64,000 bases of DNA from Candidatus Multivoradales bacterium. Its GTDB lineage: Bacteria; Acidobacteriota; Thermoanaerobaculia; Multivoradales; JAHEKO01. The position numbers were made by a program, and so were the translations under genes. This document shows positions 1 through 64,000 of the stretch, piece by piece. Under the pieces are notes generated by a model. The model made no database searches and was not told where the DNA came from. It was given only the letters and a program-made list of their open reading frames with translations. The stretch is taken from the NCBI GenBank assembly GCA_965223155.1, contig CBDCVR010000014.1, positions 768,001 to 832,000 of the forward strand, in the 5' to 3' direction. Each line of letters begins with the position of its first letter. Position 1 is the first letter of the stretch.

Positions 1-671
1 GACCGGCTGAGATCGCCGCACGGCTTATTGGTGGCCACCGTGAAATCGACGTAGTTGGCAACGTAGAGATCCAGGTCCCCATCGCCCTCTAGATCCCCAA
101 AGGCGGCCGAAGTGGACCAGCGCTCGTCGGCCGCTCCGGCGGCACCGATCACCGGCCGGAAGCTACCGTGGCCGGTGTTCTCGAAGAGATCATTCGTGCC
201 GAAGGCGGTCAAGTAGAGATCCAGGTCTCCGTCCCGGTCGAAATCGCCCGCGCTGCCTCCCATGCCGTATCCCGAAGGCTCGAGACCGGCGTGCTCGGAG
301 ACGTCCACAAAGCGGCCGCCCTCATTCCGGAAAAGCCGCGGCCGCGCCGCCGGGCCGCTCCCGGGCGGCAAGGTGCCGCTATCCAGAAACAGGACGTCCG
401 GATCCCCGTCTCCGTCGTAGTCGAACAGGACCACCCCCGAGCCCATGGTCTCGGGCATGAAAAAGCTGCCGGAGCCACCGTGGCGATGCTCGAAGGCAAG
501 ACCCATCGCGGCCGAGGATTCCCGGAATCGGAGCTCGGCGCCCTCGGCCGGAAGCGCAAGAGCCAAGAGACCGAGGGCGGCAATCCCAGCGCGGACCAGA
601 ACTCGGCCGGATCCCCATGGGAGGCTCCTGAACGGCGGACGCAAGCGCGGCAATCGCAAAGGACGGGTCAC
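1..671 (-). CDS. CRTAC1/FG-GAP (VCBS) repeat secreted protein, 3'-partial (runs off the window start)
   Basis: Hand translation of the minus frame missing from the ORF track: signal-like AGIAALGLLALALPAEGA, then FEHRHGGSGSFFMPETMGSGVVLFDYDGDGDPD, GDFDRDGDLDLY, WSTSAAFGDLEGDGDLDLYVANYVDF. GTG at 671 follows an in-frame TGA at 675-677. Confidence 0.85.
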   Translation of the reverse strand, partial: MTRPLRLPRLRPPFRSLPWGSGRVLVRAGIAALGLLALALPAEGAELRFRESSAAMGLAFEHRHGGSGSFFMPETMGSGVVLFDYDGDGDPDVLFLDSGTLPPGSGPAARPRLFRNEGGRFVDVSEHAGLEPSGYGMGGSAGDFDRDGDLDLYLTAFGTNDLFENTGHGSFRPVIGAAGAADERWSTSAAFGDLEGDGDLDLYVANYVDFTVATNKPCGDLSR

Positions 672-967
672 CAGTCAGAAGGAATGAGTGAGACGCCGAA
701 ATCGGTGTCGGGTTGCCGTGGCGGCTCGACGCTCGCCCGGCTCAGGAGCGATCTTTGCACGAAATCTGCCAGTGGCCCGGGGCCGGGCCGGTACGAACCC
801 CTATGCTACGCTCGCTTTCCCAAGGCGCCCGCTTCGAGCGCTTCCTCCCGCCTCGATCGTCCCGTCCGACCGCTATCGTGCCCGCTCCGGAGACACCCTC
901 GGCCTTGGCGGCATCGGCGCTCACGAGACCGGCCCGACAGCGCCTCGCCCGCCGCCTCACGGCCCCG

Positions 968-3403
968 GTGTTGGCTGGCCTCATGCTGATAGTCCTGGCC
1001 GCCGTCGGGCCGGCCCAGGAAGCTCCCATCGCCCCTCCGGCGCTCGCCACCCCGACCGCCACCGCCCTTGCCGAAGCAGGGCGACAGGAACTGGATCGCC
1101 TGGCGCGCCACGACGGCACCATCCGCTCCCGCCAGCAGATGCTGTTGCGCAACCTGTCGCGCTACTACGTCCGCTACCTGGTGCCGTCCTCGCCCGAGGA
1201 GCTCTCCCGAGTGCTGGGTACCCTCGAGCGCATGGTTCGGAGTGCCGGCTTCGCCATCCTGAGCGCCACCGCCCAGGCGGCCAACGGCGAAGCTGTCAGC
1301 GAACCGGGAGAGGAACCGGCGTCCGAGATCACGTCCGAACACGTCCGGGCCGTCGCCGAGCGCATTCTGCCCAGCCGGGTCGATCGAGACTCGAGGGTCT
1401 TTTTCCCCACCGGCTTTCCCTCCGACTTTCCCTCCGGCGGGGGCGGCTTCCCCACCGACGGGGGCGCGCCCGGACAGCCGGTGGCGATCGAGCTCGTCGA
1501 TCTCGAGGCGCTCCGGGATTCGGGCCTCGCCGCCGAGACCCTCCTGGCCCTCGCCCAGGCGGCCCAGCAGAGCGGGCTCGCCAACCCGTTGGAGCCGGGC
1601 GCGGTCGAGGCCCTGGCCGAGGCCATCAACGCCTACGCGCTTCTGGTCCTCCGGCTGGGAGGGCTCCATGCCCGCCTGGAGCTGGCCGAGGCCCTGGGAA
1701 GCCGCCACTTTCGCGAGGCCGGCAAGTCGATCGCCGGGCGCGCCGTTCCCGCCGACCCGCTGGCACCCCCTGGCGGCGACGACGCTCCGGCTCACCCCGG
1801 CAGACTCTTCGAAGACGCGACCAGCGAGGCCGGGCTCGCCTTCGACCACCGCAGCAGCCCCTGGCTGGCCCGGTTCCGGCGCTACGGCCGGACCGCGCCC
1901 ACCTTCAGCGGCGGCGGTGTCAGCGCCGGCGACCTCGACGGCAACTCCTTCCTAGACCTGGTGATCTGCGGCGGCAGCGGCTGCCGCTTCTTTGCCGGCG
2001 GTCCGGAAGGCCGTTTCGAAGACCGCACCGCGGCCTCCGGTCTCGGGATCGAGGGCGAGGCCCGGATGGCGCTTCTTGCCGACTTCGACAGCGACGGCAC
2101 GACCGACGTCTTCGTGACCTACGCCCGCGACACGAACCGGCTCTTCCGCGGTCTCGGCGGCGGCCGCTTCGAGGACGTAACGGCGGCCTCGGGCCTCGAG
2201 CGCGAGGGCGACGTCAGCGGCCCGGCGGCGGCGGTCGACGTCGACAACGACGGTCTCCTCGACCTCTACGTCGGCAACTTTGGCGATTATCTGGCCGGGG
2301 AGAACCCCTGGGCCCCCAACAACTCACGCAATGCTCAGTCCAACCGGCTGTACCGGAACCTGGGCGGGCTCCGCTTCGAAGACGCCACCGAAGCGGCCGG
2401 CGTCGGCGACACCGGCTGGACCCAGGCGCTGTCCCACGCCGACCTGGATCGGGACGGGGACCAGGACCTCTACGTCGCCAACGACTTCGGCCCCAACGAG
2501 CTCTTCGTAAACCGTGGCGACGGCACCTTCGCCGCCGCCGGCACCGCCAGCGGAAGCGACGACCGCTTTCACGGCATGAATGCCTCGTTCACGGACTTGA
2601 ACGGCGATCGCTATCCGGACGTCTTCATCACCAACATCTGGTTTCGAAACGCGGTGAGCGGCGCCGTCACCGAGACCAACACCCTGCTGCTGTCGGAGCC
2701 GAAATCGGACGGCAGCCTCGGGTATCGCCGGCACGAAGACGAGGCCTTCCTGGCGCACGACACCGGCTGGTCGTGGGCCGCGGTCTTTCTGGATCTCGAA
2801 AACGACGGCGACCAGGACCTTTTTGTCGCCAACGGATTCACCGACTACCTGACCTTCATCCAGTACCGGCCGCACCCCGAGATTCCGAGCCGCATGTACC
2901 CGATCAACAACGGGCGCGAGCCCAACCGGATGTTCCGCAATGATTCCGGCATCCCCTCGGTACCGATCGAGGGCGAGCCCACGGATCTCGCCGGCCGCAA
3001 CACCCGCTCGGCCCTGGCCTTCGACTACGACGGCGATCACGACTTGGATCTGGTGGCGACGACGTTCCACGGCCCGGCGGTCCTGTTCCGCAACCTGGCG
3101 GCCGAACAGGGCCGCAGTGGCAACTGGCTCGAGGTGGATCTTGTCGGCTCGCCCGAGGACGGCGTCAACCGAGCGGGCATCGGAGCGCAGATCTCGGCCG
3201 AGGCCGGAGCCTGGCAAGGCTGGCGCGCGATCACCGGCGGCGAAGGCTACCTGGGCATGGGTCCGGCGCGAGCCTACTTCGGTCTGGGTTCGGTCGAGCG
3301 CGTCGATCTCGAGATCCTGTGGCCGAACGGCGCCCGGCAGACCGTCCCCGGCGTCGCCGCCAACCAGCGCCTGCGCATCGCCTACGCCCCCGACGCCGGC
3401 TAG
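968..3403 (+). CDS. CRTAC1 family protein: unknown helical N-terminal region, FG-GAP repeats, C-terminal ASPIC/UnbV domain
   Basis: ORF 713..3403 has repeated DxDxDGxxD motifs, GWSWAAVFLDLENDGDQDLFVANG and a C-terminal GNWLEVDLVG...NRAGIGA...GGEGYLG...YFGLG...WPNG. Start uncertain (GTG 968 or ATG 983, before a signal-like LIVLAAVGPAQEA). Confidence 0.85.
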   Translation: MLAGLMLIVLAAVGPAQEAPIAPPALATPTATALAEAGRQELDRLARHDGTIRSRQQMLLRNLSRYYVRYLVPSSPEELSRVLGTLERMVRSAGFAILSATAQAANGEAVSEPGEEPASEITSEHVRAVAERILPSRVDRDSRVFFPTGFPSDFPSGGGGFPTDGGAPGQPVAIELVDLEALRDSGLAAETLLALAQAAQQSGLANPLEPGAVEALAEAINAYALLVLRLGGLHARLELAEALGSRHFREAGKSIAGRAVPADPLAPPGGDDAPAHPGRLFEDATSEAGLAFDHRSSPWLARFRRYGRTAPTFSGGGVSAGDLDGNSFLDLVICGGSGCRFFAGGPEGRFEDRTAASGLGIEGEARMALLADFDSDGTTDVFVTYARDTNRLFRGLGGGRFEDVTAASGLEREGDVSGPAAAVDVDNDGLLDLYVGNFGDYLAGENPWAPNNSRNAQSNRLYRNLGGLRFEDATEAAGVGDTGWTQALSHADLDRDGDQDLYVANDFGPNELFVNRGDGTFAAAGTASGSDDRFHGMNASFTDLNGDRYPDVFITNIWFRNAVSGAVTETNTLLLSEPKSDGSLGYRRHEDEAFLAHDTGWSWAAVFLDLENDGDQDLFVANGFTDYLTFIQYRPHPEIPSRMYPINNGREPNRMFRNDSGIPSVPIEGEPTDLAGRNTRSALAFDYDGDHDLDLVATTFHGPAVLFRNLAAEQGRSGNWLEVDLVGSPEDGVNRAGIGAQISAEAGAWQGWRAITGGEGYLGMGPARAYFGLGSVERVDLEILWPNGARQTVPGVAANQRLRIAYAPDAG

Positions 3404-3516
3404 GCACGCTCGCATCCTCCGGGGGAGCGCGCGCGAAGCTCCAACCCGGAGGGCCGCCAGCTCATGCTCGCTTTCGAGCGGCCTCGACGCGAATTCCCCG
3501 TCCCGTTCGGAGGATA

Positions 3517-6500
3517 ATGGAGCCACCCATGCGGCTCGCGATCCTTGGCCTCGTTGTCACCGTCCTGGCCTGCGCCGGCGCCGGTGCCGGCACCGGTGGC
3601 GGCGCCTCTTCTGATCCCTCTGGCGATCCCTCTGGCGATCCCTCCGGCGCTACCGCCGAGATGACCGACGAGCTGCGCTGGCGGCGAGCCGCCGAGCTGC
3701 GCAGCCTGGGCCTCGCCGATCTCGAGGAAGGCGATTTCGAGCGAGCCGCCGAGGCGTTCTCGGAGCTCGCTCGGCTCCTTCCGGACAACGTGCTGCCGCC
3801 CATCAATCTCGCCATCTGCCACGCCCGGCTGAATCGAACGGCGGAGGCTCAGGCCGAGATCGACCGGGCGAGCCGGCTGCGTCCGGACAATCCGCAGCTC
3901 CTCTTCGCTTTGGCCTCTCTGCTCTCGGAGCCAGCCTCCGAGCCGTCCCCGCCAAGTACCGCACTCGCGGCCCGCCTGAATGAAGCTCTGACCCGCTTCA
4001 GCCGAGCCCATCCGGGCGATCCCCGACCGGCCTACCTGCGGGCCCTCGCCGCCGAGGCACGCGACGACTGGGTGGAAGCGGTCGACGCCTACGCTGACGC
4101 TCTCGACCGCGACCCCGACAACCTGGTCCTGATGGCCGAACGATTGGCGGCGGCCGGCAACGCCGGCGATCTGGAGGCGGCCTCCGATGCCGTGGATGCC
4201 CTGGAGGATCGGCTGAACGGCTTCGGACCGGCCGAGGCCGAGTTCGCGGAGCGCATCCGGCAAGCGGCCTTCGCTGGAGAGACCGCGGCCCTCCGGCCCG
4301 CCGGCCAGGTCCTGCGCAACGTCCTGCGGCCGACCGAGCTTTACCAGGTCGGCTTGCGCGGTCTCGCCGGTCGAGCCATCGGCGCCGGCCGCTTGGGCCT
4401 CTTTCCGCAACTCGACTTCGATCCGCCCCTGCCCAAGAGCGTCCAGGGGGGTCAGGACATCGAAATCACCTTCCGCGCACTCGGCAAGTCAGTCTCTTTT
4501 GGCGCGGGAAGCGGCGGACACGCGCTCCTGCAGCCGGTGGCCGCGAGCTTCCTGGGCAGCGAGTCCGAGTCGGACGACAAGGAACGGCTGCTGGCCAGCG
4601 CCGGCGGCGAGCTGATACTTCTCCGCTCGGCCGACGTCACTGCGGCCGGGGCAAGCGAGACGGCTTCCGGCCCGGGCGCCGGCTCCAAGCTGGACCTCGA
4701 GCTGGATCCGAGCGCGGGCGACGGATGGCCGCTGGCCGCGGCCGATCTCGACGGAGATGGCACTCTGGATCTCGTCCTGGCTGGCGAAGACGGAGGCCTC
4801 TCGGTGGCCACCGGACCGGGGACGCCCGCCGCCGTTCTCGTCGGAACTTCCGGCCGCCCTCCCCGATTTGTCGAGCCGGTGGACCTCGACCATGACGGCG
4901 ATCTGGATCTCGTCGTCGCAAGCGCGGCTGGCGCCGTGTTGCTGCAAAACGACGGCACCGGCCGCTTTGCGGACCGGAGCGACCTTCTGCCCGCCCCGGA
5001 CTCCGCTGGTTCGCCCTTGCGAGCCGTTGCCGCTCTCGACTCCGACGGCGATCTGGACCTCGATCTCATAGGAGTCTTCGCCGACCGCGTCGTCCTCTGG
5101 AGCAACCCGCGCTCGGGACCCTTCCAGCCGGCGGTGGACGGCGCCGGACTGGGCGAGCTGCCCGGCGCGACCGGGCTCCTGGCCGAAGACTTCGACGGCG
5201 ACGGCGACTTCGACCTCTTGCTATGGGGAGACTCCCCGGCCTTGCTCGAGAACTCCGGCGGTTCGTTCACGCCAGCGGCTCTTCCGGAGGCCGCGCAAAC
5301 GACCTGGCGCTTGGCGCTGGCCGCGGACTTCGACAACGACGGCGACCGCGACGTGCTGTACCAGGCCGGCGACGGCACGACCCGGCTGCTTCGGAACCGG
5401 CGCCAGCATTGGACGGTCGAGACCACCGGGCTCGACCCGGAGCGGCCGGACGAGCTCGCCGCCTGGGACTTCGACGGCGACGGCGATCTGGATATCGCTA
5501 CGATCGAGGCCGGCCCGGAGGGCGCCGGCATCCGCCTGTGGGAGAACCGAGGCGGCAACCGCAACGCCTGGCTGCGCCTGCGCCTGGAAGGGCTGACCGA
5601 CAACAACGGCAAGAACAACAGCCAGGGGCTCGACGCCCGGATCGAGGTGCGCTCGGGCGACCACGTACAGACCGCCGCCGGCAATGGCCGCTTCAACCAC
5701 TTCGGCCTGGGTGCGAGCCGTCAGGCCGAAGTCGTGCGCGTGGTCTGGACCAACGGTCTGCCCCAGATATGGCAGCTCGTGGCCGCCAATCGCAGCCTGG
5801 TGGAACGGCAGGTGCTCAAGGGCTCATGCCCGTTTCTCTACACCTGGAACGGCACCGAGTTCGAGTTCGTCACCGATCTCATGTGGAAATCCACCCTGGG
5901 CATGGTCTTCGCCGACGGCAGGAAGGCACCGCACCAATCGGCCCGGGACTGGGTACTGGTGTCGTCGGATGCGCTCGCGAGCGTCAACGGAGAGGCCTGG
6001 TTGCAGGTCACCGAGGAGCTCTGGGAGACCGTCTACCTGGACCGCCTGTTCCTGGTGGCCCTGGACCGTCCGGAAGGCGTCGAAGTGCTTGTGGACGAAC
6101 GCTACCTGCCACCGCCCAACCGGGAAGAGCTCCCGGTACATGCCTTTCGGCGCAGGATGGCCCCGGCCGCCGCGTCCGACCATGCCGGCCGCGACGTTCT
6201 GGACCGGATCGGAACCCGGGACGGCCGCTACGTGGATCGGCTGCCGCTCACCCGCTATCAGGGCGTGACCGAGGGCCAGGAGCTGATCCTCGAGTTTCGG
6301 GACGTGCCCGCCGAGGGCCGGTTGCGTCTGGTCTTGCAAGGCTGGACCTTTCCCACCGACACTTCGATCAACGTCGCCCTTGGCCAGAATCCCGGCCTCG
6401 ACCCGGTACCGCCCCGCCTCGACGTCCGCCAGCCGGATGGAAGCTGGCGCGAGGCCGTTTCCTTTCTGGGCTTTCCCAAGGGCAAGCGCAAGACCCTGAT

Positions 6501-7170
6501 CGCCGACCTGACCTCGCTCGTCCCGGACAGGAATTCGGAGCGCGCCGCCGTGCGCATCCGGACCGCCATGCAGATCTACTGGGACGCCGCCTTCCTGGCC
6601 GTCGGGGACGACGGCTCGAGCGTCCGGACCCATGCGCTTGGCGCGAGCGCGGCCAACCTCCACTACCGGGGCTTCTCGAGCATGGTCCGGTCCTCTCCCA
6701 GCGGTCCGCATCTCTTCGACTACTCCACCACCAGCACCGAGCCGAGGTTCGCCCACATGAACGGCCGCCTCACCCGTTTCGGCGAGGTCGGCGAGTTGCT
6801 CGACTCCAGCGACGACCGCTACGTCATCATGGGCCCCGGTGATGAGCTAACAGTTCGGCTGCCGTTGACAGATCTGCCGCCGCTGCCGCCGGGATGGACC
6901 CGGGACTTCGCTCTCTACACCGACGGCTGGGTCAAAGACGCCGATCTCAATACCCACGCTTCGGCCACCGTCGAGCCGCTTCCGTACCATGGCATGACCG
7001 CCTATCCGGACCGGCCCGAGCACCGATACCCCGAGACCGAGGACGCCCGCCGCTGGCAGACACGAACGGCGTCACCGGCCTGCCTGGGGCGCTGGCTGCG
7101 CCGCGATTCGCCAACCAGCTCTGTGCTAGAGTGCTTTCCAGCGAATGGACGCTTCGAGCCGAGCCGTTAG
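3517..7170 (+). CDS. Large secreted protein/lipoprotein: TPR repeats, FG-GAP repeats, ASPIC/UnbV and a C-terminal SCPFLYTWNG domain
   Basis: ATG 3517 just after GGAGG (alternative ATG 3529); lipobox-like VLAC; TPR helices; many DxDGDGDLD repeats; GNRNAWLRLRLEG...HFGLG...WTNG; VLKGSCPFLYTWNG and GWVKDAD motifs. Confidence 0.85.
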   Translation: MEPPMRLAILGLVVTVLACAGAGAGTGGGASSDPSGDPSGDPSGATAEMTDELRWRRAAELRSLGLADLEEGDFERAAEAFSELARLLPDNVLPPINLAICHARLNRTAEAQAEIDRASRLRPDNPQLLFALASLLSEPASEPSPPSTALAARLNEALTRFSRAHPGDPRPAYLRALAAEARDDWVEAVDAYADALDRDPDNLVLMAERLAAAGNAGDLEAASDAVDALEDRLNGFGPAEAEFAERIRQAAFAGETAALRPAGQVLRNVLRPTELYQVGLRGLAGRAIGAGRLGLFPQLDFDPPLPKSVQGGQDIEITFRALGKSVSFGAGSGGHALLQPVAASFLGSESESDDKERLLASAGGELILLRSADVTAAGASETASGPGAGSKLDLELDPSAGDGWPLAAADLDGDGTLDLVLAGEDGGLSVATGPGTPAAVLVGTSGRPPRFVEPVDLDHDGDLDLVVASAAGAVLLQNDGTGRFADRSDLLPAPDSAGSPLRAVAALDSDGDLDLDLIGVFADRVVLWSNPRSGPFQPAVDGAGLGELPGATGLLAEDFDGDGDFDLLLWGDSPALLENSGGSFTPAALPEAAQTTWRLALAADFDNDGDRDVLYQAGDGTTRLLRNRRQHWTVETTGLDPERPDELAAWDFDGDGDLDIATIEAGPEGAGIRLWENRGGNRNAWLRLRLEGLTDNNGKNNSQGLDARIEVRSGDHVQTAAGNGRFNHFGLGASRQAEVVRVVWTNGLPQIWQLVAANRSLVERQVLKGSCPFLYTWNGTEFEFVTDLMWKSTLGMVFADGRKAPHQSARDWVLVSSDALASVNGEAWLQVTEELWETVYLDRLFLVALDRPEGVEVLVDERYLPPPNREELPVHAFRRRMAPAAASDHAGRDVLDRIGTRDGRYVDRLPLTRYQGVTEGQELILEFRDVPAEGRLRLVLQGWTFPTDTSINVALGQNPGLDPVPPRLDVRQPDGSWREAVSFLGFPKGKRKTLIADLTSLVPDRNSERAAVRIRTAMQIYWDAAFLAVGDDGSSVRTHALGASAANLHYRGFSSMVRSSPSGPHLFDYSTTSTEPRFAHMNGRLTRFGEVGELLDSSDDRYVIMGPGDELTVRLPLTDLPPLPPGWTRDFALYTDGWVKDADLNTHASATVEPLPYHGMTAYPDRPEHRYPETEDARRWQTRTASPACLGRWLRRDSPTSSVLECFPANGRFEPSR
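3613..3648 (+). repeat. 12-bp in-frame tandem repeat x3 (GATCCCTCTGGC, encodes DPSG)
   Basis: Read directly: gatccctctggc gatccctctggc gatccctccggc. Confidence 0.9.
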
Positions 7171-7359
7171 CCTGGCCCCGCGAGCCGCCAGGGCCGCAAC
7201 TTCGCTTCCGGCCATCGGTAGCACCGGCTCCGACGTCCTCTCCGCCGAGTCCGGCGGCACCGAACCCGCTCAAGACGATCCCGCCATAGGACGCTCCGCC
7301 GGCAGCCCGCGCGGCGGGCGACCGAGCAAAGCCGTCCCAACCCTCCCCGCGCCGGTCTC

Positions 7360-8694
7360 GTGAGCGGCGCGTTCTGGCCCATCGCCTCGGCTCCCGGAGG
7401 CGGCCTCGCACTGGATCCGGCTCTCGGCCTCGGCCTGGGTCTCTTCCTTGTCTTCCTGAACGGATTTTTCGTCGCCGCCGAGTTCGCGCTCGTCAAGGTC
7501 CGACCGACCCAGATCGATCCCCATGCCAAGGCCGGCGACCGCCGCGCCAAAGTCGCGCGGCACATGCTCACCCACCTCGACGCCTACCTGTCCGCGACCC
7601 AGCTCGGCATCACCCTGGCCAGCCTGGCGCTGGGCTGGATCGGCGAGCCCGCGTTCGCCTGGGTGCTGGAGCCTCTGGTGCTCAAGCTTCCGGGGGCGAC
7701 GCCGGCCCTGGTGCACTCGATCAGCCTGACGGTCGCGTTCCTGGTCATCACCATCCTGCACATCGTCTTGGGCGAGCTGGCTCCCAAGTCGCTCGCCATT
7801 CGCAAGCCCGAACCCACCAGCCTCTGGGTCGCCATGCCCCTGTATCTCTTCTACAAGCTCACCTTCCCGGCTATCTGGGTCCTGAATCATGCCGCCAACG
7901 CCATCCTGCGTCCCTTCGGCATCGAACCGGTCGGCGAAGAGGAGTTGAGCCACGACGAGGAAGAGCTCCGCCTGATCCTGGCCTCGGCTCCCAGCGACCG
8001 CCTGTCCCGCCAGAAGCAGCGCATCCTGGACAACGTCTTCGCCTTTTCGCACATGCCGGCACGCAAGATCATGGTGCCCCGGGCCGACGTCGTCTATCTG
8101 TCCACGGAAGAGTCGATGGAGGACAGCATCGATCGGGCCCGCGAGAGCGGCCACACCCGGTTCCCGCTGTGCGAAGGCGATCTCGACCACATCATCGGCA
8201 TCGTCCACATCAAGGATCTCTTCCGCCGCCGGCCACTGCCCTCCTCGCTGAGCGAGGTCAAGCGCGACATCGCCTTCGTGCCCCAAACCCTGAAGCTGGA
8301 CCGGCTGCTGCGCAGGATGCGAACCGAGAAGGTCCACATCGCCGCCGTCCTGGACGAGTACGGGGGCGTCAGCGGAATCGTCACCCTCGAGAATGTGCTC
8401 GAAGAGCTGGTGGGCGAGATCCAGGACGAGTTCGATCTCGAAGCTCCCGAGATCACCGAGGTGGGTGACGGCGAGTTCCGGGTCGTGGGCTCGACCCTGG
8501 TCGAAGACCTGGAAAGCGCCCTCGAAGTCGAATTCAGCGACCGGGACGAGGATACGGTCGCCGGCGTCGTGCTCTCCGAGCTGGGCCGCAAGCCTCAGGC
8601 CGGAGACACGATCCGCCTCGGCCCGCTCTCGATCCGGGTCACCGAAGTGCGTGGCAACCGCATTCACGTCCTGCGCGTGCGGCGCGAGAGCTGA
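7360..8694 (+). CDS. Hemolysin/HlyC-CorC family transporter (CNNM transmembrane domain, CBS pair, CorC)
   Basis: LNGFFVAAEFALVKVR, SATQLGITLASLALGWIGEP, IVLGELAPKS, SGHTRFP, VLDEYGGVSGIVTLENVLEELVGEIQDEFD. Confidence 0.93.
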   Translation: MSGAFWPIASAPGGGLALDPALGLGLGLFLVFLNGFFVAAEFALVKVRPTQIDPHAKAGDRRAKVARHMLTHLDAYLSATQLGITLASLALGWIGEPAFAWVLEPLVLKLPGATPALVHSISLTVAFLVITILHIVLGELAPKSLAIRKPEPTSLWVAMPLYLFYKLTFPAIWVLNHAANAILRPFGIEPVGEEELSHDEEELRLILASAPSDRLSRQKQRILDNVFAFSHMPARKIMVPRADVVYLSTEESMEDSIDRARESGHTRFPLCEGDLDHIIGIVHIKDLFRRRPLPSSLSEVKRDIAFVPQTLKLDRLLRRMRTEKVHIAAVLDEYGGVSGIVTLENVLEELVGEIQDEFDLEAPEITEVGDGEFRVVGSTLVEDLESALEVEFSDRDEDTVAGVVLSELGRKPQAGDTIRLGPLSIRVTEVRGNRIHVLRVRRES

Positions 8695-8769
8695 GCACCG
8701 AGCCGGCCTCTTCGCGAACATCCGGCGGAAGGTCCCACCGCGTCCCCGAACCCTGGTGATAGCCGCGGG

Positions 8770-10485
8770 CTAGCTGGGGGTCTCTTCCAGAAGCAGGTCC
8801 AAGACCTTCGTCACGGCCTCGCGCACCGGTACGTCGAGCCGTTCTCGATCCCGGCGCAGCGAGACCTCGACCTTGCCATCGGCCAGGGACTTCGAGCCCA
8901 CGACCACGCGTAGCGGAAATCCGACCAGGTCGGCATCCTTGAACTTCACCCCCGGGCGCTCGTCGCGGTCGTCCAGCAAAGTATCGACACCCTTGGCGAC
9001 GAGCTCCTCGTAGATACGTTCGGCGGCCGTGACCACCTCGTCATCCTTGCCGCCCAGGGGCACGACCACGACCTCGAAAGGCGCCAGCGGCACCGGCCAG
9101 ATGACGCCATCGTCGTCGTGGTTCTGTTCGATCGCCGCGGCCACGGTCCGGCCGATGCCGAGCCCGTAGCAGCCCATGATCATGGGATGGCTGGTGCCTT
9201 GATTGTCCAGGAAGTCGCAACCCATCGCCGCCGAGTACTTGTCCCCAAGCTTGAAGATATGCCCGACCTCGATGCCCCGTGACAGGACCAGGGGCTTGGC
9301 GCAGTTCGGACAGCCGTCGCCTTCTTCGACCAGGAGGACGTCCTCGAAGCGGGCCAGGTCGAGATCGCGTTCCAGCGCCCCGCCCACCAGGTGAGCGTCC
9401 GCCTTGTTCGCTCCGCACACGAAATTGGCCAGGCCCTCGATCGAGCGGTCCGCCACCATCCGCACCGAGGAATCCAGGCCGATGGGTCCGGCGAAGCCCA
9501 CCGGGGCTCCGGTCAGCGACTCCACCATGGCGTCCCCGGCCAGCTCCAGCTCCTGGACGTCGAGGACGTTCTTCAACTTGACCTCGTTGACCTCTCGATC
9601 GCCCCGCACCAGGGCCGCGACAGGTCCTTCCTCGGTCGTGTAGAGCAGGGTCTTGACCACGCGCTCGGGGGCGATGCCGAGATGGGCCGCGACCTCGGCG
9701 ACGCTCGTCATCCCCGGAGTGGCGACCTCTTCGAGCGCGGCCGGGGCAATCTCCTCCGGAGGCTTGAGAGACGTCTCGGCCCGCTCCTGATTGGCTCCGT
9801 AACCGCAGGACTCGCAGCGCAACACCGCGCTCTCGCCGGTATCGGCCACCACCATGAACTCGTGCGAAGCCGAGCCGCCGATGGCTCCGCTGTCCGCCTC
9901 GACCCTGGTGAAGTCGAGCGCGCAAGCCGTGAAGATGCGCTCGTAGGCCGTGCCCATGGCTTCGTAGGCCTCCTCGAGGCTGGCATCGTCCACGTGGAAG
10001 GAGTAGGCGTCCTTCATCAGGAACTCGCGTCCCCGCATCAGGCCGAAGCGCGGCCGGATCTCGTCGCGAAACTTGGTCTGGATCTGGTACAGGTTGAGCG
10101 GCAGTTGCCGGTAGCTGGTGACGTCCTTGCGCACGATGTCCGTGACGATCTCCTCGTGCGTGGGCCCGAAGCAGAAGTCCCTGTCGTGCCGGTCCTGCAT
10201 GCGCAGGAGCTCCTTGCCGTACTGCTTCCAGCGGCCCGATTCCTGCCACAGAGCGGCCGGCTGAATTGCCGGCATCCCCAGCTCGACGCTGCCGGCCGCG
10301 TCCAGCTCGCGCCGCACGATGGCCATGAGCTTGCGCAAGCTGCGCCAGCCCAGGGGCAGGTAGCTGTAGATGCCGGCGGCGGCCTTACGGATCATTCCAG
10401 CCCGCACCATGAGTTGGTGGCTCACAACCTCGGCATCGCTCGGTACTTCACGGGTGGTGTAGAGGTAATAGTTGCTCCAACGCAT
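8770..10485 (-). CDS. proS: Proline--tRNA ligase (bacterial type with INS editing domain)
   Basis: SHQLMVRAGMIR, KFRDEIRPRFGLMRGREFLMKDAYSF, GANK editing motif, RGIEVGHIFKLG, LLDDRDERPGVKFKDADLVG; 571 aa. Confidence 0.97.
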   Translation of the reverse strand: MRWSNYYLYTTREVPSDAEVVSHQLMVRAGMIRKAAAGIYSYLPLGWRSLRKLMAIVRRELDAAGSVELGMPAIQPAALWQESGRWKQYGKELLRMQDRHDRDFCFGPTHEEIVTDIVRKDVTSYRQLPLNLYQIQTKFRDEIRPRFGLMRGREFLMKDAYSFHVDDASLEEAYEAMGTAYERIFTACALDFTRVEADSGAIGGSASHEFMVVADTGESAVLRCESCGYGANQERAETSLKPPEEIAPAALEEVATPGMTSVAEVAAHLGIAPERVVKTLLYTTEEGPVAALVRGDREVNEVKLKNVLDVQELELAGDAMVESLTGAPVGFAGPIGLDSSVRMVADRSIEGLANFVCGANKADAHLVGGALERDLDLARFEDVLLVEEGDGCPNCAKPLVLSRGIEVGHIFKLGDKYSAAMGCDFLDNQGTSHPMIMGCYGLGIGRTVAAAIEQNHDDDGVIWPVPLAPFEVVVVPLGGKDDEVVTAAERIYEELVAKGVDTLLDDRDERPGVKFKDADLVGFPLRVVVGSKSLADGKVEVSLRRDRERLDVPVREAVTKVLDLLLEETPS

Positions 10486-10488
10486 CGG

Positions 10489-12330
10489 CTAGTCGCTCTC
10501 CCTCTCGTGCACGCGGCGGAACGTCCGGTTCGCCTCCTTCATGCACTCCATCATGGTCCGCTGCACGGACACTTCGCTGCCCTCGGCAACCCGGGCCCGC
10601 TCCAGAACGTCCCGAGCCTCCTCGCTCGCGCCTGCCGCCAGGAGCGCCATGCCCAGATGGGTCAGGGTCGGAGCCGAAGGCGCCAGCTCGCTCGAGCGGG
10701 TCAGAAACTCCACCGCCTGAGGGTACTCCTCACGCTTGTAGTGGACCCAACCCAGGGCCGCCAGTGGGAACTGACGAAGCTCCTCGGGCGCGGTCTCGAG
10801 CGAGCTTTGAGCCAGCTCCAGCGCGCGATCCAGGTCCTCGTCCATCTCCGCCAGGCTGAAGGCCATCTCGTAGTACGCGATGGTCCGGGCGAAGTTGGAG
10901 GACCCCTCCTCGAGCAGCCGCCGTCCCACCCGGTAGCCCTCTCGGAAGCGGCCCTCCGAGCGCAAGCTCTCGATCAGTGTCGCGCAGGCCGTGGCTCGCA
11001 GCATCTCGTCGGTGTCCAGCTCAAGCAGCCGTCGGGTGGCATGCTGGCTGTCTTGGGAGCGCCGTCCTTCGAGGCAGGCCAGCGCGAACGTGATCAGCAA
11101 CGTCGGGTTGTCCGGATCGGAGTCGAGAGCCTTGCGGTAGTACTGAAGCGCCCGGTCCTGGTTGTCGCCGGCCTCCTCGGCCTTGTCCAGGAGCAGGCGC
11201 GCCGGCTGGGCCACCTCGGGCAGCGGAAAGTCCGTGTGCCCCGACAGATAGCGCACCAGATCCTCGTAGCGAAGCTTCTTGGGATTCAGCCTCTGCGCGG
11301 CTCGAAAGGCCCCCAGGGCCTTCTTGCGCCAGCCGCGATCCAGATAGGCCAGACCCAGAAGGTGATAGGCCTCCTCGTGGGCCGGATCTCGCCGCACGGT
11401 CTCTTCCAAAGTGTTGACCGCCTTGGCCGGGCGGCCCATCTCGTAGTAGCAGTTCGAGAGCAGGAACAGAGCCTCGGGCACGGCGTCCAGGGCCACGGCC
11501 TTCTCCAGCAGCACCACCGCTCGCGACAGCTTGCCGCGGGCGGCGTAGACCGCCCCCAAGCTGAAGGACGGCAAAAACGCATCCGGATGTTGCGCCAGCG
11601 CGCGCTGCAGCAACTCCTCGGCGCCGGCCGCATCGCCCCGCTCGTGCAAGATCACGCCTGTGTAGACCAGGCCCTCGTAGTGCTCGGGCGCGGCCCGCAG
11701 CACGTCCTGGAAGAACTCGAGCGCCCGGTCGATGTCGCTGTCGTTGAAGTAGGTCTCGCCCAGAAAATAGGCCAGCTCGTAGTTGTCCCGGTCCAGCCGG
11801 TAGGCGGTCTCCAGCGCCTGGAGAGCCCGCTCGACGTCGAAACCCGCCAGCGCGTACTCCGCGTCCTCCAGAAGCTCCACGAACACCGAGCGGCGCTCGC
11901 CGTTGTAGAGGGCGGCGATCCGGTCCTTCAGCTCGACGAACCGCTGCCGCTTCTCGAGCGCCAGGAGCTGGTAGTCCATGCGCACCTGCCAAAGCTCGTT
12001 CCACTCGTCGTCGCCGACGATCTGCTTCTCGCCCAGGATCTCCCGTAACGCCGCGACGCCGGTCTGGTTGACCAGGATGCTGCGCTCCTGCTTGTGCAGA
12101 GCGGACATCAACTGCCGGATGGTCTCGGCCGAGTGCTTGACGGCTTCCTCGAGAATCGAGATTCGCTCGAGCAGGTGCTCGTCGAAGGAAAAGTCCTCGT
12201 GGGCTCCCTGGGCCTCGAACTCGGCCGACGCCTCGGCGGGCTGACCCGACAGTACGAGCAGCTTGTTATGGCAGCGAGCGCAGTACTCGGCGTCTTCGCT
12301 GTTCCAAGCCCGGCAGACCTGGCAGAACAT
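10489..12330 (-). CDS. TPR-repeat protein with N-terminal zinc ribbon and coiled coil
   Basis: MFCQVC...YCARC (two CxxC), coiled-coil segment, then many TPR-like repeats; ends 3 bp before the proS start. Confidence 0.85.
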   Translation of the reverse strand: MFCQVCRAWNSEDAEYCARCHNKLLVLSGQPAEASAEFEAQGAHEDFSFDEHLLERISILEEAVKHSAETIRQLMSALHKQERSILVNQTGVAALREILGEKQIVGDDEWNELWQVRMDYQLLALEKRQRFVELKDRIAALYNGERRSVFVELLEDAEYALAGFDVERALQALETAYRLDRDNYELAYFLGETYFNDSDIDRALEFFQDVLRAAPEHYEGLVYTGVILHERGDAAGAEELLQRALAQHPDAFLPSFSLGAVYAARGKLSRAVVLLEKAVALDAVPEALFLLSNCYYEMGRPAKAVNTLEETVRRDPAHEEAYHLLGLAYLDRGWRKKALGAFRAAQRLNPKKLRYEDLVRYLSGHTDFPLPEVAQPARLLLDKAEEAGDNQDRALQYYRKALDSDPDNPTLLITFALACLEGRRSQDSQHATRRLLELDTDEMLRATACATLIESLRSEGRFREGYRVGRRLLEEGSSNFARTIAYYEMAFSLAEMDEDLDRALELAQSSLETAPEELRQFPLAALGWVHYKREEYPQAVEFLTRSSELAPSAPTLTHLGMALLAAGASEEARDVLERARVAEGSEVSVQRTMMECMKEANRTFRRVHERESD

Positions 12331-12480
12331 CAGTCGGGCGCGCCCGGCGGCTTGGCCGAGCCGTGGACGAAGCCGACTCTCTCGACTCTCTCAAAAGGGC
12401 GCATCGTGGGACGTTCCGGAGGGAAGGGCCGCCGCGCGCCTCCGGAGCACACACCCGGCGACATCGCTCGACCGGCAGCG

Positions 12481-12509
12481 AGCGTACGAGATCGCCCCAA
12501 GGGGGTCAA
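12481..12509 (-). promoter_or_regulatory. Sigma70-type promoter for the TPR-proS operon
   Basis: Minus strand TTGACC (12504-12509), 17-nt spacer, TACGCT (12481-12486). Confidence 0.65.
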
Positions 12510-12582
12510 GCGGGCCAAGTCGGGCCAAGCGCAGCAGGTCCGGCAGGCGGAACGGGCGCCGGATCCAGCGGATGGGCGAGAG

Positions 12583-13620
12583 TCACAGGGCGCCCGGAAC
12601 CCTGGTCTCAACCCAGCCGTTCGAGCGGCCCAGGCGCGTCTCCAGAGCGGTCCCCACTCCGAGAAGCGTCACCACGGTCCAGATCCACACCCCGGCCACC
12701 GGCACGAACTTGGCGAGTCCCAACACCAGCAGGCCGACCACGAGGGCGTTGAGCGGACTCCAGCGTCTACCGAAACGTTGGCCCAGGCGTCGAGTAATCC
12801 AATTGCCCGCGGCATGGAACACCGCCACGCTGCCCCAGAGCTTCAGGAACAGCAGGATCAGAACGACCAGGAACAAGAGCGGGGCGCCCACCACCGAAGC
12901 CGCCCACGAGCTCAAGAACAGGGCGGTCAGAAACAGACTCAAGACACCGCCCAGCCCCAGCAGGAACATGCGCATGGGATTGGCGCCGAGTCGCTCCGAG
13001 GCGGTCAAGACCTCCCGCCCGGTAATCGCCATCGCCAGGGTCGACCACAGCAACCACGCGGCGACGAGCGCCAGCTTGGCGCCCACCACCACGCCGGAAA
13101 ACGCCGGCAGTCCAAGGGTCGGTCCTTCCAGCAACACCAACCAAGCCGAGCTCACGGTCGGATAGGAAACCGATCGACCGCCGATGACCGAGCCTCTCTT
13201 GGCGGCGATCTTCCCACCCAGGACGAAGACATCGCCGCCGACGCGGGCACGCTCGGCCAGAACCGCATCGCCGCCCAGCACGATGAGATCGCCACCAATC
13301 GAGCCCGAAACCCGAACCGAGCCGTTGACCGCGACCGCGTCCGAGCGCGCCTCACCCCGAACCTCGAGGTCCCTGCCCAGGGCGATAACCTGCCGCCGGG
13401 CAACGCTGCCCTCGGCCACGGTCAGGGCCGGCGCTTCGGAGGCGGATGCCGGCGCGGCCGGCCAGCCCGCTAGCGCTAGCACAACCGCTATCGCGGCTCC
13501 GCCGACGCCGAAGCACTGGGGCCAAGGGCTCCACGGCCTCCGGAGACCTTGGCACCTGCCGGACCACACCCAAGCGGATCCGAGTGGCGGGCGGCGGCAG
13601 GCTAGCGGTTGCAAGTCCAT
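12583..13620 (-). CDS. Membrane protein with bactofilin-like (polymer-forming) beta-helix repeats and ~5 C-terminal TM helices
   Basis: Signal-like AIAVVLALAGWPAAPASA; repeats VIALGRDLEVRG, AVAVNGSVRVSG, GDLIVLGGDAVL, GGDVFVLGG; hydrophobic C-terminus. Follows the ECF/anti-sigma pair. Start uncertain. Confidence 0.75.
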   Translation of the reverse strand: MDLQPLACRRPPLGSAWVWSGRCQGLRRPWSPWPQCFGVGGAAIAVVLALAGWPAAPASASEAPALTVAEGSVARRQVIALGRDLEVRGEARSDAVAVNGSVRVSGSIGGDLIVLGGDAVLAERARVGGDVFVLGGKIAAKRGSVIGGRSVSYPTVSSAWLVLLEGPTLGLPAFSGVVVGAKLALVAAWLLWSTLAMAITGREVLTASERLGANPMRMFLLGLGGVLSLFLTALFLSSWAASVVGAPLLFLVVLILLFLKLWGSVAVFHAAGNWITRRLGQRFGRRWSPLNALVVGLLVLGLAKFVPVAGVWIWTVVTLLGVGTALETRLGRSNGWVETRVPGAL

Positions 13621-13785
13621 CTCAAGAAACGCGGGCCGTCCTTTGACCTTGATCGGCCTAGTCGATCCGACTTGTCGGCGGAACAACTCCTGACACACCG
13701 AGTCTATCCGGCGACGGCGGCCGCCGCGCTTCGATCCAACTTCTCGGGCCAGAGTCTCGGGCCATTCTGGGCCCGCTCTCGGACG

Positions 13786-14421
13786 CTAACCCGAAGGAGC
13801 GTCGCCGCCGGGGGTCGAGCTCCGGCCCTCCCGGCCGGAGCGGCCAGAACGAGCGCCGGCGGCCGCCGTGCTCCGCGCTCGCAGGTAGCGCAGGAACAGA
13901 AAGTCGACTCCCAGCACGAAGATCCCAAAGACCAGAAAGCCGATACGGGACAGGGACGAGAGCTCGGCGAGCGCCAATCCCATGCCCGCCCATGACGCCG
14001 ACAGCAAGCCGGCTCCGGCCAGAGCCGCGGAACGGAAGAACTCCAGCACCGCCCCCGCCGTCGCCAGCCAAGGCCGGGCCATCTCGAGACCGGTGCCCTC
14101 GACCGCGAGCCAGGAGCCGACGCCAGCAAGCAGCAACACCAGCGCGGCCGGCAACCTCCACGCCGCCGGCCGGCGCATCTCCCACGCCGCCGCCGGCAGC
14201 TCGGACATCACCTGAGCGGCGAAGTCCGGATCCGGCTGAATCGCCGCCGACTCGAGCACCTCGGCCAGCCGCCGCCCCTCGGTGCGCAGGGCTCGGCAGC
14301 TCGCGCACCGCAGAGCGTGCTCGTCAAGACGGCGCCGTTCGACAGACGTCAGCTCGCCATCGGCCTCGAGAAAGGCAAGCTCTTCGAACAGAGCGTGATC
14401 GGTGGGGGGGTTGGTGGTCAT
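13786..14421 (-). CDS. Zinc-binding (ZAS/zf-HC2) transmembrane anti-sigma factor
   Basis: DGELTSVERRRLDEHALRCASC (HxxxCxxC) followed by TM helices; directly downstream of the ECF sigma gene. Confidence 0.85.
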   Translation of the reverse strand: MTTNPPTDHALFEELAFLEADGELTSVERRRLDEHALRCASCRALRTEGRRLAEVLESAAIQPDPDFAAQVMSELPAAAWEMRRPAAWRLPAALVLLLAGVGSWLAVEGTGLEMARPWLATAGAVLEFFRSAALAGAGLLSASWAGMGLALAELSSLSRIGFLVFGIFVLGVDFLFLRYLRARSTAAAGARSGRSGREGRSSTPGGDAPSG

Positions 14422-14469
14422 CGGTGCGGTGGGGTTCGAGAATCGATTGAGCTTGGCGAGCGGCGGGCC

Positions 14470-15057
14470 TCAGTCCACGAGAAAGTCGGCCAGCTTCTCC
14501 TTGAGCATCTGGCGCGCTCGAAACAGCTTGTTCTTTACGGTGCCCAGGGGCATGTCCTTGGTCTTGGCGATCTCGTCATAGGAAAGCTCTCCAAAGTGGC
14601 GCATGACGATCAGTTCCCGGTACTCCCAAGGCAGCTCTCGAATCGCCTGGGTGATGGCCTCACCGCGCTCGACGTTGCGGAGCTCGCCGTAAGGACCGCG
14701 GTCGTCGCCGGCAAACTCCCACTGGCCATCGCTATCCGGATCGCGACTCGGCCGGTCCATGGAGACCAGCTGGAGGCGCCGTTTCCGGAGACGATCGATT
14801 GCCGCATTCTGGCCGACCCGAAAGAGCCACGTCGAAAACTTGTAGCGAGGATCATACCGATCGAGAGCTTGATAGGTCTTGAAGAAAACCTCTTGCGCCA
14901 GGTCGTGGGCCTCCCCCACATCCCGGAGCAGCCGATAGAGGAAATTCACCAGCCGCCCCTGGTACCTGATTACGAGATCGCCGTATCGCTCTTTGTCTCC
15001 TTTCAGGACTTCCGCCACGATCTCCTGGTCGGTCGCTTGCGGAGCGTCACTCGTCAT
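14470..15057 (-). CDS. ECF RNA polymerase sigma factor (SigW/RpoE-like)
   Basis: Region 2 AHDLAQEVFFK...FSTWLFRVGQNAAID; region 4 LPWEYRELIVMRHFGELSYDEIAKTKDMPLGTVKNKLFRAR. Confidence 0.95.
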   Translation of the reverse strand: MTSDAPQATDQEIVAEVLKGDKERYGDLVIRYQGRLVNFLYRLLRDVGEAHDLAQEVFFKTYQALDRYDPRYKFSTWLFRVGQNAAIDRLRKRRLQLVSMDRPSRDPDSDGQWEFAGDDRGPYGELRNVERGEAITQAIRELPWEYRELIVMRHFGELSYDEIAKTKDMPLGTVKNKLFRARQMLKEKLADFLVD

Positions 15058-15062
15058 AGTGG

Positions 15063-15088
15063 TACGGCGGCTTCGAGGAAAGGTTGCA
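15063..15088 (-). promoter_or_regulatory. Putative autoregulatory ECF promoter TGCAAC-N16-CGTA
   Basis: Minus strand TGCAAC CTTTCCTCGAAGCCGC CGTA ccact ATG, resembling the SigW-type TGAAAC-N16-CGTA consensus. Confidence 0.6.
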
Positions 15089-15093
15089 GGGGC

Positions 15094-15261
15094 TCAGGAG
15101 CGGCCCTGCTCGAGCTTGCGGCCCACCAGAAAGAGCAGGCCGCCAACCGCCAGCAGGCCCACCTCCAGGCGCAGCGCGTCGTAGGCCAGCCCGACCAGTA
15201 GCGCCGTTCCAACGACGACCAGAGCCAGAAACTGGAGCAACCAGGAAAGCGTGCCGAGCAT
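15094..15261 (-). CDS. Small 55-aa two-helix membrane protein (not in the ORF track)
   Basis: Hand translation MLGTLSWLLQFLALVVVGTALLVGLAYDALRLEVGLLAVGGLLFLVGRKLEQGRS*; two hydrophobic helices, GC-rich third positions, TAGACT 8 nt upstream of the ATG. Confidence 0.7.
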   Translation of the reverse strand: MLGTLSWLLQFLALVVVGTALLVGLAYDALRLEVGLLAVGGLLFLVGRKLEQGRS

Positions 15262-15357
15262 CGCGGCCGAGTCTACCCGAGGCGCGCACGGCCTCCGTCG
15301 AGCCGGCCGACTGCGAAATGGATCGTTGGCGCGATGAGCCGCCCTCGAGCCGGGCCG

Positions 15358-17598
15358 CTAAGGCACGGTCCGGAGCGTCCGGATCCGGTCCCCCTGCTGG
15401 ATCCGATCCAGGAGCTCCAAGCCCCGGGTGACGCGTCCGAAGGCGGTGTAGCTGCCGTCTAGGTGCGGCTGACGGTTGGCGGTCAGGAAAAACTGACTGC
15501 CGGCGGTGTGCGGGTCCGAGCGGGCCATGCCCACCACTCCCCGCTCGTAGGCAATCGTGCCGTTCTCGTCCCGGAGCGAGAACCCGGGACCGCCCCAGCC
15601 CGCGCCCTCGGGGTCGCCGGTCTGAGCAACGAAGTCGGGAACCACCCGGTGGAAGACGAGGCCGTCGAAGTATCGGTTCTGCGCCAGCTTGAGAAAGCTC
15701 ACACAGGTCAGCGGCGCCGTCTCACAGTCGAGCTCGAACCGGATCTCGCCGGCCTCGGTGGTCAGGGCAAGCTCGTGAGACTGGCGGGCCAGAAGAGCCA
15801 CGTCCCGGTAGGCGCGCAGCGACCGGTCGGTCTGAACCGACCCGGGCGCCGGAGCTTCGCGCTCGAGAGACGCCAGCGCCGAAGAGGCCGCCCGGCGCAC
15901 CAACCACTCGACGTCCTTGGCGAACTCCTCGAGCGCCGCCACGATAGCACCGCGCTCGAGCGCCTCGACCCGCGCGCGGCCTGCCAGGGCCCGCACGCAT
16001 GCCACCTCGAGGTCGGGCAGACGCCGGCCTGCGTCTTCGGCTACGGCCAGCAAGAGCTCGTCGATCGGAGCCGCCGGATGCTCGGCGAGCCACTCGAGGG
16101 CTTGGGCGCGCAGGGCCGGTTCCGGATCCAGAAGCGCCTCCCGAGCGCGCGTCTCCGCGTCTCCTCCACCGGCCTCCAGAATCCCGGCCAGAACCGCCGC
16201 GCGCACCGCCGGATCGGCATCTCCAAACAGTCGGTCCGACACTCGTTCGAGACCCAGGATCGAGGCGGCTTCGGCCGCCGCCCGGCGGCGTCCGGCGTCG
16301 GCACTCCGGGCAGCCTCGAGCGCCGCCTCCTCGGCACGAACCCCAGCTCGCCGCGCCAGCGCCACGACGGCGACTTCGCCTGCCCAACCCGCCTGACTCG
16401 CGATCGAGCTCAGCTCGGCACCCAGGTCCGCCCCCCCTTCCGGGCCCAGGTCCGACCAGTATCCGGCGGTTTGAATCGCGGTGATCCGGACACCGGCATC
16501 GGCCGAGGCCAGAAGGTCCGCGAGTGGCGCCACCCAGGCCGGAGCGGGAGCCGCGCGGCCCTCGGCGACCAGGGCCCTGCCGGCGCGCAGGGTCTGGATG
16601 CGGATCGACCTGTCCGGCAGGGCCAGGAGAGGCCTCAGCCGGTCGAGGTCCGAACCGTCCCCCAACCTGCCCAGGCCCCGAGCCAGCCAGCCCAGAACCC
16701 AGGATCTGAGATCGTCGGAGCCGGAGTCCGCGGACGTTCCAGCTACGGCATGAGGCTCCGGCCCGCTCTCCGAGCCCGAGCCTGAATCGCTACTCCGGCC
16801 GCGATCGCTGATGCCGTCCGTCGGTCCAGCCGCCTCGGCCGGTGCCGGCGCGTACGGTTCCGGCGAAGGCTCGAGCTCGAGCCTCCGCGCCAGCGCGGCA
16901 CGCAACAGCCGAGCCGAAGTTCCGTCCGCGGCGGTGCCGCGCCGCGCCAGGGCGTACAGGACCCAAGCCTCGAGCTCCGGGCTGCCGCGCAGACGTCCGG
17001 AGGCCAAGACCTCGCCGGCGGTCCGGTCGACCTCGGCCGGCTCGAACCGGAAGAGCGCCGGGGCGAGGCGACGCCAGCGCTCGGCTTCCGGAAGACCGCC
17101 CAGCGCCGCCTCCACCCGCGCCAGAGCCACTCCCAGCCGGGCCAGCGAGTCGGCCGCCTGCGTGGCCACCTCGGGGGTCCTGTCCACGAGAGCTCCGAGC
17201 AGGTCGGGAAACGCGTCCCGGTCTCCGAGCTGACCGAGCGCGAAGGCCGCCCTCGTCCGGACACGAGCGTCGGGATCGGCCAGCATCGAAGTGAGATACG
17301 GCCGCGAGCGGACGTCGCCGGTCCGGCCCAGGGCGAGCGCCAGCCGTCCGTGATGCTCCGGATAATCCCGGTAGATTCGGCGCACGGCGAACGGCTCGAA
17401 AAGCAACCGGTCGGCCATCAGGAGCAGCAAGGCCTCGGCGTCGAGGGCGTCGGCCACGACCCCGTCCGAAGCCGGCGCCGCGGCCGAGTCCGGCATGGGC
17501 GGCGCCGCGCTCCGGCAACCGGCGCTCGCCAAGGCCGCGGCCAGGACGACGGCGGCCGCCGGCCGGAGCCGCGAACCGGACGGGAGCGGGCCGATCAC
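15358..17598 (-). CDS. Lipoprotein with HEAT repeats and a C-terminal cyclophilin-type PPIase
   Basis: GTG 17598 overlaps the upstream stop (GTGA); lipobox LASAGC; HEAT repeats (LADPDARVRTRAAFALGQLGD); cyclophilin FHRVVPDFVAQTGDP, GMARS, AGSQFF, HLDGSYTAFGRV. Confidence 0.9.
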   Translation of the reverse strand: MIGPLPSGSRLRPAAAVVLAAALASAGCRSAAPPMPDSAAAPASDGVVADALDAEALLLLMADRLLFEPFAVRRIYRDYPEHHGRLALALGRTGDVRSRPYLTSMLADPDARVRTRAAFALGQLGDRDAFPDLLGALVDRTPEVATQAADSLARLGVALARVEAALGGLPEAERWRRLAPALFRFEPAEVDRTAGEVLASGRLRGSPELEAWVLYALARRGTAADGTSARLLRAALARRLELEPSPEPYAPAPAEAAGPTDGISDRGRSSDSGSGSESGPEPHAVAGTSADSGSDDLRSWVLGWLARGLGRLGDGSDLDRLRPLLALPDRSIRIQTLRAGRALVAEGRAAPAPAWVAPLADLLASADAGVRITAIQTAGYWSDLGPEGGADLGAELSSIASQAGWAGEVAVVALARRAGVRAEEAALEAARSADAGRRRAAAEAASILGLERVSDRLFGDADPAVRAAVLAGILEAGGGDAETRAREALLDPEPALRAQALEWLAEHPAAPIDELLLAVAEDAGRRLPDLEVACVRALAGRARVEALERGAIVAALEEFAKDVEWLVRRAASSALASLEREAPAPGSVQTDRSLRAYRDVALLARQSHELALTTEAGEIRFELDCETAPLTCVSFLKLAQNRYFDGLVFHRVVPDFVAQTGDPEGAGWGGPGFSLRDENGTIAYERGVVGMARSDPHTAGSQFFLTANRQPHLDGSYTAFGRVTRGLELLDRIQQGDRIRTLRTVP

Positions 17599-18335
17599 AG
17601 CCCCGCGGCCAGGCGATGAGCGAGCACCACCGGCAAGCCGGCCTCCAGGATGCGTCCCTGCGCCTCCTCGACCGGGTACTCGCAACGCCGCCACAGGACC
17701 CGGCCGCGCTCTGGTTCGTAGACGAAGTACGCGGCCCGGGGATCGCGGTCGCGAGGCTGCCCCACCGCGCCCGGGTTGAGCAGGTAGCGACGCTCCGGAT
17801 CCAGCAGGATCTCCTGCTCGTCCCCTTCCGGAACCGTCATCGAGATTCCGCTCGGCCCGGACTCGATCGACATCGGCAGGTGGGTATGGCCAAAGAAGAA
17901 CACCCGGCCGACATGCTGCGAGAAGACCTCGGCCGCGCTCTCCAGCGACAGGATGTATTCGTCTTCCTGAAGCGGCGAGCCGTGGCAGATGAAGACACTC
18001 GCCCGGATCTCGGTGGGGCCCTGGCGCATCTGGCGCAGATACTCCAGATTCTCGGCACGCAACACGGACGCGGTCCAGCGGGCGGCCGCGCGGGCGACGG
18101 AATTGAACTGGTCGTCTGGCTCCAGCCCGGAGCAGACCTTGTCGTGGTTGCCCCGCACCACCCATTCGGGCCGGCTCAGGGCTCGGACGCGCTCGACGAC
18201 CTCGTTGGGACTGGCGCCGTAGCCGACCAGGTCCCCCAGGACCAGAACCGCGTCAAAGTCGTCTCCGGCGTCCTCGAGCACGCTTCGAAGCGCGTCGGCG
18301 TTGCCGTGGATGTCGCTCAGGATCAGATAGCGCAC
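17595..18335 (-). CDS. Metallophosphoesterase family protein
   Basis: SDIHGN, LGDLVGYG, RGNHD, CHGSP, FGHTH, NPGAVGQPRD motifs. Confidence 0.93.
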   Translation of the reverse strand: MRYLILSDIHGNADALRSVLEDAGDDFDAVLVLGDLVGYGASPNEVVERVRALSRPEWVVRGNHDKVCSGLEPDDQFNSVARAAARWTASVLRAENLEYLRQMRQGPTEIRASVFICHGSPLQEDEYILSLESAAEVFSQHVGRVFFFGHTHLPMSIESGPSGISMTVPEGDEQEILLDPERRYLLNPGAVGQPRDRDPRAAYFVYEPERGRVLWRRCEYPVEEAQGRILEAGLPVVLAHRLAAGL

Positions 18336-18835
18336 CGCTCGACTCCCAGCGCGTCCAAGATCCGGGCCGCGACCTCGGCCGGAGAACCGGACGCGGCGTC
18401 GATCCGGAGATCCGCGGCCCGCCGGTAGACCGGCTCCCGCGCGGCATGAAGCCGCGCCGCGGACTCAGGATCTCGATAGAGCGGGCGGCTGCGGTCGGCT
18501 CGGCCCAAACGGGCCACGATCTGGTCGGCGGGCACGTCGAGCCAGAGCACGGTTCCCGACTTCCGCATCAGATCGCGGTTCGCGGCGGCCAACGGCACGC
18601 CGCCGCCGGTGGCGACGACCGCGTCGCCGGCGTCCAGGCATCCCGCCAGCGCTCCGCTCTCCAGATCCCGAAACCCCGACTCACCCAGGCGCTCGAAGAG
18701 CTCAATCACCGAAGCTCCGTTTCGCGCTTCGATCTCCGCGTCGAGATCCACGAACCCCACGCCCAGCGCCTCGGCCAGCAGGACGCCGACCGTCGTCTTG
18801 CCGGCACCCATGAAGCCGACCAAAAAAAGCGTCAA
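18323..18835 (-). CDS. aroK: Shikimate kinase
   Basis: LVGFMGAGKTTVG (P-loop), DLDAEIE, GESGFRDLE, VATGGG, RPL; TTG 18835 overlaps the upstream TGA, giving 170 aa. Confidence 0.93.
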   Translation of the reverse strand: MTLFLVGFMGAGKTTVGVLLAEALGVGFVDLDAEIEARNGASVIELFERLGESGFRDLESGALAGCLDAGDAVVATGGGVPLAAANRDLMRKSGTVLWLDVPADQIVARLGRADRSRPLYRDPESAARLHAAREPVYRRAADLRIDAASGSPAEVAARILDALGVERCAI

Positions 18836-18939
18836 CGCTTGCCTGACTCCCGCCGCACCGCCCGAGCCAGAAGCGTCACGAAACCACCCCAGACGATGCC
18901 GCAAACCAGCACCATGAAGACCACCGCCGAGCTACTCAT
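18832..18939 (-). CDS. MetS-family small subunit of NSS amino-acid transporter (35 aa)
   Basis: MSSSAVVFMVLVCGIVWGGFVTLLARAVRRESGKR with the characteristic WGG in one TM; GGAGG RBS; overlaps the NSS transporter stop. Confidence 0.8.
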   Translation of the reverse strand: MSSSAVVFMVLVCGIVWGGFVTLLARAVRRESGKR

Positions 18940-20392
18940 CGTCTCCTCCCGGTACCGCCGACGACGGCCGTCGTCGGCTCTGGAGCCATCGATCGAAGAA
19001 CCACAATCCGGCAAGCGCTACCGCGAACTGCAACAGCACCGTGCCCACGGTCGAGGACGCGAACGGATTGAGCCAGCCTTCGGGATCCCAGCCGCGAGCC
19101 TCCCACAGCCACCAAACCAAGAGCACCGCGGCTTCCACCGGCACCACCACGCGAATCAGGAAGCTCCACCACTTGCCGATGCGGAGATCCGAGCCGTCGG
19201 CATTGATGACCTCGGTGCGCAGCCTCTCGACGCCGTAGCGGCGCGCGGCCAGGGCGAAGAACAGCCCCGAAAGCATCAAGCCCACGCCCCAAACCCAGTC
19301 CTGGTTCTGCAGGAAGGCGAGCGACAGAGCCGAGGGCGCGCCGAACCAGAGTCCGCCCAGGCCGACCCAGGCCAGCGCCTTCTTGCGGCTGAGGCCGGCG
19401 TCGATCAGAACCCGCGCGGCCAGCTCGATCATCGAGATCAGGCTGGTCAGCGCAGCGAACGAGAGCGCCAGAAAAAAGATCGCCATGAACAGCCCGCCGG
19501 CCGGCATCTGGTCGAAGAGCTGCGGCATCCAGACGAAGGTCAGCCCCTCGTTGCCAGCGCCCACGATCTCGTCGCGGGCCCCGGGGTTGATCGCGAACAC
19601 CGTACACAGGACCATGATGCCGGCCAGGAGCGACATCGAGTTGTTGCCGAAACCGATCATGAAGGCGTTGAGCGGCACGTCCTCGCGGGCGCGCATGTAA
19701 ATCGCGTAGGTCAGGATCAGGCCCCAGCCCGCGCCGGTGTCCCAAGCGTTCTGAGTGAGCGCTTGAAGCCAGATCTCGACGTCCCCCAGCGCGGACCAGT
19801 CCGGCCGGAACAAGAACTCGAGCCCGGCGGCCGCTCCCGGTAGCGTGACCGCCCGCACCGCCAGAACCACCACCATGAGCACCAGGGTCGGGATCAGGAT
19901 CTTGGCCACCCGCTCGATACCCCGAACGCCGTACCAGACGACGCCCAGAGCCAAGCACAGGGCCAAAGCGTGCGTGGCGAACGAGATCTTGCTGCCCGCG
20001 AACGACTCCCAGAAGGCCGCCGAGTCGGCTCCGGCCAGCTCGCCGGTCGCCGCCGCGAAGAAGTAGCGCAGGCACCAACCGGCGACCACCGAGTAGTAGA
20101 ACATGATGGCGGTCGCGCACAGCGCCACCCAGCCGCCCATCCAGCCCGAGCGCTCGCCCGCGAAGAACCGGAACGCGCCGACCGTGCCCAACCGAGAGCG
20201 CTTGCCGAAGGAGAACTCGACCATCATCAGCGGCACCGACCAAAGAATCAGAAACGCCATCCACGCCACCAGGAAGCTGCCGCCACCGTTGGTGGCGACG
20301 ATGCGCGGAAAGCGCCAGATATTGCCGGTGCCGACGGCCATTCCCAGCGTCGCCAACACCAGTCCCCAGCGCGACGAGAATCTCTCGCTCAT
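18932..20392 (-). CDS. Sodium-dependent amino-acid transporter, NSS/SLC6 (LeuT-like) family
   Basis: RFSSRWGLVLATLGMAVGTGNIWRFP, NGGGSF, YYSVVAGW, GLTFVWMP, FAALTSLISMIE; ~12 TM. Confidence 0.93.
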   Translation of the reverse strand: MSERFSSRWGLVLATLGMAVGTGNIWRFPRIVATNGGGSFLVAWMAFLILWSVPLMMVEFSFGKRSRLGTVGAFRFFAGERSGWMGGWVALCATAIMFYYSVVAGWCLRYFFAAATGELAGADSAAFWESFAGSKISFATHALALCLALGVVWYGVRGIERVAKILIPTLVLMVVVLAVRAVTLPGAAAGLEFLFRPDWSALGDVEIWLQALTQNAWDTGAGWGLILTYAIYMRAREDVPLNAFMIGFGNNSMSLLAGIMVLCTVFAINPGARDEIVGAGNEGLTFVWMPQLFDQMPAGGLFMAIFFLALSFAALTSLISMIELAARVLIDAGLSRKKALAWVGLGGLWFGAPSALSLAFLQNQDWVWGVGLMLSGLFFALAARRYGVERLRTEVINADGSDLRIGKWWSFLIRVVVPVEAAVLLVWWLWEARGWDPEGWLNPFASSTVGTVLLQFAVALAGLWFFDRWLQSRRRPSSAVPGGDDE

Positions 20393-21153
20393 ACGGCTAC
20401 CTCCACGGATCGGCCGGAAAGACCTCGGGCCGGCTGTGCTTCAGAAGAAGAAGAACCGCCGGCAGCGGCGCTCGCGATCGCCACCAGCCGCCGGCCCCGG
20501 CGAGCGACCCCTTGGGCGCCCACGGCGCCTCCGTCCTCGGCCCGGCACAGGGCGCCCAGCACGGCCGCCGAGTCGGCTCCCGCCTCGAAAACTGCCTCCA
20601 GGTTCGACTCGTCGATGCCACCGATCGCGACCAGCGGCTTGTCGGTCAGCTCGCGCGCCCACCGCACGCCCTCGAGACCAACGACCGGATCGGCGTTCTT
20701 CTTGCCGGTGGTGGCAAACACAGGTCCGATCGCGACCACGTCCACTTCGGGATCGTCCTGGGCACGCTCGACCTGCTCTGGATTATGAGTCGACTGGCCG
20801 ATCAAGCAGCTGCCGCGCCAGGCGCCCAAGGCGCTCGTGGCCGCGGCCGGCGGCAGGTCCTCCTGGCCGAGGTGAACGCCGCCGCACTCGAACATCCGTG
20901 CCAGGTCGGGGCGGTCATTGACCCAGAGGGTCGCATCGGGAAGTCCCGCGGATCCCACCACCGCGGAGGCCGCGGCCACTTCGGCCGCGAGCTCTCGATC
21001 GCCCAGCTTCTTGGCCCGCACCTGGATCCACCGGATGCCGGCCTCCAGCATTGCGGCAACCGCGGTCGCCAGCGGCAGGCTGCCCAGAGCGTCCCGGTCG
21101 GCGAGGGCGTACAGCGGCGGCACGTCACCCCGGATGGACCGATCCGCTGCCAT
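20389..21153 (-). CDS. thiE: Thiamine phosphate synthase
   Basis: IQVRAK, VNDRPDLA, GVHLGQEDL, IGQSTH, IGPVFATTGK, VAIGGI. Confidence 0.88.
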   Translation of the reverse strand: MAADRSIRGDVPPLYALADRDALGSLPLATAVAAMLEAGIRWIQVRAKKLGDRELAAEVAAASAVVGSAGLPDATLWVNDRPDLARMFECGGVHLGQEDLPPAAATSALGAWRGSCLIGQSTHNPEQVERAQDDPEVDVVAIGPVFATTGKKNADPVVGLEGVRWARELTDKPLVAIGGIDESNLEAVFEAGADSAAVLGALCRAEDGGAVGAQGVARRGRRLVAIASAAAGGSSSSEAQPARGLSGRSVEVAV

Positions 21154-21161
21154 GCCCGGAA

Positions 21162-22526
21162 TCAGGCGTTGACCGCGGCCTTGGCCGGCCGGGTCGCGCG
21201 CAAGTGCTCCATGAACCGCGTCGAGAGGTTTCCGGAACGGAAGCGAGCGTCACGGAGGATCTCGCGCTGGAGAGGAATGGTGGTGTGAATGCCCTCGATC
21301 ACGAAGAAGTCGAGCGCCCGCTCCATGCGCCTGATGGCGTCTTCGCGAGTACCGGCCTGAACCACCAGCTTGGCCACCAGCGAGTCGTAAAAAGGCGGGA
21401 TCACGTAGTCTTCATAGGCGTGGGTGTCGACGCGCACTCCGGGGCCACCCGGAGGATGAAAGGTCGTGATTCGGCCGGGTGACGGCACGAAGGTCTCGGG
21501 GTGCTCGGCGTTGATCCGGCATTCGATGGCGTGGCCGCGCGCCTTGAGGTCCGACTCGATCGTAAGCGGCTCGCCAGCCGCGATGTGCAGTTGCTCTTGG
21601 ACCAGGTCCACCCCGGTGACCATCTCGGTCACCGGATGCTCGACCTGAATGCGGGTGTTCATCTCCATGAAATAGAACTTGCCGTCCCGGTCGAGAAGAA
21701 ACTCGACCGTGCCGGCGTTGACGTACCCCACATGCCGAGCCAGCCGGATCGCGGCCTCGCCCATCTCGCTTCGCAAGGCCTCGTCCAGAGCCGGCGAGGG
21801 CGACTCCTCCAGCAATTTCTGGTGTCGCCTCTGGATCGAGCACTCGCGCTCTCCCAGATGGATGACCTTGCCGTGGGTGTCGGCCAGGACTTGGAACTCG
21901 ATGTGGCGAGGCTCGACCAGATACTTCTCAAGGTAGATCGAGCCGTCCCCGAACGCTTTCTCGGCTTCTTCCGAGGCGGTCCGGAGCTGGTTTTCGAGAT
22001 CTTCCTCCCGTGTGACGATCCGCATGCCGCGGCCGCCGCCGCCCGCCGACGCCTTGAGGATCACCGGAAACCCGACCTCCCGAGCCAGGGCGCGCGCTTC
22101 GTCCGCGCCCGACAGCGCGTCTTCACTCCCCGGTAACACCGGCACGCCCGCCTCGATGGCGGTCTGGCGCGCCCGTGACTTGTCGCCCATCAGCCGGATG
22201 CTGGCCGGGTCGGGACCGATCCAATCGATCTTGCACTCGGCCAGAGCCTCGGCGAAGGCGGCATTCTCGGCCAGGAATCCGTACCCCGGATGGATGGCGT
22301 CGGCACCGCTGATCTCGGCCGCCGAGATGATGGCAGAGACGTTGAGGTAACTCTGAGCCGAGGGGCCCGGTCCAATGCAGACCTCTTCATCGGCGTAGGT
22401 CACGTGCAGACTGTCCTGATCGGCCGTGCTGTGCACAGCCACAGTGGACACGCCCGCCTCACGGCAGGCCTGGATCACGCGTAGCGCGATCTCGCCACGG
22501 TTCGCGATCAAGATCTTCTTGAACAT
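21162..22526 (-). CDS. accC: Acetyl-CoA carboxylase biotin carboxylase subunit
   Basis: [64 protein letters not shown]. Confidence 0.97.
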
Positions 22527-22562
22527 CTCGGATCTGGTCCTCGGGTCCCGGTCCGCCGCGGT

Positions 22563-23018
22563 CTAGCCTTCCGGGCGGATGCCGAATAGAGGCTCGCCGA
22601 ACTCGACCGGCTGCGCGTTGGCCGGAAAGATCTCCACCACCTCTCCGTCGACGTCGGACTCGATCTCGTTCATCAACTTCATGGCCTCGACGATACACAG
22701 CACCTGGCCGCGGCGTACTCGGTCACCGACCTTGACGTAGGCGTCGGCCTCTGGACTCGGCGCCGTGTAGAACGTCCCGACGATGGGCGAAGTGACGGTG
22801 TGCCCGGCGCCACTTTCAGCCTCGGCCACGACCTCCACCGGGCCTGCCGGCGCCGGCCCAGCGGGTGCGACCGGCGCCGCGATCGGTGCCGCCACCGCCG
22901 CCGGAGCCGCCTGATAGCCGACGATCTTGACCCGGAAATCCGAGCGCTCGACCTCCAGCTCGTGCAACCCCTTCTTGCACACGATGTCGATCAGTTCCTT
23001 GATCTGTTCAAACGTCAC
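22563..23018 (-). CDS. accB: Biotin carboxyl carrier protein
   Basis: SPIVGTFY, IVEAMKLMNEIE (biotinyl lysine), Ala/Pro linker; adjacent to accC. Confidence 0.97.
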   Translation of the reverse strand: MTFEQIKELIDIVCKKGLHELEVERSDFRVKIVGYQAAPAAVAAPIAAPVAPAGPAPAGPVEVVAEAESGAGHTVTSPIVGTFYTAPSPEADAYVKVGDRVRRGQVLCIVEAMKLMNEIESDVDGEVVEIFPANAQPVEFGEPLFGIRPEG

Positions 23019-23039
23019 GATGTCTCTCCCTCACCGTCG

Positions 23040-23402
23040 TCACACGAGATCGGATTCGAAGTCGAGCGGCGCCCGACGCAGCTCGTACCGGGCCCGGCCG
23101 GTACCGGCTCCGGCATCGAGCACCAGCAGCAGATAGTAGCCGGGCGCGACGCCGCTTAGCAGAATTGAAAACGTTACGGTCTCCAGAGCCAGGCCACTAA
23201 CCTCGCCCAGCTCCAGATCGCCGTGGTTCTGGGACATGGCCTTGAGCTGGGTCAGAAGCTCGACGGCCAGGGTCTCGGTGTGGAGATCGGGGGCCGCTCC
23301 GGAGCCAGCCGAGACTTCGACGGGAATCCCGTCGGCCGCCACCAGCGCGGCCAGCCGGCATCCCGCCCGATCCGCCATCGCGCCCAGCCGCCTCTCGAAC
23401 AT
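23040..23402 (-). CDS. Roadblock/LC7 domain protein (MglB/MglC-like)
   Basis: 120 aa; AALVAADGIPVE, LELGEVSGLALET, YYLLLVL...GRARYELRR fit the Roadblock pattern. Confidence 0.8.
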   Translation of the reverse strand: MFERRLGAMADRAGCRLAALVAADGIPVEVSAGSGAAPDLHTETLAVELLTQLKAMSQNHGDLELGEVSGLALETVTFSILLSGVAPGYYLLLVLDAGAGTGRARYELRRAPLDFESDLV

Positions 23403-24712
23403 CAGATGCCCGCCTCGACGGCGCGCCGAATCTGCGCCCGGTAGGCGACCAGGACGCGCCGGAAACGATCCGCGCCGCCGGCCGACTCCCCAGATTCAGC
23501 TTCGCTGGCTGCCAGCCAGCCGCGACGGGCCTTCCGATTCCCCGGCTCCCGCGTCAAAACGTCCTCGAAAATCTCGGCGGCATCGGTCCTGTGCCCTTGG
23601 TCGAGATACAAGCCCCCGAGCGTCACGGTGCCCGGAACGGAGGGGTCGTCCCCAGTCCCGGCCGGAGTCCCAGTTGGAGTTCCGGCCGTCGCCGCCGGAT
23701 CGGGCGCCGTAGCCGAGTCGCCAACCGACTCGGCGGCCGTCCGGGGAATCAGATCGTCGGCCGTAATCGCGCCGGCGCCGGGCCTCGGTGTCTCGGAGCC
23801 GAAGGGCAGCTCCGAGATCGACGGTTCCGCTCCGGCAGGCGGAGCCGAGCCCTGGCCGGCGCCCGCCGGAGTCTCGAGCTGGAACTCAGGGACCGGATCG
23901 GGCGCGAACACCGGCGTCTCGATCCCGACTCCGTTCTCGACCTCCGTTTCGGCGGCCCAGCCGGACTCGAAAACGTTGCCGAAGGGCTCGTCCGCCGCAG
24001 CTTCCACAGGCGCTTCGAGCGCTGCCTCCGGTGGAGCTTCCGACGCGGGGGCGGGCGCTGCGGTGGGCTCGAGCTCGAAGGCGAAGGGCGCGGCGGCCTC
24101 CTCGTCGGCGGCCGCGGTCGCGAAGAATCCGTCGATCCCGTCGTCCCCCGAGCTCTCGGCTGCGGATTCGGCCAGATCGCCCAGGACCTGGGCTATGGGC
24201 ACGATGTCGGACTCGGCGGACGGAGTCACGGACTCGAGCGCCGGATCTTCCGGTGCGGCCGGCGCTTCCAAAGGGCTTGCATCGTCCGCGGCGGCCACTT
24301 CCTGTTGCCCTGCGATCGCCGCACGCAGCTCCTCGACGTCCTCGTCCCCGAGGCTCAGCATCTCGTAGATATCGAGCTTCTCCCGAGCCTCGGCCAGGCG
24401 CCCGAGGCCGGCGTACGTTCGTACCAGAAGCTTGTTGGCCACGAGATGCACCGGATCGGACTTGACGACCTCTTCCAGCACCGCGGCGGCGCCATCGTAC
24501 CGAGCCGCGTCCACCAGAAGCCGGCCCAGAGCGACCCGCGTACCTAGGTGCCTCGGAGCCAGCTCAGAGGCTTCCCCGAGGACGAGAATGGCCTCGTCCA
24601 GGTTGCCCAGACGCTTGTGCTCGTCGGCCAGCTGCTGCGCCAGCTGCGGCGACTTTTCGAACTGCCAGCGCTTTCCGAGCGCTTCGAGCTGAGGAGACGT
24701 TTCGACGGACAA
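23402..24712 (-). CDS. TPR protein with long acidic Ala/Pro linker and a single C-terminal TPR
   Basis: N-terminal TPRs (QLADEHKRLGNLDEAILVL...), low-complexity E/A/P middle, C-terminal TVTLGGLYLDQGHRTDAAEIFEDVL; TGn-TATAGT at 24746-24754 and GAAAGG RBS upstream. Confidence 0.82.
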   Translation of the reverse strand: MSVETSPQLEALGKRWQFEKSPQLAQQLADEHKRLGNLDEAILVLGEASELAPRHLGTRVALGRLLVDAARYDGAAAVLEEVVKSDPVHLVANKLLVRTYAGLGRLAEAREKLDIYEMLSLGDEDVEELRAAIAGQQEVAAADDASPLEAPAAPEDPALESVTPSAESDIVPIAQVLGDLAESAAESSGDDGIDGFFATAAADEEAAAPFAFELEPTAAPAPASEAPPEAALEAPVEAAADEPFGNVFESGWAAETEVENGVGIETPVFAPDPVPEFQLETPAGAGQGSAPPAGAEPSISELPFGSETPRPGAGAITADDLIPRTAAESVGDSATAPDPAATAGTPTGTPAGTGDDPSVPGTVTLGGLYLDQGHRTDAAEIFEDVLTREPGNRKARRGWLAASEAESGESAGGADRFRRVLVAYRAQIRRAVEAGI

Positions 24713-24812
24713 CTAGGCAAACCTTTCCGGTCGGCTAAGCGTCGAACTATATCAGTGGCCTGACCCCGAACATCCGCGAACGGGTGCCGGCTGCACCCAC
24801 TTCCAGCGCTGG

Positions 24813-26174
24813 CTACGGGATCTCGACCGACTTGGTGATCGAGTCGGTGCCGAAGACGTTCGAGACGAAAAGCGTGCACTGCTCGGTCCCCGAGGCGCCG
24901 TAGTCGTGGACCACGACGGCCTGGCCGTTGGGCACCGAGATCGTGTTACTCGCGTCGATGATCCCGTCGCTAGTGAAGTCCCACTCGAGGGTCAGGGGCA
25001 CGTCGCCGGTCACCGCCGAGTTGAAGGTCGCGACCGTGCCGGCGATTCCGAAGGTGAAGTCCGCGAGAGGCACACCCTGGATGGTGATGGTGCGGGTCGC
25101 GCTGATGAGCTCGCCGGGGCCACCCCCGGTCTCGACCGTCACCATGACGGAATTGACCGAGATGAGCTCGGCCGCCTCGAGGGTGAGGACGTCGAACGCC
25201 TCGCCGTTCGCATCGGTCTGCAGGAACGCTCCTCCGCTCGCCAGGGAGCCCGGACCGTCCGTGAAGAAGAAGATTCCGACATCGGGCAGCGGATCGTTCA
25301 AGCTGTCGAAGACCTTCGCGCGGAGACTGACAACCCCACCGGTAGCAGGGATCGAGCTCGGCTGCGCGAACAGCCTCAGGTTCGCCGCGAACCCTCCGGA
25401 GATTTGAACGGACCGTTCGTCCGGCGTCTCGATGCCAGGCGAGGTCGCGCTGATGAGGAAGGTCCCGGCCACCACTCGGGCCAAGTCATCTCTGGTGACG
25501 GTGAGTACTCGCTGAGCGATACCGCTCCCGTCCGCGGTAGCGCTCGATCCCCTTCGAAACTCACCGACCTCGGCGTCAAATTGCACCAGCGCCCCGCCGA
25601 TGGGATTGCCGCTCTCGTCCGTAACCGTCGCCGTCGCGGTGATCTTGTGGCCGCCTCGCGGCACCTCAGCCGAGATGACCGACGGGGAGATGGTCAAGAC
25701 CAAATCTTGCGCACCAATGCCGATATCGACCAATGCCTCGGCCGCCGCGGCGGCGCCCGAGTTGGCGACGATCGTCGCCACCCCGGCGCGGTTGTCGCCA
25801 CGCAAGACGGTCTCGGCGATTCCGCGATCGTCGGTCGGCACCACGGTGTCGTCGAAGGTGCCGATATTCGAGGTGAAGGTGATCTCGGTGCCGGGATTGA
25901 CGGCGGTGCCGTCGGCCTTGCGCGCCAAAACCGTGATCGTCGAATTCCCGTTGACCGCGATCCGGGTCGGGTTGGCGCTGATGGTCAAGGTCGCGGCCGA
26001 TGGCGCCACGGGCGTGGGCCGGTCGCATCCGGGTGAGACAAGTCCCAGCCCGAGCCCCAGAGCCAGGAAAACCCATCCCCAGCGGCGACGGGGCCTGCTG
26101 TTACCGAATCCGCCATTGCCGGGAGAAAGGCGCTCACGGGCCAGCGTGGATCGCTCGATGAAGTTCCCGGCCAT
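24813..26174 (-). CDS. Lipoprotein with three Big_1/invasin-like Ig domains and a C-terminal PKD-like domain
   Basis: Hydrophobic segment then SPGC; repeats TLTISANPT...NPGTEITF...TDDRGIAETVL, DESGNPIGGALVQF...ADGSGIA, DPLPDVGIFF...TDANGEA; PLADF...EWDFTSDG...HDY...VSNVFG. Confidence 0.8.
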   Translation of the reverse strand: MAGNFIERSTLARERLSPGNGGFGNSRPRRRWGWVFLALGLGLGLVSPGCDRPTPVAPSAATLTISANPTRIAVNGNSTITVLARKADGTAVNPGTEITFTSNIGTFDDTVVPTDDRGIAETVLRGDNRAGVATIVANSGAAAAAEALVDIGIGAQDLVLTISPSVISAEVPRGGHKITATATVTDESGNPIGGALVQFDAEVGEFRRGSSATADGSGIAQRVLTVTRDDLARVVAGTFLISATSPGIETPDERSVQISGGFAANLRLFAQPSSIPATGGVVSLRAKVFDSLNDPLPDVGIFFFTDGPGSLASGGAFLQTDANGEAFDVLTLEAAELISVNSVMVTVETGGGPGELISATRTITIQGVPLADFTFGIAGTVATFNSAVTGDVPLTLEWDFTSDGIIDASNTISVPNGQAVVVHDYGASGTEQCTLFVSNVFGTDSITKSVEIP

Positions 26175-26260
26175 GAATCCGACTCAGTATACGAAGCAGG
26201 GCGGCCACCCGTCTAGGCGGCCGCCCTGGAGTACGAAGCGAGACCGTGCTCTGACGGACT

Positions 26261-27337
26261 CTAGACGACCCCCCCGCCACCATCATCACCACCGCCGGCA
26301 GTGGGATCCTCGACACAGGTCGGAGCTGCCGGTTGGACCAGGAAGGCATCAGCGATCGTGTCGGTGCTGACGCCCTTGACTTCGACGGTAAGCGACATAG
26401 CAGTTGGAATCTCAATGACTCCACCTCCGGAACCAGGCTCCTCTCCCGCCAGATCACATGGCTCAGTTTCGAACTCCACGTCTGACGGAACTCGCGCGAC
26501 GATTCGTGTCGAAGTCACCGAAATAACTTCCATCAGAATACCGCCGAGAAAAACCCGAACCGGGATGTCAAAGCCGACCCCGTCGATCGTGATCGTCGTA
26601 CCGATCGGCCCGCTCCTTGGAGAATAGGCGGTAATGAAGATGTCCTCGATGATCCGAATCGCCTGGATCGCCTTGTCGAACTCCTCGCCCCGAAAGACGG
26701 TCAGCTCGACCACGAAGTCTCCGGAGGTGGCGTAGATGTGGAAGGGATGCTTCTCGTTGCTGGTGGCGCCGTCGCCGAAGTCCCACAGGTAGCGGTCCGG
26801 GTTGCCGGTCGAGGTGTTGACGAACTGGACCGAGAAGTTGTCGGTGGTGTTCTCGGTCGAGAAGGCCGCGGCCAGGGGCGGCAGCTCGTCCAGGATCGGC
26901 ACCGAGATCTGGGCCGCCGACTCCTCGAGCTGGGCGGTCAGGATGGCGGTACCCGCGGTAACCCCCGGATAGAGAAGCACCGAAGCCAAACCGTTGACGG
27001 TGCTGAGTGCCGCCGAGGACAGACCGCTACCGAAGCTTCCGAACTCGCCCAGCGAGGTGCTGATGACGATGGTCGTGCCATTGGGCGGCGGTGTCCCGGT
27101 GCCGGCCTGGCGCACGCGGACGGTGACCGTCGCCGGTCCGCCGTTGGCGAAGAGCTCGGGCTCGTCGATCGAGATCGAGATCGACCAGGCCGCGCTGGGA
27201 GCGCCCGAGCCGGGCGGGATCGGCTGCTGCGTAGGCGCGGTCGGCGAATCCGTCGAGCAGCCCAGGCCCACAACCAGCAGCAGGAGCGGCAAGGCCCCGA
27301 GGATCGCCGTATTCTTGAGTCGTTCCGAAACGTTCAT
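26261..27337 (-). CDS. Lipoprotein with Big_1-like, PKD and IPT/TIG domains
   Basis: Lipobox GLGC; PPNGTTIVISTSLG; PKD VQFVNTSTGNPDRYLWDFGDG...HIYATSGDFVVELTV; TIG ITAYSPRSGPIGTTITIDGVGF. Confidence 0.82.
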   Translation of the reverse strand: MNVSERLKNTAILGALPLLLLVVGLGCSTDSPTAPTQQPIPPGSGAPSAAWSISISIDEPELFANGGPATVTVRVRQAGTGTPPPNGTTIVISTSLGEFGSFGSGLSSAALSTVNGLASVLLYPGVTAGTAILTAQLEESAAQISVPILDELPPLAAAFSTENTTDNFSVQFVNTSTGNPDRYLWDFGDGATSNEKHPFHIYATSGDFVVELTVFRGEEFDKAIQAIRIIEDIFITAYSPRSGPIGTTITIDGVGFDIPVRVFLGGILMEVISVTSTRIVARVPSDVEFETEPCDLAGEEPGSGGGVIEIPTAMSLTVEVKGVSTDTIADAFLVQPAAPTCVEDPTAGGGDDGGGGVV

Positions 27338-27347
27338 GATTCCGCTC

Positions 27348-27914
27348 CTACGGGGTGATCGTCAGGGTGAAAGATGCCGGCTCGGTCGCAACCGCGTCAC
27401 CTGACACGGTGCGCCCGAAGAACCTAAGGTGGAAGTTGAGGACGATCGTGGTGTCGCCCGTTTCCTTGTCGAAGCCGCCGTTCTGGAACAGGAGATCGGA
27501 CAGAGGCTTGGCGGTGAACTGTTCGGGCGCCATGATCGGCAGGTTGTTGTAGGTGATGGTGCCGCCCGGCGGTACCTCGCCGAAGATCCCACGCACGAAG
27601 GGAACCGGCACGATAGTGCCGTTGTCGCCCCGGGTGTAGCGCACCTCATAGGAGTCGATCTCGACGTTCATGAGCGAGCTGGGGGTGATGTCCAGATTCT
27701 TGACGATGCTCGTCACCTGCAGCTCTTCGACCTGGACGAAGCCCCCGGCCGAGGTGTTGACCGAGACCGAAATTGGCAGACCGTCGAAATCCGAGATCGA
27801 CAGCAAGATGCCCCCGCCGTCGGTCCGCTCCGTCCGGCTTTCGCAGCCAACGAGGCCGACCGTTCCGACAATCAGAAGGGCCAGAGTGGCTAGTCGTATC
27901 GCTTTCATCTTCAT
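27348..27914 (-). CDS. Hypothetical beta-rich lipoprotein immediately downstream of pilQ
   Basis: AAAAGGGA RBS before ATG 27914; MKMKAIRLATLALLIVGTVGLVGC lipobox; beta-strand-rich mature part. Confidence 0.78.
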   Translation of the reverse strand: MKMKAIRLATLALLIVGTVGLVGCESRTERTDGGGILLSISDFDGLPISVSVNTSAGGFVQVEELQVTSIVKNLDITPSSLMNVEIDSYEVRYTRGDNGTIVPVPFVRGIFGEVPPGGTITYNNLPIMAPEQFTAKPLSDLLFQNGGFDKETGDTTIVLNFHLRFFGRTVSGDAVATEPASFTLTITP

Positions 27915-27944
27915 CGTCGTTCCCTTTTTCCTGCTCGCCACGGC

Positions 27945-30614
27945 CTAGAGCTTGACGACTCGCGGCGTAATGAAAATGAGCAGCTCTTCGTTCTCGTCGT
28001 TCCGGCGCTTGTTCTTGAACAGGTGCTTCAGGATCGGCACGTTGGCCAGACCGGGGACACGGTCCTCGCCCTGGTCACTCGTGACTTCATAGAGGCCGCC
28101 GATAACGGTGGTACCGCCGTCCCGGACGATGACCCGGGTCTTGGCGTCCTTGGTGGCGATGGGCGCGTTCGTGGCCCCGACCACGGCGAAGGCGAGCTGC
28201 GGCTCGCGCTTCTGAATGTCGATGTCCATGAGCACCGTGCCCTCGGCGGTCACATGCGGTGTGACGTCGAGCCGCAGGGTCGCATTGACGAATTGAACGC
28301 TCACGGTGTTGTTGGCGATGGTCTGGACCGGGATCTGGAGACCGCTTTGAATCGACGCCTGCTCGTTGTTGAGGGTCGTGATGCGCGGCGCCGACAGGAT
28401 GTTGATCAGACCCTCGGTCTCGGCGGCCTGGAGGATCACGTCGAGATTGAACGTGTTGAGAACGTTGCCAAGCGTAATGTCCAGAAAGCCACTGCGGCCG
28501 CCGGTCAGAAGCTGAACGCCGCCGTCGGCGGTGCCATTGTTCGGAAAGACCAGCCCCGTCGTGTTGCCGCGCTCGGCGCTCGAGATGCCGCTAAAGCCCC
28601 AGTTGATACCAAGGGTCCGGCTGAAGCGCTTGGTGGTCTCGATGATCCGTGCCTCGATCGTGACCTGAGGCTCCGGAATGTCGAGGTTCTCGATGACCGC
28701 GACCACGGTGTCGATCTGCGAGGGCAGCTCCTTGATGATCAGAGTGTTTGTGCGGTTGTCAACGATGACCGAACCACGCTCGCTCAGAATGCTGGAACCG
28801 ACCCCACCGCCCAAGATGCCCGCGATGTCACCAGCCGTGGCGTAGCTGACCCGGCGCAGGATGGTCTTGAGCGGAATCGCGAGGGCCTTGGCGGCCTCGA
28901 GACGCGCCCGCTCGGCGGCCTCCTGGCTCAGCACCGCGATCGGCGCGATGCGCATGATGTTGCCCTCGAGCTCGTAGTCGAGGCCGTTGATCCTCAAGAT
29001 CTGGTTGAGCGCCTGATCCCAAGGCACGTCAGTGAACTCGACGGTCACGGTGCCGGTAACCCCGGGCTGAACAATGACGTTGAGGCCGCTGATCTGCGCG
29101 AACGAGCGCAGGACATCCTTGATGTCGGCGTCCCGCAAAGTCAGCGTCATGGGCTCGCCGTAGTACTCGGTGACTCCCGAGATGGTGACATCCCGGGCTT
29201 CGAAGGCGGACTCCGGCTCGGTGGGTTCCTGAGAAAGATCGACCGAGACGTCGAAGAGAGACGCCGAGGGCGGCGTCTCGGCCATGGCCGCCTCACCGGC
29301 GTCCACGGAGTACTCCTCGACCGGAGCTGCCTCGGCCGGTTCCGGCTGCATGGGCTCGTTGTAAACCGGTTCGACGCGGGCAACCTCGACCGGCTCGTCG
29401 GGCTGGTCGTGTTCATAGGCCTCGTAGGACGGGGCCGGCTCGTCCACTTCGTCTGCCGCGGCCGGCTGCGGCGGCGCGGGCGGATCGTAGGTGTAGGCGG
29501 GCTCGATGTCGATGGCTTCGGCGACCGGCTCGACCTCGTAGGTCTCGCTCACTTCGGCGGCGTCCTCGACCACTTCTTCGACCGCCTGTTCGAGGGCCTC
29601 GGCTTCGGAGCTGTCTTCAAGCTCGGCACCCGCTTCGGCCAGGGTCACCGCGGCCGGCGCGACCGCAAACGTCAGCTTGAGCCCATCCGGCGTGGCTTCG
29701 ACTTCGGGCGCCACCGGATCCACGAGATCGATCACGACTCGCGAAACCAGCTCGGGCTGGGGCTTGTATTGGGCCACCCGCACACCGTCCACGACCTGTC
29801 CCTGGACGGCGATCGACGACACCGGCGAGGTGTTGACGACGCCAATCAAGTCGACGACAAAGCGATAGGGCTCCGACAGCGGAAACGTCGAGTAGTAGAA
29901 CGCGCCGTCCCCGGCGATCCAGATGACCGTCGAGCCTTCACCGGTGGTGACGTCGACTCCCTGAAGCTGGGTCGCGGGCACGCCTTCCGGGGTCTCGCCG
30001 AAGTCGGGATCGTCCGGCGTTCCGGCGCCCTGGAAGAGGGCTGCCGTGCGGACATGAGCACTTCCCAGTCCGGTGGAAGCCACGGTTGCGGTGCTCACCG
30101 GCGTCCCCACGGGATAGGCCGACTCGAAGGCCGCTCCCACGGGATCCAACTCGACGATCAGACGCTCTCCGCGCGGCACGACCGCATGCTCTACCGGGGC
30201 CGCGGTGTCGATGACCAGCCGGCTCAGCGGACGCTCGCCGGCGGCCGCGACCGTAATGACGGCCGAGCGCACCAGCCTGTCGGACAGGGTCCTCGAAGCG
30301 ATGGCGTCGCTGGGGGCGGCGTTGGGCAGCTCGAGCACGAGGTTGCCGCTGCTATCTCGGAAGCTGGTCCAGATGACCGGACCGCTGCTGGCGATCTCGA
30401 TCCTGCGCACGTCGCCTTCCCGCTCCAGTTCGAAGGACATGATTTCCCGCACCGCGGCGATGTCGAAGGCGTCCGACGCACCGGCGTCCGCTCCCCCTCG
30501 CTTCGCCGCCTCGGCGACGGTAGCGCCGAAAATCGTGGCCGCGAGCAGCGCGGGCACTCCCACATGCCACGCCCTCGACACGGCTGCGTTGTCTCCTTTG
30601 TTCTGACTTAGCAT
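27945..30614 (-). CDS. pilQ: Type IV pilus secretin PilQ (two AMIN-like domains, acidic linker, secretin)
   Basis: AMIN-like YRFVVDL...VRVAQY...SRVVIDL; MTLTLRDADIKDVLR, DVPWDQAL, DNRTNTLII, PQVTIEARIIE, GGTTVIGG, VPGLANVPIL, ELLIFITPRVV. Confidence 0.95.
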   Translation of the reverse strand: MLSQNKGDNAAVSRAWHVGVPALLAATIFGATVAEAAKRGGADAGASDAFDIAAVREIMSFELEREGDVRRIEIASSGPVIWTSFRDSSGNLVLELPNAAPSDAIASRTLSDRLVRSAVITVAAAGERPLSRLVIDTAAPVEHAVVPRGERLIVELDPVGAAFESAYPVGTPVSTATVASTGLGSAHVRTAALFQGAGTPDDPDFGETPEGVPATQLQGVDVTTGEGSTVIWIAGDGAFYYSTFPLSEPYRFVVDLIGVVNTSPVSSIAVQGQVVDGVRVAQYKPQPELVSRVVIDLVDPVAPEVEATPDGLKLTFAVAPAAVTLAEAGAELEDSSEAEALEQAVEEVVEDAAEVSETYEVEPVAEAIDIEPAYTYDPPAPPQPAAADEVDEPAPSYEAYEHDQPDEPVEVARVEPVYNEPMQPEPAEAAPVEEYSVDAGEAAMAETPPSASLFDVSVDLSQEPTEPESAFEARDVTISGVTEYYGEPMTLTLRDADIKDVLRSFAQISGLNVIVQPGVTGTVTVEFTDVPWDQALNQILRINGLDYELEGNIMRIAPIAVLSQEAAERARLEAAKALAIPLKTILRRVSYATAGDIAGILGGGVGSSILSERGSVIVDNRTNTLIIKELPSQIDTVVAVIENLDIPEPQVTIEARIIETTKRFSRTLGINWGFSGISSAERGNTTGLVFPNNGTADGGVQLLTGGRSGFLDITLGNVLNTFNLDVILQAAETEGLINILSAPRITTLNNEQASIQSGLQIPVQTIANNTVSVQFVNATLRLDVTPHVTAEGTVLMDIDIQKREPQLAFAVVGATNAPIATKDAKTRVIVRDGGTTVIGGLYEVTSDQGEDRVPGLANVPILKHLFKNKRRNDENEELLIFITPRVVKL

Positions 30615-30636
30615 GGACTCGCCTCCTGTCGCGAAG

Positions 30637-31200
30637 CTAGGGATCTAGCTCCTTGACCACCTCGCGGAACGGCTTGACCGCCGTTGGATCATCGACAATT
30701 TGTTTGAAGACCACCTCGGACGCGCTGATGCTGATGACGTCGCCGTCGTAGAGCTGGTCTCCCTCACGCAACAGATAGCTGGTCTCGGCCTCGGTCGAGC
30801 GAACCTGAGCCACCGGCCCCTCTCCGGTCACGAAGATTCCGGTCAGGTCGATCTCGTCGATCAACAGCCCTGGGATGCCCTCGGGCCGGGGACCGCGCAG
30901 CGCCGAGCGCTCGCGGACGATCAAGAGGGAGCGGAACGGATCGCGCCGCTCCCCGGGATCGTAGGTGTAGCCGTCACCCAGCAGCATCAGCTCTTCGTCG
31001 GCCAGCAGCGCGTCGGCCGGCATGCCGCCGTCGGCGCTATCTTCCATCCCGGCTTCCATCCCGGGCGCCGGATCATCGAGCGCGGCAATCTCGGCTCCAT
31101 CCGCCTGCTGGGCGGCAAGCGGCCGTTCACCGCCCACGCCCAGGGCGAGCCAGAAGATCGCGCCAGACAGCGAAAGAACCCAAAGCGCTCGACGGCTCAT
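30637..31200 (-). CDS. pilP: Pilus assembly protein PilP-like
   Basis: YDPGERRDPFRSL, IDLTGI, SYLLREGDQLYDGDVISIS; lies between pilO and pilQ; ATG 31200 overlaps the pilO stop. Confidence 0.82.
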   Translation of the reverse strand: MSRRALWVLSLSGAIFWLALGVGGERPLAAQQADGAEIAALDDPAPGMEAGMEDSADGGMPADALLADEELMLLGDGYTYDPGERRDPFRSLLIVRERSALRGPRPEGIPGLLIDEIDLTGIFVTGEGPVAQVRSTEAETSYLLREGDQLYDGDVISISASEVVFKQIVDDPTAVKPFREVVKELDP

Positions 31201-31787
31201 GGCGTAGCGGTCTCCACCTCTTCGTCTTCCTTGTAGACGAAGGTCTTGGCCCGGAAGCTCGCGGTAATCGTGTGGTCCGACTCCGGCCCGGTCAGGGCGG
31301 CGACCCGCAAGTCCTCGATATTGATGATTCGGGAAAAGCGGCTCACCCGCTCGAAGAAGGTCGCCAGGTTGTGGTACGTACCCTCGAGCTGAATCGCGAT
31401 CGGCCACTCGCTGTAAAAATCCTGCTCGACGAAGTTGCCGGGCGTGAACTTGAGGAGATTAAAGTCTCCTTGCTCGGTGAGCGTGCGCACGCGGCGCATC
31501 AGCTCCGGAGTGTTCCGGCGCACCGGCAGGATCCGGAGCAGCTTGTCCAGCTCGAGCTCCAACTGCCGCACCTCTTCGCGAAAGCGAGGGAGCTGCTGCT
31601 GGGCGGCGCGGCCTTCCTGAATGCGAGCCTGGAGACTCGTCACCTCGGACCGGATCCGCTCGATCTTTTCCTTCTTGGGCTTCAGCAGAAAGCGGTTCGC
31701 ACCGAAGAGGAGAGCGCCCGCCACCACGAGACCGGCGATGGCACCGTAGTACCAAGGCTTGCCTTCGAGGCCGGTATCGAACGCCAT
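31197..31787 (-). CDS. pilO: Type IV pilus assembly protein PilO
   Basis: One TM, coiled coil, QDFYSEWPIAIQLEGTYHNLATFFERVSRFSRIINIEDL; GGAGG RBS. Confidence 0.93.
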   Translation of the reverse strand: MAFDTGLEGKPWYYGAIAGLVVAGALLFGANRFLLKPKKEKIERIRSEVTSLQARIQEGRAAQQQLPRFREEVRQLELELDKLLRILPVRRNTPELMRRVRTLTEQGDFNLLKFTPGNFVEQDFYSEWPIAIQLEGTYHNLATFFERVSRFSRIINIEDLRVAALTGPESDHTITASFRAKTFVYKEDEEVETATP

Positions 31788-31789
31788 GA

Positions 31790-32404
31790 CTATCCCTCCT
31801 CCACCTCGGAAGGCGTGTGCGTGAAGTTGAACCGCACCCGGAAACGGTACGAAGCGCCACTCGCCTGGGAAGCGTCCATCAGGATCGGCTCGTGGAACTC
31901 GGGCACCCGGTCCAGATTCTCGATGAAGTTCGCCACCGCGTTGGTATTGAAGGCCTGGCCGGTCAGGGTGACGTTGGTGCCGACCACCTCGAGGCGATCC
32001 AGCCACAGCAGCTCGGGCAGGGCGCGCGAGATCATGTCCATGATCTGCACCGGACCCTGCTGATTGGCCTTGAGATCGCCGATGATCTGCACCTTGTTCT
32101 CGAGCTTGGCCTTCTTGGCCTTGAACTGCTCGACCTCCTCGATGATCGGGGCCAGGCGGTCGACCTCGGCCTGAGCCTCGGCGCGGCGGCCCTCCAGGTC
32201 CTTGACCTCACGACCGAGCAAGAAGTTGTAGCCCAGCGCGAGCAAGAGCCCGAGGCCGATCGTGGCCAGCAGCGCAATACTGGTGGGATCGAGGCTGGTG
32301 CCACCACCGCCACTACCGCCGCCGCTGCCACCACCGCGGCCGAACCTCGCCTTCTTGGCGGTGACCGGCTTGCGTCCTTCCGAGAGTAGGTTGATCTTGA
32401 TCAT
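31790..32404 (-). CDS. pilN: Type IV pilus assembly protein PilN
   Basis: MIKINLL cytoplasmic motif, TM, coiled coil, LPELLWLDRL, LTGQA, VANFIENL. Confidence 0.93.
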   Translation of the reverse strand: MIKINLLSEGRKPVTAKKARFGRGGGSGGGSGGGGTSLDPTSIALLATIGLGLLLALGYNFLLGREVKDLEGRRAEAQAEVDRLAPIIEEVEQFKAKKAKLENKVQIIGDLKANQQGPVQIMDMISRALPELLWLDRLEVVGTNVTLTGQAFNTNAVANFIENLDRVPEFHEPILMDASQASGASYRFRVRFNFTHTPSEVEEG

Positions 32405-32412
32405 CGCGAAAC

Positions 32413-33468
32413 CTAGTCGTCGATCTTTCTCGCTGCAAGTCCAACGGCGACGGTCAGCATGGGGGCCACGGCCTCCAGCCAGTCACCGTCGAAGTCGCTT
32501 TCCCGATACTGCACCCGTCGGAGCGGGTTCATCACCTCGGTGGCCACGTTGAACCGATCCTGCAGCACTTCGCGCAAGTTGGGAGTCAAAGCGCAGCCCC
32601 CGGACAGGACGATATTCGAAACCCGGTCGTCCGAGGAGGTCGCCCCGAAGAAATCAAATGTCTTCTGAATCTCGGCGGCAAGCTCGGTTGAGACCGCCTC
32701 CAGAATCGCCCGCGCCTCGGATTGGGAGCAGCCTGGGACCTGCTCGCCCCGCTTGAGCCGCTCGGCCTGTTCGAAGGACAGGCTGTACTCGCGCTGCAGG
32801 GCCTCGGTGAACTGATTGCCGCCGAAGGAAATGTCGCGCCAGAAAACGGTCGCGGCCCGGGCCAGGATGTTGATCGTGGTCACGCCGGCACCCATGTTGA
32901 TGAGCGCGACGACGCCCTCGTCGTCAATGTCGTGGTTGAGCTCGTAGGCGTTCTGGACGGCGAAAGCGTCCACGTCCACGATGGCGGGAGTCTTGCCCGC
33001 CTGACTGATCACCGACACGTAGTCGTTGACCTTGTCACGCTTGACCGCGACCAGCAGCACCTCCATGCTGTCCTGGCCGGGCAGATCGTCCGAGAGCACG
33101 ATGTAGTCCAGACGAACGTCGTTGATGTCGAACGGAATGTACTGCTCCGCCTCCCACTGGATGGAGTCCGACATCTCCTCGGGCGACATGCTCGGAACCT
33201 GGATCTTCTTGATGATCACCGAGTGCCCGGACAGCGACGTCGCGTAGTTGTTGGTCTTGACGCCGCTCTCTTCGGCCAGCTTGTTGACCGCGTCCACGAC
33301 CAGCGACGAATCCATGATGGAGCCGTCCACGATCGCATCGGGCGACAGCGGCTCAATACCGACTCGTTGCAAGTGCAACTCACCCTTGCGGTCCTTGAGC
33401 TCTACGAGCTTGACCGACGAGCTGCCGATATCTAGGCCTATGACACTTTTTGCACGCGAAAACAACAC
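32413..33468 (-). CDS. pilM: Type IV pilus assembly protein PilM (actin-like)
   Basis: IGLDIGSSSVKLVEL, WEAEQYIPF, VLLVAVK, VDVDAFA, GGNQFT, LSGGCA, AVGLA. Confidence 0.96.
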   Translation of the reverse strand: MLFSRAKSVIGLDIGSSSVKLVELKDRKGELHLQRVGIEPLSPDAIVDGSIMDSSLVVDAVNKLAEESGVKTNNYATSLSGHSVIIKKIQVPSMSPEEMSDSIQWEAEQYIPFDINDVRLDYIVLSDDLPGQDSMEVLLVAVKRDKVNDYVSVISQAGKTPAIVDVDAFAVQNAYELNHDIDDEGVVALINMGAGVTTINILARAATVFWRDISFGGNQFTEALQREYSLSFEQAERLKRGEQVPGCSQSEARAILEAVSTELAAEIQKTFDFFGATSSDDRVSNIVLSGGCALTPNLREVLQDRFNVATEVMNPLRRVQYRESDFDGDWLEAVAPMLTVAVGLAARKIDD

Positions 33469-33539
33469 GGGGCGTTTTCCTCGGACGAAAAAATCCTTAT
33501 CTAATGCTACTTAAGTAACGAAACCTGAAGCAACTCCGC

Positions 33540-33569
33540 AAGCTACACATGAATGCTATACCGTGTCAA
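33540..33569 (-). promoter_or_regulatory. Sigma70-type promoter of the pilMNOPQ operon
   Basis: Minus strand TTGACA (33564-33569), 18-nt spacer, TAGCTT (33540-33545), in an AT-rich intergenic region. Confidence 0.6.
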
Positions 33570-33699
33570 GACATGGATGCACTGTGGCCCGGACAAGCGG
33601 GCTCGTCCTGACGCCGGCACTTCGGAGCCACCGCCGGCTAGAGCCTGGCGCCATATGGTGAATTCTGCTACCATCCGCGCTCCCTTGGAGGAGTTCTCG

Positions 33700-33933
33700 A
33701 TGCCTAAGCAGTGCAGCATTTGTGGAAAGAAAACGGTCATCGGTCGTCAGATCAGTCACGCTCACAACGTCTCCGCCAAGACCCGGCGGCCCAACTTGCG
33801 TCGGGTCCGTGCCGTCGTTGATGGCTCCGTTAGGCGCATCCTGGTGTGCGCGCGCTGCCTTCGCAGTGGCAAAGTCCACAAGCCCGAGCCGCGGACGTGG
33901 AGCCCGGCCGGCGCCGACGAAGCCGAAAGCTAG
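33700..33933 (+). CDS. rpmB: 50S ribosomal protein L28 (zinc-binding C+ type)
   Basis: GGAGGAG RBS; MPKQCSICGK...GRQISHAHN...PNLRRVR...VCARCLRSGKV. Confidence 0.95.
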   Translation: MPKQCSICGKKTVIGRQISHAHNVSAKTRRPNLRRVRAVVDGSVRRILVCARCLRSGKVHKPEPRTWSPAGADEAES

Positions 33934-33970
33934 TGCGGCCACCTAGCCGGAACCGTCGTGGGAAGACAGG

Positions 33971-36211
33971 CTAGTCAGGTTCGGCCAGCAGATTTCCCAT
34001 CGGCCGGTTGACCTCCAAGACGCCCGGCACTCCCAGGAGGGCCTTGCGGAGCCGTTCGAGCTGCGAACGGTTGCGCACCTCGACCAGGACCTGGATCTGG
34101 CCGTGGCCTGTCTCGACAGTGTCGGCCTCGAAGTGCCGGATATTGCCGTCGAACTTGGCGATGGCTTCGGTCAGCTTGGCCAGCATTCCCTGCTGGTCCT
34201 CGGTCTGAATGACCAGCCCGACCGGAAAGACCTCCTCGGTCGATCGCGACCACTGCACGTCGATTTCGCGGTCGGGGTTGTAGAGGAGGTTCCGTACATT
34301 CGAGCAATTGACCGAGTGCACCGACACCCCCCGGCCCCGGGTGATGTAGCCGACGATCTCGTCACCGGGCAACGGATTGCAGCACTTGGCGAGATAGGCC
34401 AGCAGGTCCTCGGCGCCACTCACGGTGACGGCGTCGGCGCCGAAGGGCAGGATCTTGGCGACCGCGGTCCGCAGGCGGCCCGGCTTGCCCTCGACGGTGG
34501 CAAGCTCCTCACGGCTCAACGTCCGGTCGAGCAGGTTTCGCACCACGACCTTGCCGAACCCGATCCGGCTCAAGAGGTCGTCGCCATGGCCGATGCCTTC
34601 GGTCGAGAGGTACTTGCCAAGAGCCTCCGATTCGAGGAACCGCTTGAGGCTCATCTTGTGGCGCTTGAGCTCCCGCTCCAGCTGGCGGCGGCCGATCTCG
34701 AGCGCTCGCTTCTTTTGCTCGGTGCTGAGCCAGTGGCGAATCTTGCTCTTGGCCCGCGAAGTTCCGACGAAGCTGAGCCAGTCCCGGGACGGTTTGCGAG
34801 ACGGATGGGTCACGATCTCGACGATGTCGCCGTTTTGCAGGTGGCTCTTGAGAGGAACCAGCTTGCCGTTGACCCGCGCTCCCGCGCAGTGGTGGCCGAG
34901 CTCGGTGTGAATCTTGTAGGCGAAATCGAGCGGCGTTGCGCCGCGGGGAAACGACAGTACCTGCCCTTTCGGAGTAAAGGCGTAGACCTCGTCCGGATAG
35001 AGATCCAGCTTCAGCGTGGTCATGAAGGCCCGCGGATCTTCGACGTCGTTCTGCCACTCTAGGAGCTGGCGCAGCCACGAGACCTTGTGCTCGCCACTCT
35101 CGCTCTCGAGCTCACCCTCTTTGTACTTCCAGTGGGCGGCGATGCCCTCCTCGGCGATCACGTCCATGTCGCGGGTGCGGATCTGCACCTCGAAGGGCTG
35201 CCCGTTCTCGACCACCACGGTGGTGTGGAGCGACTGATAGAGATTCGGCTTGGGCATCGCGATGTAGTCCTTGAACCGGCCCGGAACCGGTCGCCAGTTC
35301 TGGTGCACCACGCCCAACGCGGCATAACAGTCGCGCATTTCTTCGGTGATGATGCGAAACGCCAGGTAGTCGTAGAGTTGCGCCAGCTCGATGCCCTGGC
35401 GCCTGAGCTTGGCCTGAATCGAGTAGTAGCGCTTGATCCGGTAGCTGATCTCCGCCTCGATCCCCGCCTCTCCGAGCCGCTCCACGATGTGGGCGCGAAT
35501 CGTCTCGATGGCGCTCCGCCCCACTTTCATCTTCTCGTCGACCTTTGCCCGTAGGGCGCCGTACTGGAGGGGATGCAGGTGGAAAAAGGCCAGGTCCTCA
35601 AGATCTCCTTGCACCTTGGACATGCCCAGGCGGCGAGCGATCGGAGCGTAGATCTCCAGCGTCTCGCGGGCGATCCGGCGACGGGAATCGGGCGCCATAT
35701 GTTCGAGGGTCATCATGTTGTGGAGCCTGTCCGCCAGCTTCACCAGAATGACCCGGATGTCCTGGGCCGAGGCCAGGATCAGCTTGCGGAAGGTTTCGGC
35801 CTGGGCGTGATCCCGGCGCACGTATTCGTGCCGCCCGATCTTGGTGACGCCGTCGACCAGCGCGGTCACTTCCTCGCCGAAACGCTCGGCCACGGTCGCG
35901 CGCTTGGTCAGCGTATCTTCGAGCACATCGTGCAACAGGCCGACCGCCACCGAGGTTTGATCGGCCCGGAAGCTGGCCAGAAAGTACGCCACGTAGAGCG
36001 GATGAATCAAGTAGGGCTCGCCCGAGCGGCGCGTCTGCTCGGCGTGCATTTCGGCAGAGAACTCGTAGACGTCGCGCAGGAAGGCTTCGTCTGGGCTCCG
36101 GCCTTGACGCCGCATCTCGGCCAGGACATCCTCGAACTCGACCCGCTTTCTGGGCGGCGCGACGGGTGGCGGCGTGGCCCGGTTGACCAGGCGCTCTCTT
36201 AGGCTCGGCAT
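33971..36211 (-). CDS. rel: Bifunctional (p)ppGpp synthetase/hydrolase (Rel)
   Basis: RRSGEPYLIHP, intact LLHDVLED, KLADRLHNM, RFKDYIAMPKPNLYQSLHT, TGS domain, AKCCNPLPGDEIVG, C-terminal ACT; TATAAT at 36271-36276 upstream. Confidence 0.96.
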   Translation of the reverse strand: MPSLRERLVNRATPPPVAPPRKRVEFEDVLAEMRRQGRSPDEAFLRDVYEFSAEMHAEQTRRSGEPYLIHPLYVAYFLASFRADQTSVAVGLLHDVLEDTLTKRATVAERFGEEVTALVDGVTKIGRHEYVRRDHAQAETFRKLILASAQDIRVILVKLADRLHNMMTLEHMAPDSRRRIARETLEIYAPIARRLGMSKVQGDLEDLAFFHLHPLQYGALRAKVDEKMKVGRSAIETIRAHIVERLGEAGIEAEISYRIKRYYSIQAKLRRQGIELAQLYDYLAFRIITEEMRDCYAALGVVHQNWRPVPGRFKDYIAMPKPNLYQSLHTTVVVENGQPFEVQIRTRDMDVIAEEGIAAHWKYKEGELESESGEHKVSWLRQLLEWQNDVEDPRAFMTTLKLDLYPDEVYAFTPKGQVLSFPRGATPLDFAYKIHTELGHHCAGARVNGKLVPLKSHLQNGDIVEIVTHPSRKPSRDWLSFVGTSRAKSKIRHWLSTEQKKRALEIGRRQLERELKRHKMSLKRFLESEALGKYLSTEGIGHGDDLLSRIGFGKVVVRNLLDRTLSREELATVEGKPGRLRTAVAKILPFGADAVTVSGAEDLLAYLAKCCNPLPGDEIVGYITRGRGVSVHSVNCSNVRNLLYNPDREIDVQWSRSTEEVFPVGLVIQTEDQQGMLAKLTEAIAKFDGNIRHFEADTVETGHGQIQVLVEVRNRSQLERLRKALLGVPGVLEVNRPMGNLLAEPD

Positions 36212-36356
36212 GTTTCGAAGGGACGCCAGCGGCGGGTCCCGCACCGGGCGCCCGCCTGGTCCCCGAACGAATTATAGGCTCCGCCGGAAGCCCGGCCGAA
36301 CGTCACCAACGGTCCCCGCGCGGCCGGCGTCCCCGGGGGCGTTGACGGATCCCCGC

Positions 36357-37541
36357 CTAGGAAGCCGCGGCCCGGCTTTCCCGCCGGCGGGTCTTGGCGG
36401 CGCGGCCGAAGTACTTCTCCCAAAGCAGGGCGAAGGGGCTGGCCACGTACATCGAGGAGTAGGTACCGACGATGACGCCGATGGTCAGGATGAAGGCAAA
36501 GCCGCGCAGAACGTCCCCACCCAGGAAAAGGAGACAGCCGACCACGATGAGGGTGGTGCCGGAGGTGAGGACGGTCCGCGACAGAGTCTGGTTGAGGCTC
36601 AGGTTCATCGTCTCCTCGAGCGAGCTCGACCGCGAACGGCGTAAGTTCTCGCGCACGCGGTCGAACACCACGACCGAGTCGTTGACCGAATACCCGACCA
36701 AAGTCAGAAAGGCGGCCACCGTCGTCAAGTTGAACTCGAAGCCGGCCAGAGCATAGAGACCGAGCGTGATCAAGACGTCGTGCACCACCGCCACCAAGGC
36801 ACCGATGCCGAAGCGCAGCTCGAACCGGAACCAGATGTAGGCAAGCATGCCCAGAAGTGAAAGAACGATGGCGTAGATGCCCTTCTGGCGCAGCTCGGAA
36901 CCCACCTGGGGACCCACGTTCTCAGCCCCGAGGACCGTGAACTCTCCAAGCCTCATAGCCTCGCTCAGCACCGACGCGGTCTGCTCTGAGACGCCGTTCA
37001 GCCCGGCCAGCTCCGACCAATCAACGATCAGACCCTGCGCCCGACGGTGGGCCAGGATGGCGTCAACCGCGGCTCCGTAGGGCTCACCCTCGGCCACGCT
37101 CGCGGGATCCAGAAGGCCGTCGGGATCGTGCCGATCCAGGAGCTCGAGGAATCCGAGCCGGCCTGTTTGATTGGCGTCCGGCCGCCCATCAGCCGCGAAA
37201 GCCTCTTCGAGGGCCTGGACGATCAGCTCGCGGCTACCTTCCTCGCTGCCCTCCGTAACGGGAGCCTTGATCAGGATCTCGTTGTCGCCGACCGAACCGA
37301 AGCTCTGGATCACCGCGTCGTCTACGCCCGCGGCTTCCACCAGCCGGCGCAGCTCCTCGACCTCAGGTTGGTCGGCGAACTTGAGGGTCAGTTGGGTGCC
37401 GCCGGCGAAGTCGATGCCCAGATTCAACCGGTCCTGAACGAAGAGAATGATCACCGCCGCGGTCAGGAATGCCAGGGACACGAGTACCCAGTACTTGCGG
37501 TACTTCATGAACTGAATGTTGGTATGGCGAAGGATTTCCAT
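36357..37541 (-). CDS. secF: Protein translocase subunit SecF, with an ~80-aa periplasmic insert
   Basis: NLGIDFAGG, VGPQVGSELR, YIWFRFE, HDV, GYSVNDSVVVFDRVREN, QTLSRT, GTYSS. Confidence 0.96.
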   Translation of the reverse strand: MEILRHTNIQFMKYRKYWVLVSLAFLTAAVIILFVQDRLNLGIDFAGGTQLTLKFADQPEVEELRRLVEAAGVDDAVIQSFGSVGDNEILIKAPVTEGSEEGSRELIVQALEEAFAADGRPDANQTGRLGFLELLDRHDPDGLLDPASVAEGEPYGAAVDAILAHRRAQGLIVDWSELAGLNGVSEQTASVLSEAMRLGEFTVLGAENVGPQVGSELRQKGIYAIVLSLLGMLAYIWFRFELRFGIGALVAVVHDVLITLGLYALAGFEFNLTTVAAFLTLVGYSVNDSVVVFDRVRENLRRSRSSSLEETMNLSLNQTLSRTVLTSGTTLIVVGCLLFLGGDVLRGFAFILTIGVIVGTYSSMYVASPFALLWEKYFGRAAKTRRRESRAAAS

Positions 37542-37584
37542 GTCCGGTATCCGATGTTCGGCTAGTTGACGGGGACGCGGCCTG

Positions 37585-39156
37585 CTAGATCGAGAGCCGG
37601 TCGACCCGACGCCGGCGCGAGAGCATGAGGTCGAAAATCCAGCGACTGACGAAAATCGCGGTAAAGAGGGAGGCCAGGATTCCCACCGACAGGGTGACCG
37701 CGAAACCCCGGATCGGCCCGGTGCCGAACTGGAACAAAAACAGGGCCGCGATCAGGGTGGTGATGTTGGCATCCAGCACCGAGGACAGCGCTTTGCCGAA
37801 GCCGGCGTCGATGGCCGAGCGCACGGTGCGGCCGTGACGGAGTTCTTCCCGGATGCGCTCGAAGACCAGAACGTTGGCATCGACGGCCATACCGATGGTA
37901 AGGACGATTCCGGCGATTCCGGGCAAGGTCAACGTAGCGCCAAAGTAAGCGAGAGCCGCGAAGATCAACACGATGTTGAGCGACAGCGCCAGTACCGCGT
38001 TGATGCCCGTGCCCTTGTAGACGACAAACATCGCCAGGATCACCAGTCCCATGCCGAGCAAGCCGGCCTTGAGTCCCTGATCGATCGAGTCCTGGCCGAG
38101 AAACGGCCCGACCGTGCGCTCCTCGAGGTAGGTGATGCCGGCTGGCAAGGCACCTGAGCGCAGCACGGTCGAAAGGTCTTCGACCTCCTGCCGCGTGTAG
38201 GAGCCTTCAATGATGCCGCTGTCCCCGATCTGCGCCCGAATCGTAGGCGCCGATTGGATCTTGCCGTCGAGGACGATGGCCAGGCCGCGGCCGATGTTCT
38301 GGCCGGTCACTTCCGAGAACCGCTCGCCGCCCTCGTGGGTCAGGAAGAAATTGACGATCGGCTGATTGAACTCGCCCAGAGCGGGGCGGGCGTTCTTGAG
38401 ATCGCGCCCGGTGATGACCGAGCTCGCCTGCACGGCGTAGTACTCATCGGCAATGGTCCGGCCTTCGGAATCCCGCACCGGCGTGGGCAGGATCTCGAGG
38501 TTCGGGGGCAGCGTGCCGCCGTAGTTGGCCAGGATCTCCTCCCGGCTGGCGGCGGGACCGCCGGTCGGGTACTCCACCAAGCGGAAGTCGAGGAAGGCCG
38601 TGTTCTTGATCAACCCCTTGACCCGCTCGGGGTCTTCGACTCCGGGCAGCTGCACCACGATCCGATCACCCTCGAGGCCCTGGCGCTGAATGATGGGCTC
38701 GCTCACGCCAAACGCGTCGATTCGGTTGCGAATGGTCTCGAGTGCCTGCTTGACGGCCAGGTTTCGGATCTCGTTGGCGTTCTGGGCCTTCATTGCGAAG
38801 GACAGGCCCGCGCCGCTGCGCTGCCAGTTCCAGCCAGGAAGAAATTCGTTGACCGCCTCGGTCACGTCCTCGTCGTAGCTCGCCGGCACCCCCAGCACTT
38901 CGAACGACGTGGAATCGGCGACCGTGGCGCTGGCGCCGGCCGCACCCGCCTCGCGCAGCTCCTGCACCAGGCGCGCCTGGTCCTTGTCGGTCTCGGAGCG
39001 CAGAGCGTCTTCGGTCTTGACCTCCAAGACGAGGTGGATGCCGCCGCGCAGATCCAAACCCAGCTTGATCTTCTCGCGCAATGGATGAGCCACCAGGACG
39101 CTGCCCAGCACGATCGCACCGATCAGAAGTCCCTTCCAGAGCAGTCCGCGCTTCAT
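37585..39156 (-). CDS. secD: Protein translocase subunit SecD
   Basis: LGLDLRGG, IRNRIDAFGVSEP, IVVQLPG, LAIVLDG, LRSGALP, TLPGIAGIVLTIGMAVDANVLVFERIREE, GPIRGFA. Confidence 0.97.
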   Translation of the reverse strand: MKRGLLWKGLLIGAIVLGSVLVAHPLREKIKLGLDLRGGIHLVLEVKTEDALRSETDKDQARLVQELREAGAAGASATVADSTSFEVLGVPASYDEDVTEAVNEFLPGWNWQRSGAGLSFAMKAQNANEIRNLAVKQALETIRNRIDAFGVSEPIIQRQGLEGDRIVVQLPGVEDPERVKGLIKNTAFLDFRLVEYPTGGPAASREEILANYGGTLPPNLEILPTPVRDSEGRTIADEYYAVQASSVITGRDLKNARPALGEFNQPIVNFFLTHEGGERFSEVTGQNIGRGLAIVLDGKIQSAPTIRAQIGDSGIIEGSYTRQEVEDLSTVLRSGALPAGITYLEERTVGPFLGQDSIDQGLKAGLLGMGLVILAMFVVYKGTGINAVLALSLNIVLIFAALAYFGATLTLPGIAGIVLTIGMAVDANVLVFERIREELRHGRTVRSAIDAGFGKALSSVLDANITTLIAALFLFQFGTGPIRGFAVTLSVGILASLFTAIFVSRWIFDLMLSRRRRVDRLSI

Positions 39157-39473
39157 CAGGTCCGCTCCTCCTGGCCCTGGAGTCCGGCAACCGCCGACTT
39201 GGAGACCTTGATCCGCACGTTGTCCGCGACCTTGAGGACAACGACACCTTCTTGAACGGCCACCACCTCGCCGTGAAGGCCGCCATTGGTGATTACCTTG
39301 GCGCCCTTCTCGAGGCCGTCGACGAGCTGTTGCAAGGCCTTCTGGCGCTTGCGCATCGGCGCGATCAAGAGCAAATAGAAAATGCCGAAGATGATCAGGA
39401 TCGGCACCAACTGGACGAAGGCACTGGGCTGGCCTGAGGCCTGGGCGAAGGCGAGCAACAAGGTATCCGTCAT
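39156..39473 (-). CDS. yajC: Preprotein translocase subunit YajC
   Basis: IFYLLLIAPMRKRQK...LEKGAKVITNGGLHG; lies between tgt and secD. Confidence 0.95.
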   Translation of the reverse strand: MTDTLLLAFAQASGQPSAFVQLVPILIIFGIFYLLLIAPMRKRQKALQQLVDGLEKGAKVITNGGLHGEVVAVQEGVVVLKVADNVRIKVSKSAVAGLQGQEERT

Positions 39474-39495
39474 CAATCCGTGTCAGCGGGCCGAG

Positions 39496-40683
39496 TCAGC
39501 GGGGTCGTTCGGGGGGGTCGTCGCCAGCGTAGACCGTAGCGAAGTTCTTCGCCCAGGACGCCGTCGTTCCGGACGCGATAGCTTTCCTGAGATCCGCCAT
39601 AAAGTCAAGAAAGAAGCGGACATTGTGGAGTGTCGCCAGGACCAGTCCGGTCGCCTCGCCGCTGCGGATCAAGTGGTGGAGAAGCGCCCGCGGGACTTGC
39701 TTGCAGCCCGGACAGGAACACTCGCCGTCCACCGGCCGCGAATCGCGCCCGTAGCGCGAGTTCTTGATCCTGAGCGGCCCCTTGTGGGTAAAGAGAAACC
39801 CGTGGCGGGCGTTCCGGGAAGGCAGCACACAGTCGAAGACGTCCACCCCCGAGCGCACCGCGTGGAGAATGTCCTCCGGCGTTCCAACGCCCATCAGATA
39901 GCGGGGCTTGGCGGCGGGCAGCAGCGACGGCGTCGAGGCGACGACGCTGCGCCGCTCCTCGAGCGACTCCCCCACGCTCACCCCGCCGATGGCATAGCCC
40001 GGGAAGTCGAGGGCCGCGAGCTCGCTTGCTCCGCGCTCGCGCAGGGCCGGAAAGACTCCGCCCTGGACGATGGCGAAGAGCTGCGTGGCGCCCTCGCGCC
40101 ATGCCTCCCGGGCTCGGCGAGCCCATCGGTTGGTCCGGTCCAGGGCTTGGGCGACCTCTGACTCGGTCGCTGTCGGAGGCGGACATTCGTCGAGCATCAT
40201 GGCGATGTCCACGCCCATCCGCTCCTGGTCGCGAACGACGCTTTCCGGTGTGAAACGCAGCGCCGCCCCGTCGACGTGGCTCTGAAAGGACACCCCGTCC
40301 TCGTCAAGGGTCCGAAGCCTCGACAGGCTGAAGACCTGATAGCCGCCGCTATCGGTGAGGATCGGGCGCCGCCAGCCAGTGAACGGGTGGAGCCCACCGA
40401 GGGCTTCGATGCGGTCGATTCCGGGCCGTAGCGACAGATGGTAGAGGTTCGCCAGCATGACCTGAGCGCCGAGGCGCTCAAGGGCGTCGGGCGATATCCC
40501 CTTGACCGCACCCGCCGTACCGACCGGAAAGAACACAGGGGTCTCGACCACCCCGTGGGCGAGCTCCAGCCGGCCCGTCCGGGCCAGCCCGTCAGTGGCC
40601 GTTATTCGGAAGCGCCCGGGCCGGGGCGGCTCCGGTCGCTCCGCGCCAGACCGGCTTGAGCCCGAGGAAACGGTCGTGGACAT
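39496..40683 (-). CDS. tgt: tRNA guanosine(34) transglycosylase
   Basis: TPVFFPVGT, ILTDSGGYQVFSL, DECPP, IVQGG, AIGGVSVGE, PRYLMGVG, FDCVLPSRNAR, CSCPGC...HN zinc site. Confidence 0.97.
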   Translation of the reverse strand: MSTTVSSGSSRSGAERPEPPRPGRFRITATDGLARTGRLELAHGVVETPVFFPVGTAGAVKGISPDALERLGAQVMLANLYHLSLRPGIDRIEALGGLHPFTGWRRPILTDSGGYQVFSLSRLRTLDEDGVSFQSHVDGAALRFTPESVVRDQERMGVDIAMMLDECPPPTATESEVAQALDRTNRWARRAREAWREGATQLFAIVQGGVFPALRERGASELAALDFPGYAIGGVSVGESLEERRSVVASTPSLLPAAKPRYLMGVGTPEDILHAVRSGVDVFDCVLPSRNARHGFLFTHKGPLRIKNSRYGRDSRPVDGECSCPGCKQVPRALLHHLIRSGEATGLVLATLHNVRFFLDFMADLRKAIASGTTASWAKNFATVYAGDDPPERPR

Positions 40684-40713
40684 CGCTTCTCGAGGCCGGA
40701 GAAGTCCGCGAGC

Positions 40714-41559
40714 TCAGCGTGAGCCCGAACGGCCTTCCAACTCGACCAAGCGCACGTTCACTCCGTCCGGAAGAACCAGTTCGAAGCGGCCTTCGGGCAG
40801 GCTCTGGTTCATCCGCAGGTCGCTGAACCGATACTCGGTCAGATCGCCGTCGCCCTCGACGTAGCGCAAGCGCACGGGCAGGAAGTACTCTGGGTGAAGC
40901 CAGAGGTCCATACTGGCGAGCCGCTTTGCGACCTGTTCGAATCGAGGCAAGAGCTCGAGGTGCAGGGGATCGCCCTCGGCGGCGGGCATGTGGAGCGAGA
41001 CCGAAAAGTATTCGAGCAAGGTATCCAGCGAGGTGCTCGCTCCGAGGTAGCGCAGGACCTGGTCCGAGCGCTTGCCGACGCTCGCCCGCTCGACCTGTCC
41101 CATGTCCCGGTACCAGGTCGTCATCACGCGATCTCTGATGACCAGCGAGATCGGCTCCGGCTCGACGTAGTCCCAGCGAACCTGATCGGGAGACCGGTAG
41201 ACAAAGAAGCCGCTCGACTCGCTGGTCCCGACCAGGAGCTGGCTTTCCTTGATCTGCACGAACTGGGATTCCAGGGTCTCGAGCGATGCATGGACCGCGC
41301 GCACAGTCTCGACCAGCGCATCCAGACGCTGGGTTGCCGACAGGCTCGAATCCAGAATCTCCTCGCGTCGATCCGTATCGACCGCAGGCGCCGCCCTGAG
41401 CGCGCCGCCGGCAACGAACGAGCCGGCCACGATCAACATTGAGACCATGACACCAACCGACGGGTCGAAGGAGGACCGTCGGCGCGGTGAGGCGGCGTTG
41501 CCTGCCTTCTTCCCGTGTGGGATCTGGTCGGCGGCGGCTTCGGAGTGGGAATCGTTCAT
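40714..41559 (-). CDS. lolA: Outer-membrane lipoprotein carrier protein LolA family
   Basis: LESQFVQIK...SSGFFVYRSPDQVRWDYVEPEP...TEYRFSDLRMN...RFELVLPDGV; signal-like hydrophobic segment. Confidence 0.8.
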   Translation of the reverse strand: MNDSHSEAAADQIPHGKKAGNAASPRRRSSFDPSVGVMVSMLIVAGSFVAGGALRAAPAVDTDRREEILDSSLSATQRLDALVETVRAVHASLETLESQFVQIKESQLLVGTSESSGFFVYRSPDQVRWDYVEPEPISLVIRDRVMTTWYRDMGQVERASVGKRSDQVLRYLGASTSLDTLLEYFSVSLHMPAAEGDPLHLELLPRFEQVAKRLASMDLWLHPEYFLPVRLRYVEGDGDLTEYRFSDLRMNQSLPEGRFELVLPDGVNVRLVELEGRSGSR

Positions 41560-42055
41560 CGTATGGATCTACCTGGCGGGTCGCTTGGTCAGATCGAACC
41601 GGGATCTCGTACGGAGCGTGGCGCGGAGTCGCGCACCTGTAAGGAACTGCAAGAGCCGGACCCACCCCTCTGGAACCGATCTGTCCGGGCTGAAGCGGGT
41701 CGAGCCCCACCGGAGCCGGCCCCGGCCACATGCCCGACCCATTTCCACCTACCAATCTGATCCCGAATCCGGACTCTCTCGCCTCACCCCCCGCCTGGCT
41801 CCGTTCCCACCAGCACTTCCGGCGTGCCGGGCCGTCCGATCCTAGACGACCGCCGGCACCAAGGCAAACGGGCCTTGAAGACCGAGATTAGACAAAAATT
41901 CGGTGCATCTGAGCGCTCGGGGGAAAAATCGGCGCGCCCCGCCACTTTCCAGGCGCTGTTTCGAAGCCGGCGACCCTCCCGGATCAAATCCATTTTCTTC
42001 TTGTTTCGAGGCTGGTTAGCTCGCACTTCCCAGGCCGCCCTGGAGCCCGCGCCAA

Positions 42056-42072
42056 CTGGCACAAACCGTGCT
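42056..42072 (+). promoter_or_regulatory. Putative sigma54 (-24/-12) promoter
   Basis: CTGGCACAAACCGTGCT = TGGCAC-N5-GTGCT with exact GG-N10-GC spacing; one mismatch to TTGC; AT-rich tract upstream. Confidence 0.6.
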
Positions 42073-42116
42073 CTTTCAGCCAATCGTTCGCGCATTTTCC
42101 GAAAGCAGGCACAACC

Positions 42117-42176
42117 ATGATTGAAGACCTTATCGACCTTCTGCTTCAGATCGAAGGCTTTCTCTGGTCCGACTGA
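42117..42176 (+). CDS. Putative 19-aa micro-protein MIEDLIDLLLQIEGFLWSD
   Basis: ATG 44 nt after the -12 element, purine-rich GAAAGCAGG 7 nt upstream, followed by a hairpin at 42190-42215. Could instead be part of an sRNA. Confidence 0.4.
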   Translation: MIEDLIDLLLQIEGFLWSD

Positions 42177-42285
42177 CGGTCCGGCCCTCCGGAAGCAGCA
42201 CCCCTTGTTGCTCCGACAGGCGCTACGGCACCCACGAAGGCCCGGGACGCCGCCGCCAGGCTCCAGACCGCGAACCGAATCTTTC

Positions 42286-42314
42286 TTGACACCCCCAGGG
42301 GCCGATGCTAGCTT
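42286..42314 (+). promoter_or_regulatory. Strong sigma70-type promoter with extended -10
   Basis: TTGACA (42286-42291), 17-nt spacer, TGc-TAGCTT (42309-42314), upstream of the FYDLN-type gene. Confidence 0.75.
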
Positions 42315-42341
42315 CCCGCCCCACAAAAGGGAGCGGGCAGA

Positions 42342-42491
42342 ATGGCGACAGAAGTAGATCTCGGAACGAAACACGAGTGCGAGAACTGCAGCACCAAGTA
42401 CTACGACTTGGGCAAGTCAGAGCCCGTCTGTCCTCAGTGCGGAGCCGGCCTCGACGGTGAAGAGCCGGCCGCTGACGACGAAAACGAATAG
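42342..42491 (+). CDS. FYDLN-acid (TIGR02300-like) small zinc-ribbon protein, 49 aa (not in the ORF track)
   Basis: [49 protein letters not shown]: LGTK-CxxC-YYDL-CPxCG plus acidic tail; AAGGGAG RBS. Confidence 0.88.
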
Positions 42492-42705
42492 TCAATCGGG
42501 CCGCTCGAACCGAGCTGAGCGCCCCCACGCGGCGTAGTCCGGCACGGCACCCGGCGCCGGCGTCCGGCCAGAGCCATAGGCGTCAGCGGAGCCAGGCGGC
42601 CTGAGAATCCCTGTCGTCTCCGCGGCGCGCTCCCCCCCGGGCCGAGCCCGCGACCCGACCGAGCAAGTTGCAACGGCAGGCGGCGTTGACTAGGGTCGAT
42701 CGGAC

Positions 42706-43956
<1,251 letters not shown>

Positions 43957-43983
43957 CCCTGCCGGAAACCAGCGGAGAGCGAC

Positions 43984-45207
43984 GTGGCTGACCCGGCAAG
44001 CGCCAAGGGCGTAGCCGCCTCGTACCGTGATCCCATCCACGGGTTTATCCACGCCGACGAGCTGGAGCACGCCCTCATTAACAGCGCGCCCGTCCAGCGC
44101 TTGCGCTCGATCCGGCAGCTCGGGTTCTCCTACCTGGTCTTCCCCGGCGCCGAGCACAGCCGATTTAGCCATGTGCTCGGTGCCATGCATCTGGCCGGAC
44201 GCGTCTACGATGCGCTAGCGCTCAAGGCGCCGGACCTCCTCGAGGCCGGTTCCACCGCCCAGGACCGCCGGCTCGTGCGCCTCGCGGCGCTGCTCCACGA
44301 TGTCGGCCACGCGCCTTTCAGCCACTCTGCCGAAGATCTCTTCGAAGATGGCATCGATCACGAGGAGATGACCCGCCGCATCTTACGGGCCGGGCCCCTG
44401 CGCGAGCTCTTCGAGCGCCATGGAGCCGGCCTCGAGACCGAAGCGGTCGCCGAGCTTCTGGCCAAACCGTCGCACCCGCGCAAGCGCCTCCTGGCGCAGG
44501 TGATCTCGGGCGAGCTGGACGTTGACAAGATGGACTACCTGCTGCGCGACAGCCTCTACTGCGGCGTTCGCTACGGCCACTACGACCTGGACCGGCTGCT
44601 CGAAACCTTCGAGCCGATCCGGGACCCCGAGACTGGCGACTGGGGGCTGGGCGTCCACGAAGGCGGCGTACACGCGGTCGAAGCCCTGGTGATGGCCCGC
44701 TACTACATGTTTACCCAGGTCTATTTCAACACCACCGGCAAGGCCCTGGAGCTGCATTTCAACGATTGGCTGCGCGAGCGTGGCCTGCGCTGGCCGTCCG
44801 CTCCCGAGCGCTTTCTGGCCCACGACGACGTCTCCACCCTGGCGCGGATGCGAGACAGCGACAGCCCGCACGCCCGGGCGGTGACCTCGCGCGCGTACTA
44901 CCCGCTGGCCTTCGAGACTCAGGAGCACCTGAGCCGCGATGAGAAGGTGGCCTTCCGCGAGGTCCTCGACGCGATGCGGCGGCGCTTCGGAGCCCAGGAG
45001 CTCCTGGTGTCGAACTCGGCCAAGGATCCGCACCGGCTGGGCCAGGCCCGGGTCCTGGTACGGCACTCGGACGGCAAGCTGCGGCCGATGGAAGACTCGA
45101 GCCAGTTCATCCGGCACCTGTCCCGCATCGACCGGTACCGCATCTACACCAAGCCCGATATGCGGGCCTCGGTCGCGGCGGCGTTCGCCGAGGCCTGGCA
45201 ATACTAG
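43984..45207 (+). CDS. HD-domain phosphohydrolase (SAMHD1-like dNTP triphosphohydrolase family)
   Basis: RDPIHG, QRLRSIRQLG, FPGAEHSRFSH, LLHDVGHAPFSH, LDVDKMDYLLRDS, ARYYMFTQVY. Confidence 0.9.
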   Translation: MADPASAKGVAASYRDPIHGFIHADELEHALINSAPVQRLRSIRQLGFSYLVFPGAEHSRFSHVLGAMHLAGRVYDALALKAPDLLEAGSTAQDRRLVRLAALLHDVGHAPFSHSAEDLFEDGIDHEEMTRRILRAGPLRELFERHGAGLETEAVAELLAKPSHPRKRLLAQVISGELDVDKMDYLLRDSLYCGVRYGHYDLDRLLETFEPIRDPETGDWGLGVHEGGVHAVEALVMARYYMFTQVYFNTTGKALELHFNDWLRERGLRWPSAPERFLAHDDVSTLARMRDSDSPHARAVTSRAYYPLAFETQEHLSRDEKVAFREVLDAMRRRFGAQELLVSNSAKDPHRLGQARVLVRHSDGKLRPMEDSSQFIRHLSRIDRYRIYTKPDMRASVAAAFAEAWQY

Positions 45208-45336
45208 CCGGCCGTTTCTCGCCGAGGTTCCGCCGGGAGCTTGCGGTCAAGAACCGGCTGCGAAGCGCGGGTGGGTCCCGGCTCCTCAGGGAGCTTCACG
45301 GGGAACCGTGCGGCGATGTCCGCTGAGAGGGCAGGT

Positions 45337-45807
45337 CTAGCCGCCCGGCGGTTCCGCGAACAGGGCTTCGAGCCGATCGAGAGCCGAGCTCCAGCGCACC
45401 CGGCAAAGCTCCCAAGCGGTAGTGCAGACCGACAGGGGAAGCTCGTGAAAGCCTTCCTGCAAGACGTCCACTCGCGTACTCGCCGCGTCCTCCTGGAGGC
45501 GCACCGTCAGGCGGGTGCTGCCATCCCAGCCGCGGTGGGCTAGACGGACACCGGCGACGAAGCCGTGCGGTGGACGCCAGTCGGCAATCGTTCCGAGCTC
45601 ACGGAGCACCTCCCCGCCGGGCAAGGTCGAGACGATGGCAAGCGAGCCTCCGGCGCGCCCGTCCAGCTCGACCTCGTCTCCGAGCCAGGTCCGGGCCCGG
45701 GCCGCCTCGCTCCACGAGCGCCAGACCTCGGCCAGGTCCGCGCCGACGATCACGTCCCGGCGCAACTGGACCCCCGGAATGTCTCCCTCCCGGATCGGCC
45801 AGATCAC
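45337..45807 (-). CDS. SRPBCC (Aha1-like) domain protein
   Basis: LRRDVIVGADLAEVWRSWSE...TWLG...LDGRAGG...TRVDVLQEGF...WSSALDRLE. Confidence 0.8.
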   Translation of the reverse strand: MIWPIREGDIPGVQLRRDVIVGADLAEVWRSWSEAARARTWLGDEVELDGRAGGSLAIVSTLPGGEVLRELGTIADWRPPHGFVAGVRLAHRGWDGSTRLTVRLQEDAASTRVDVLQEGFHELPLSVCTTAWELCRVRWSSALDRLEALFAEPPGG

Positions 45808-45817
45808 GGTATCCGCC

Positions 45818-46741
45818 TCAAGACGAGCCGTCCCCGGCGTCTCGGCCCAACAGGTCCCGTAGCGCTCCTTCGAGCTCCGGATGGCGAAACGAGAAGCCTC
45901 CCGCCAGAAGCCGCGAGGGCTCGGCGCGCTGCCCGGTCAAGACCAGGGCCGCCATCTCGCCCAGAAGAAGGCGAAGCGCCAACGCTGGCGCCGGTACAAA
46001 ACTCGGGCGCCGTAAGACCCGGCCGGCGATCGACGCCAGGCGCCGGTTGGAGACCGCGCCCGGTGCGACCAGGTTGAAGGGGCCGCGGGCGTCTTCGCTC
46101 GCCAGCAGATGCGCGATAGCCCGGACCTGATCCTCCACGTGAATCCAGGGAACCACCTGCCGCCCGGAGCCGACTGGTCCCCCGGCGAAGAGCCGGAACG
46201 GCAGCAGCATCCGGGACAGCACCCCGCCCTCGGCCGCGAGCACCACGCCGGTTCGGACGATCACTCTCCGCACCCCCAGAGGCTCGAGACCCGCGCCCGC
46301 CGCTTCCCAGTCCCGGCACACTCCGGCCAGGAAATCGTCGCCGGGACCCGATTCCTCGGTAACCGGCTCGTCATCCCGCGGACCGTAGAACCCGACCGCC
46401 GAGCCCTGGACCACGACCGCGGGGCGGCGGCTCGCCGCCTCGACGGCTTCGACCAGCGCCCGGGTCGAGCGCACGCGGCTGTCCCGAATCCGGCGCTTCC
46501 TCGCGGCGGTCCAGCGTCCCGCGCCGATGTTCTCGCCGGCCAGGTGCACGACCGCGTCGGCGGCCTCCAGATGGGGCACGAGCTCGTCCGCGGACTCGCA
46601 GTTCCAACCGACGACAGCGGCCGCGCCTGCCGGGTGCGGCTCGCCCCGCGAGGTCAGGGTCGCTTGATGACCACCGTCCGCCAGATGCCGGGCTAGCGCT
46701 TGCCCGATCAGCCCCGTTCCCCCGGTGATGAGGACCTTCAT
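45818..46741 (-). CDS. TIGR01777 family NAD(P)-dependent epimerase (YfcH-like)
   Basis: MKVLITGGTGLIG, VVHLAGENIGAGRWT, SAVGFYG, FLAGVCRDWE, GGPVGSGRQVVPWIH, GQRAEP. Confidence 0.93.
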   Translation of the reverse strand: MKVLITGGTGLIGQALARHLADGGHQATLTSRGEPHPAGAAAVVGWNCESADELVPHLEAADAVVHLAGENIGAGRWTAARKRRIRDSRVRSTRALVEAVEAASRRPAVVVQGSAVGFYGPRDDEPVTEESGPGDDFLAGVCRDWEAAGAGLEPLGVRRVIVRTGVVLAAEGGVLSRMLLPFRLFAGGPVGSGRQVVPWIHVEDQVRAIAHLLASEDARGPFNLVAPGAVSNRRLASIAGRVLRRPSFVPAPALALRLLLGEMAALVLTGQRAEPSRLLAGGFSFRHPELEGALRDLLGRDAGDGSS

Positions 46742-46760
46742 GACGGATGCGAATCCCGGC

Positions 46761-48572
46761 TCACACGGCTTCCAGCTCGGCCTCGAGCTCTTGCCGTCTG
46801 GCCAACTCAGCATACACCCCGCCCGCGGCGAGCAGCGTGTCGTGATCGCCGCTTTCCGCGATCCGGCCGGCGTCGAGCACCAGGATGCGGTCGGCGGCGC
46901 GCACCGCCGAGACCCGGTGCGAAACAACCACCACGGTGCGGCCGGCGAAGACCGACCGCAGGTTGCTCAGAATCATCTCTTCGGTATCGGCATCGACCGC
47001 CGACAGGCAGTCGTCCAAGAGCAGCAACCGCGGCTCGCGGATGAGGGCTCGGGCCAGAGCGACGCGCTGCTTCTGGCCGCCCGAAAGCGTAACTCCGCGC
47101 TCGCCCACCACGGTCTCGAGCCCTTGGGGCAGGAACTCCAGATCGGCGGCCAAACCGGCGAGCTCGACCGCCCGCGCAACGCCGGCCGCGACCGGCGCCG
47201 GGGCGTCATCGGGGCCATCAGAGCCAACGGAGCCAGGCGCCGCCCGTACCGCTGAACCGCCCATAGCGACGTTGGCGGCGACCGTGGTCGAGAACAGGAA
47301 GGCTTCCTGCGGCACCACCGCGCACGCGCTGCGCAGCGACGCCAGCGGAATCGAGCGCACGTCGGCGCCTCCCACGAAGACCGCTCCCCGGGGCGGGTCA
47401 ACCAAGCGCACGAGAGTCGAGAGCAGAGTGCTCTTGCCGCTACCGGTGCGGCCCACAATCCCCAGGGTGCCGCCGGACGCGAGCTCGAAGGAGATTCCCT
47501 GGAGCGCCGGCTCGGTGGCGTCGGGATAGGAGAAGGAGAGATCGCGAACGGCCAGGCTGGTCGAAGAAAGCTCCACCCCGGCGACGCTCTCGGGGTCGTC
47601 CGCGATCGCCGGTGGCGTGGTCAGGATCTCCTCGATGCGGCCCATCGAAGCCGATCCGCGCTGCACGAGGTTGATAACCCAGCCGATCGCGATCATCGGC
47701 CAGACCAGCATCGCCAGAAAGAACTGGAAGCTGACGAACTCACCAACCGAGATCCGATCGGTGAGCACCAGACGTCCGCCGTAGACCAGGACCGCGACGA
47801 AGCCGACGCCCACCAGGAGCTGGAGCAAGGGGTGGAAGGCGGCGGTCCAGCGGATGAGCCGGGTATTGCGCTCGACGTAGATCTCGTTGATGCCGTCGAA
47901 GCGGGCGAGCTCCGAGTCCTCCATGGCATGGGCCCGCACCACGCGCGCTCCGGCGAGGTTCTCCTGAACCCTCGTCGATAGGGCGGCGAACTGTTCCTGC
48001 ACTTCCTCGAACAGATGATGGATGCGCTGACCGAAGACCTGGGTCGTCAACGCCACCAGCGGCATCGAGGACAGGGCCAGCACGGTCAGGCGCCAGTCGA
48101 TCCGGACCATGAAGAGCAGAGCGCCGGCGGCGGTCAGAACCGTCGAGGTCGAGTACATGATCGCCGGCCCGCACAGCATGCGCACGGCCTGGAGGTCGTT
48201 GGTGGCACGCGCCATGAGATCGCCGGTGTAGCGCTCCTGATAGAAGGACAGGGGCATGCGTTCCAAGTGCTCGAAGTAGTCGTTCCGCAGCTCGTACTCG
48301 ATGTCCCTGCTGAGCGAAACCAGGATCATGCGCTGGGCGAAGCCGAAGACACCCTGCACCGCGGTCACGGCGACCAGGGCGGCGCCGTAGGCCAGAAGCG
48401 TCGCCGGAGACGTCGTGCGCACGAACTCGTCGACCGCCCGGCCGATGATGAGGGGCGCCAGCAGCGCCAGACCGACCGCGGCCGCGATCGCCAGCAAGCC
48501 TCCAACGAGCTTGCCCGGATGGCGCCGGAAGTGCGCGCGCAGCCGGCCGAGCTTGCCGAGGGCGCGGATCAT
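46761..48572 (-). CDS. ABC exporter, fused TMD-NBD (MdlA/YheI-like half with degenerate Walker B)
   Basis: Six TM, TGDLMARATNDL, GRTGSGKST, LSGGQKQR, LLLDDCLSAVD; ATG 48572 overlaps the trmB stop. Confidence 0.93.
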   Translation of the reverse strand: MIRALGKLGRLRAHFRRHPGKLVGGLLAIAAAVGLALLAPLIIGRAVDEFVRTTSPATLLAYGAALVAVTAVQGVFGFAQRMILVSLSRDIEYELRNDYFEHLERMPLSFYQERYTGDLMARATNDLQAVRMLCGPAIMYSTSTVLTAAGALLFMVRIDWRLTVLALSSMPLVALTTQVFGQRIHHLFEEVQEQFAALSTRVQENLAGARVVRAHAMEDSELARFDGINEIYVERNTRLIRWTAAFHPLLQLLVGVGFVAVLVYGGRLVLTDRISVGEFVSFQFFLAMLVWPMIAIGWVINLVQRGSASMGRIEEILTTPPAIADDPESVAGVELSSTSLAVRDLSFSYPDATEPALQGISFELASGGTLGIVGRTGSGKSTLLSTLVRLVDPPRGAVFVGGADVRSIPLASLRSACAVVPQEAFLFSTTVAANVAMGGSAVRAAPGSVGSDGPDDAPAPVAAGVARAVELAGLAADLEFLPQGLETVVGERGVTLSGGQKQRVALARALIREPRLLLLDDCLSAVDADTEEMILSNLRSVFAGRTVVVVSHRVSAVRAADRILVLDAGRIAESGDHDTLLAAGGVYAELARRQELEAELEAV

Positions 48573-49282
48573 GACTCCGGGCTCCTGGCAACGGCCGAGA
48601 CAATGCCAGGCACGCCGGCCGGATGAAGGCCGGCTCCCTCGCCCTCGAAATGCGCCTCGATGCGCATGATGGGCCTGCCCTCGCGCATGTACTTGGCCTC
48701 GTAGTTGGTGCGGGCCCCGTCCGGCCAGGGCTCCGCGCGCGGCTCGACCCGGAGCTCGGGATGGCGGCCAAGCAGGTCCGCCACCGCCGCGCCATAGTCC
48801 GCATGGTCGGTGGCGGCCAGCAGCCGCCCCCCGGGCTCGAGCAACCTCAGCAGCAGATCGATCGACTCCGGATCGAGGAGGCGCCGTTCCTGATGCCGGC
48901 TCTTGGGCCACGGATCCGGGAAGTAGACGTGCACCGCACGAGCGAAGCGCCGCGGCAGGACCGCGGCGGTCAGGAATCTGGCTTCGCCGCGGAGCAGGAC
49001 GAAGTTACCGAGACCGCGGCGACGAGCCCGGCGACGGGCCATGCGGTAGTACTTGGAGACCACTTCGATACCCACGAAGCCGGTCTCCGGCCGGGCCGCG
49101 CAGCGACCGAGGAGGAAGCGGCCCTTGCCGAAGCCGATCTCGATCTCCCAACGCCGCGGCAAGCCTCGAGCCGGACCGGCCCGGTCGGGAGCCAAGAGCG
49201 CGTTCAGGTCCAGAGGCAGATCGACGCCTGCCAGCGTGGTATCGCCGGCCGGCGTCGCGATGCGAACCGGCAACGGCGTCAA
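48569..49282 (-). CDS. trmB: tRNA (guanine-N7)-methyltransferase
   Basis: EIGFGKGRFL, FVGIE, FPDPWPKSRHQERRL, ATDHADY, TNYEAKY. Confidence 0.9.
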   Translation of the reverse strand: MTPLPVRIATPAGDTTLAGVDLPLDLNALLAPDRAGPARGLPRRWEIEIGFGKGRFLLGRCAARPETGFVGIEVVSKYYRMARRRARRRGLGNFVLLRGEARFLTAAVLPRRFARAVHVYFPDPWPKSRHQERRLLDPESIDLLLRLLEPGGRLLAATDHADYGAAVADLLGRHPELRVEPRAEPWPDGARTNYEAKYMREGRPIMRIEAHFEGEGAGLHPAGVPGIVSAVARSPES

Positions 49283-50355
49283 AGCAGATCGGTCCGGCGT
49301 CGGCGCCGGAGCTCTTCGACCAACTTCTTGACGTCCTGGGCCCGCTCGCGAGGCACCACCAAGACGGCGTCCTCCGTCCGCACCACGACGAGGTCGCGAA
49401 CTCCGACCACCGCCACCGTGCCGCTCTCGCCGATCAGGCAGTTGTTCGAAGCATCCACTGCGACCACGTCGCCGCTCAGAAAATTGCCCTCGGGCGTCGT
49501 CTCCACGACGTCAAAAAGCGCGGACCAAGATCCCAGGTCGCTCCAACCGCAGTCCAGCGGCAACGTCGCCAGGTCGTCACAACGCTCCATGACCGCGTAG
49601 TCGATCGAGATCCGGGGCAGCTCAGCGTACAGGCGATCGAGATCCTCAGGGTGCGAGCGGATCCGCTCGAGCCCTTCGGCCAGATCCGGGACGTGCTCGG
49701 CGACGAGCTCCAGCAGCCGGCCGCCCCGCAAGATGAAGATCCCCGCGTTCCAGAGATGACGACCGCCCTCGAGATAGGTCCGAGCGGTCTCGGCATCCGG
49801 CTTTTCGCGGAAGTGGGCAACCCGGCGAAGCCCCGAAGCGTCATCCAGAACCTCCCCGAGCTCGAGATAGCCGTAGCCGGTCTCGGGCCGGCTGGGCACG
49901 ACTCCCAGGGTCAGAACCCGGTCGGTCGCGGCCACCGCCGAGCAGGCGGCGCCCAGGGTCGTTCGGAAGGCCGCCGGCTCGGCCACCGGATGATCGGCGG
50001 GCAGGACGCACACCACCGAGGCGTCGGCCTCCATCTCGCCCAACGCCCACGCGATAGCCGCCGCGGTATCCCGGCCCTCGGGCTCGACCAGGATCCGGGA
50101 GGAGTCGAGCTCGGGAAGCTCGGCGGCGATCGCATCGGCCAGCTTCCGGGTTGTGCAGATCCAAACGTCGGCGACGTCAACGAGGCCTTCGAGTCGCGCC
50201 ACGGTCTGTCGCAACAAGCTCTCTTCGCCGCCCAGGCGCAGGAGCTGCTTGGGCCGGTCGCCGCGACTCGACGGCCAGAACCGGGTGCCGCTGCCCCCGG
50301 CCAAGATCAACGCCCGCGGCTTCGCGGCACCGGCTGAGTCCTGGCTCGGCATCAT
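49279..50355 (-). CDS. manC: Mannose-1-phosphate guanylyltransferase (no C-terminal isomerase domain)
   Basis: ILAGGSGTRFWPSSR...PKQLL, EPEGRDTA, PADH, PETGYGY, FREKPD, WNAGIF, SIDYAVME, WSDLGSW. Confidence 0.93.
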   Translation of the reverse strand: MMPSQDSAGAAKPRALILAGGSGTRFWPSSRGDRPKQLLRLGGEESLLRQTVARLEGLVDVADVWICTTRKLADAIAAELPELDSSRILVEPEGRDTAAAIAWALGEMEADASVVCVLPADHPVAEPAAFRTTLGAACSAVAATDRVLTLGVVPSRPETGYGYLELGEVLDDASGLRRVAHFREKPDAETARTYLEGGRHLWNAGIFILRGGRLLELVAEHVPDLAEGLERIRSHPEDLDRLYAELPRISIDYAVMERCDDLATLPLDCGWSDLGSWSALFDVVETTPEGNFLSGDVVAVDASNNCLIGESGTVAVVGVRDLVVVRTEDAVLVVPRERAQDVKKLVEELRRRRRTDLL

Positions 50356-50437
50356 GGCCGCCGAGCTTATCTGAGCTGCACCGGGGCCGGACCAGGATTG
50401 GACCGGAGCCGCACGAGACGCCTGCTATCGTCACGCG

Positions 50438-51418
50438 ATGAGCCGCTACCGCTTCCGAGACTGCGACGCCACCCCCGAGGGCGTCTACGCCGACCGCAGA
50501 GAGATTCTCAAGGCGCTGGGGCTGGGAACGCTCAGCCTGGCTACCGCCTCCGCCTGCTCGGTCGCCGCCGAGAGCGCGGCTCCCGACCGCGCCCGCATCT
50601 CCGAGCCCGCGGTCGGCGCCAAGTTCGCCGATCTCTTTCCTGCGGACCGTAGCGGCGGCTACGGTCTCGGAGACGATCGAGCCCTGACGCCCGAGCCCAT
50701 CGCGGCCGCCTACAACAACTTCTACGAGTTCACCACCGACAAGGAACGGGTCTGGGAGCTGGCCCAAGGCTACGCCGTGGATCCTTGGAAGGTCCGCGTC
50801 TCGGGCCTGGTCAAGAAGAAGCAGGCCCTGTCGCTCCAGGACGTCTTCCGGCGTCTCCCTTTGGAAGAGCGTCTCTACCGGTTCCGCTGCGTCGAGCGCT
50901 GGTCGATGCAGGTACCCTGGACAGGCTTTCCGCTACGGCGCTTGATCGACGAGCTCCAGCCCCTGGGCTCGGCGCGCTACGTACGGTTCGTCAGCCTCGA
51001 CGACCGCAAGATGCCCGGCGTCAAGGCGGCGCCCTGGTACCCCTGGCCGTACTTCGAGGGACTGCGCCTGGACGAGGCAGGGCACGATCTGGCCTTCGTC
51101 GCCGTGGGTATCTACGGCCATGCCCTACCGATGCAACACGGCGCTCCCTGGCGCATCATCGCGCCCTGGAAGTACGGCTACAAGAGCCCCAAATCGATCG
51201 CCGCCATCGAGTTCACCGAGCACGAGCCGGAGACCTTCTGGCACAAGACCATCCCGGACGAGTACGGCTTCTTCTCGAACGTCGATCCGGGCCGGCCCCA
51301 CCCGCGCTGGAGCCAGGCTCAGGAAACCGACATCGGCACCGGCGCAAAGCGCGCCACCCTGCTCTACAACGGCTACGCCGACGAGGTCGGCTCGCTCTAC
51401 CGCGGCGGCGAATTCTAG
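50438..51418 (+). CDS. msrP: Protein-methionine-sulfoxide reductase catalytic subunit (molybdoenzyme)
   Basis: TPEGVYADRREILK (Tat), YNNFYEF, EERLYRFRCVERWSM, YFEGLRLDEA, HGAPWR...PWKYGYKS, HPRWSQ, YNGYADEV. Confidence 0.93.
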   Translation: MSRYRFRDCDATPEGVYADRREILKALGLGTLSLATASACSVAAESAAPDRARISEPAVGAKFADLFPADRSGGYGLGDDRALTPEPIAAAYNNFYEFTTDKERVWELAQGYAVDPWKVRVSGLVKKKQALSLQDVFRRLPLEERLYRFRCVERWSMQVPWTGFPLRRLIDELQPLGSARYVRFVSLDDRKMPGVKAAPWYPWPYFEGLRLDEAGHDLAFVAVGIYGHALPMQHGAPWRIIAPWKYGYKSPKSIAAIEFTEHEPETFWHKTIPDEYGFFSNVDPGRPHPRWSQAQETDIGTGAKRATLLYNGYADEVGSLYRGGEF

Positions 51419-51448
51419 CCGGGGCCCGGTCTCGTCCAGATCGGCGGG

Positions 51449-52894
51449 TCAGGCCGCCAGCCGGTCGAGGGCCTCGTTGGCGAGGCGCCAGAGGAGCTCC
51501 ACCTCGGCGCAGCCGGTCTTGAGATTGCCGACGGCGACCCGCAAGACGAAGCGGTCGTCGAGCCGGGTATGGGACAGGAAGACGGCCCCGGAGCGGTTGA
51601 TCTCGGCCAGCAGAGCCTCGTTCAGGCGGTCGGTTCGCTGGGGATCCGCGTCCGGTGCCAGCGCTCGAAAGCAGACCGCGCTGAACGGGGCCGGAGCCAC
51701 GCGCTCGAAGCGCTCGGAGTCGTCGATCCAGCCGGCGAGGTCGCCGGCCAACCGGCAATGCTCGCGGATTCGGTCCCGCAGGCCACGCACGCCAAAGGCC
51801 CGAATCACCATCCACAGCTTGAGCGAGCGAAAGCGCCGGCCGAGCTGGAAGCCCGTGTCCATGAGATCGAATCCGGCTTCGTTAGCCGAGCGCAAGTACT
51901 CGGGAACCAGCGCAAAGGCCCGCCGCCACTCGTCCAGGTCCCGGACGAACAGGACCGAGCAGTCGACCGGAGTAAACAACCACTTGTGGGGATTGACGAC
52001 GATCGAATCGGCCCGCTCCCAGCCTTCGAAATGAGGCCGCATCTCGGGACAGACGGCAGCGCTGCCGGCGTAGGCGGCATCGACGTGGAGCCAGAGGCCG
52101 TACCGGGCGCAAACGGCGGCGATCTCGGCCACCGGATCGACGCTGGTCGTTGACGTGGTGCCCACGGTCGCGACCACCGCTACCGGTTTGCGCCCCGCCT
52201 CGAGATCGGCGGCGATGGCCGCCTCCAGGGCGTCAACCCGCATCGAGAAGCGCTCGTCGGCCGGCACGTGTCTGGTTCGTTCGAGTCCGATACCGAGGAC
52301 CATCGTCGCCTTGTCGACCGACGAGTGAGCCTGCTCGCTGCAGTACACGGTTACCGGGGGAGCGCCGGCCGCACCGCGCTCTCGGAACTCGGGAATCGCC
52401 CGGTGCCGAGCCGCAGCCAGCGCCAGCAGGGTACTGGTGGAGGCAGTATCGTTGATGTGTCCGGTAAACGTCTCTGGCAGACCGACCATCTGGCGCAGCC
52501 AGTCGCAGGTGCGACTCTCCAGCTCGGTCGCGGCCGGCGAGGTTTGCCACTTCATGGCATTGACGTTGACCGCCGCTGCCAGGCATTCCCCAACGATTCC
52601 CGGCACCGACCCGGTGATCGCGAAATAAGCCATGAACCCGGGATGGTTCCAGTGGTTCAGGTTGGGCTCGATCGTGTCCCGGAAGTCGTCCAGGATGTCG
52701 TCGAAGGCTTCGGGCTCCTCGGGCGGAGCCGACGGCAGCAGGCCGGCCACCTTTCCCGGGGCGATCTCGCCATAGACCGGCCTCTCAGGGAGCCCCTCCA
52801 GATAGCGGACGATCTCCTGCACTGTCCGGTCCAGGACGCGGCGAGCCTCGTCGACGGGCAGATCGCCCAAGGCCCCGGAAACCCGTCGAGTCAT
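51449..52894 (-). CDS. PLP-dependent group II decarboxylase (aromatic-L-amino-acid decarboxylase-like)
   Basis: HWNHPGFMAYF, SPAATELE, SEQAHSSVDK, ATVGTTS, WLHVDAAYAG, NPHKWL (PLP lysine), LGRRFRSLKLW. Confidence 0.92.
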   Translation of the reverse strand: MTRRVSGALGDLPVDEARRVLDRTVQEIVRYLEGLPERPVYGEIAPGKVAGLLPSAPPEEPEAFDDILDDFRDTIEPNLNHWNHPGFMAYFAITGSVPGIVGECLAAAVNVNAMKWQTSPAATELESRTCDWLRQMVGLPETFTGHINDTASTSTLLALAAARHRAIPEFRERGAAGAPPVTVYCSEQAHSSVDKATMVLGIGLERTRHVPADERFSMRVDALEAAIAADLEAGRKPVAVVATVGTTSTTSVDPVAEIAAVCARYGLWLHVDAAYAGSAAVCPEMRPHFEGWERADSIVVNPHKWLFTPVDCSVLFVRDLDEWRRAFALVPEYLRSANEAGFDLMDTGFQLGRRFRSLKLWMVIRAFGVRGLRDRIREHCRLAGDLAGWIDDSERFERVAPAPFSAVCFRALAPDADPQRTDRLNEALLAEINRSGAVFLSHTRLDDRFVLRVAVGNLKTGCAEVELLWRLANEALDRLAA

Positions 52895-52980
52895 ACCACT
52901 TGGCCCACTACGCCAGATCTATCACCACAGACCCGTTCCAGAGTCCGTCACGCCCGAGGGTCTGGCCCGACTGGCGGCGG

Positions 52981-54093
52981 TCAACCGCCGGCGCGGCGCA
53001 GCTCGTCGTCGATGATGGCGGAAATCGCCTCGTACGGCTGGGCGCCCGACAAGAACCGGCCGTTGATGAACACCGCCGGCGTTCCCGACACCCCGGCGCT
53101 GATGCCGGCGGCCAGATCGTCGTCGACCTGCTTGGCATAGCGCCCGCTGTCCAGGCATTCGTTGAAGGCCGTGGCGTCGAGGCCAAGCTCGGCGGCCTGC
53201 GATTTCAGGTCGGCCACCGCCAGCGCGCTCTGGTTCTCGAACATCGAGTCGTGCATCTCCCAGAACTTGTCCTGGTCCGAAGCACACAGCGAGGCCTCGG
53301 CCGCCTTCTGCGCTTCCGGATGGATACTGTGGAGCGGGAACTGACGAAAGACCAGCCGCACGTCCTCGGCATAGTTCTCGGCGACCTGCTTCAGAGTCGG
53401 CACGATGCGCGAGCAGTACGGACATTGGAAATCGGAGAACTCGACGATGGTCACCGCCGCCGACTCCGGGCCCAGGGCGGGACCGACCGCATCGACCGCG
53501 ATTCGCATCGGATCGAGAAAGCTCTGGGGCTCGTACTTGGCCTCGAGCGACTCCAGAAACTCAGCGTACCGCCCCTGCCGGCGCTGCTGCGTCAGAAATT
53601 GGCGAACGCGACCGGAGATCTGTTCGAGCGGCTGGTTGATCTGCGCCTTGCGCTGTTCGTAGAAGGCGTTGATCTCTTCTTCGGTGACCTGTGGGACCTT
53701 GCCGTCCACCTCGGTGGCGACGAGCTTTTCCACCGACACCCCGGTGGCAGCCGCCTCCATGTCCAGAAGCGCCTCCGCGATGGCCTGCTCCAGTCCCTGC
53801 TCGAGCGTCTGATGGCGCTGACGGTCCAGATCCCGCAGCTGCTGGGAGACCGCCTCCTCGACTTCTTCCTGGCGGATGACGCGATCGCCGATGCGCGCCA
53901 GAACGTCCGCTTCGGCCGGAGCCGGCTCGACCGCTTCGGCCTTGTCGGCCAGAAGCGCCGTCTCGGACGCGATCCAGTACCCCATGACCAGCACCGCCCC
54001 GAGGGCGATGATGAGGCCGATGCGGCCCAGCTTGCTGCGCTGGCTGTGATTGCCTGAAGGGCTCTGTTCGAGGCCGGGTTCGTCGAAGCTCAC
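52981..54093 (-). CDS. Membrane-anchored DsbA/BdbD-like thioredoxin-fold protein with SurA-like N-terminal helical domain
   Basis: TM, VLARIGDRVI, VTEEEINAFYE, VTIVEFSDFQCPYC, FRQFPL...HPEA, GVSGTP...SGAQP; GAAAGGA RBS. Confidence 0.9.
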   Translation of the reverse strand: MSFDEPGLEQSPSGNHSQRSKLGRIGLIIALGAVLVMGYWIASETALLADKAEAVEPAPAEADVLARIGDRVIRQEEVEEAVSQQLRDLDRQRHQTLEQGLEQAIAEALLDMEAAATGVSVEKLVATEVDGKVPQVTEEEINAFYEQRKAQINQPLEQISGRVRQFLTQQRRQGRYAEFLESLEAKYEPQSFLDPMRIAVDAVGPALGPESAAVTIVEFSDFQCPYCSRIVPTLKQVAENYAEDVRLVFRQFPLHSIHPEAQKAAEASLCASDQDKFWEMHDSMFENQSALAVADLKSQAAELGLDATAFNECLDSGRYAKQVDDDLAAGISAGVSGTPAVFINGRFLSGAQPYEAISAIIDDELRRAGG

Positions 54094-54339
54094 GGTGTTG
54101 TCCTTTCCCAGGGCACGGTGGTGGGCGCCTGCGCCGCAAGACCGCGCCGTCTTGTTCGTTCCAAGCTTGATGGTTCCAAGCCGAGTCGGCCGGCCGGAGT
54201 CGAAACTCCCGCCGGGCGGCCATCATACCGATCCGTCCCCGCGCCGGCCAAGTGCCGAGCCTCCTAGAGCCAGGCCAGCGCCAGGCCAGCGCCGGTCGAG
54301 CGCCTTCTCCGAACCCGTCAAAACCGTTTCAGGACGCGA

Positions 54340-55176
54340 TCAAGAACGGGCCACAGCCAGGGGAGCCAAGCGCCGGTGAATCCGGCCTTCCAGGATCCGG
54401 TCGGCGGGAATGCCGCGCAACCGCAGCCGCGGACCCTCGACCAGATCGGCGGCCAGGGCCAGCAGCGCCCGCCGCTCGCGCGCACTCGAAGCGCTCTCCG
54501 CCCGCGCCAGCACCGCGGCCGCGGCCCCCTCCCAGGGCTCCCGGGAGCGAACGTCGTTCCAGGACCATTCGCCGGCGAGCGCCGCCGCCGCCGCCACCAG
54601 CTCGCCGGCGTCGGACCGCTTCAAGAAAACGTCCACCGCCCGGCCGAAGGCGTCGGCCGCCGCCGCCACTTCGGCGCCACGAGGCCGGCTCGCACCGCCC
54701 AGGAAGATCGCCAACGATCGGCTCCGCAGGGTCGGCAACAGATCGAACTGCGACGGCGCCAGCAGCAGAAAGTGGCGCCGGGTGGTCCCGGGCGGTTCTT
54801 CCAAGGTCTTGAGCAGGACATTTGCCGCCTCTCCGGTCAAGGTCTCGGCTGCGGCCACCACGAAGACCTGAGCGCCGGCCTCGAACGGAGTCACGTGGGC
54901 GTCGCGCAGGAAGCCGCGGGCGGCGTCCACCGAAGTGGCGGTAGCGAGATCCCGCTCGAGCACGTGAAAGTCCGGATGAAACCCCGAAGCGTCGTCCGGC
55001 CATGCGATCCGCCGGCAGTGACGGCACGCGCCGCAGCCGTCTTGGGTCGCACACAGGATGGTCTTGGCCAGGGCGAGAGCGGCCTCGACGCGCCCCTCCC
55101 GGTCGCTGCCGTGCAGGATGAGCGACGGGTAGAGGCGATCGGCCCGGGCCAGCGCCAGCGTCTGGTCCAGGTTCAC
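54340..55176 (-). CDS. holB: DNA polymerase III subunit delta-prime
   Basis: C...CGACRHC zinc motif, HPDFH, AANVLLKTLEEPP, LLPTLRSR; overlaps the tmk stop (conserved tmk-holB order). Confidence 0.85.
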   Translation of the reverse strand: MNLDQTLALARADRLYPSLILHGSDREGRVEAALALAKTILCATQDGCGACRHCRRIAWPDDASGFHPDFHVLERDLATATSVDAARGFLRDAHVTPFEAGAQVFVVAAAETLTGEAANVLLKTLEEPPGTTRRHFLLLAPSQFDLLPTLRSRSLAIFLGGASRPRGAEVAAAADAFGRAVDVFLKRSDAGELVAAAAALAGEWSWNDVRSREPWEGAAAAVLARAESASSARERRALLALAADLVEGPRLRLRGIPADRILEGRIHRRLAPLAVARS

Positions 55177-55820
55177 GCTACCGCCGCCACCAGATCGTCG
55201 AGTACCGTCCGCACCTGGCGCTCGGTGCGCCTGCGGCTGCCGCTCGAATCGACCGTCCGGAAGCGTTCGGGCGCGGCCTCGGCCAGCGCCAAATAGCCGT
55301 CCCGTACGCGGCGGTAGAACTCCAGCTCCTCGGCATCCAACCGGTCGATCCCCCCGGGCTCGGCCCGGCGGGAAGCGCCCTGGCCGCGCTCGAAAGCGAG
55401 CTCGGCCGGCAAGTCGAAAAGCAAGGTGCGATCGGGCACCCGGCCGCCGGTAGCCAGGCGGTCGGTCTCGGCCAAGGTCTCAAGCGCGACTCCGCGCCCG
55501 TAGCCCTGATACGCCATCGTCGAATCCGTGAACCGGTCGCAAAGAACGACCTTGCCCGCGGCCAGCGCCGGATCGATCACCTCGATCAGGTGCTGGCGTC
55601 TGCTGGCGAAGACGATCAGGGCTTCCACGGTCCCGTCCACGGCCCCCGACGCCGGATCCAGAAAGACCGTGCGCAGTCCGTCGCCGAGGGCGGTGCCGCC
55701 CGGCTCATGGGTGACCACGGTCTCGACTCCGGCGCGTCGCAGCCAGGCCGCGGTGGCATCCAGATGCGTGGACTTGCCGCTGCCGTCGAGGCCCTCGAAG
55801 GTAACGAACATGCCGGCCAT
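55173..55820 (-). CDS. tmk: Thymidylate (dTMP) kinase
   Basis: FVTFEGLDGSGKST, THEPGGT, CDRFTDSTMAYQGYGRG, PDRTLLFD, FYRRVRDGY; TGCTATCTT 7 nt before ATG 55820. Confidence 0.96.
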   Translation of the reverse strand: MAGMFVTFEGLDGSGKSTHLDATAAWLRRAGVETVVTHEPGGTALGDGLRTVFLDPASGAVDGTVEALIVFASRRQHLIEVIDPALAAGKVVLCDRFTDSTMAYQGYGRGVALETLAETDRLATGGRVPDRTLLFDLPAELAFERGQGASRRAEPGGIDRLDAEELEFYRRVRDGYLALAEAAPERFRTVDSSGSRRRTERQVRTVLDDLVAAVA

Positions 55821-55968
55821 CGCGGCCAAGATAGCACGCGGGTTCGAGGCCACCGGACACGGCATTCTTGACAAGCGCGGCTCGTTTGACGAGGATTCCC
55901 GCTGTCCTCGATCGCTCGGCCGAACCTCCATCGCACCCTGCAGCCACGAGGACCCAACGACCCACCCC

Positions 55969-57102
55969 ATGAAGCTCCTGGTACCTCGCGAGAGCGATCC
56001 CGAAGAACACCGCGTGGCGGCCACGCCGGAGACCGTCTCCCATCTCTCCGAACTCGGGGCGACGATTCTCGCCGAGAGCGGCGCCGGCGCGGAAGCGGGA
56101 TTCTCCGACGGCGAGTACGTCCAAGCGGGGGCGGCGATCGCCGGCACGGACGCCTGGGCCGAAACCGACGGAGTGCTCAAGGTCGGACCGGCAAGCGCCG
56201 ACGAAGCCGGGCGACTCCGCCGCGGCGGCCTGCTGGTCGGGCTGCTCGAGCCCGACCGCCACCTCGACGCGGTCCGCGTCCTGGCCGAGCGCGAAGCCAC
56301 GGCGCTCGCGCTCGAGCTCGTGCCCCGCATCACCCGCGCGCAGTCGATGGACGCGCTCTCGTCCCAGGCTTCGATTGCCGGATACAAAGCCGTGGTCCTG
56401 GCGGCCAGCCGTCTCGGACGCTACTTTCCGCTACTTATGACCGCGGCGGGCACCGTCCCTCCAGCCAAGGTCGTCGTCATCGGCGCGGGCGTGGCCGGAC
56501 TCCAGGCCATCGCCACCGCCAAGCGGCTCGGCGCCCTGGTCGAGGTCTCGGACGTGCGCCCGGCGGTCAAGGAGCAGGTCGAGTCTCTAGGCGGACGCTA
56601 CATCGACGTGCCCGATTCCGAAGCCGCCGTCGGCGAGGGCGGCTACGCCAAGGAAGTCACCCAGGATTTTCTGAACCGGCAGCGTGAGATCTTGACTCAG
56701 CACATTGCCGCCGCCGACGTCGTCATCACGACTGCGTTAGTCCCGGGCCGGCCGGCGCCGCGCATCGTCAGCCAGGCGATGATCGCAGGCATGAAGCCGG
56801 GATCGGTGGTTGTAGACATCGCGGCGCCGCGCGGCGGCAACTGCGAACCGACCTGCCCCGGCGAGGAGGTCGTCCACAACGGCGTTCTGATCCTGGGTCC
56901 GGTCAACCTACCGGCCACCATGGCTCACGACGCCAGCACCTTGTACGCCCGCAACATCCAGGCGCTAGTGGAGCTCGTCCTCACCGATGGCGAGCTCGCC
57001 GTCGATCCCGAGGACGAGATCCTGGCCGGCTGCCTGCTGACCCACCAGGGCAAGGTCGCGCACGCCGCCACCCGCGAGCTCCTCCAAGAGAAGGTCTCCT
57101 GA
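55969..57102 (+). CDS. pntA: NAD(P) transhydrogenase subunit alpha, part 1 (domain I)
   Basis: EHRVAATPETV, PRITRAQSMDALSSQ, GAGVAGLQAIATA, GEGGYAK, ITTALVPGRPAP, GGNCE; TTGACA at 55868-55873. Confidence 0.95.
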   Translation: MKLLVPRESDPEEHRVAATPETVSHLSELGATILAESGAGAEAGFSDGEYVQAGAAIAGTDAWAETDGVLKVGPASADEAGRLRRGGLLVGLLEPDRHLDAVRVLAEREATALALELVPRITRAQSMDALSSQASIAGYKAVVLAASRLGRYFPLLMTAAGTVPPAKVVVIGAGVAGLQAIATAKRLGALVEVSDVRPAVKEQVESLGGRYIDVPDSEAAVGEGGYAKEVTQDFLNRQREILTQHIAAADVVITTALVPGRPAPRIVSQAMIAGMKPGSVVVDIAAPRGGNCEPTCPGEEVVHNGVLILGPVNLPATMAHDASTLYARNIQALVELVLTDGELAVDPEDEILAGCLLTHQGKVAHAATRELLQEKVS

Positions 57103-57454
57103 TGGGCGAGCTTCTAATCGGACTCTACGTCCTCGTCCTCGCCATCTTCGTGGGCTTCGAGATCATCACCAAGATTCCGCCCACCCTGCACACACCCTTG
57201 ATGTCGGGCGCCAACGCGATCTCGGGCATCACACTCATCGGCGCGATCCAGGCGGCGCGCTCGGGCTCGGTCGAAGTCTCGAGCGTCCTCGCCTTCCTGG
57301 CCATCGTCTTCGCCACGATCAACGTCGTCGGCGGCTTCCTGGTCACCGACCGCATGCTGGCCATGTTCCGATCAGGCCGATCGGGCCGATCGGGTCGATC
57401 AGGTGGGGCCAAGCAAGCCGCGGCCGACTCGTCCGGTCCCTCGGAGAGCGGCTG

Positions 57455-57455
<1 letters not shown>
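57102..57455 (+). CDS. pntA: NAD(P) transhydrogenase subunit alpha, part 2 (membrane)
   Basis: PPTLHTPLMSGANAISGI, NVVGGFLVTDRMLAMF. Confidence 0.95.
57369..57404 (+). repeat. 9-bp tandem repeat x4 (CGATCRGGY, encodes RSG) in the pntA2 tail
   Basis: cgatcaggc cgatcgggc cgatcgggt cgatcaggt. Confidence 0.85.
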
Positions 57456-58852
<1,397 letters not shown>

Positions 58853-58961
58853 GGGCCCGGCCGGGCCGGTAGACCGCCCTGGCGAGATGGGGGCGCGCAG
58901 CCGGCCCTGATCGCACAGGCCACCGAGGCTTGCAGGCGGCGGGCCTTGCTAGAGTAGCGAG

Positions 58962-60182
58962 ATGCGACAGTCCAACCGGCGGGCGATGGCCTGTGGGGGC
59001 TTCTTTCTCTGCCTCCTCGCCGTCTCCCCGCAGGCCCATAGCCACGACCAAGATTTCGGGGAACCCTGGAGCGGCAGCGGCCACACCGGGCAGATTCTGA
59101 TCCCGCAAGCCGGGCGCATCCTCGAGTTCCCGGCCCGCAAGGTAGCCCTGCTCTCCTGGTTGAGCCCGGAGGACCTGAGCGGCTCGGTCCAGCGGGCAAA
59201 CGACGTCTGGGGATACCTCTCTCCAGCGGGACGCGAGTACGCAATCGTGGGGCTCCAGACGGGAACGGCGTTCGTCGAGGTCACCGACCCCGAAAACCCG
59301 GCTGTCGTCGCGATGCTCCCCGGAGCGGCATCATCCTGGCGCGACATGGCCTCCTACAAGGGATTCGTCTACAGCGTGAACGAGACTGGAGACGGCATTC
59401 AAGTAGTGGACGTCCGCCGCATCGATAGCGGCAAGATTCGATTGGTTCGGACAGTCCGGCAACTGGGCCTAGCGACGGTTCACAACATCTCGATCAACCC
59501 GGACTCGGGCTTCGCCTACCTGAGCGGCTCGAACCTGGGAGGCCTGGTCGCGGTCGACCTGTCCAACCCGGCCCGACCCACGGTCGTATCGACCAACTGG
59601 CCCTTCGCCTATGTGCATGACGTCCTGGTCGTGAGCTACGACAAGGGGCGTCATGCCGGCCGGGAAATCGCCTATGCGTTCGCAGGGCGTTCGGGCCTCG
59701 CCATCATCGATGTCACCGACAAGACCAACATGTTCGCGATCTCGGTTGACCGGTACCCGGGCCTGGCGTACTGCCATAGCGGCTGGCTCGATGAGAACCG
59801 GCGCTACCTCTACGTCAACGATGAGCTCGACGAGCGTGAAGGCAAGGCCGAGCGCGCCACCGTCCATCTCTTCAAGGTCCAGGACTTCGAAAAGGCCCGG
59901 TACGTCAAGGGCGTCGCCACGGGCCCCCCAACGATCGACCACAACAACATGGTGCGCGGTCAATTCCTGTACCAGGCCAACTACGAATCCGGCCTGCGCA
60001 TCCTTCGCATCAAGCGCCCCAAGGCGCCACGCACGGTCGCTTTCTTCGATACTTTCCCCGATGGCAACGCCAAGAACTTTCGCGGTGCCTGGGGCGTCTA
60101 CGCTGGCCTGCCGAGCGGCGTCGTCCTGGTTTCCGACATCCAGCGCGGCCTGTTCGTCTTGATGCCCCCGGCCAGTCGTTGA
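58962..60182 (+). CDS. Choice-of-anchor B family / LVIVD-repeat secreted protein
   Basis: Signal peptide then HSHD; NDVWGY...GREYAIVG...GTAFVEVTDP, SSWRDM, HNISIN, YVHD, YCHSGWL...NDELDE, IDHN...YQANYESGLR, GAWGVY...SDIQRGLFVL. Confidence 0.88.
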   Translation: MRQSNRRAMACGGFFLCLLAVSPQAHSHDQDFGEPWSGSGHTGQILIPQAGRILEFPARKVALLSWLSPEDLSGSVQRANDVWGYLSPAGREYAIVGLQTGTAFVEVTDPENPAVVAMLPGAASSWRDMASYKGFVYSVNETGDGIQVVDVRRIDSGKIRLVRTVRQLGLATVHNISINPDSGFAYLSGSNLGGLVAVDLSNPARPTVVSTNWPFAYVHDVLVVSYDKGRHAGREIAYAFAGRSGLAIIDVTDKTNMFAISVDRYPGLAYCHSGWLDENRRYLYVNDELDEREGKAERATVHLFKVQDFEKARYVKGVATGPPTIDHNNMVRGQFLYQANYESGLRILRIKRPKAPRTVAFFDTFPDGNAKNFRGAWGVYAGLPSGVVLVSDIQRGLFVLMPPASR

Positions 60183-60446
60183 GCCCTCGGGGCCGCGATA
60201 CCAGAGCGTCCGCCGCCCCCTGAGAACGGCGCCGGGCCGAGGCTCTCGGAGCCGGCCCGCGCGACGACCTCGGCTCGGTCGCAGGTCGGCGCCCGGCTCA
60301 AGGAACCCCATGGCAATCGCACGGAGACCGGGCCCCGGCCGGCTCCCGACTCGCGCCGAGATTCTCTCCGCACTTGGCGCTCAACCCTTCCGCACCGTAA
60401 GATCGGGGCCGACCCTCGAAACGCGCGCGGCGCAACCGGTAGCCAG

Positions 60447-62375
60447 ATGGGCGAACACAACATCCGGCGTGGAGCCGACTCCCAGGAGATCCGGGACTTC
60501 ACCAAGAAGCTCCTGACCGATCTGCGCGCCCTGGAGCGTCTGATCGAGGAGAACCGCCTGGAGGAGGACGCCCTGCGCATCGGCGCCGAGCAGGAGGTCT
60601 TCCTGGTCGATCAGCACTGGCAGCCGGCCTCGGCCAGCCGCGAGGTCCTCGAGCGCATCGACGACGAGCACTTCACCACCGAGCTCGGCCAGTTCAACCT
60701 GGAGTTCAACCTGGATCCGATCGACATGGCGCCGGGCTGTCTGCTCGCCCTCGAGAAACAGCTCGACGAGCTCCTCCAGAAAACCGTCGCTGCGGCGGAA
60801 GACGCCGGCGTTCATGCAGTGCTTACGGGCATCCTGCCGACCCTCGACAAGTCGCACCTGAGTCTCGACAACATGACGCCGATGCCACGCTACTTCCAGC
60901 TCAACGACGCCATGACTCGGCTTCGCGGCGGCGCCTACGACTTTCGCATCAAGGGCCGGGACGAGCTCCTCGTCCAGCACGACAACGTCATGCTCGAGGC
61001 CTGCAACACCAGCTTTCAGGTCCACTTCCAGGTCTCGCCCGAGCGCTTCGTCAGCCGCTACAACCTGGCCCAGGCGGTGGCCGCGCCAGTGCTGGCGGCC
61101 GCGGTCAACTCGCCCCTGCTCTTCGGCAAGCAGCTTTGGCGCGAGACCCGAATCGCCCTTTTCCAGCAATCGGTGGACACGCGCTCGCCCACGAGCCACA
61201 TGCGCGACCTCGCTCCCAGGGTGAGCTTCGGCCGGACCTGGGTCCACGAGTCCGCCCTCGAGATCTTCCAGGAAGACATCGCCCGGTTTCGGGTCATCAT
61301 GGCGACCGAGGTCGATGAGGATCCGTTCGAAGTCCTGGCCGCCGGCGGCGTGCCCAAGCTGCCCGCCCTCCGGCTCCACAACGGCACCGTCTACCGCTGG
61401 AACCGACCCTGCTACGGCATCTCGAACGGCGAGCCGCATCTCAGAATCGAGAACCGCGTCCTGCCGGCCGGGCCCACGGTTCTGGACGAGATGGCCAACG
61501 CCGCCTTCTGGTTCGGTCTGATGAGCGGCGTCGCCGAGGAGTTCGGGGACATCACCAAGGTGATGACCTTCGAGGACGCTCGCGAGAACTTCGTCAAGGC
61601 GGCCCGGCTGGGCCTGGGCGCCCAGTTCGACTGGCCTCAGCGGCCGCAGGTCGCGGCCCGCGACCTGATTCTCGAGGAGCTGTTGCCAATGGCGCGCCAC
61701 GGGCTCCGCAGCCTGTCGATCGAGGACACCGAGGCCAACCGGTATCTCGACGTCATCGAAGAGCGCGTCCGCTCCTCCCGTACCCCCGCTCAGTGGATGG
61801 TCGAATCCTACGTCGCCATGCGCCAGCAAGGCGGGGAGTCCGAGTCCCTGGCCGGGCTCGTAGCCGCCACCGTGCAACAGCAACGGCGAGGCGAGCCGGT
61901 CCATACCTGGGAGGCCGCCAGCATCGACGACGCCGGCAACGAGAAGATGCATTACCGGCGAGTCAAACAGCTCATGGTCACCGATCTCTTCACCGTCCAC
62001 CATGACGAGCTGGTCGACATGGCGGCCTACGTCATGAACTGGAAGCACATCCGCCACGTGCCGGTGGAAGACGACGAACACCGCCTGGTCGGTCTGGTCA
62101 CCCACCGTTCGCTGCTGCGCCTGCTGGGAGAGAACCTGGCCAGCAGCCAGAACCGGGCAGTGCCGGTCAGCGAGATCATGCAGACCGATCTGGTCACTGT
62201 CGAACCAGAGACTCCGTCGGTCGACGCCATCCGCCTCATGCGGCAACACAAGATCAGCTGCCTGCCCGTGGTGACCGAAGGCAATCGCCTGGTCGGCATC
62301 GTCACAGAGCGAGATTTCATGGGCATCGCCGGCCAGCTCCTGGAGAAGTTCCTGAGCGAGGACGAGGCGGGTTGA
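60447..62375 (+). CDS. Glutamate--cysteine ligase (GCS2-like) family protein with C-terminal CBS pair
   Basis: IGAEQEVFLVD, TTELGQFNLE, EACNTSFQVH, NSPLLFG...WRETRIALFQQS, HNGTVYRWNR, RIENR; two CBS domains (IRHVPVED, ISCLPVV...LVGIVTERDF). Confidence 0.88.
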   Translation: MGEHNIRRGADSQEIRDFTKKLLTDLRALERLIEENRLEEDALRIGAEQEVFLVDQHWQPASASREVLERIDDEHFTTELGQFNLEFNLDPIDMAPGCLLALEKQLDELLQKTVAAAEDAGVHAVLTGILPTLDKSHLSLDNMTPMPRYFQLNDAMTRLRGGAYDFRIKGRDELLVQHDNVMLEACNTSFQVHFQVSPERFVSRYNLAQAVAAPVLAAAVNSPLLFGKQLWRETRIALFQQSVDTRSPTSHMRDLAPRVSFGRTWVHESALEIFQEDIARFRVIMATEVDEDPFEVLAAGGVPKLPALRLHNGTVYRWNRPCYGISNGEPHLRIENRVLPAGPTVLDEMANAAFWFGLMSGVAEEFGDITKVMTFEDARENFVKAARLGLGAQFDWPQRPQVAARDLILEELLPMARHGLRSLSIEDTEANRYLDVIEERVRSSRTPAQWMVESYVAMRQQGGESESLAGLVAATVQQQRRGEPVHTWEAASIDDAGNEKMHYRRVKQLMVTDLFTVHHDELVDMAAYVMNWKHIRHVPVEDDEHRLVGLVTHRSLLRLLGENLASSQNRAVPVSEIMQTDLVTVEPETPSVDAIRLMRQHKISCLPVVTEGNRLVGIVTERDFMGIAGQLLEKFLSEDEAG

Positions 62376-62935
62376 GGGTGGCATCCGCGCGCGCCGCCGC
62401 CGCCCTCCTGGCCGTGCTCATGCCGATGACAGCGGCTTGCGCGCCCGCTCCCGAGGCGCCGCCCCAGAGCTCGGCACCCGAGCGAGTCGAAAACGACGCG
62501 CTCGGCATCGCCGTCGCCGCCGTACCGGCCGTCTTCGAGGTTGTCGCCGGCGATGACGCGACCATCCAGCTCGGAACGCCCTCGCTGCCAACGCTCGGTC
62601 GGATAACCGTCAGCGCCGGGCCGATCGACCCCTACGGCATCAATCTGGTCGAAGCCGTCAAGGCACGCCGGGCCGAGTTCGAGGCCGCCCCCGGCGGCGA
62701 GTACTTCGGCAACCGCGAGCTGGGGACACCGATCGGCACCGCCTACACCGCGCGCGGAGCCTACGATGGCTCCGAAGGGCGAATCGAGGAAACCTGGGCC
62801 TTCGCCGTCCACCCCAGCGCCAACCGGCTGCTTACGGTGATCTACGCCTACCCGCCCGGCGAAGGCCAGGAGCGGGTCGGGCACCTGCTCGAGCTCCTGG
62901 GCGAGATCGAAGCCCACTACAGCGGCCCGTCGTAG
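62372..62935 (+). CDS. Hypothetical lipoprotein
   Basis: TTG overlaps the GCS2-CBS stop; ALLAVLMPMTAAC lipobox; coding-like composition. Confidence 0.7.
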   Translation: MRVASARAAAALLAVLMPMTAACAPAPEAPPQSSAPERVENDALGIAVAAVPAVFEVVAGDDATIQLGTPSLPTLGRITVSAGPIDPYGINLVEAVKARRAEFEAAPGGEYFGNRELGTPIGTAYTARGAYDGSEGRIEETWAFAVHPSANRLLTVIYAYPPGEGQERVGHLLELLGEIEAHYSGPS

Positions 62936-63007
62936 GGACCGCGGCGGACGGTACAGGTGGCGTGCCCCCGGCCAGCCAAACGGGGTCTGCCGGCAGGCTC
63001 TTCCCGG

Positions 63008-64000
63008 CTAGGCCGCCCGGGTGCCGTACTGCAAGAGATGCAGCCGGTAGTAGATCCCCCGGCGCTCGAGAAGTTGTTCGTGGGTCCCTTCTTCGGCCAG
63101 GCGGCCCTTGTGCAACACCAGGATGCGGTCGGCCCGCCGGATGGTCGATAGCCGGTGGGCGATCACCAGGGAGGTGCGGTTCGCAAGGAGCTTGTCCAGG
63201 CCGATCTGGATTCTCTGTTCGGTGTCGCTATCGATAGACGAGGTGGCTTCGTCGAGGACCAGAATCTCGGGATCAAAGGCCAGCGCCCGGGCGAACGAAA
63301 CCAGTTGCTTCTGCCCCACCGAGAGGCCGGCGCCGCGCTCGCGGACCACGGCCTCGAAGCCCCCATCCAAGCGCTCAATGAAATCCAGGGCCTGAACCTC
63401 GCGGGCGGCCCAGCGCAACCGTTCGCCGTCGATCCGGTCGTCGCCGAGCCGGATGTTGTCGGCGAGCGATCCTGAAAAGAGAAATACGTCCTGGAGCACG
63501 ACGCCGACGGAGCGGCGCAAGCGCTCGAGGTCCCAGTCCCGGACATCGATTCCGTCCACTTCGACCCGGCCGGTATCGACGTCGTAGAAGCGCTGCAACA
63601 GAGCGGCCAGCGTGCTCTTGCCGGCGCCGGTGTGCCCCACGATTGCCACCGTCTCGCCGGAATGCACCTCGAACGAGACGTCGTGCAAGACCGGCTCGCC
63701 TTCGAGATATCCGAAGGTCACGCCGGCAAAGGAGATCTCACCCCGCACGCTCGCCGGCTTGAAGCCTGAGGCCGCCGACTCCAGCTCGACCTCGTGATCC
63801 AGGAGCTCGAAGATCCGCTCCGAGGCAGCCATCGCCGCCTGCAAGATGTTGTATTTCTCGGACAGATCCGCGAGCGGGCGGTAGAAGCGCTGGGCGTACT
63901 GGAGAAACGCCACCAGCGCGCCCAGCGACAGGGCGCCGGCCATGACCCGGCCGCCGCCGTACCAGAGCACCAGCGCGACGCCCACGCTGGTGATGAGCTC
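63008..64000 (-). CDS. ABC exporter, fused TMD-NBD (MdlB/YheH-like half), 5'-partial
   Basis: SLGALVAFLQYAQRFYRPLADLSEKYNILQAAMAASERIF, GHTGAGKST, LSVGQKQL, LDEATSSID; open past the window end. Confidence 0.92.
   Translation of the reverse strand, partial: ELITSVGVALVLWYGGGRVMAGALSLGALVAFLQYAQRFYRPLADLSEKYNILQAAMAASERIFELLDHEVELESAASGFKPASVRGEISFAGVTFGYLEGEPVLHDVSFEVHSGETVAIVGHTGAGKSTLAALLQRFYDVDTGRVEVDGIDVRDWDLERLRRSVGVVLQDVFLFSGSLADNIRLGDDRIDGERLRWAAREVQALDFIERLDGGFEAVVRERGAGLSVGQKQLVSFARALAFDPEILVLDEATSSIDSDTEQRIQIGLDKLLANRTSLVIAHRLSTIRRADRILVLHKGRLAEEGTHEQLLERRGIYYRLHLLQYGTRAA

Follow-up and report, generated by a model that had tools for sequence, protein, structure and literature searches.

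Classical promoters served by sigma-54 and its activators (bEBPs), as those of the glnAp2-NtrC and pspA-PspF type, carry a GG-N10-GC element and activator sites located upstream. Stand-alone sigma-54 promoters drive the small RNAs GlmY, Qrr and Pxr, and sigma-54 control of dctA, a gene for an SDF transporter, is classical in rhizobia. Small modulatory proteins usually carry basic residues; those measuring less than 50 residues, such as MgtS, MgrB, AcrZ, KdpF and SpoVM, are mostly transmembrane helices with basic flanks. Phenol-soluble modulins are staphylococcal peptides, cationic or neutral, served by the dedicated exporter Pmt, and double-glycine leader peptides are cut and exported by peptidase-ABC transporters. 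Among RiPPs, several classes are modified at Trp residues near the C-terminus, and in most families the leader is more conserved than the core.

Short hydrophobic pheromones of streptococci, ComS/XIP and SHP, work with Rgg/ComR receptors (PMC5131902; also PMC5167397, PMC7564271). ComS genes are small ORFs, and the 7–8 C-terminal residues of their products, which include a conserved Trp motif, make up the active pheromone (PMC5131902). The locus described here resembles ComS/XIP and SHP genes in being a tiny ORF of a usually unannotated kind (~17–25 codons in those families), with a hydrophobic product that lacks a classical signal peptide and has a Trp motif at the C-terminus (PMC5131902). The pheromone genes reside in Bacillota, directly beside the gene of a TPR receptor (PMC5131902). 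In contrast, the ORF analyzed here is found in a two-membrane acidobacterium, is preceded by a sigma-54-type promoter, and is not adjoined by receptor, exporter or importer genes in any of six contexts.

The window, i.e. the whole stretch of 64,000 nucleotides that was analyzed, has its largest inter-ORF gap, according to a crude gene list, between a lolA-like gene of the minus strand (start 41559; Pfam LolA) and a FYDLN_acid gene of the plus strand (42342–42491; Pfam match). The gap measures 782 bp, and all the elements that the original prediction had set in it (A-tracts, promoter, ORF, hairpin) were located again at the same positions, all on the plus strand. The first are two tandem A-tract sites, a distal one, GACAAAAATTCGGTGC, at 41891–41906, ~166 nt upstream of TGGCAC, and a proximal one, GGGAAAAATCGGCGC, placed by eye at 41921–41936, ~136 nt upstream of TGGCAC. 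The distal copy is a candidate second bEBP site. An AT-rich stretch (~41982–42018) leads from the A-tract sites to the sigma-54 -24/-12 promoter CTGGCACAAACCGTGCT at 42056–42072 (extended form CTGGCACAAACCGTGCTC, 42056–42073), in which GG (42058–42059) and GC (42070–42071) are spaced by exactly N10. Promoter geometry predicts a start ~12 nt past the C of the -12 element, and hence a 5' leader at 42083–42116, which includes a weak ribosome-binding stretch, AAAGCAGG, at 42102–42109. The micro-ORF MIEDLIDLLLQIEGFLWSD spans 42117–42176, with the ATG at 42117, and consists of 19 codons plus stop, featuring the family motif G-[FY]-[LI]-W-[STNA]-D. Two short hairpins, TCCGG/CCGGA and GCAGCA/TGTTGC (the latter at 42195–42211), are formed at 42180–42211 in the minimum-energy fold; they lack a U-tract, and may mark the 3' end. 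The FYDLN gene had been credited with a promoter of its own, and TTGACA-N17-TAGCTT is indeed found at 42286–42314.

The layout matches glnAp2-NtrC and pspA-PspF promoters in the GG-N10-GC spacing, in the presence of tandem, putatively activator-type sites upstream, and in the AT-richer DNA in between. As in classical sigma-54 systems, rpoN and many bEBPs are encoded in the same genome. One Sigma54_DBD match (E 5e-66) denotes rpoN, and 17 Sigma54_activat matches were counted, 12 of which at E 1e-51 or better; rpoN and bEBP genes, the presence of which was to be checked, are both encoded. The locus differs from classical sigma-54/bEBP promoters in that the sole product is a peptide of 18–22 residues, and no activator gene is adjacent. 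A promoter scan of the gap detected no sigma-70 consensus site.

The promoter motif by itself is not significant. TGGCAC-N6-TGCT occurs once in the window, where 0.06 matches are expected, and at least one match was obtained in 6 of 100 shuffles; in the 4.0-Mb genome 11 matches were found, against ~8 expected from base composition. The significance of the unit stems from the conservation of the whole of it at 10 other loci, not from the motif match alone. In the same genome, the form TGGCAC-N5-NTGCTCT is also found ahead of a gene for a type IV pilin-like protein.

Units of the same composition, that is A-tract sites, YTGGCAC-N5-NTGC, a leader of 34–51 nt (range predicted over 8 loci), a ribosome-binding site and an ORF of 18–22 codons, were identified at 11 loci, eight of them in as many genomes of a single Thermoanaerobaculia family (45 scanned) and three on metagenome contigs. 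They mark 4 of 5 genomes of genus g1, 2 of 5 of g17 and 2 of 2 of g19; a control with the reversed pattern gave 0 matches. The unit was found neither in 255 other genomes of the order, nor in 389 class-sample genomes outside the family. A scan of contigs, one genome per species, gave 45 matches, 3 of which are true, all three within the Thermoanaerobaculia family. The micro-ORF is single copy in the genome of the window. Six AT-rich metagenome contigs, in which a perfect sigma-54 promoter precedes a 36-codon ORF with GYLWYD, were set aside as doubtful homologues. Alignment across relatives, proposed as a check of the locus, showed that both the promoter element and the reading frame are conserved. 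All 11 loci carry the -24/-12 element, with an A-tract site upstream, and with rpoN and 12 strong bEBP genes in the genome the predicted sigma-54 layout is supported.

The unit occupies six different gene neighbourhoods. In genus g1 it points toward the genes for FYDLN and for a symporter of the SDF family; in g19 it is convergent with a TP_methylase/NAD-synthase operon, and therefore nothing lies downstream to be regulated. Unrelated neighbours, encoding cytochrome, Exo_endo_phos, TPR and dockerin-like proteins, flank it in g17 and in the metagenome contigs. The orientation in g1 might indicate an additional conditional promoter, or a leader peptide, for the FYDLN-SDF pair (dicarboxylate/amino-acid symporter), the micro-ORF being a functionless upstream ORF. 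Sigma-54 control of dctA would fit, and since no canonical terminator follows the ORF, transcription could read through into FYDLN. This explanation is very improbable, as the FYDLN promoter is conserved independently, across genera and families, the genus-mate G004 lacks ~400 bp holding exactly this unit and retains lolA|FYDLN-SDF intact, the unit is convergent on the next operon in g19 and has unrelated neighbours in g17 and the metagenome contigs, and the peptide sequence is itself conserved. The claim that the micro-unit is not needed to express the next gene is upheld by the independent conservation of the FYDLN promoter and by the G004 arrangement. No same-strand gene is constantly found downstream, and the six neighbourhoods, together with the clean absence in a genus-mate, argue that the unit is autonomous, and not the leader of the next gene.

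The 11 ORFs measure 18–22 codons and all start with ATG. A GGAG/GAGG core is found by eye 5–12 nt before the ATG at 7 of 11 loci, and weaker stretches of the AAGG type were spotted, also by eye, in the window, G050 and G052. M, G, W and D are invariant among the 11 peptides, which share the motif G-[FY]-[LI]-W-x-D; over the six motif codons, variable sites number 1, 2 and 4 in first, second and third codon position, respectively. The ORF length is kept despite ~30–50% nucleotide divergence, and the replacements include conservative swaps between hydrophobic residues. Pooled GC1/2/3 values (0.57/0.31/0.73) resemble those of real genes of the window. The ORF frame contains 1 basic residue out of 161 and no stops, to be compared with 18/161 and 39/161 basic residues, and 3 and 4 stops, in the two alternative sense frames, and with 100/467 basic residues and 24 stops in the antisense frames. 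Over all 11 peptides, 2 of 222 residues are basic (~20% in other frames). As the 11 loci are related, these composition statistics overstate independence. The closest pair has pN 0.14 and pS 0.55, distant pairs are saturated (pN of 0.3–0.55, nearing pS of 0.4–0.95), and purifying selection is clear for one or two pairs only.

The micro-protein proposed at the outset gains from these data, since conservation extends to the frame, to the start codon and the ribosome-binding site before it, and to the C-terminal motif, and the statistics are of the coding type. That such an ORF escapes annotation was borne out by the lookup of six peptides, none of which was found in a collection of 15 billion proteins. 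A text search of 8.4 million papers and preprints did not retrieve the family motif, and nothing relevant was found in the literature on sigma-54 and small proteins, Thermoanaerobaculia, or Acidobacteria and peptides. Very likely, the locus hosts a genuine gene, conserved and of the sigma-54 type, from which a micro-protein is translated, and the peptides appear to form a new lineage-restricted family, putatively controlled by sigma-54.

The same promoter could instead drive a base-pairing RNA of ~130–180 nt, in which the conserved stretch before the hairpins would serve as seed, with the ORF as an incidental or secondary feature. GlmY, Qrr and Pxr are precedents for stand-alone sigma-54 promoters of this sort, and share with the locus a short transcript, here a predicted one, in an intergenic gap. 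In the same direction point the GC hairpins that follow at all loci, and a GGGG-N-GTGAAACGCGAA-like stretch, noticed by eye at the start of the leader, which is common to genera g1 and g19. Unlike those RNAs, the unit has no Rfam match, no unusual fold and a clear coding signature. Rfam 15 gave 0 matches at gathering score over the whole window, and at E up to 10 the region 41500–42750 gave only three noise matches, to models of eukaryotic miRNA/lncRNA. Fold z-scores range from -1.2 to +1.2 at 8 loci. Variation is moreover frame-aware: GC content is 3-periodic, basic codons are nearly absent in one frame only, and the ATG and the ribosome-binding site are conserved. The small RNA, already offered as the alternative product in the original prediction, comes out as the less supported of the two, given the lack of Rfam matches and the z-scores, and is improbable. 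The hairpin predicted after the ORF does exist, as GCAGCA/TGTTGC is paired in the minimum-energy fold; a terminator role is less supported. The hairpin is short, lacks a U-tract and is not conserved. Some GC hairpin follows the stop codon in every relative, none being conserved. A terminator scan of the gap detected none on the plus strand; the only two terminator-like matches are both on the minus strand, one at an A-tract.

At every locus an A-tract site is found ~100–165 nt upstream of the promoter (by eye at some loci), often as the palindrome C[AG]CCG-N6-CGG[CT]G. In 6 of 8 loci the palindrome precedes TGGCAC by 121–137 nt; in G053, at a truncated contig end, the distance is 99 nt. Its spacing, in the form CACCG-N6-CGGTG, differs from that of the NtrC site. 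The proximal site of the window is the counterpart of the C[AG]CCG-A5-N-CGG[CT]G palindrome conserved in relatives, an assignment made by eye, as its left half is degenerate and the copy fails the corresponding regular expression. A second tandem copy is recognized, again by eye, in G022, and a single copy is present at the other loci. Genome-wide, the A-tract motif and a sigma-54-like promoter are paired at this locus only. A look-alike of the A-tract site near a bEBP gene on contig C13 was discarded, being inside a coding region. The region 5' of the promoter is AT-richer also in relatives, without conserved sequence. The AT-rich tract announced by the original prediction is therefore present (~41982–42018), and its assignment as a bending tract is less supported, the sequence not being conserved; the evidence that it could be a bend or an IHF-type site is weak. 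None of the bEBPs matches the presence/absence of the unit when the 10 GAFTGA-type proteins of G000, the genome of the window, are compared with 57 from G001, G003, G004, G053 and G022, a comparison restricted to genes passing a Walker-A/GAFTGA filter, which set aside bEBP-like genes in each genome (2 in G000).

Sequence identity among the peptides is concentrated in the C-terminal hexapeptide; the N-terminal portion diverges rapidly, also between members of one genus (G053 versus G022). Hydrophobic residues recur in register with the motif, in 11 of 11 peptides at position -5 and in 10 of 11 at -2 relative to Gly. The peptide can be read as an amphipathic helix, with hydrophobic residues at -2, -5, -6, -8, -9 and -12 from the invariant Gly, and mostly Asp at -7; amphipathic moments vary widely (0.05–0.39). 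In genus g19 and G050, 1–2 extra residues (WD, KG, D) follow the motif, and therefore a free C-terminal Asp cannot be essential.

Conservation of the C-terminal end could also denote a leaderless pro-peptide, the (G)[FY][LI]WxD end of which would be set free outside the cell and perceived, perhaps with feedback on the activator, in a ComS/XIP- or SHP-like manner. The distribution of identity along the peptide would agree with this, and an enhancer-dependent promoter would suit an on/off autoinduction loop. The Trp-containing end resembles that of the ComS pheromone (PMC5131902). On the other side, the cell has two membranes and the peptide no signal peptide, the periodicity, helix-like and in phase with the motif, points to a single structural unit comprising the entire peptide, and no exporter, protease, receptor or importer gene adjoins the unit in six contexts. 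A gene for a TPR-HTH receptor was not found beside the unit, which is flanked by lolA and FYDLN here, nor in the other contexts. On contig L084 the unit is preceded by a gene for a TPR-only protein. A 16-codon ORF of G022, MKIQSQIQAGGFLWTD, located after a wHTH-TPR regulator, was considered as part of a receptor-peptide cassette and rejected, as four related regulators (G022, G053, G023, G016) lack such an ORF.

Genes for processing of the peptide were also searched for. Like double-glycine leader peptides, the micro-proteins have an amphipathic, putatively helical N-terminus, which an invariant Gly separates from a short C-terminal segment. They differ from them as the position preceding Gly can be taken by E, T, A, Q, N, Y, L or F, no GG/GA/GS site is found, a single Gly occupying the would-be double-glycine site, and the C39 peptidase domain is absent (0 Peptidase_C39 matches in the 98.7%-complete genome). 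Neither a maturase nor an exporter for the peptide was found among 52 scanned ORFs of the window. The ABC exporter encoded nearby (46761–48911) was dismissed as peptide exporter, since it is MsbA/SmdA-like and has no C39/peptidase domain. A released and sensed pheromone is on the whole unlikely. A complete signalling circuit in a two-membrane phylum, in which the (G)[FY][LI]WxD end is sensed and acts via the sigma-54 activator on its own promoter, as a Gram-negative counterpart of ComS/XIP without an adjacent receptor gene, is a still more doubtful proposition.

The short size, the invariance of the aromatic core and the amphipathic character of the N-terminus, a possible recognition leader, would also suit a RiPP precursor, and the Trp-x-Asp end might be a core modified by enzymes encoded elsewhere, Trp being a residue that several RiPP classes modify near the C-terminus. 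Genes for radical-SAM, YcaO, lanthipeptide, P450 and peptidase-ABC proteins are nevertheless absent among the 52 scanned ORFs of the 64-kb window and beside the unit in five other contexts, and the core is more conserved than the putative leader, the reverse of most RiPP families; a RiPP precursor is thus highly unlikely. The C-terminal motif alone was matched 15 times in genomes of the family, the reversed control twice. Eight of the matches fall within large proteins, six in SGNH-hydrolase-like proteins (~400–540 residues, DDGFLWWDWVH) and two in a 1007-residue frame, and one, in G047, is likely a chance ORF. The likeness to the hydrolases is not read as homology, because the search pattern itself selected for the motif.

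The best explanation of the whole, which we hold to be moderately probable, is an autonomous enhancer-dependent gene for a full-length modulatory micro-protein. We infer from sequence the transcription start, the sigma-54 dependence, translation, the helix and the mode of action of such a gene. A bEBP would bind the A-tract/palindromic sites ~100–165 bp upstream, and open the -24/-12 promoter at 42056–42073. A short monocistronic mRNA would start near 42083, and translation from the ATG at 42117 would give a peptide of 19 residues, the helix of which would be capped by the invariant aromatic-acidic end G-[FY]-[LI]-W-x-D. The hydrophobic face and the Trp cap may dock on a larger protein or a membrane interface, and modulate the partner. 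The whole peptide would be the product, a small protein made conditionally; that it stays in the cell and acts at full length, instead of as a fragment sent outside, is put forward tentatively, with somewhat less than even confidence.

In the proposed role, a condition-specific tiny protein binding a larger protein or the membrane, the peptides would be akin to MgtS, MgrB, AcrZ, KdpF and SpoVM. They differ from MgtS/MgrB-type proteins because almost devoid of basic residues and endowed with several internal Asp/Glu, and the scarcity of basic residues, compared with known small modulatory proteins, counts against the best explanation. Phenol-soluble modulins are likewise amphipathic helical peptides of ~20–25 residues, lack a signal peptide, and are encoded by tiny stand-alone genes; their tight control by a response regulator can be set beside the tight control predicted for the gene described here. 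In contrast to modulins, the peptides are strongly anionic, belong to another phylum, and share no motif with them.

Annotation pipelines pass over genes of such small size. The locus represents a complete regulatory and coding unit definable from sequence alone, in which putative enhancer sites and a sigma-54 promoter precede a ribosome-binding site and 19 codons with a conserved motif. It is kept in relatives, mobile between genomic contexts, and present or absent among close relatives. It provides a testable small-protein candidate from Thermoanaerobaculia, a class little studied and for the most part uncultured, and adds a probable case in which sigma-54 control, usually exerted on large operons, is devoted to a single micro-protein. 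If the product is merely a lineage-specific small protein, the finding is of moderate interest; if the peptide turns out to act as a signal, or to modulate a core machine, a new regulatory layer would come to light in Acidobacteriota.

The intergenic region between a lolA-like gene (minus strand, start at 41559; Pfam LolA) and a 49-codon FYDLN_acid gene (plus strand, start at 42342; identified by Pfam) measures 782 bp, and is the largest inter-ORF gap of the window in a crude gene list. Re-reading of the sequence located every element that the original prediction had placed there: two A-tract motifs (41891–41906 and 41921–41935), an AT-richer stretch (about 41982–42018), the sigma-54-type promoter CTGGCACAAACCGTGCT (42056–42072) with exact GG-N10-GC spacing, a purine-rich stretch, the micro-ORF MIEDLIDLLLQIEGFLWSD (42117–42176), two small hairpins, and a separate FYDLN promoter, TTGACA-N17-TAGCTT (42286–42314). 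The hairpin of the original prediction exists, but is weak, lacks a U-tract and is not conserved among loci. One promoter match is not significant by itself: 0.06 are expected per window, at least one occurred in 6 of 100 shuffles, and the pattern has 11 matches in the 4.0-Mb, 66.5% GC genome.

When the gap was compared by BLAST to 40 relatives, the FYDLN promoter alone aligned. This region (TTGACAcccccaggggccgatgCTAgcTTcccgccc, roughly 40 nt, 42286–42325; around position 1500 in loci L003–L009) includes a CCCC-N-GGGG spacer, and is the sole segment of the gap alignable across genera, with alignments reaching as far as another family (genome G040, 81% over 52 nt). A near-identical copy precedes an IHF/HU-like gene in genome G018 (locus L009); in the source genome the element was found before FYDLN only. 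The conserved spacer suggests that the promoter may also serve as an operator.

The unit was recognized in relatives by reading the loci directly. Three of four genus-mates feature in the same gap CTGGCAC-N5-NTGCT, a ribosome-binding site and a 20–21-codon ORF ending in G[FY]LW[STN]D, so that both the -24/-12 element and the frame are kept as predicted; the fourth (G004) retains lolA, FYDLN and the SDF symporter, and has a short gap missing exactly the roughly 400-bp unit. A strict pattern identified five true members and one chance match within a long ORF in 300 genomes of the order (none in the reversed control). Further pattern scans gave three true members among 45 matches in a one-genome-per-species collection, all from the same Thermoanaerobaculia family, and, among 11 matches in public metagenomes, three new members (L080, L081, L084) and the G053 contig again. 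A looser pattern retrieved the source genome and G022 from 401 genomes of the class, G001 being missed because of the gap limit of the pattern, and eight true members from 45 genomes of the family (control 0). By genus, the unit resides in 4/5 genomes of g1, the genus of the window, 2/5 of g17, 2/2 of g19, and 0/33 of the other 17 genera. In total there are 11 distinct members; within the collections searched, all belong to a single Thermoanaerobaculia family and a few metagenome lineages.

Six metagenome contigs (L076, L077, L082, L083, L085, L086) share a nearly identical AT-rich element, featuring a consensus sigma-54 promoter (TGGCACACAGCTTGCTTATA) and an ORF of 36 codons (27 in L076) which contains GYLWYD. 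Its upstream flanks differ between contigs, which suggests that a low-GC organism carries it as a repeated or mobile unit.

All 11 ORFs start with ATG, measure 18–22 codons and carry the motif G-[FY]-[LI]-W-[STNA]-D, which ends the peptide in eight loci and precedes D, WD or KG in the remaining three. Variable sites in the six motif codons number 1, 2 and 4 by codon position, and pooled GC content by position (0.57/0.31/0.73) resembles that of lolA, tgt and SDF. Of the 161 residues in eight peptides, 1 is basic, and the frame holds no stops; for the other two sense frames the basic residues number 18 and 39, and the stops 3 and 4, while the antisense frames have 100 in 467 with 24 stops. In the whole set of 11, 2 of 222 residues are basic, and Cys does not occur. 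In the closest pair (L081/L084) 14 of 20 compared codons differ, by changes solely synonymous or hydrophobic-for-hydrophobic (pS 0.55, pN 0.14); distant pairs are saturated, with pN nearing pS, which limits the reading of selection. Relative to the invariant Gly, hydrophobic residues occupy positions -2 (10/11), -5 (11/11), -6, -8, -9 and -12, and position -7 is Asp in 7/11 peptides, a spacing typical of an amphipathic helix that keeps register with the motif. A small RNA is a less likely product, as the gap has no match in Rfam and shuffled sequences fold as well as the predicted transcripts (z -1.2 to +1.2); at the codon level, the evidence speaks for translation into a peptide.

A GGGG-N-GTGAAACGCGAA-like stretch common to g1 and g19 opens the leader just after the promoter, where the transcript is predicted to start, in L004, L007, L014 and L162; the copy in the window has diverged. 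DDGFLWWDWVHLTSFGQ, found in SGNH-hydrolase-like proteins (by motif; frames of about 400–540 residues) of six family genomes (L066, L070, L071, L072, L073, L075), resembles the micro-peptide end GFLWSD(WD), but the search pattern itself selects for such likeness, and the resemblance is probably a coincidence. Among the matches in the one-genome-per-species collection, Pseudomonadales MAG proteins of about 630–750 residues (L032, L034, L042, L043, L059), subtilisin-like by eye, have a Trp-repeat tail of 5–7 tandem ANS[YF]LW at the end. G022 carries a second ORF, MKIQSQIQAGGFLWTD, of 16 codons (L074:1471–1521, corresponding to contig C5, about 2893884–2893934). It has a strong ribosome-binding site, lacks a sigma-54 motif, and lies 157 nt beyond a regulator of 959 residues that combines a winged-helix domain and MalT-like TPR repeats (L087:6848–9727); a similar ORF is missing at all four related regulators.

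Members reside in six different neighbourhoods: between lolA and FYDLN-SDF, pointing at the latter (g1 and L080); after a gene for an AMP-binding enzyme and convergent with the genes for TP_methylase and NAD synthase (g19); between genes for an FHA-EAL protein and Exo_endo_phos (G050), or a metallopeptidase-like protein and a multihaem cytochrome (G052), in each case pointing at the second of the two; after a dockerin/TSP3-like protein gene (L081) or a TPR protein gene (L084). The unit itself is the sole constant, so that service as the leader peptide of any one downstream gene can be dismissed, and leader peptides are a less likely explanation altogether. Genes for peptide maturases, peptidase-exporters or receptors were found neither in the six contexts nor among 52 ORFs scanned in the 64-kb window; lacking a maturase there, a RiPP precursor is also less likely.

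The source genome (15 contigs, 98.7% complete) has the machinery that the original prediction presupposed, one rpoN copy and 17 Sigma54_activat matches, 12 of them strong. Several of its 27 sigma-54-like sites lie ahead of plausible targets, such as a type IV pilin-like gene (MARFINRRRSQKGFTLIELLIVVAIIGIIA...) located 66 nt after TTGGCACGGGCGCTGCTCT (outside the window, near 1117012 of contig C14); therefore, the TGGCAC-N5-NTGCTCT form seen at the micro-ORF is probably in use in this organism. A gene for an enhancer-binding activator (bEBP) maps about 5 kb away (C14:1122172), and the pilin-like gene is likely a PilR-type sigma-54 target.

The motif A5-N(0-2)-[CT]GG[CT]G was matched by regex 99–137 nt upstream of TGGCAC in seven loci, often as a full palindrome (e.g. 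CACCGCTTTTTCGGTG or CGCCGAAAAAGTGGCG). The 41921 site of the window, 136 nt upstream of TGGCAC, has an equivalent position, with a left half degenerate by eye, and is preceded by a second copy at a distance of 30 nt; two copies are likewise found in G022, T-tract or palindromic versions in G050 and G052. This recurrence is in line with the proposed enhancer role of the A-tracts. The motif precedes no other sigma-54-like promoter in the genome. No activator co-travels with the unit, as judged from the presence or absence of 10 bEBPs across five relatives, a comparison which left out bEBP-like genes failing the filter (two in the source genome); probable activators are a core bEBP that has further duties, or a gene among those filtered out.

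In the favoured reading, an activator bound to the A-tract sites would fire the sigma-54 promoter under a particular condition, and the short mRNA would be translated into a peptide of about 20 residues, anionic and amphipathic. This peptide would act in its full length as a small protein, contacting a protein partner or a membrane interface via its hydrophobic face and Trp-Asp cap. The strongest competing explanation is that the product is exported as a signal or pro-peptide, in the manner of ComS/XIP, where the C-terminal 7–8 residues with a Trp motif form the active part (PMC5131902). In its favour, the N-terminal part of the micro-peptides diverges fast, even inside one genus; against it, genes for export, processing and sensing are absent near all six contexts, and no C39 peptidase domain was found in the genome. 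None of the six peptides looked up occurs in a collection of 15 billion proteins, and the literature searched does not contain the motif G-[FY]-[LI]-W-x-D; the matches listed for sigma-54 with small proteins, Thermoanaerobaculia and Acidobacteria peptides held nothing relevant. The small-protein reading describes a new family, predicted to be under unusual, dedicated sigma-54 control.
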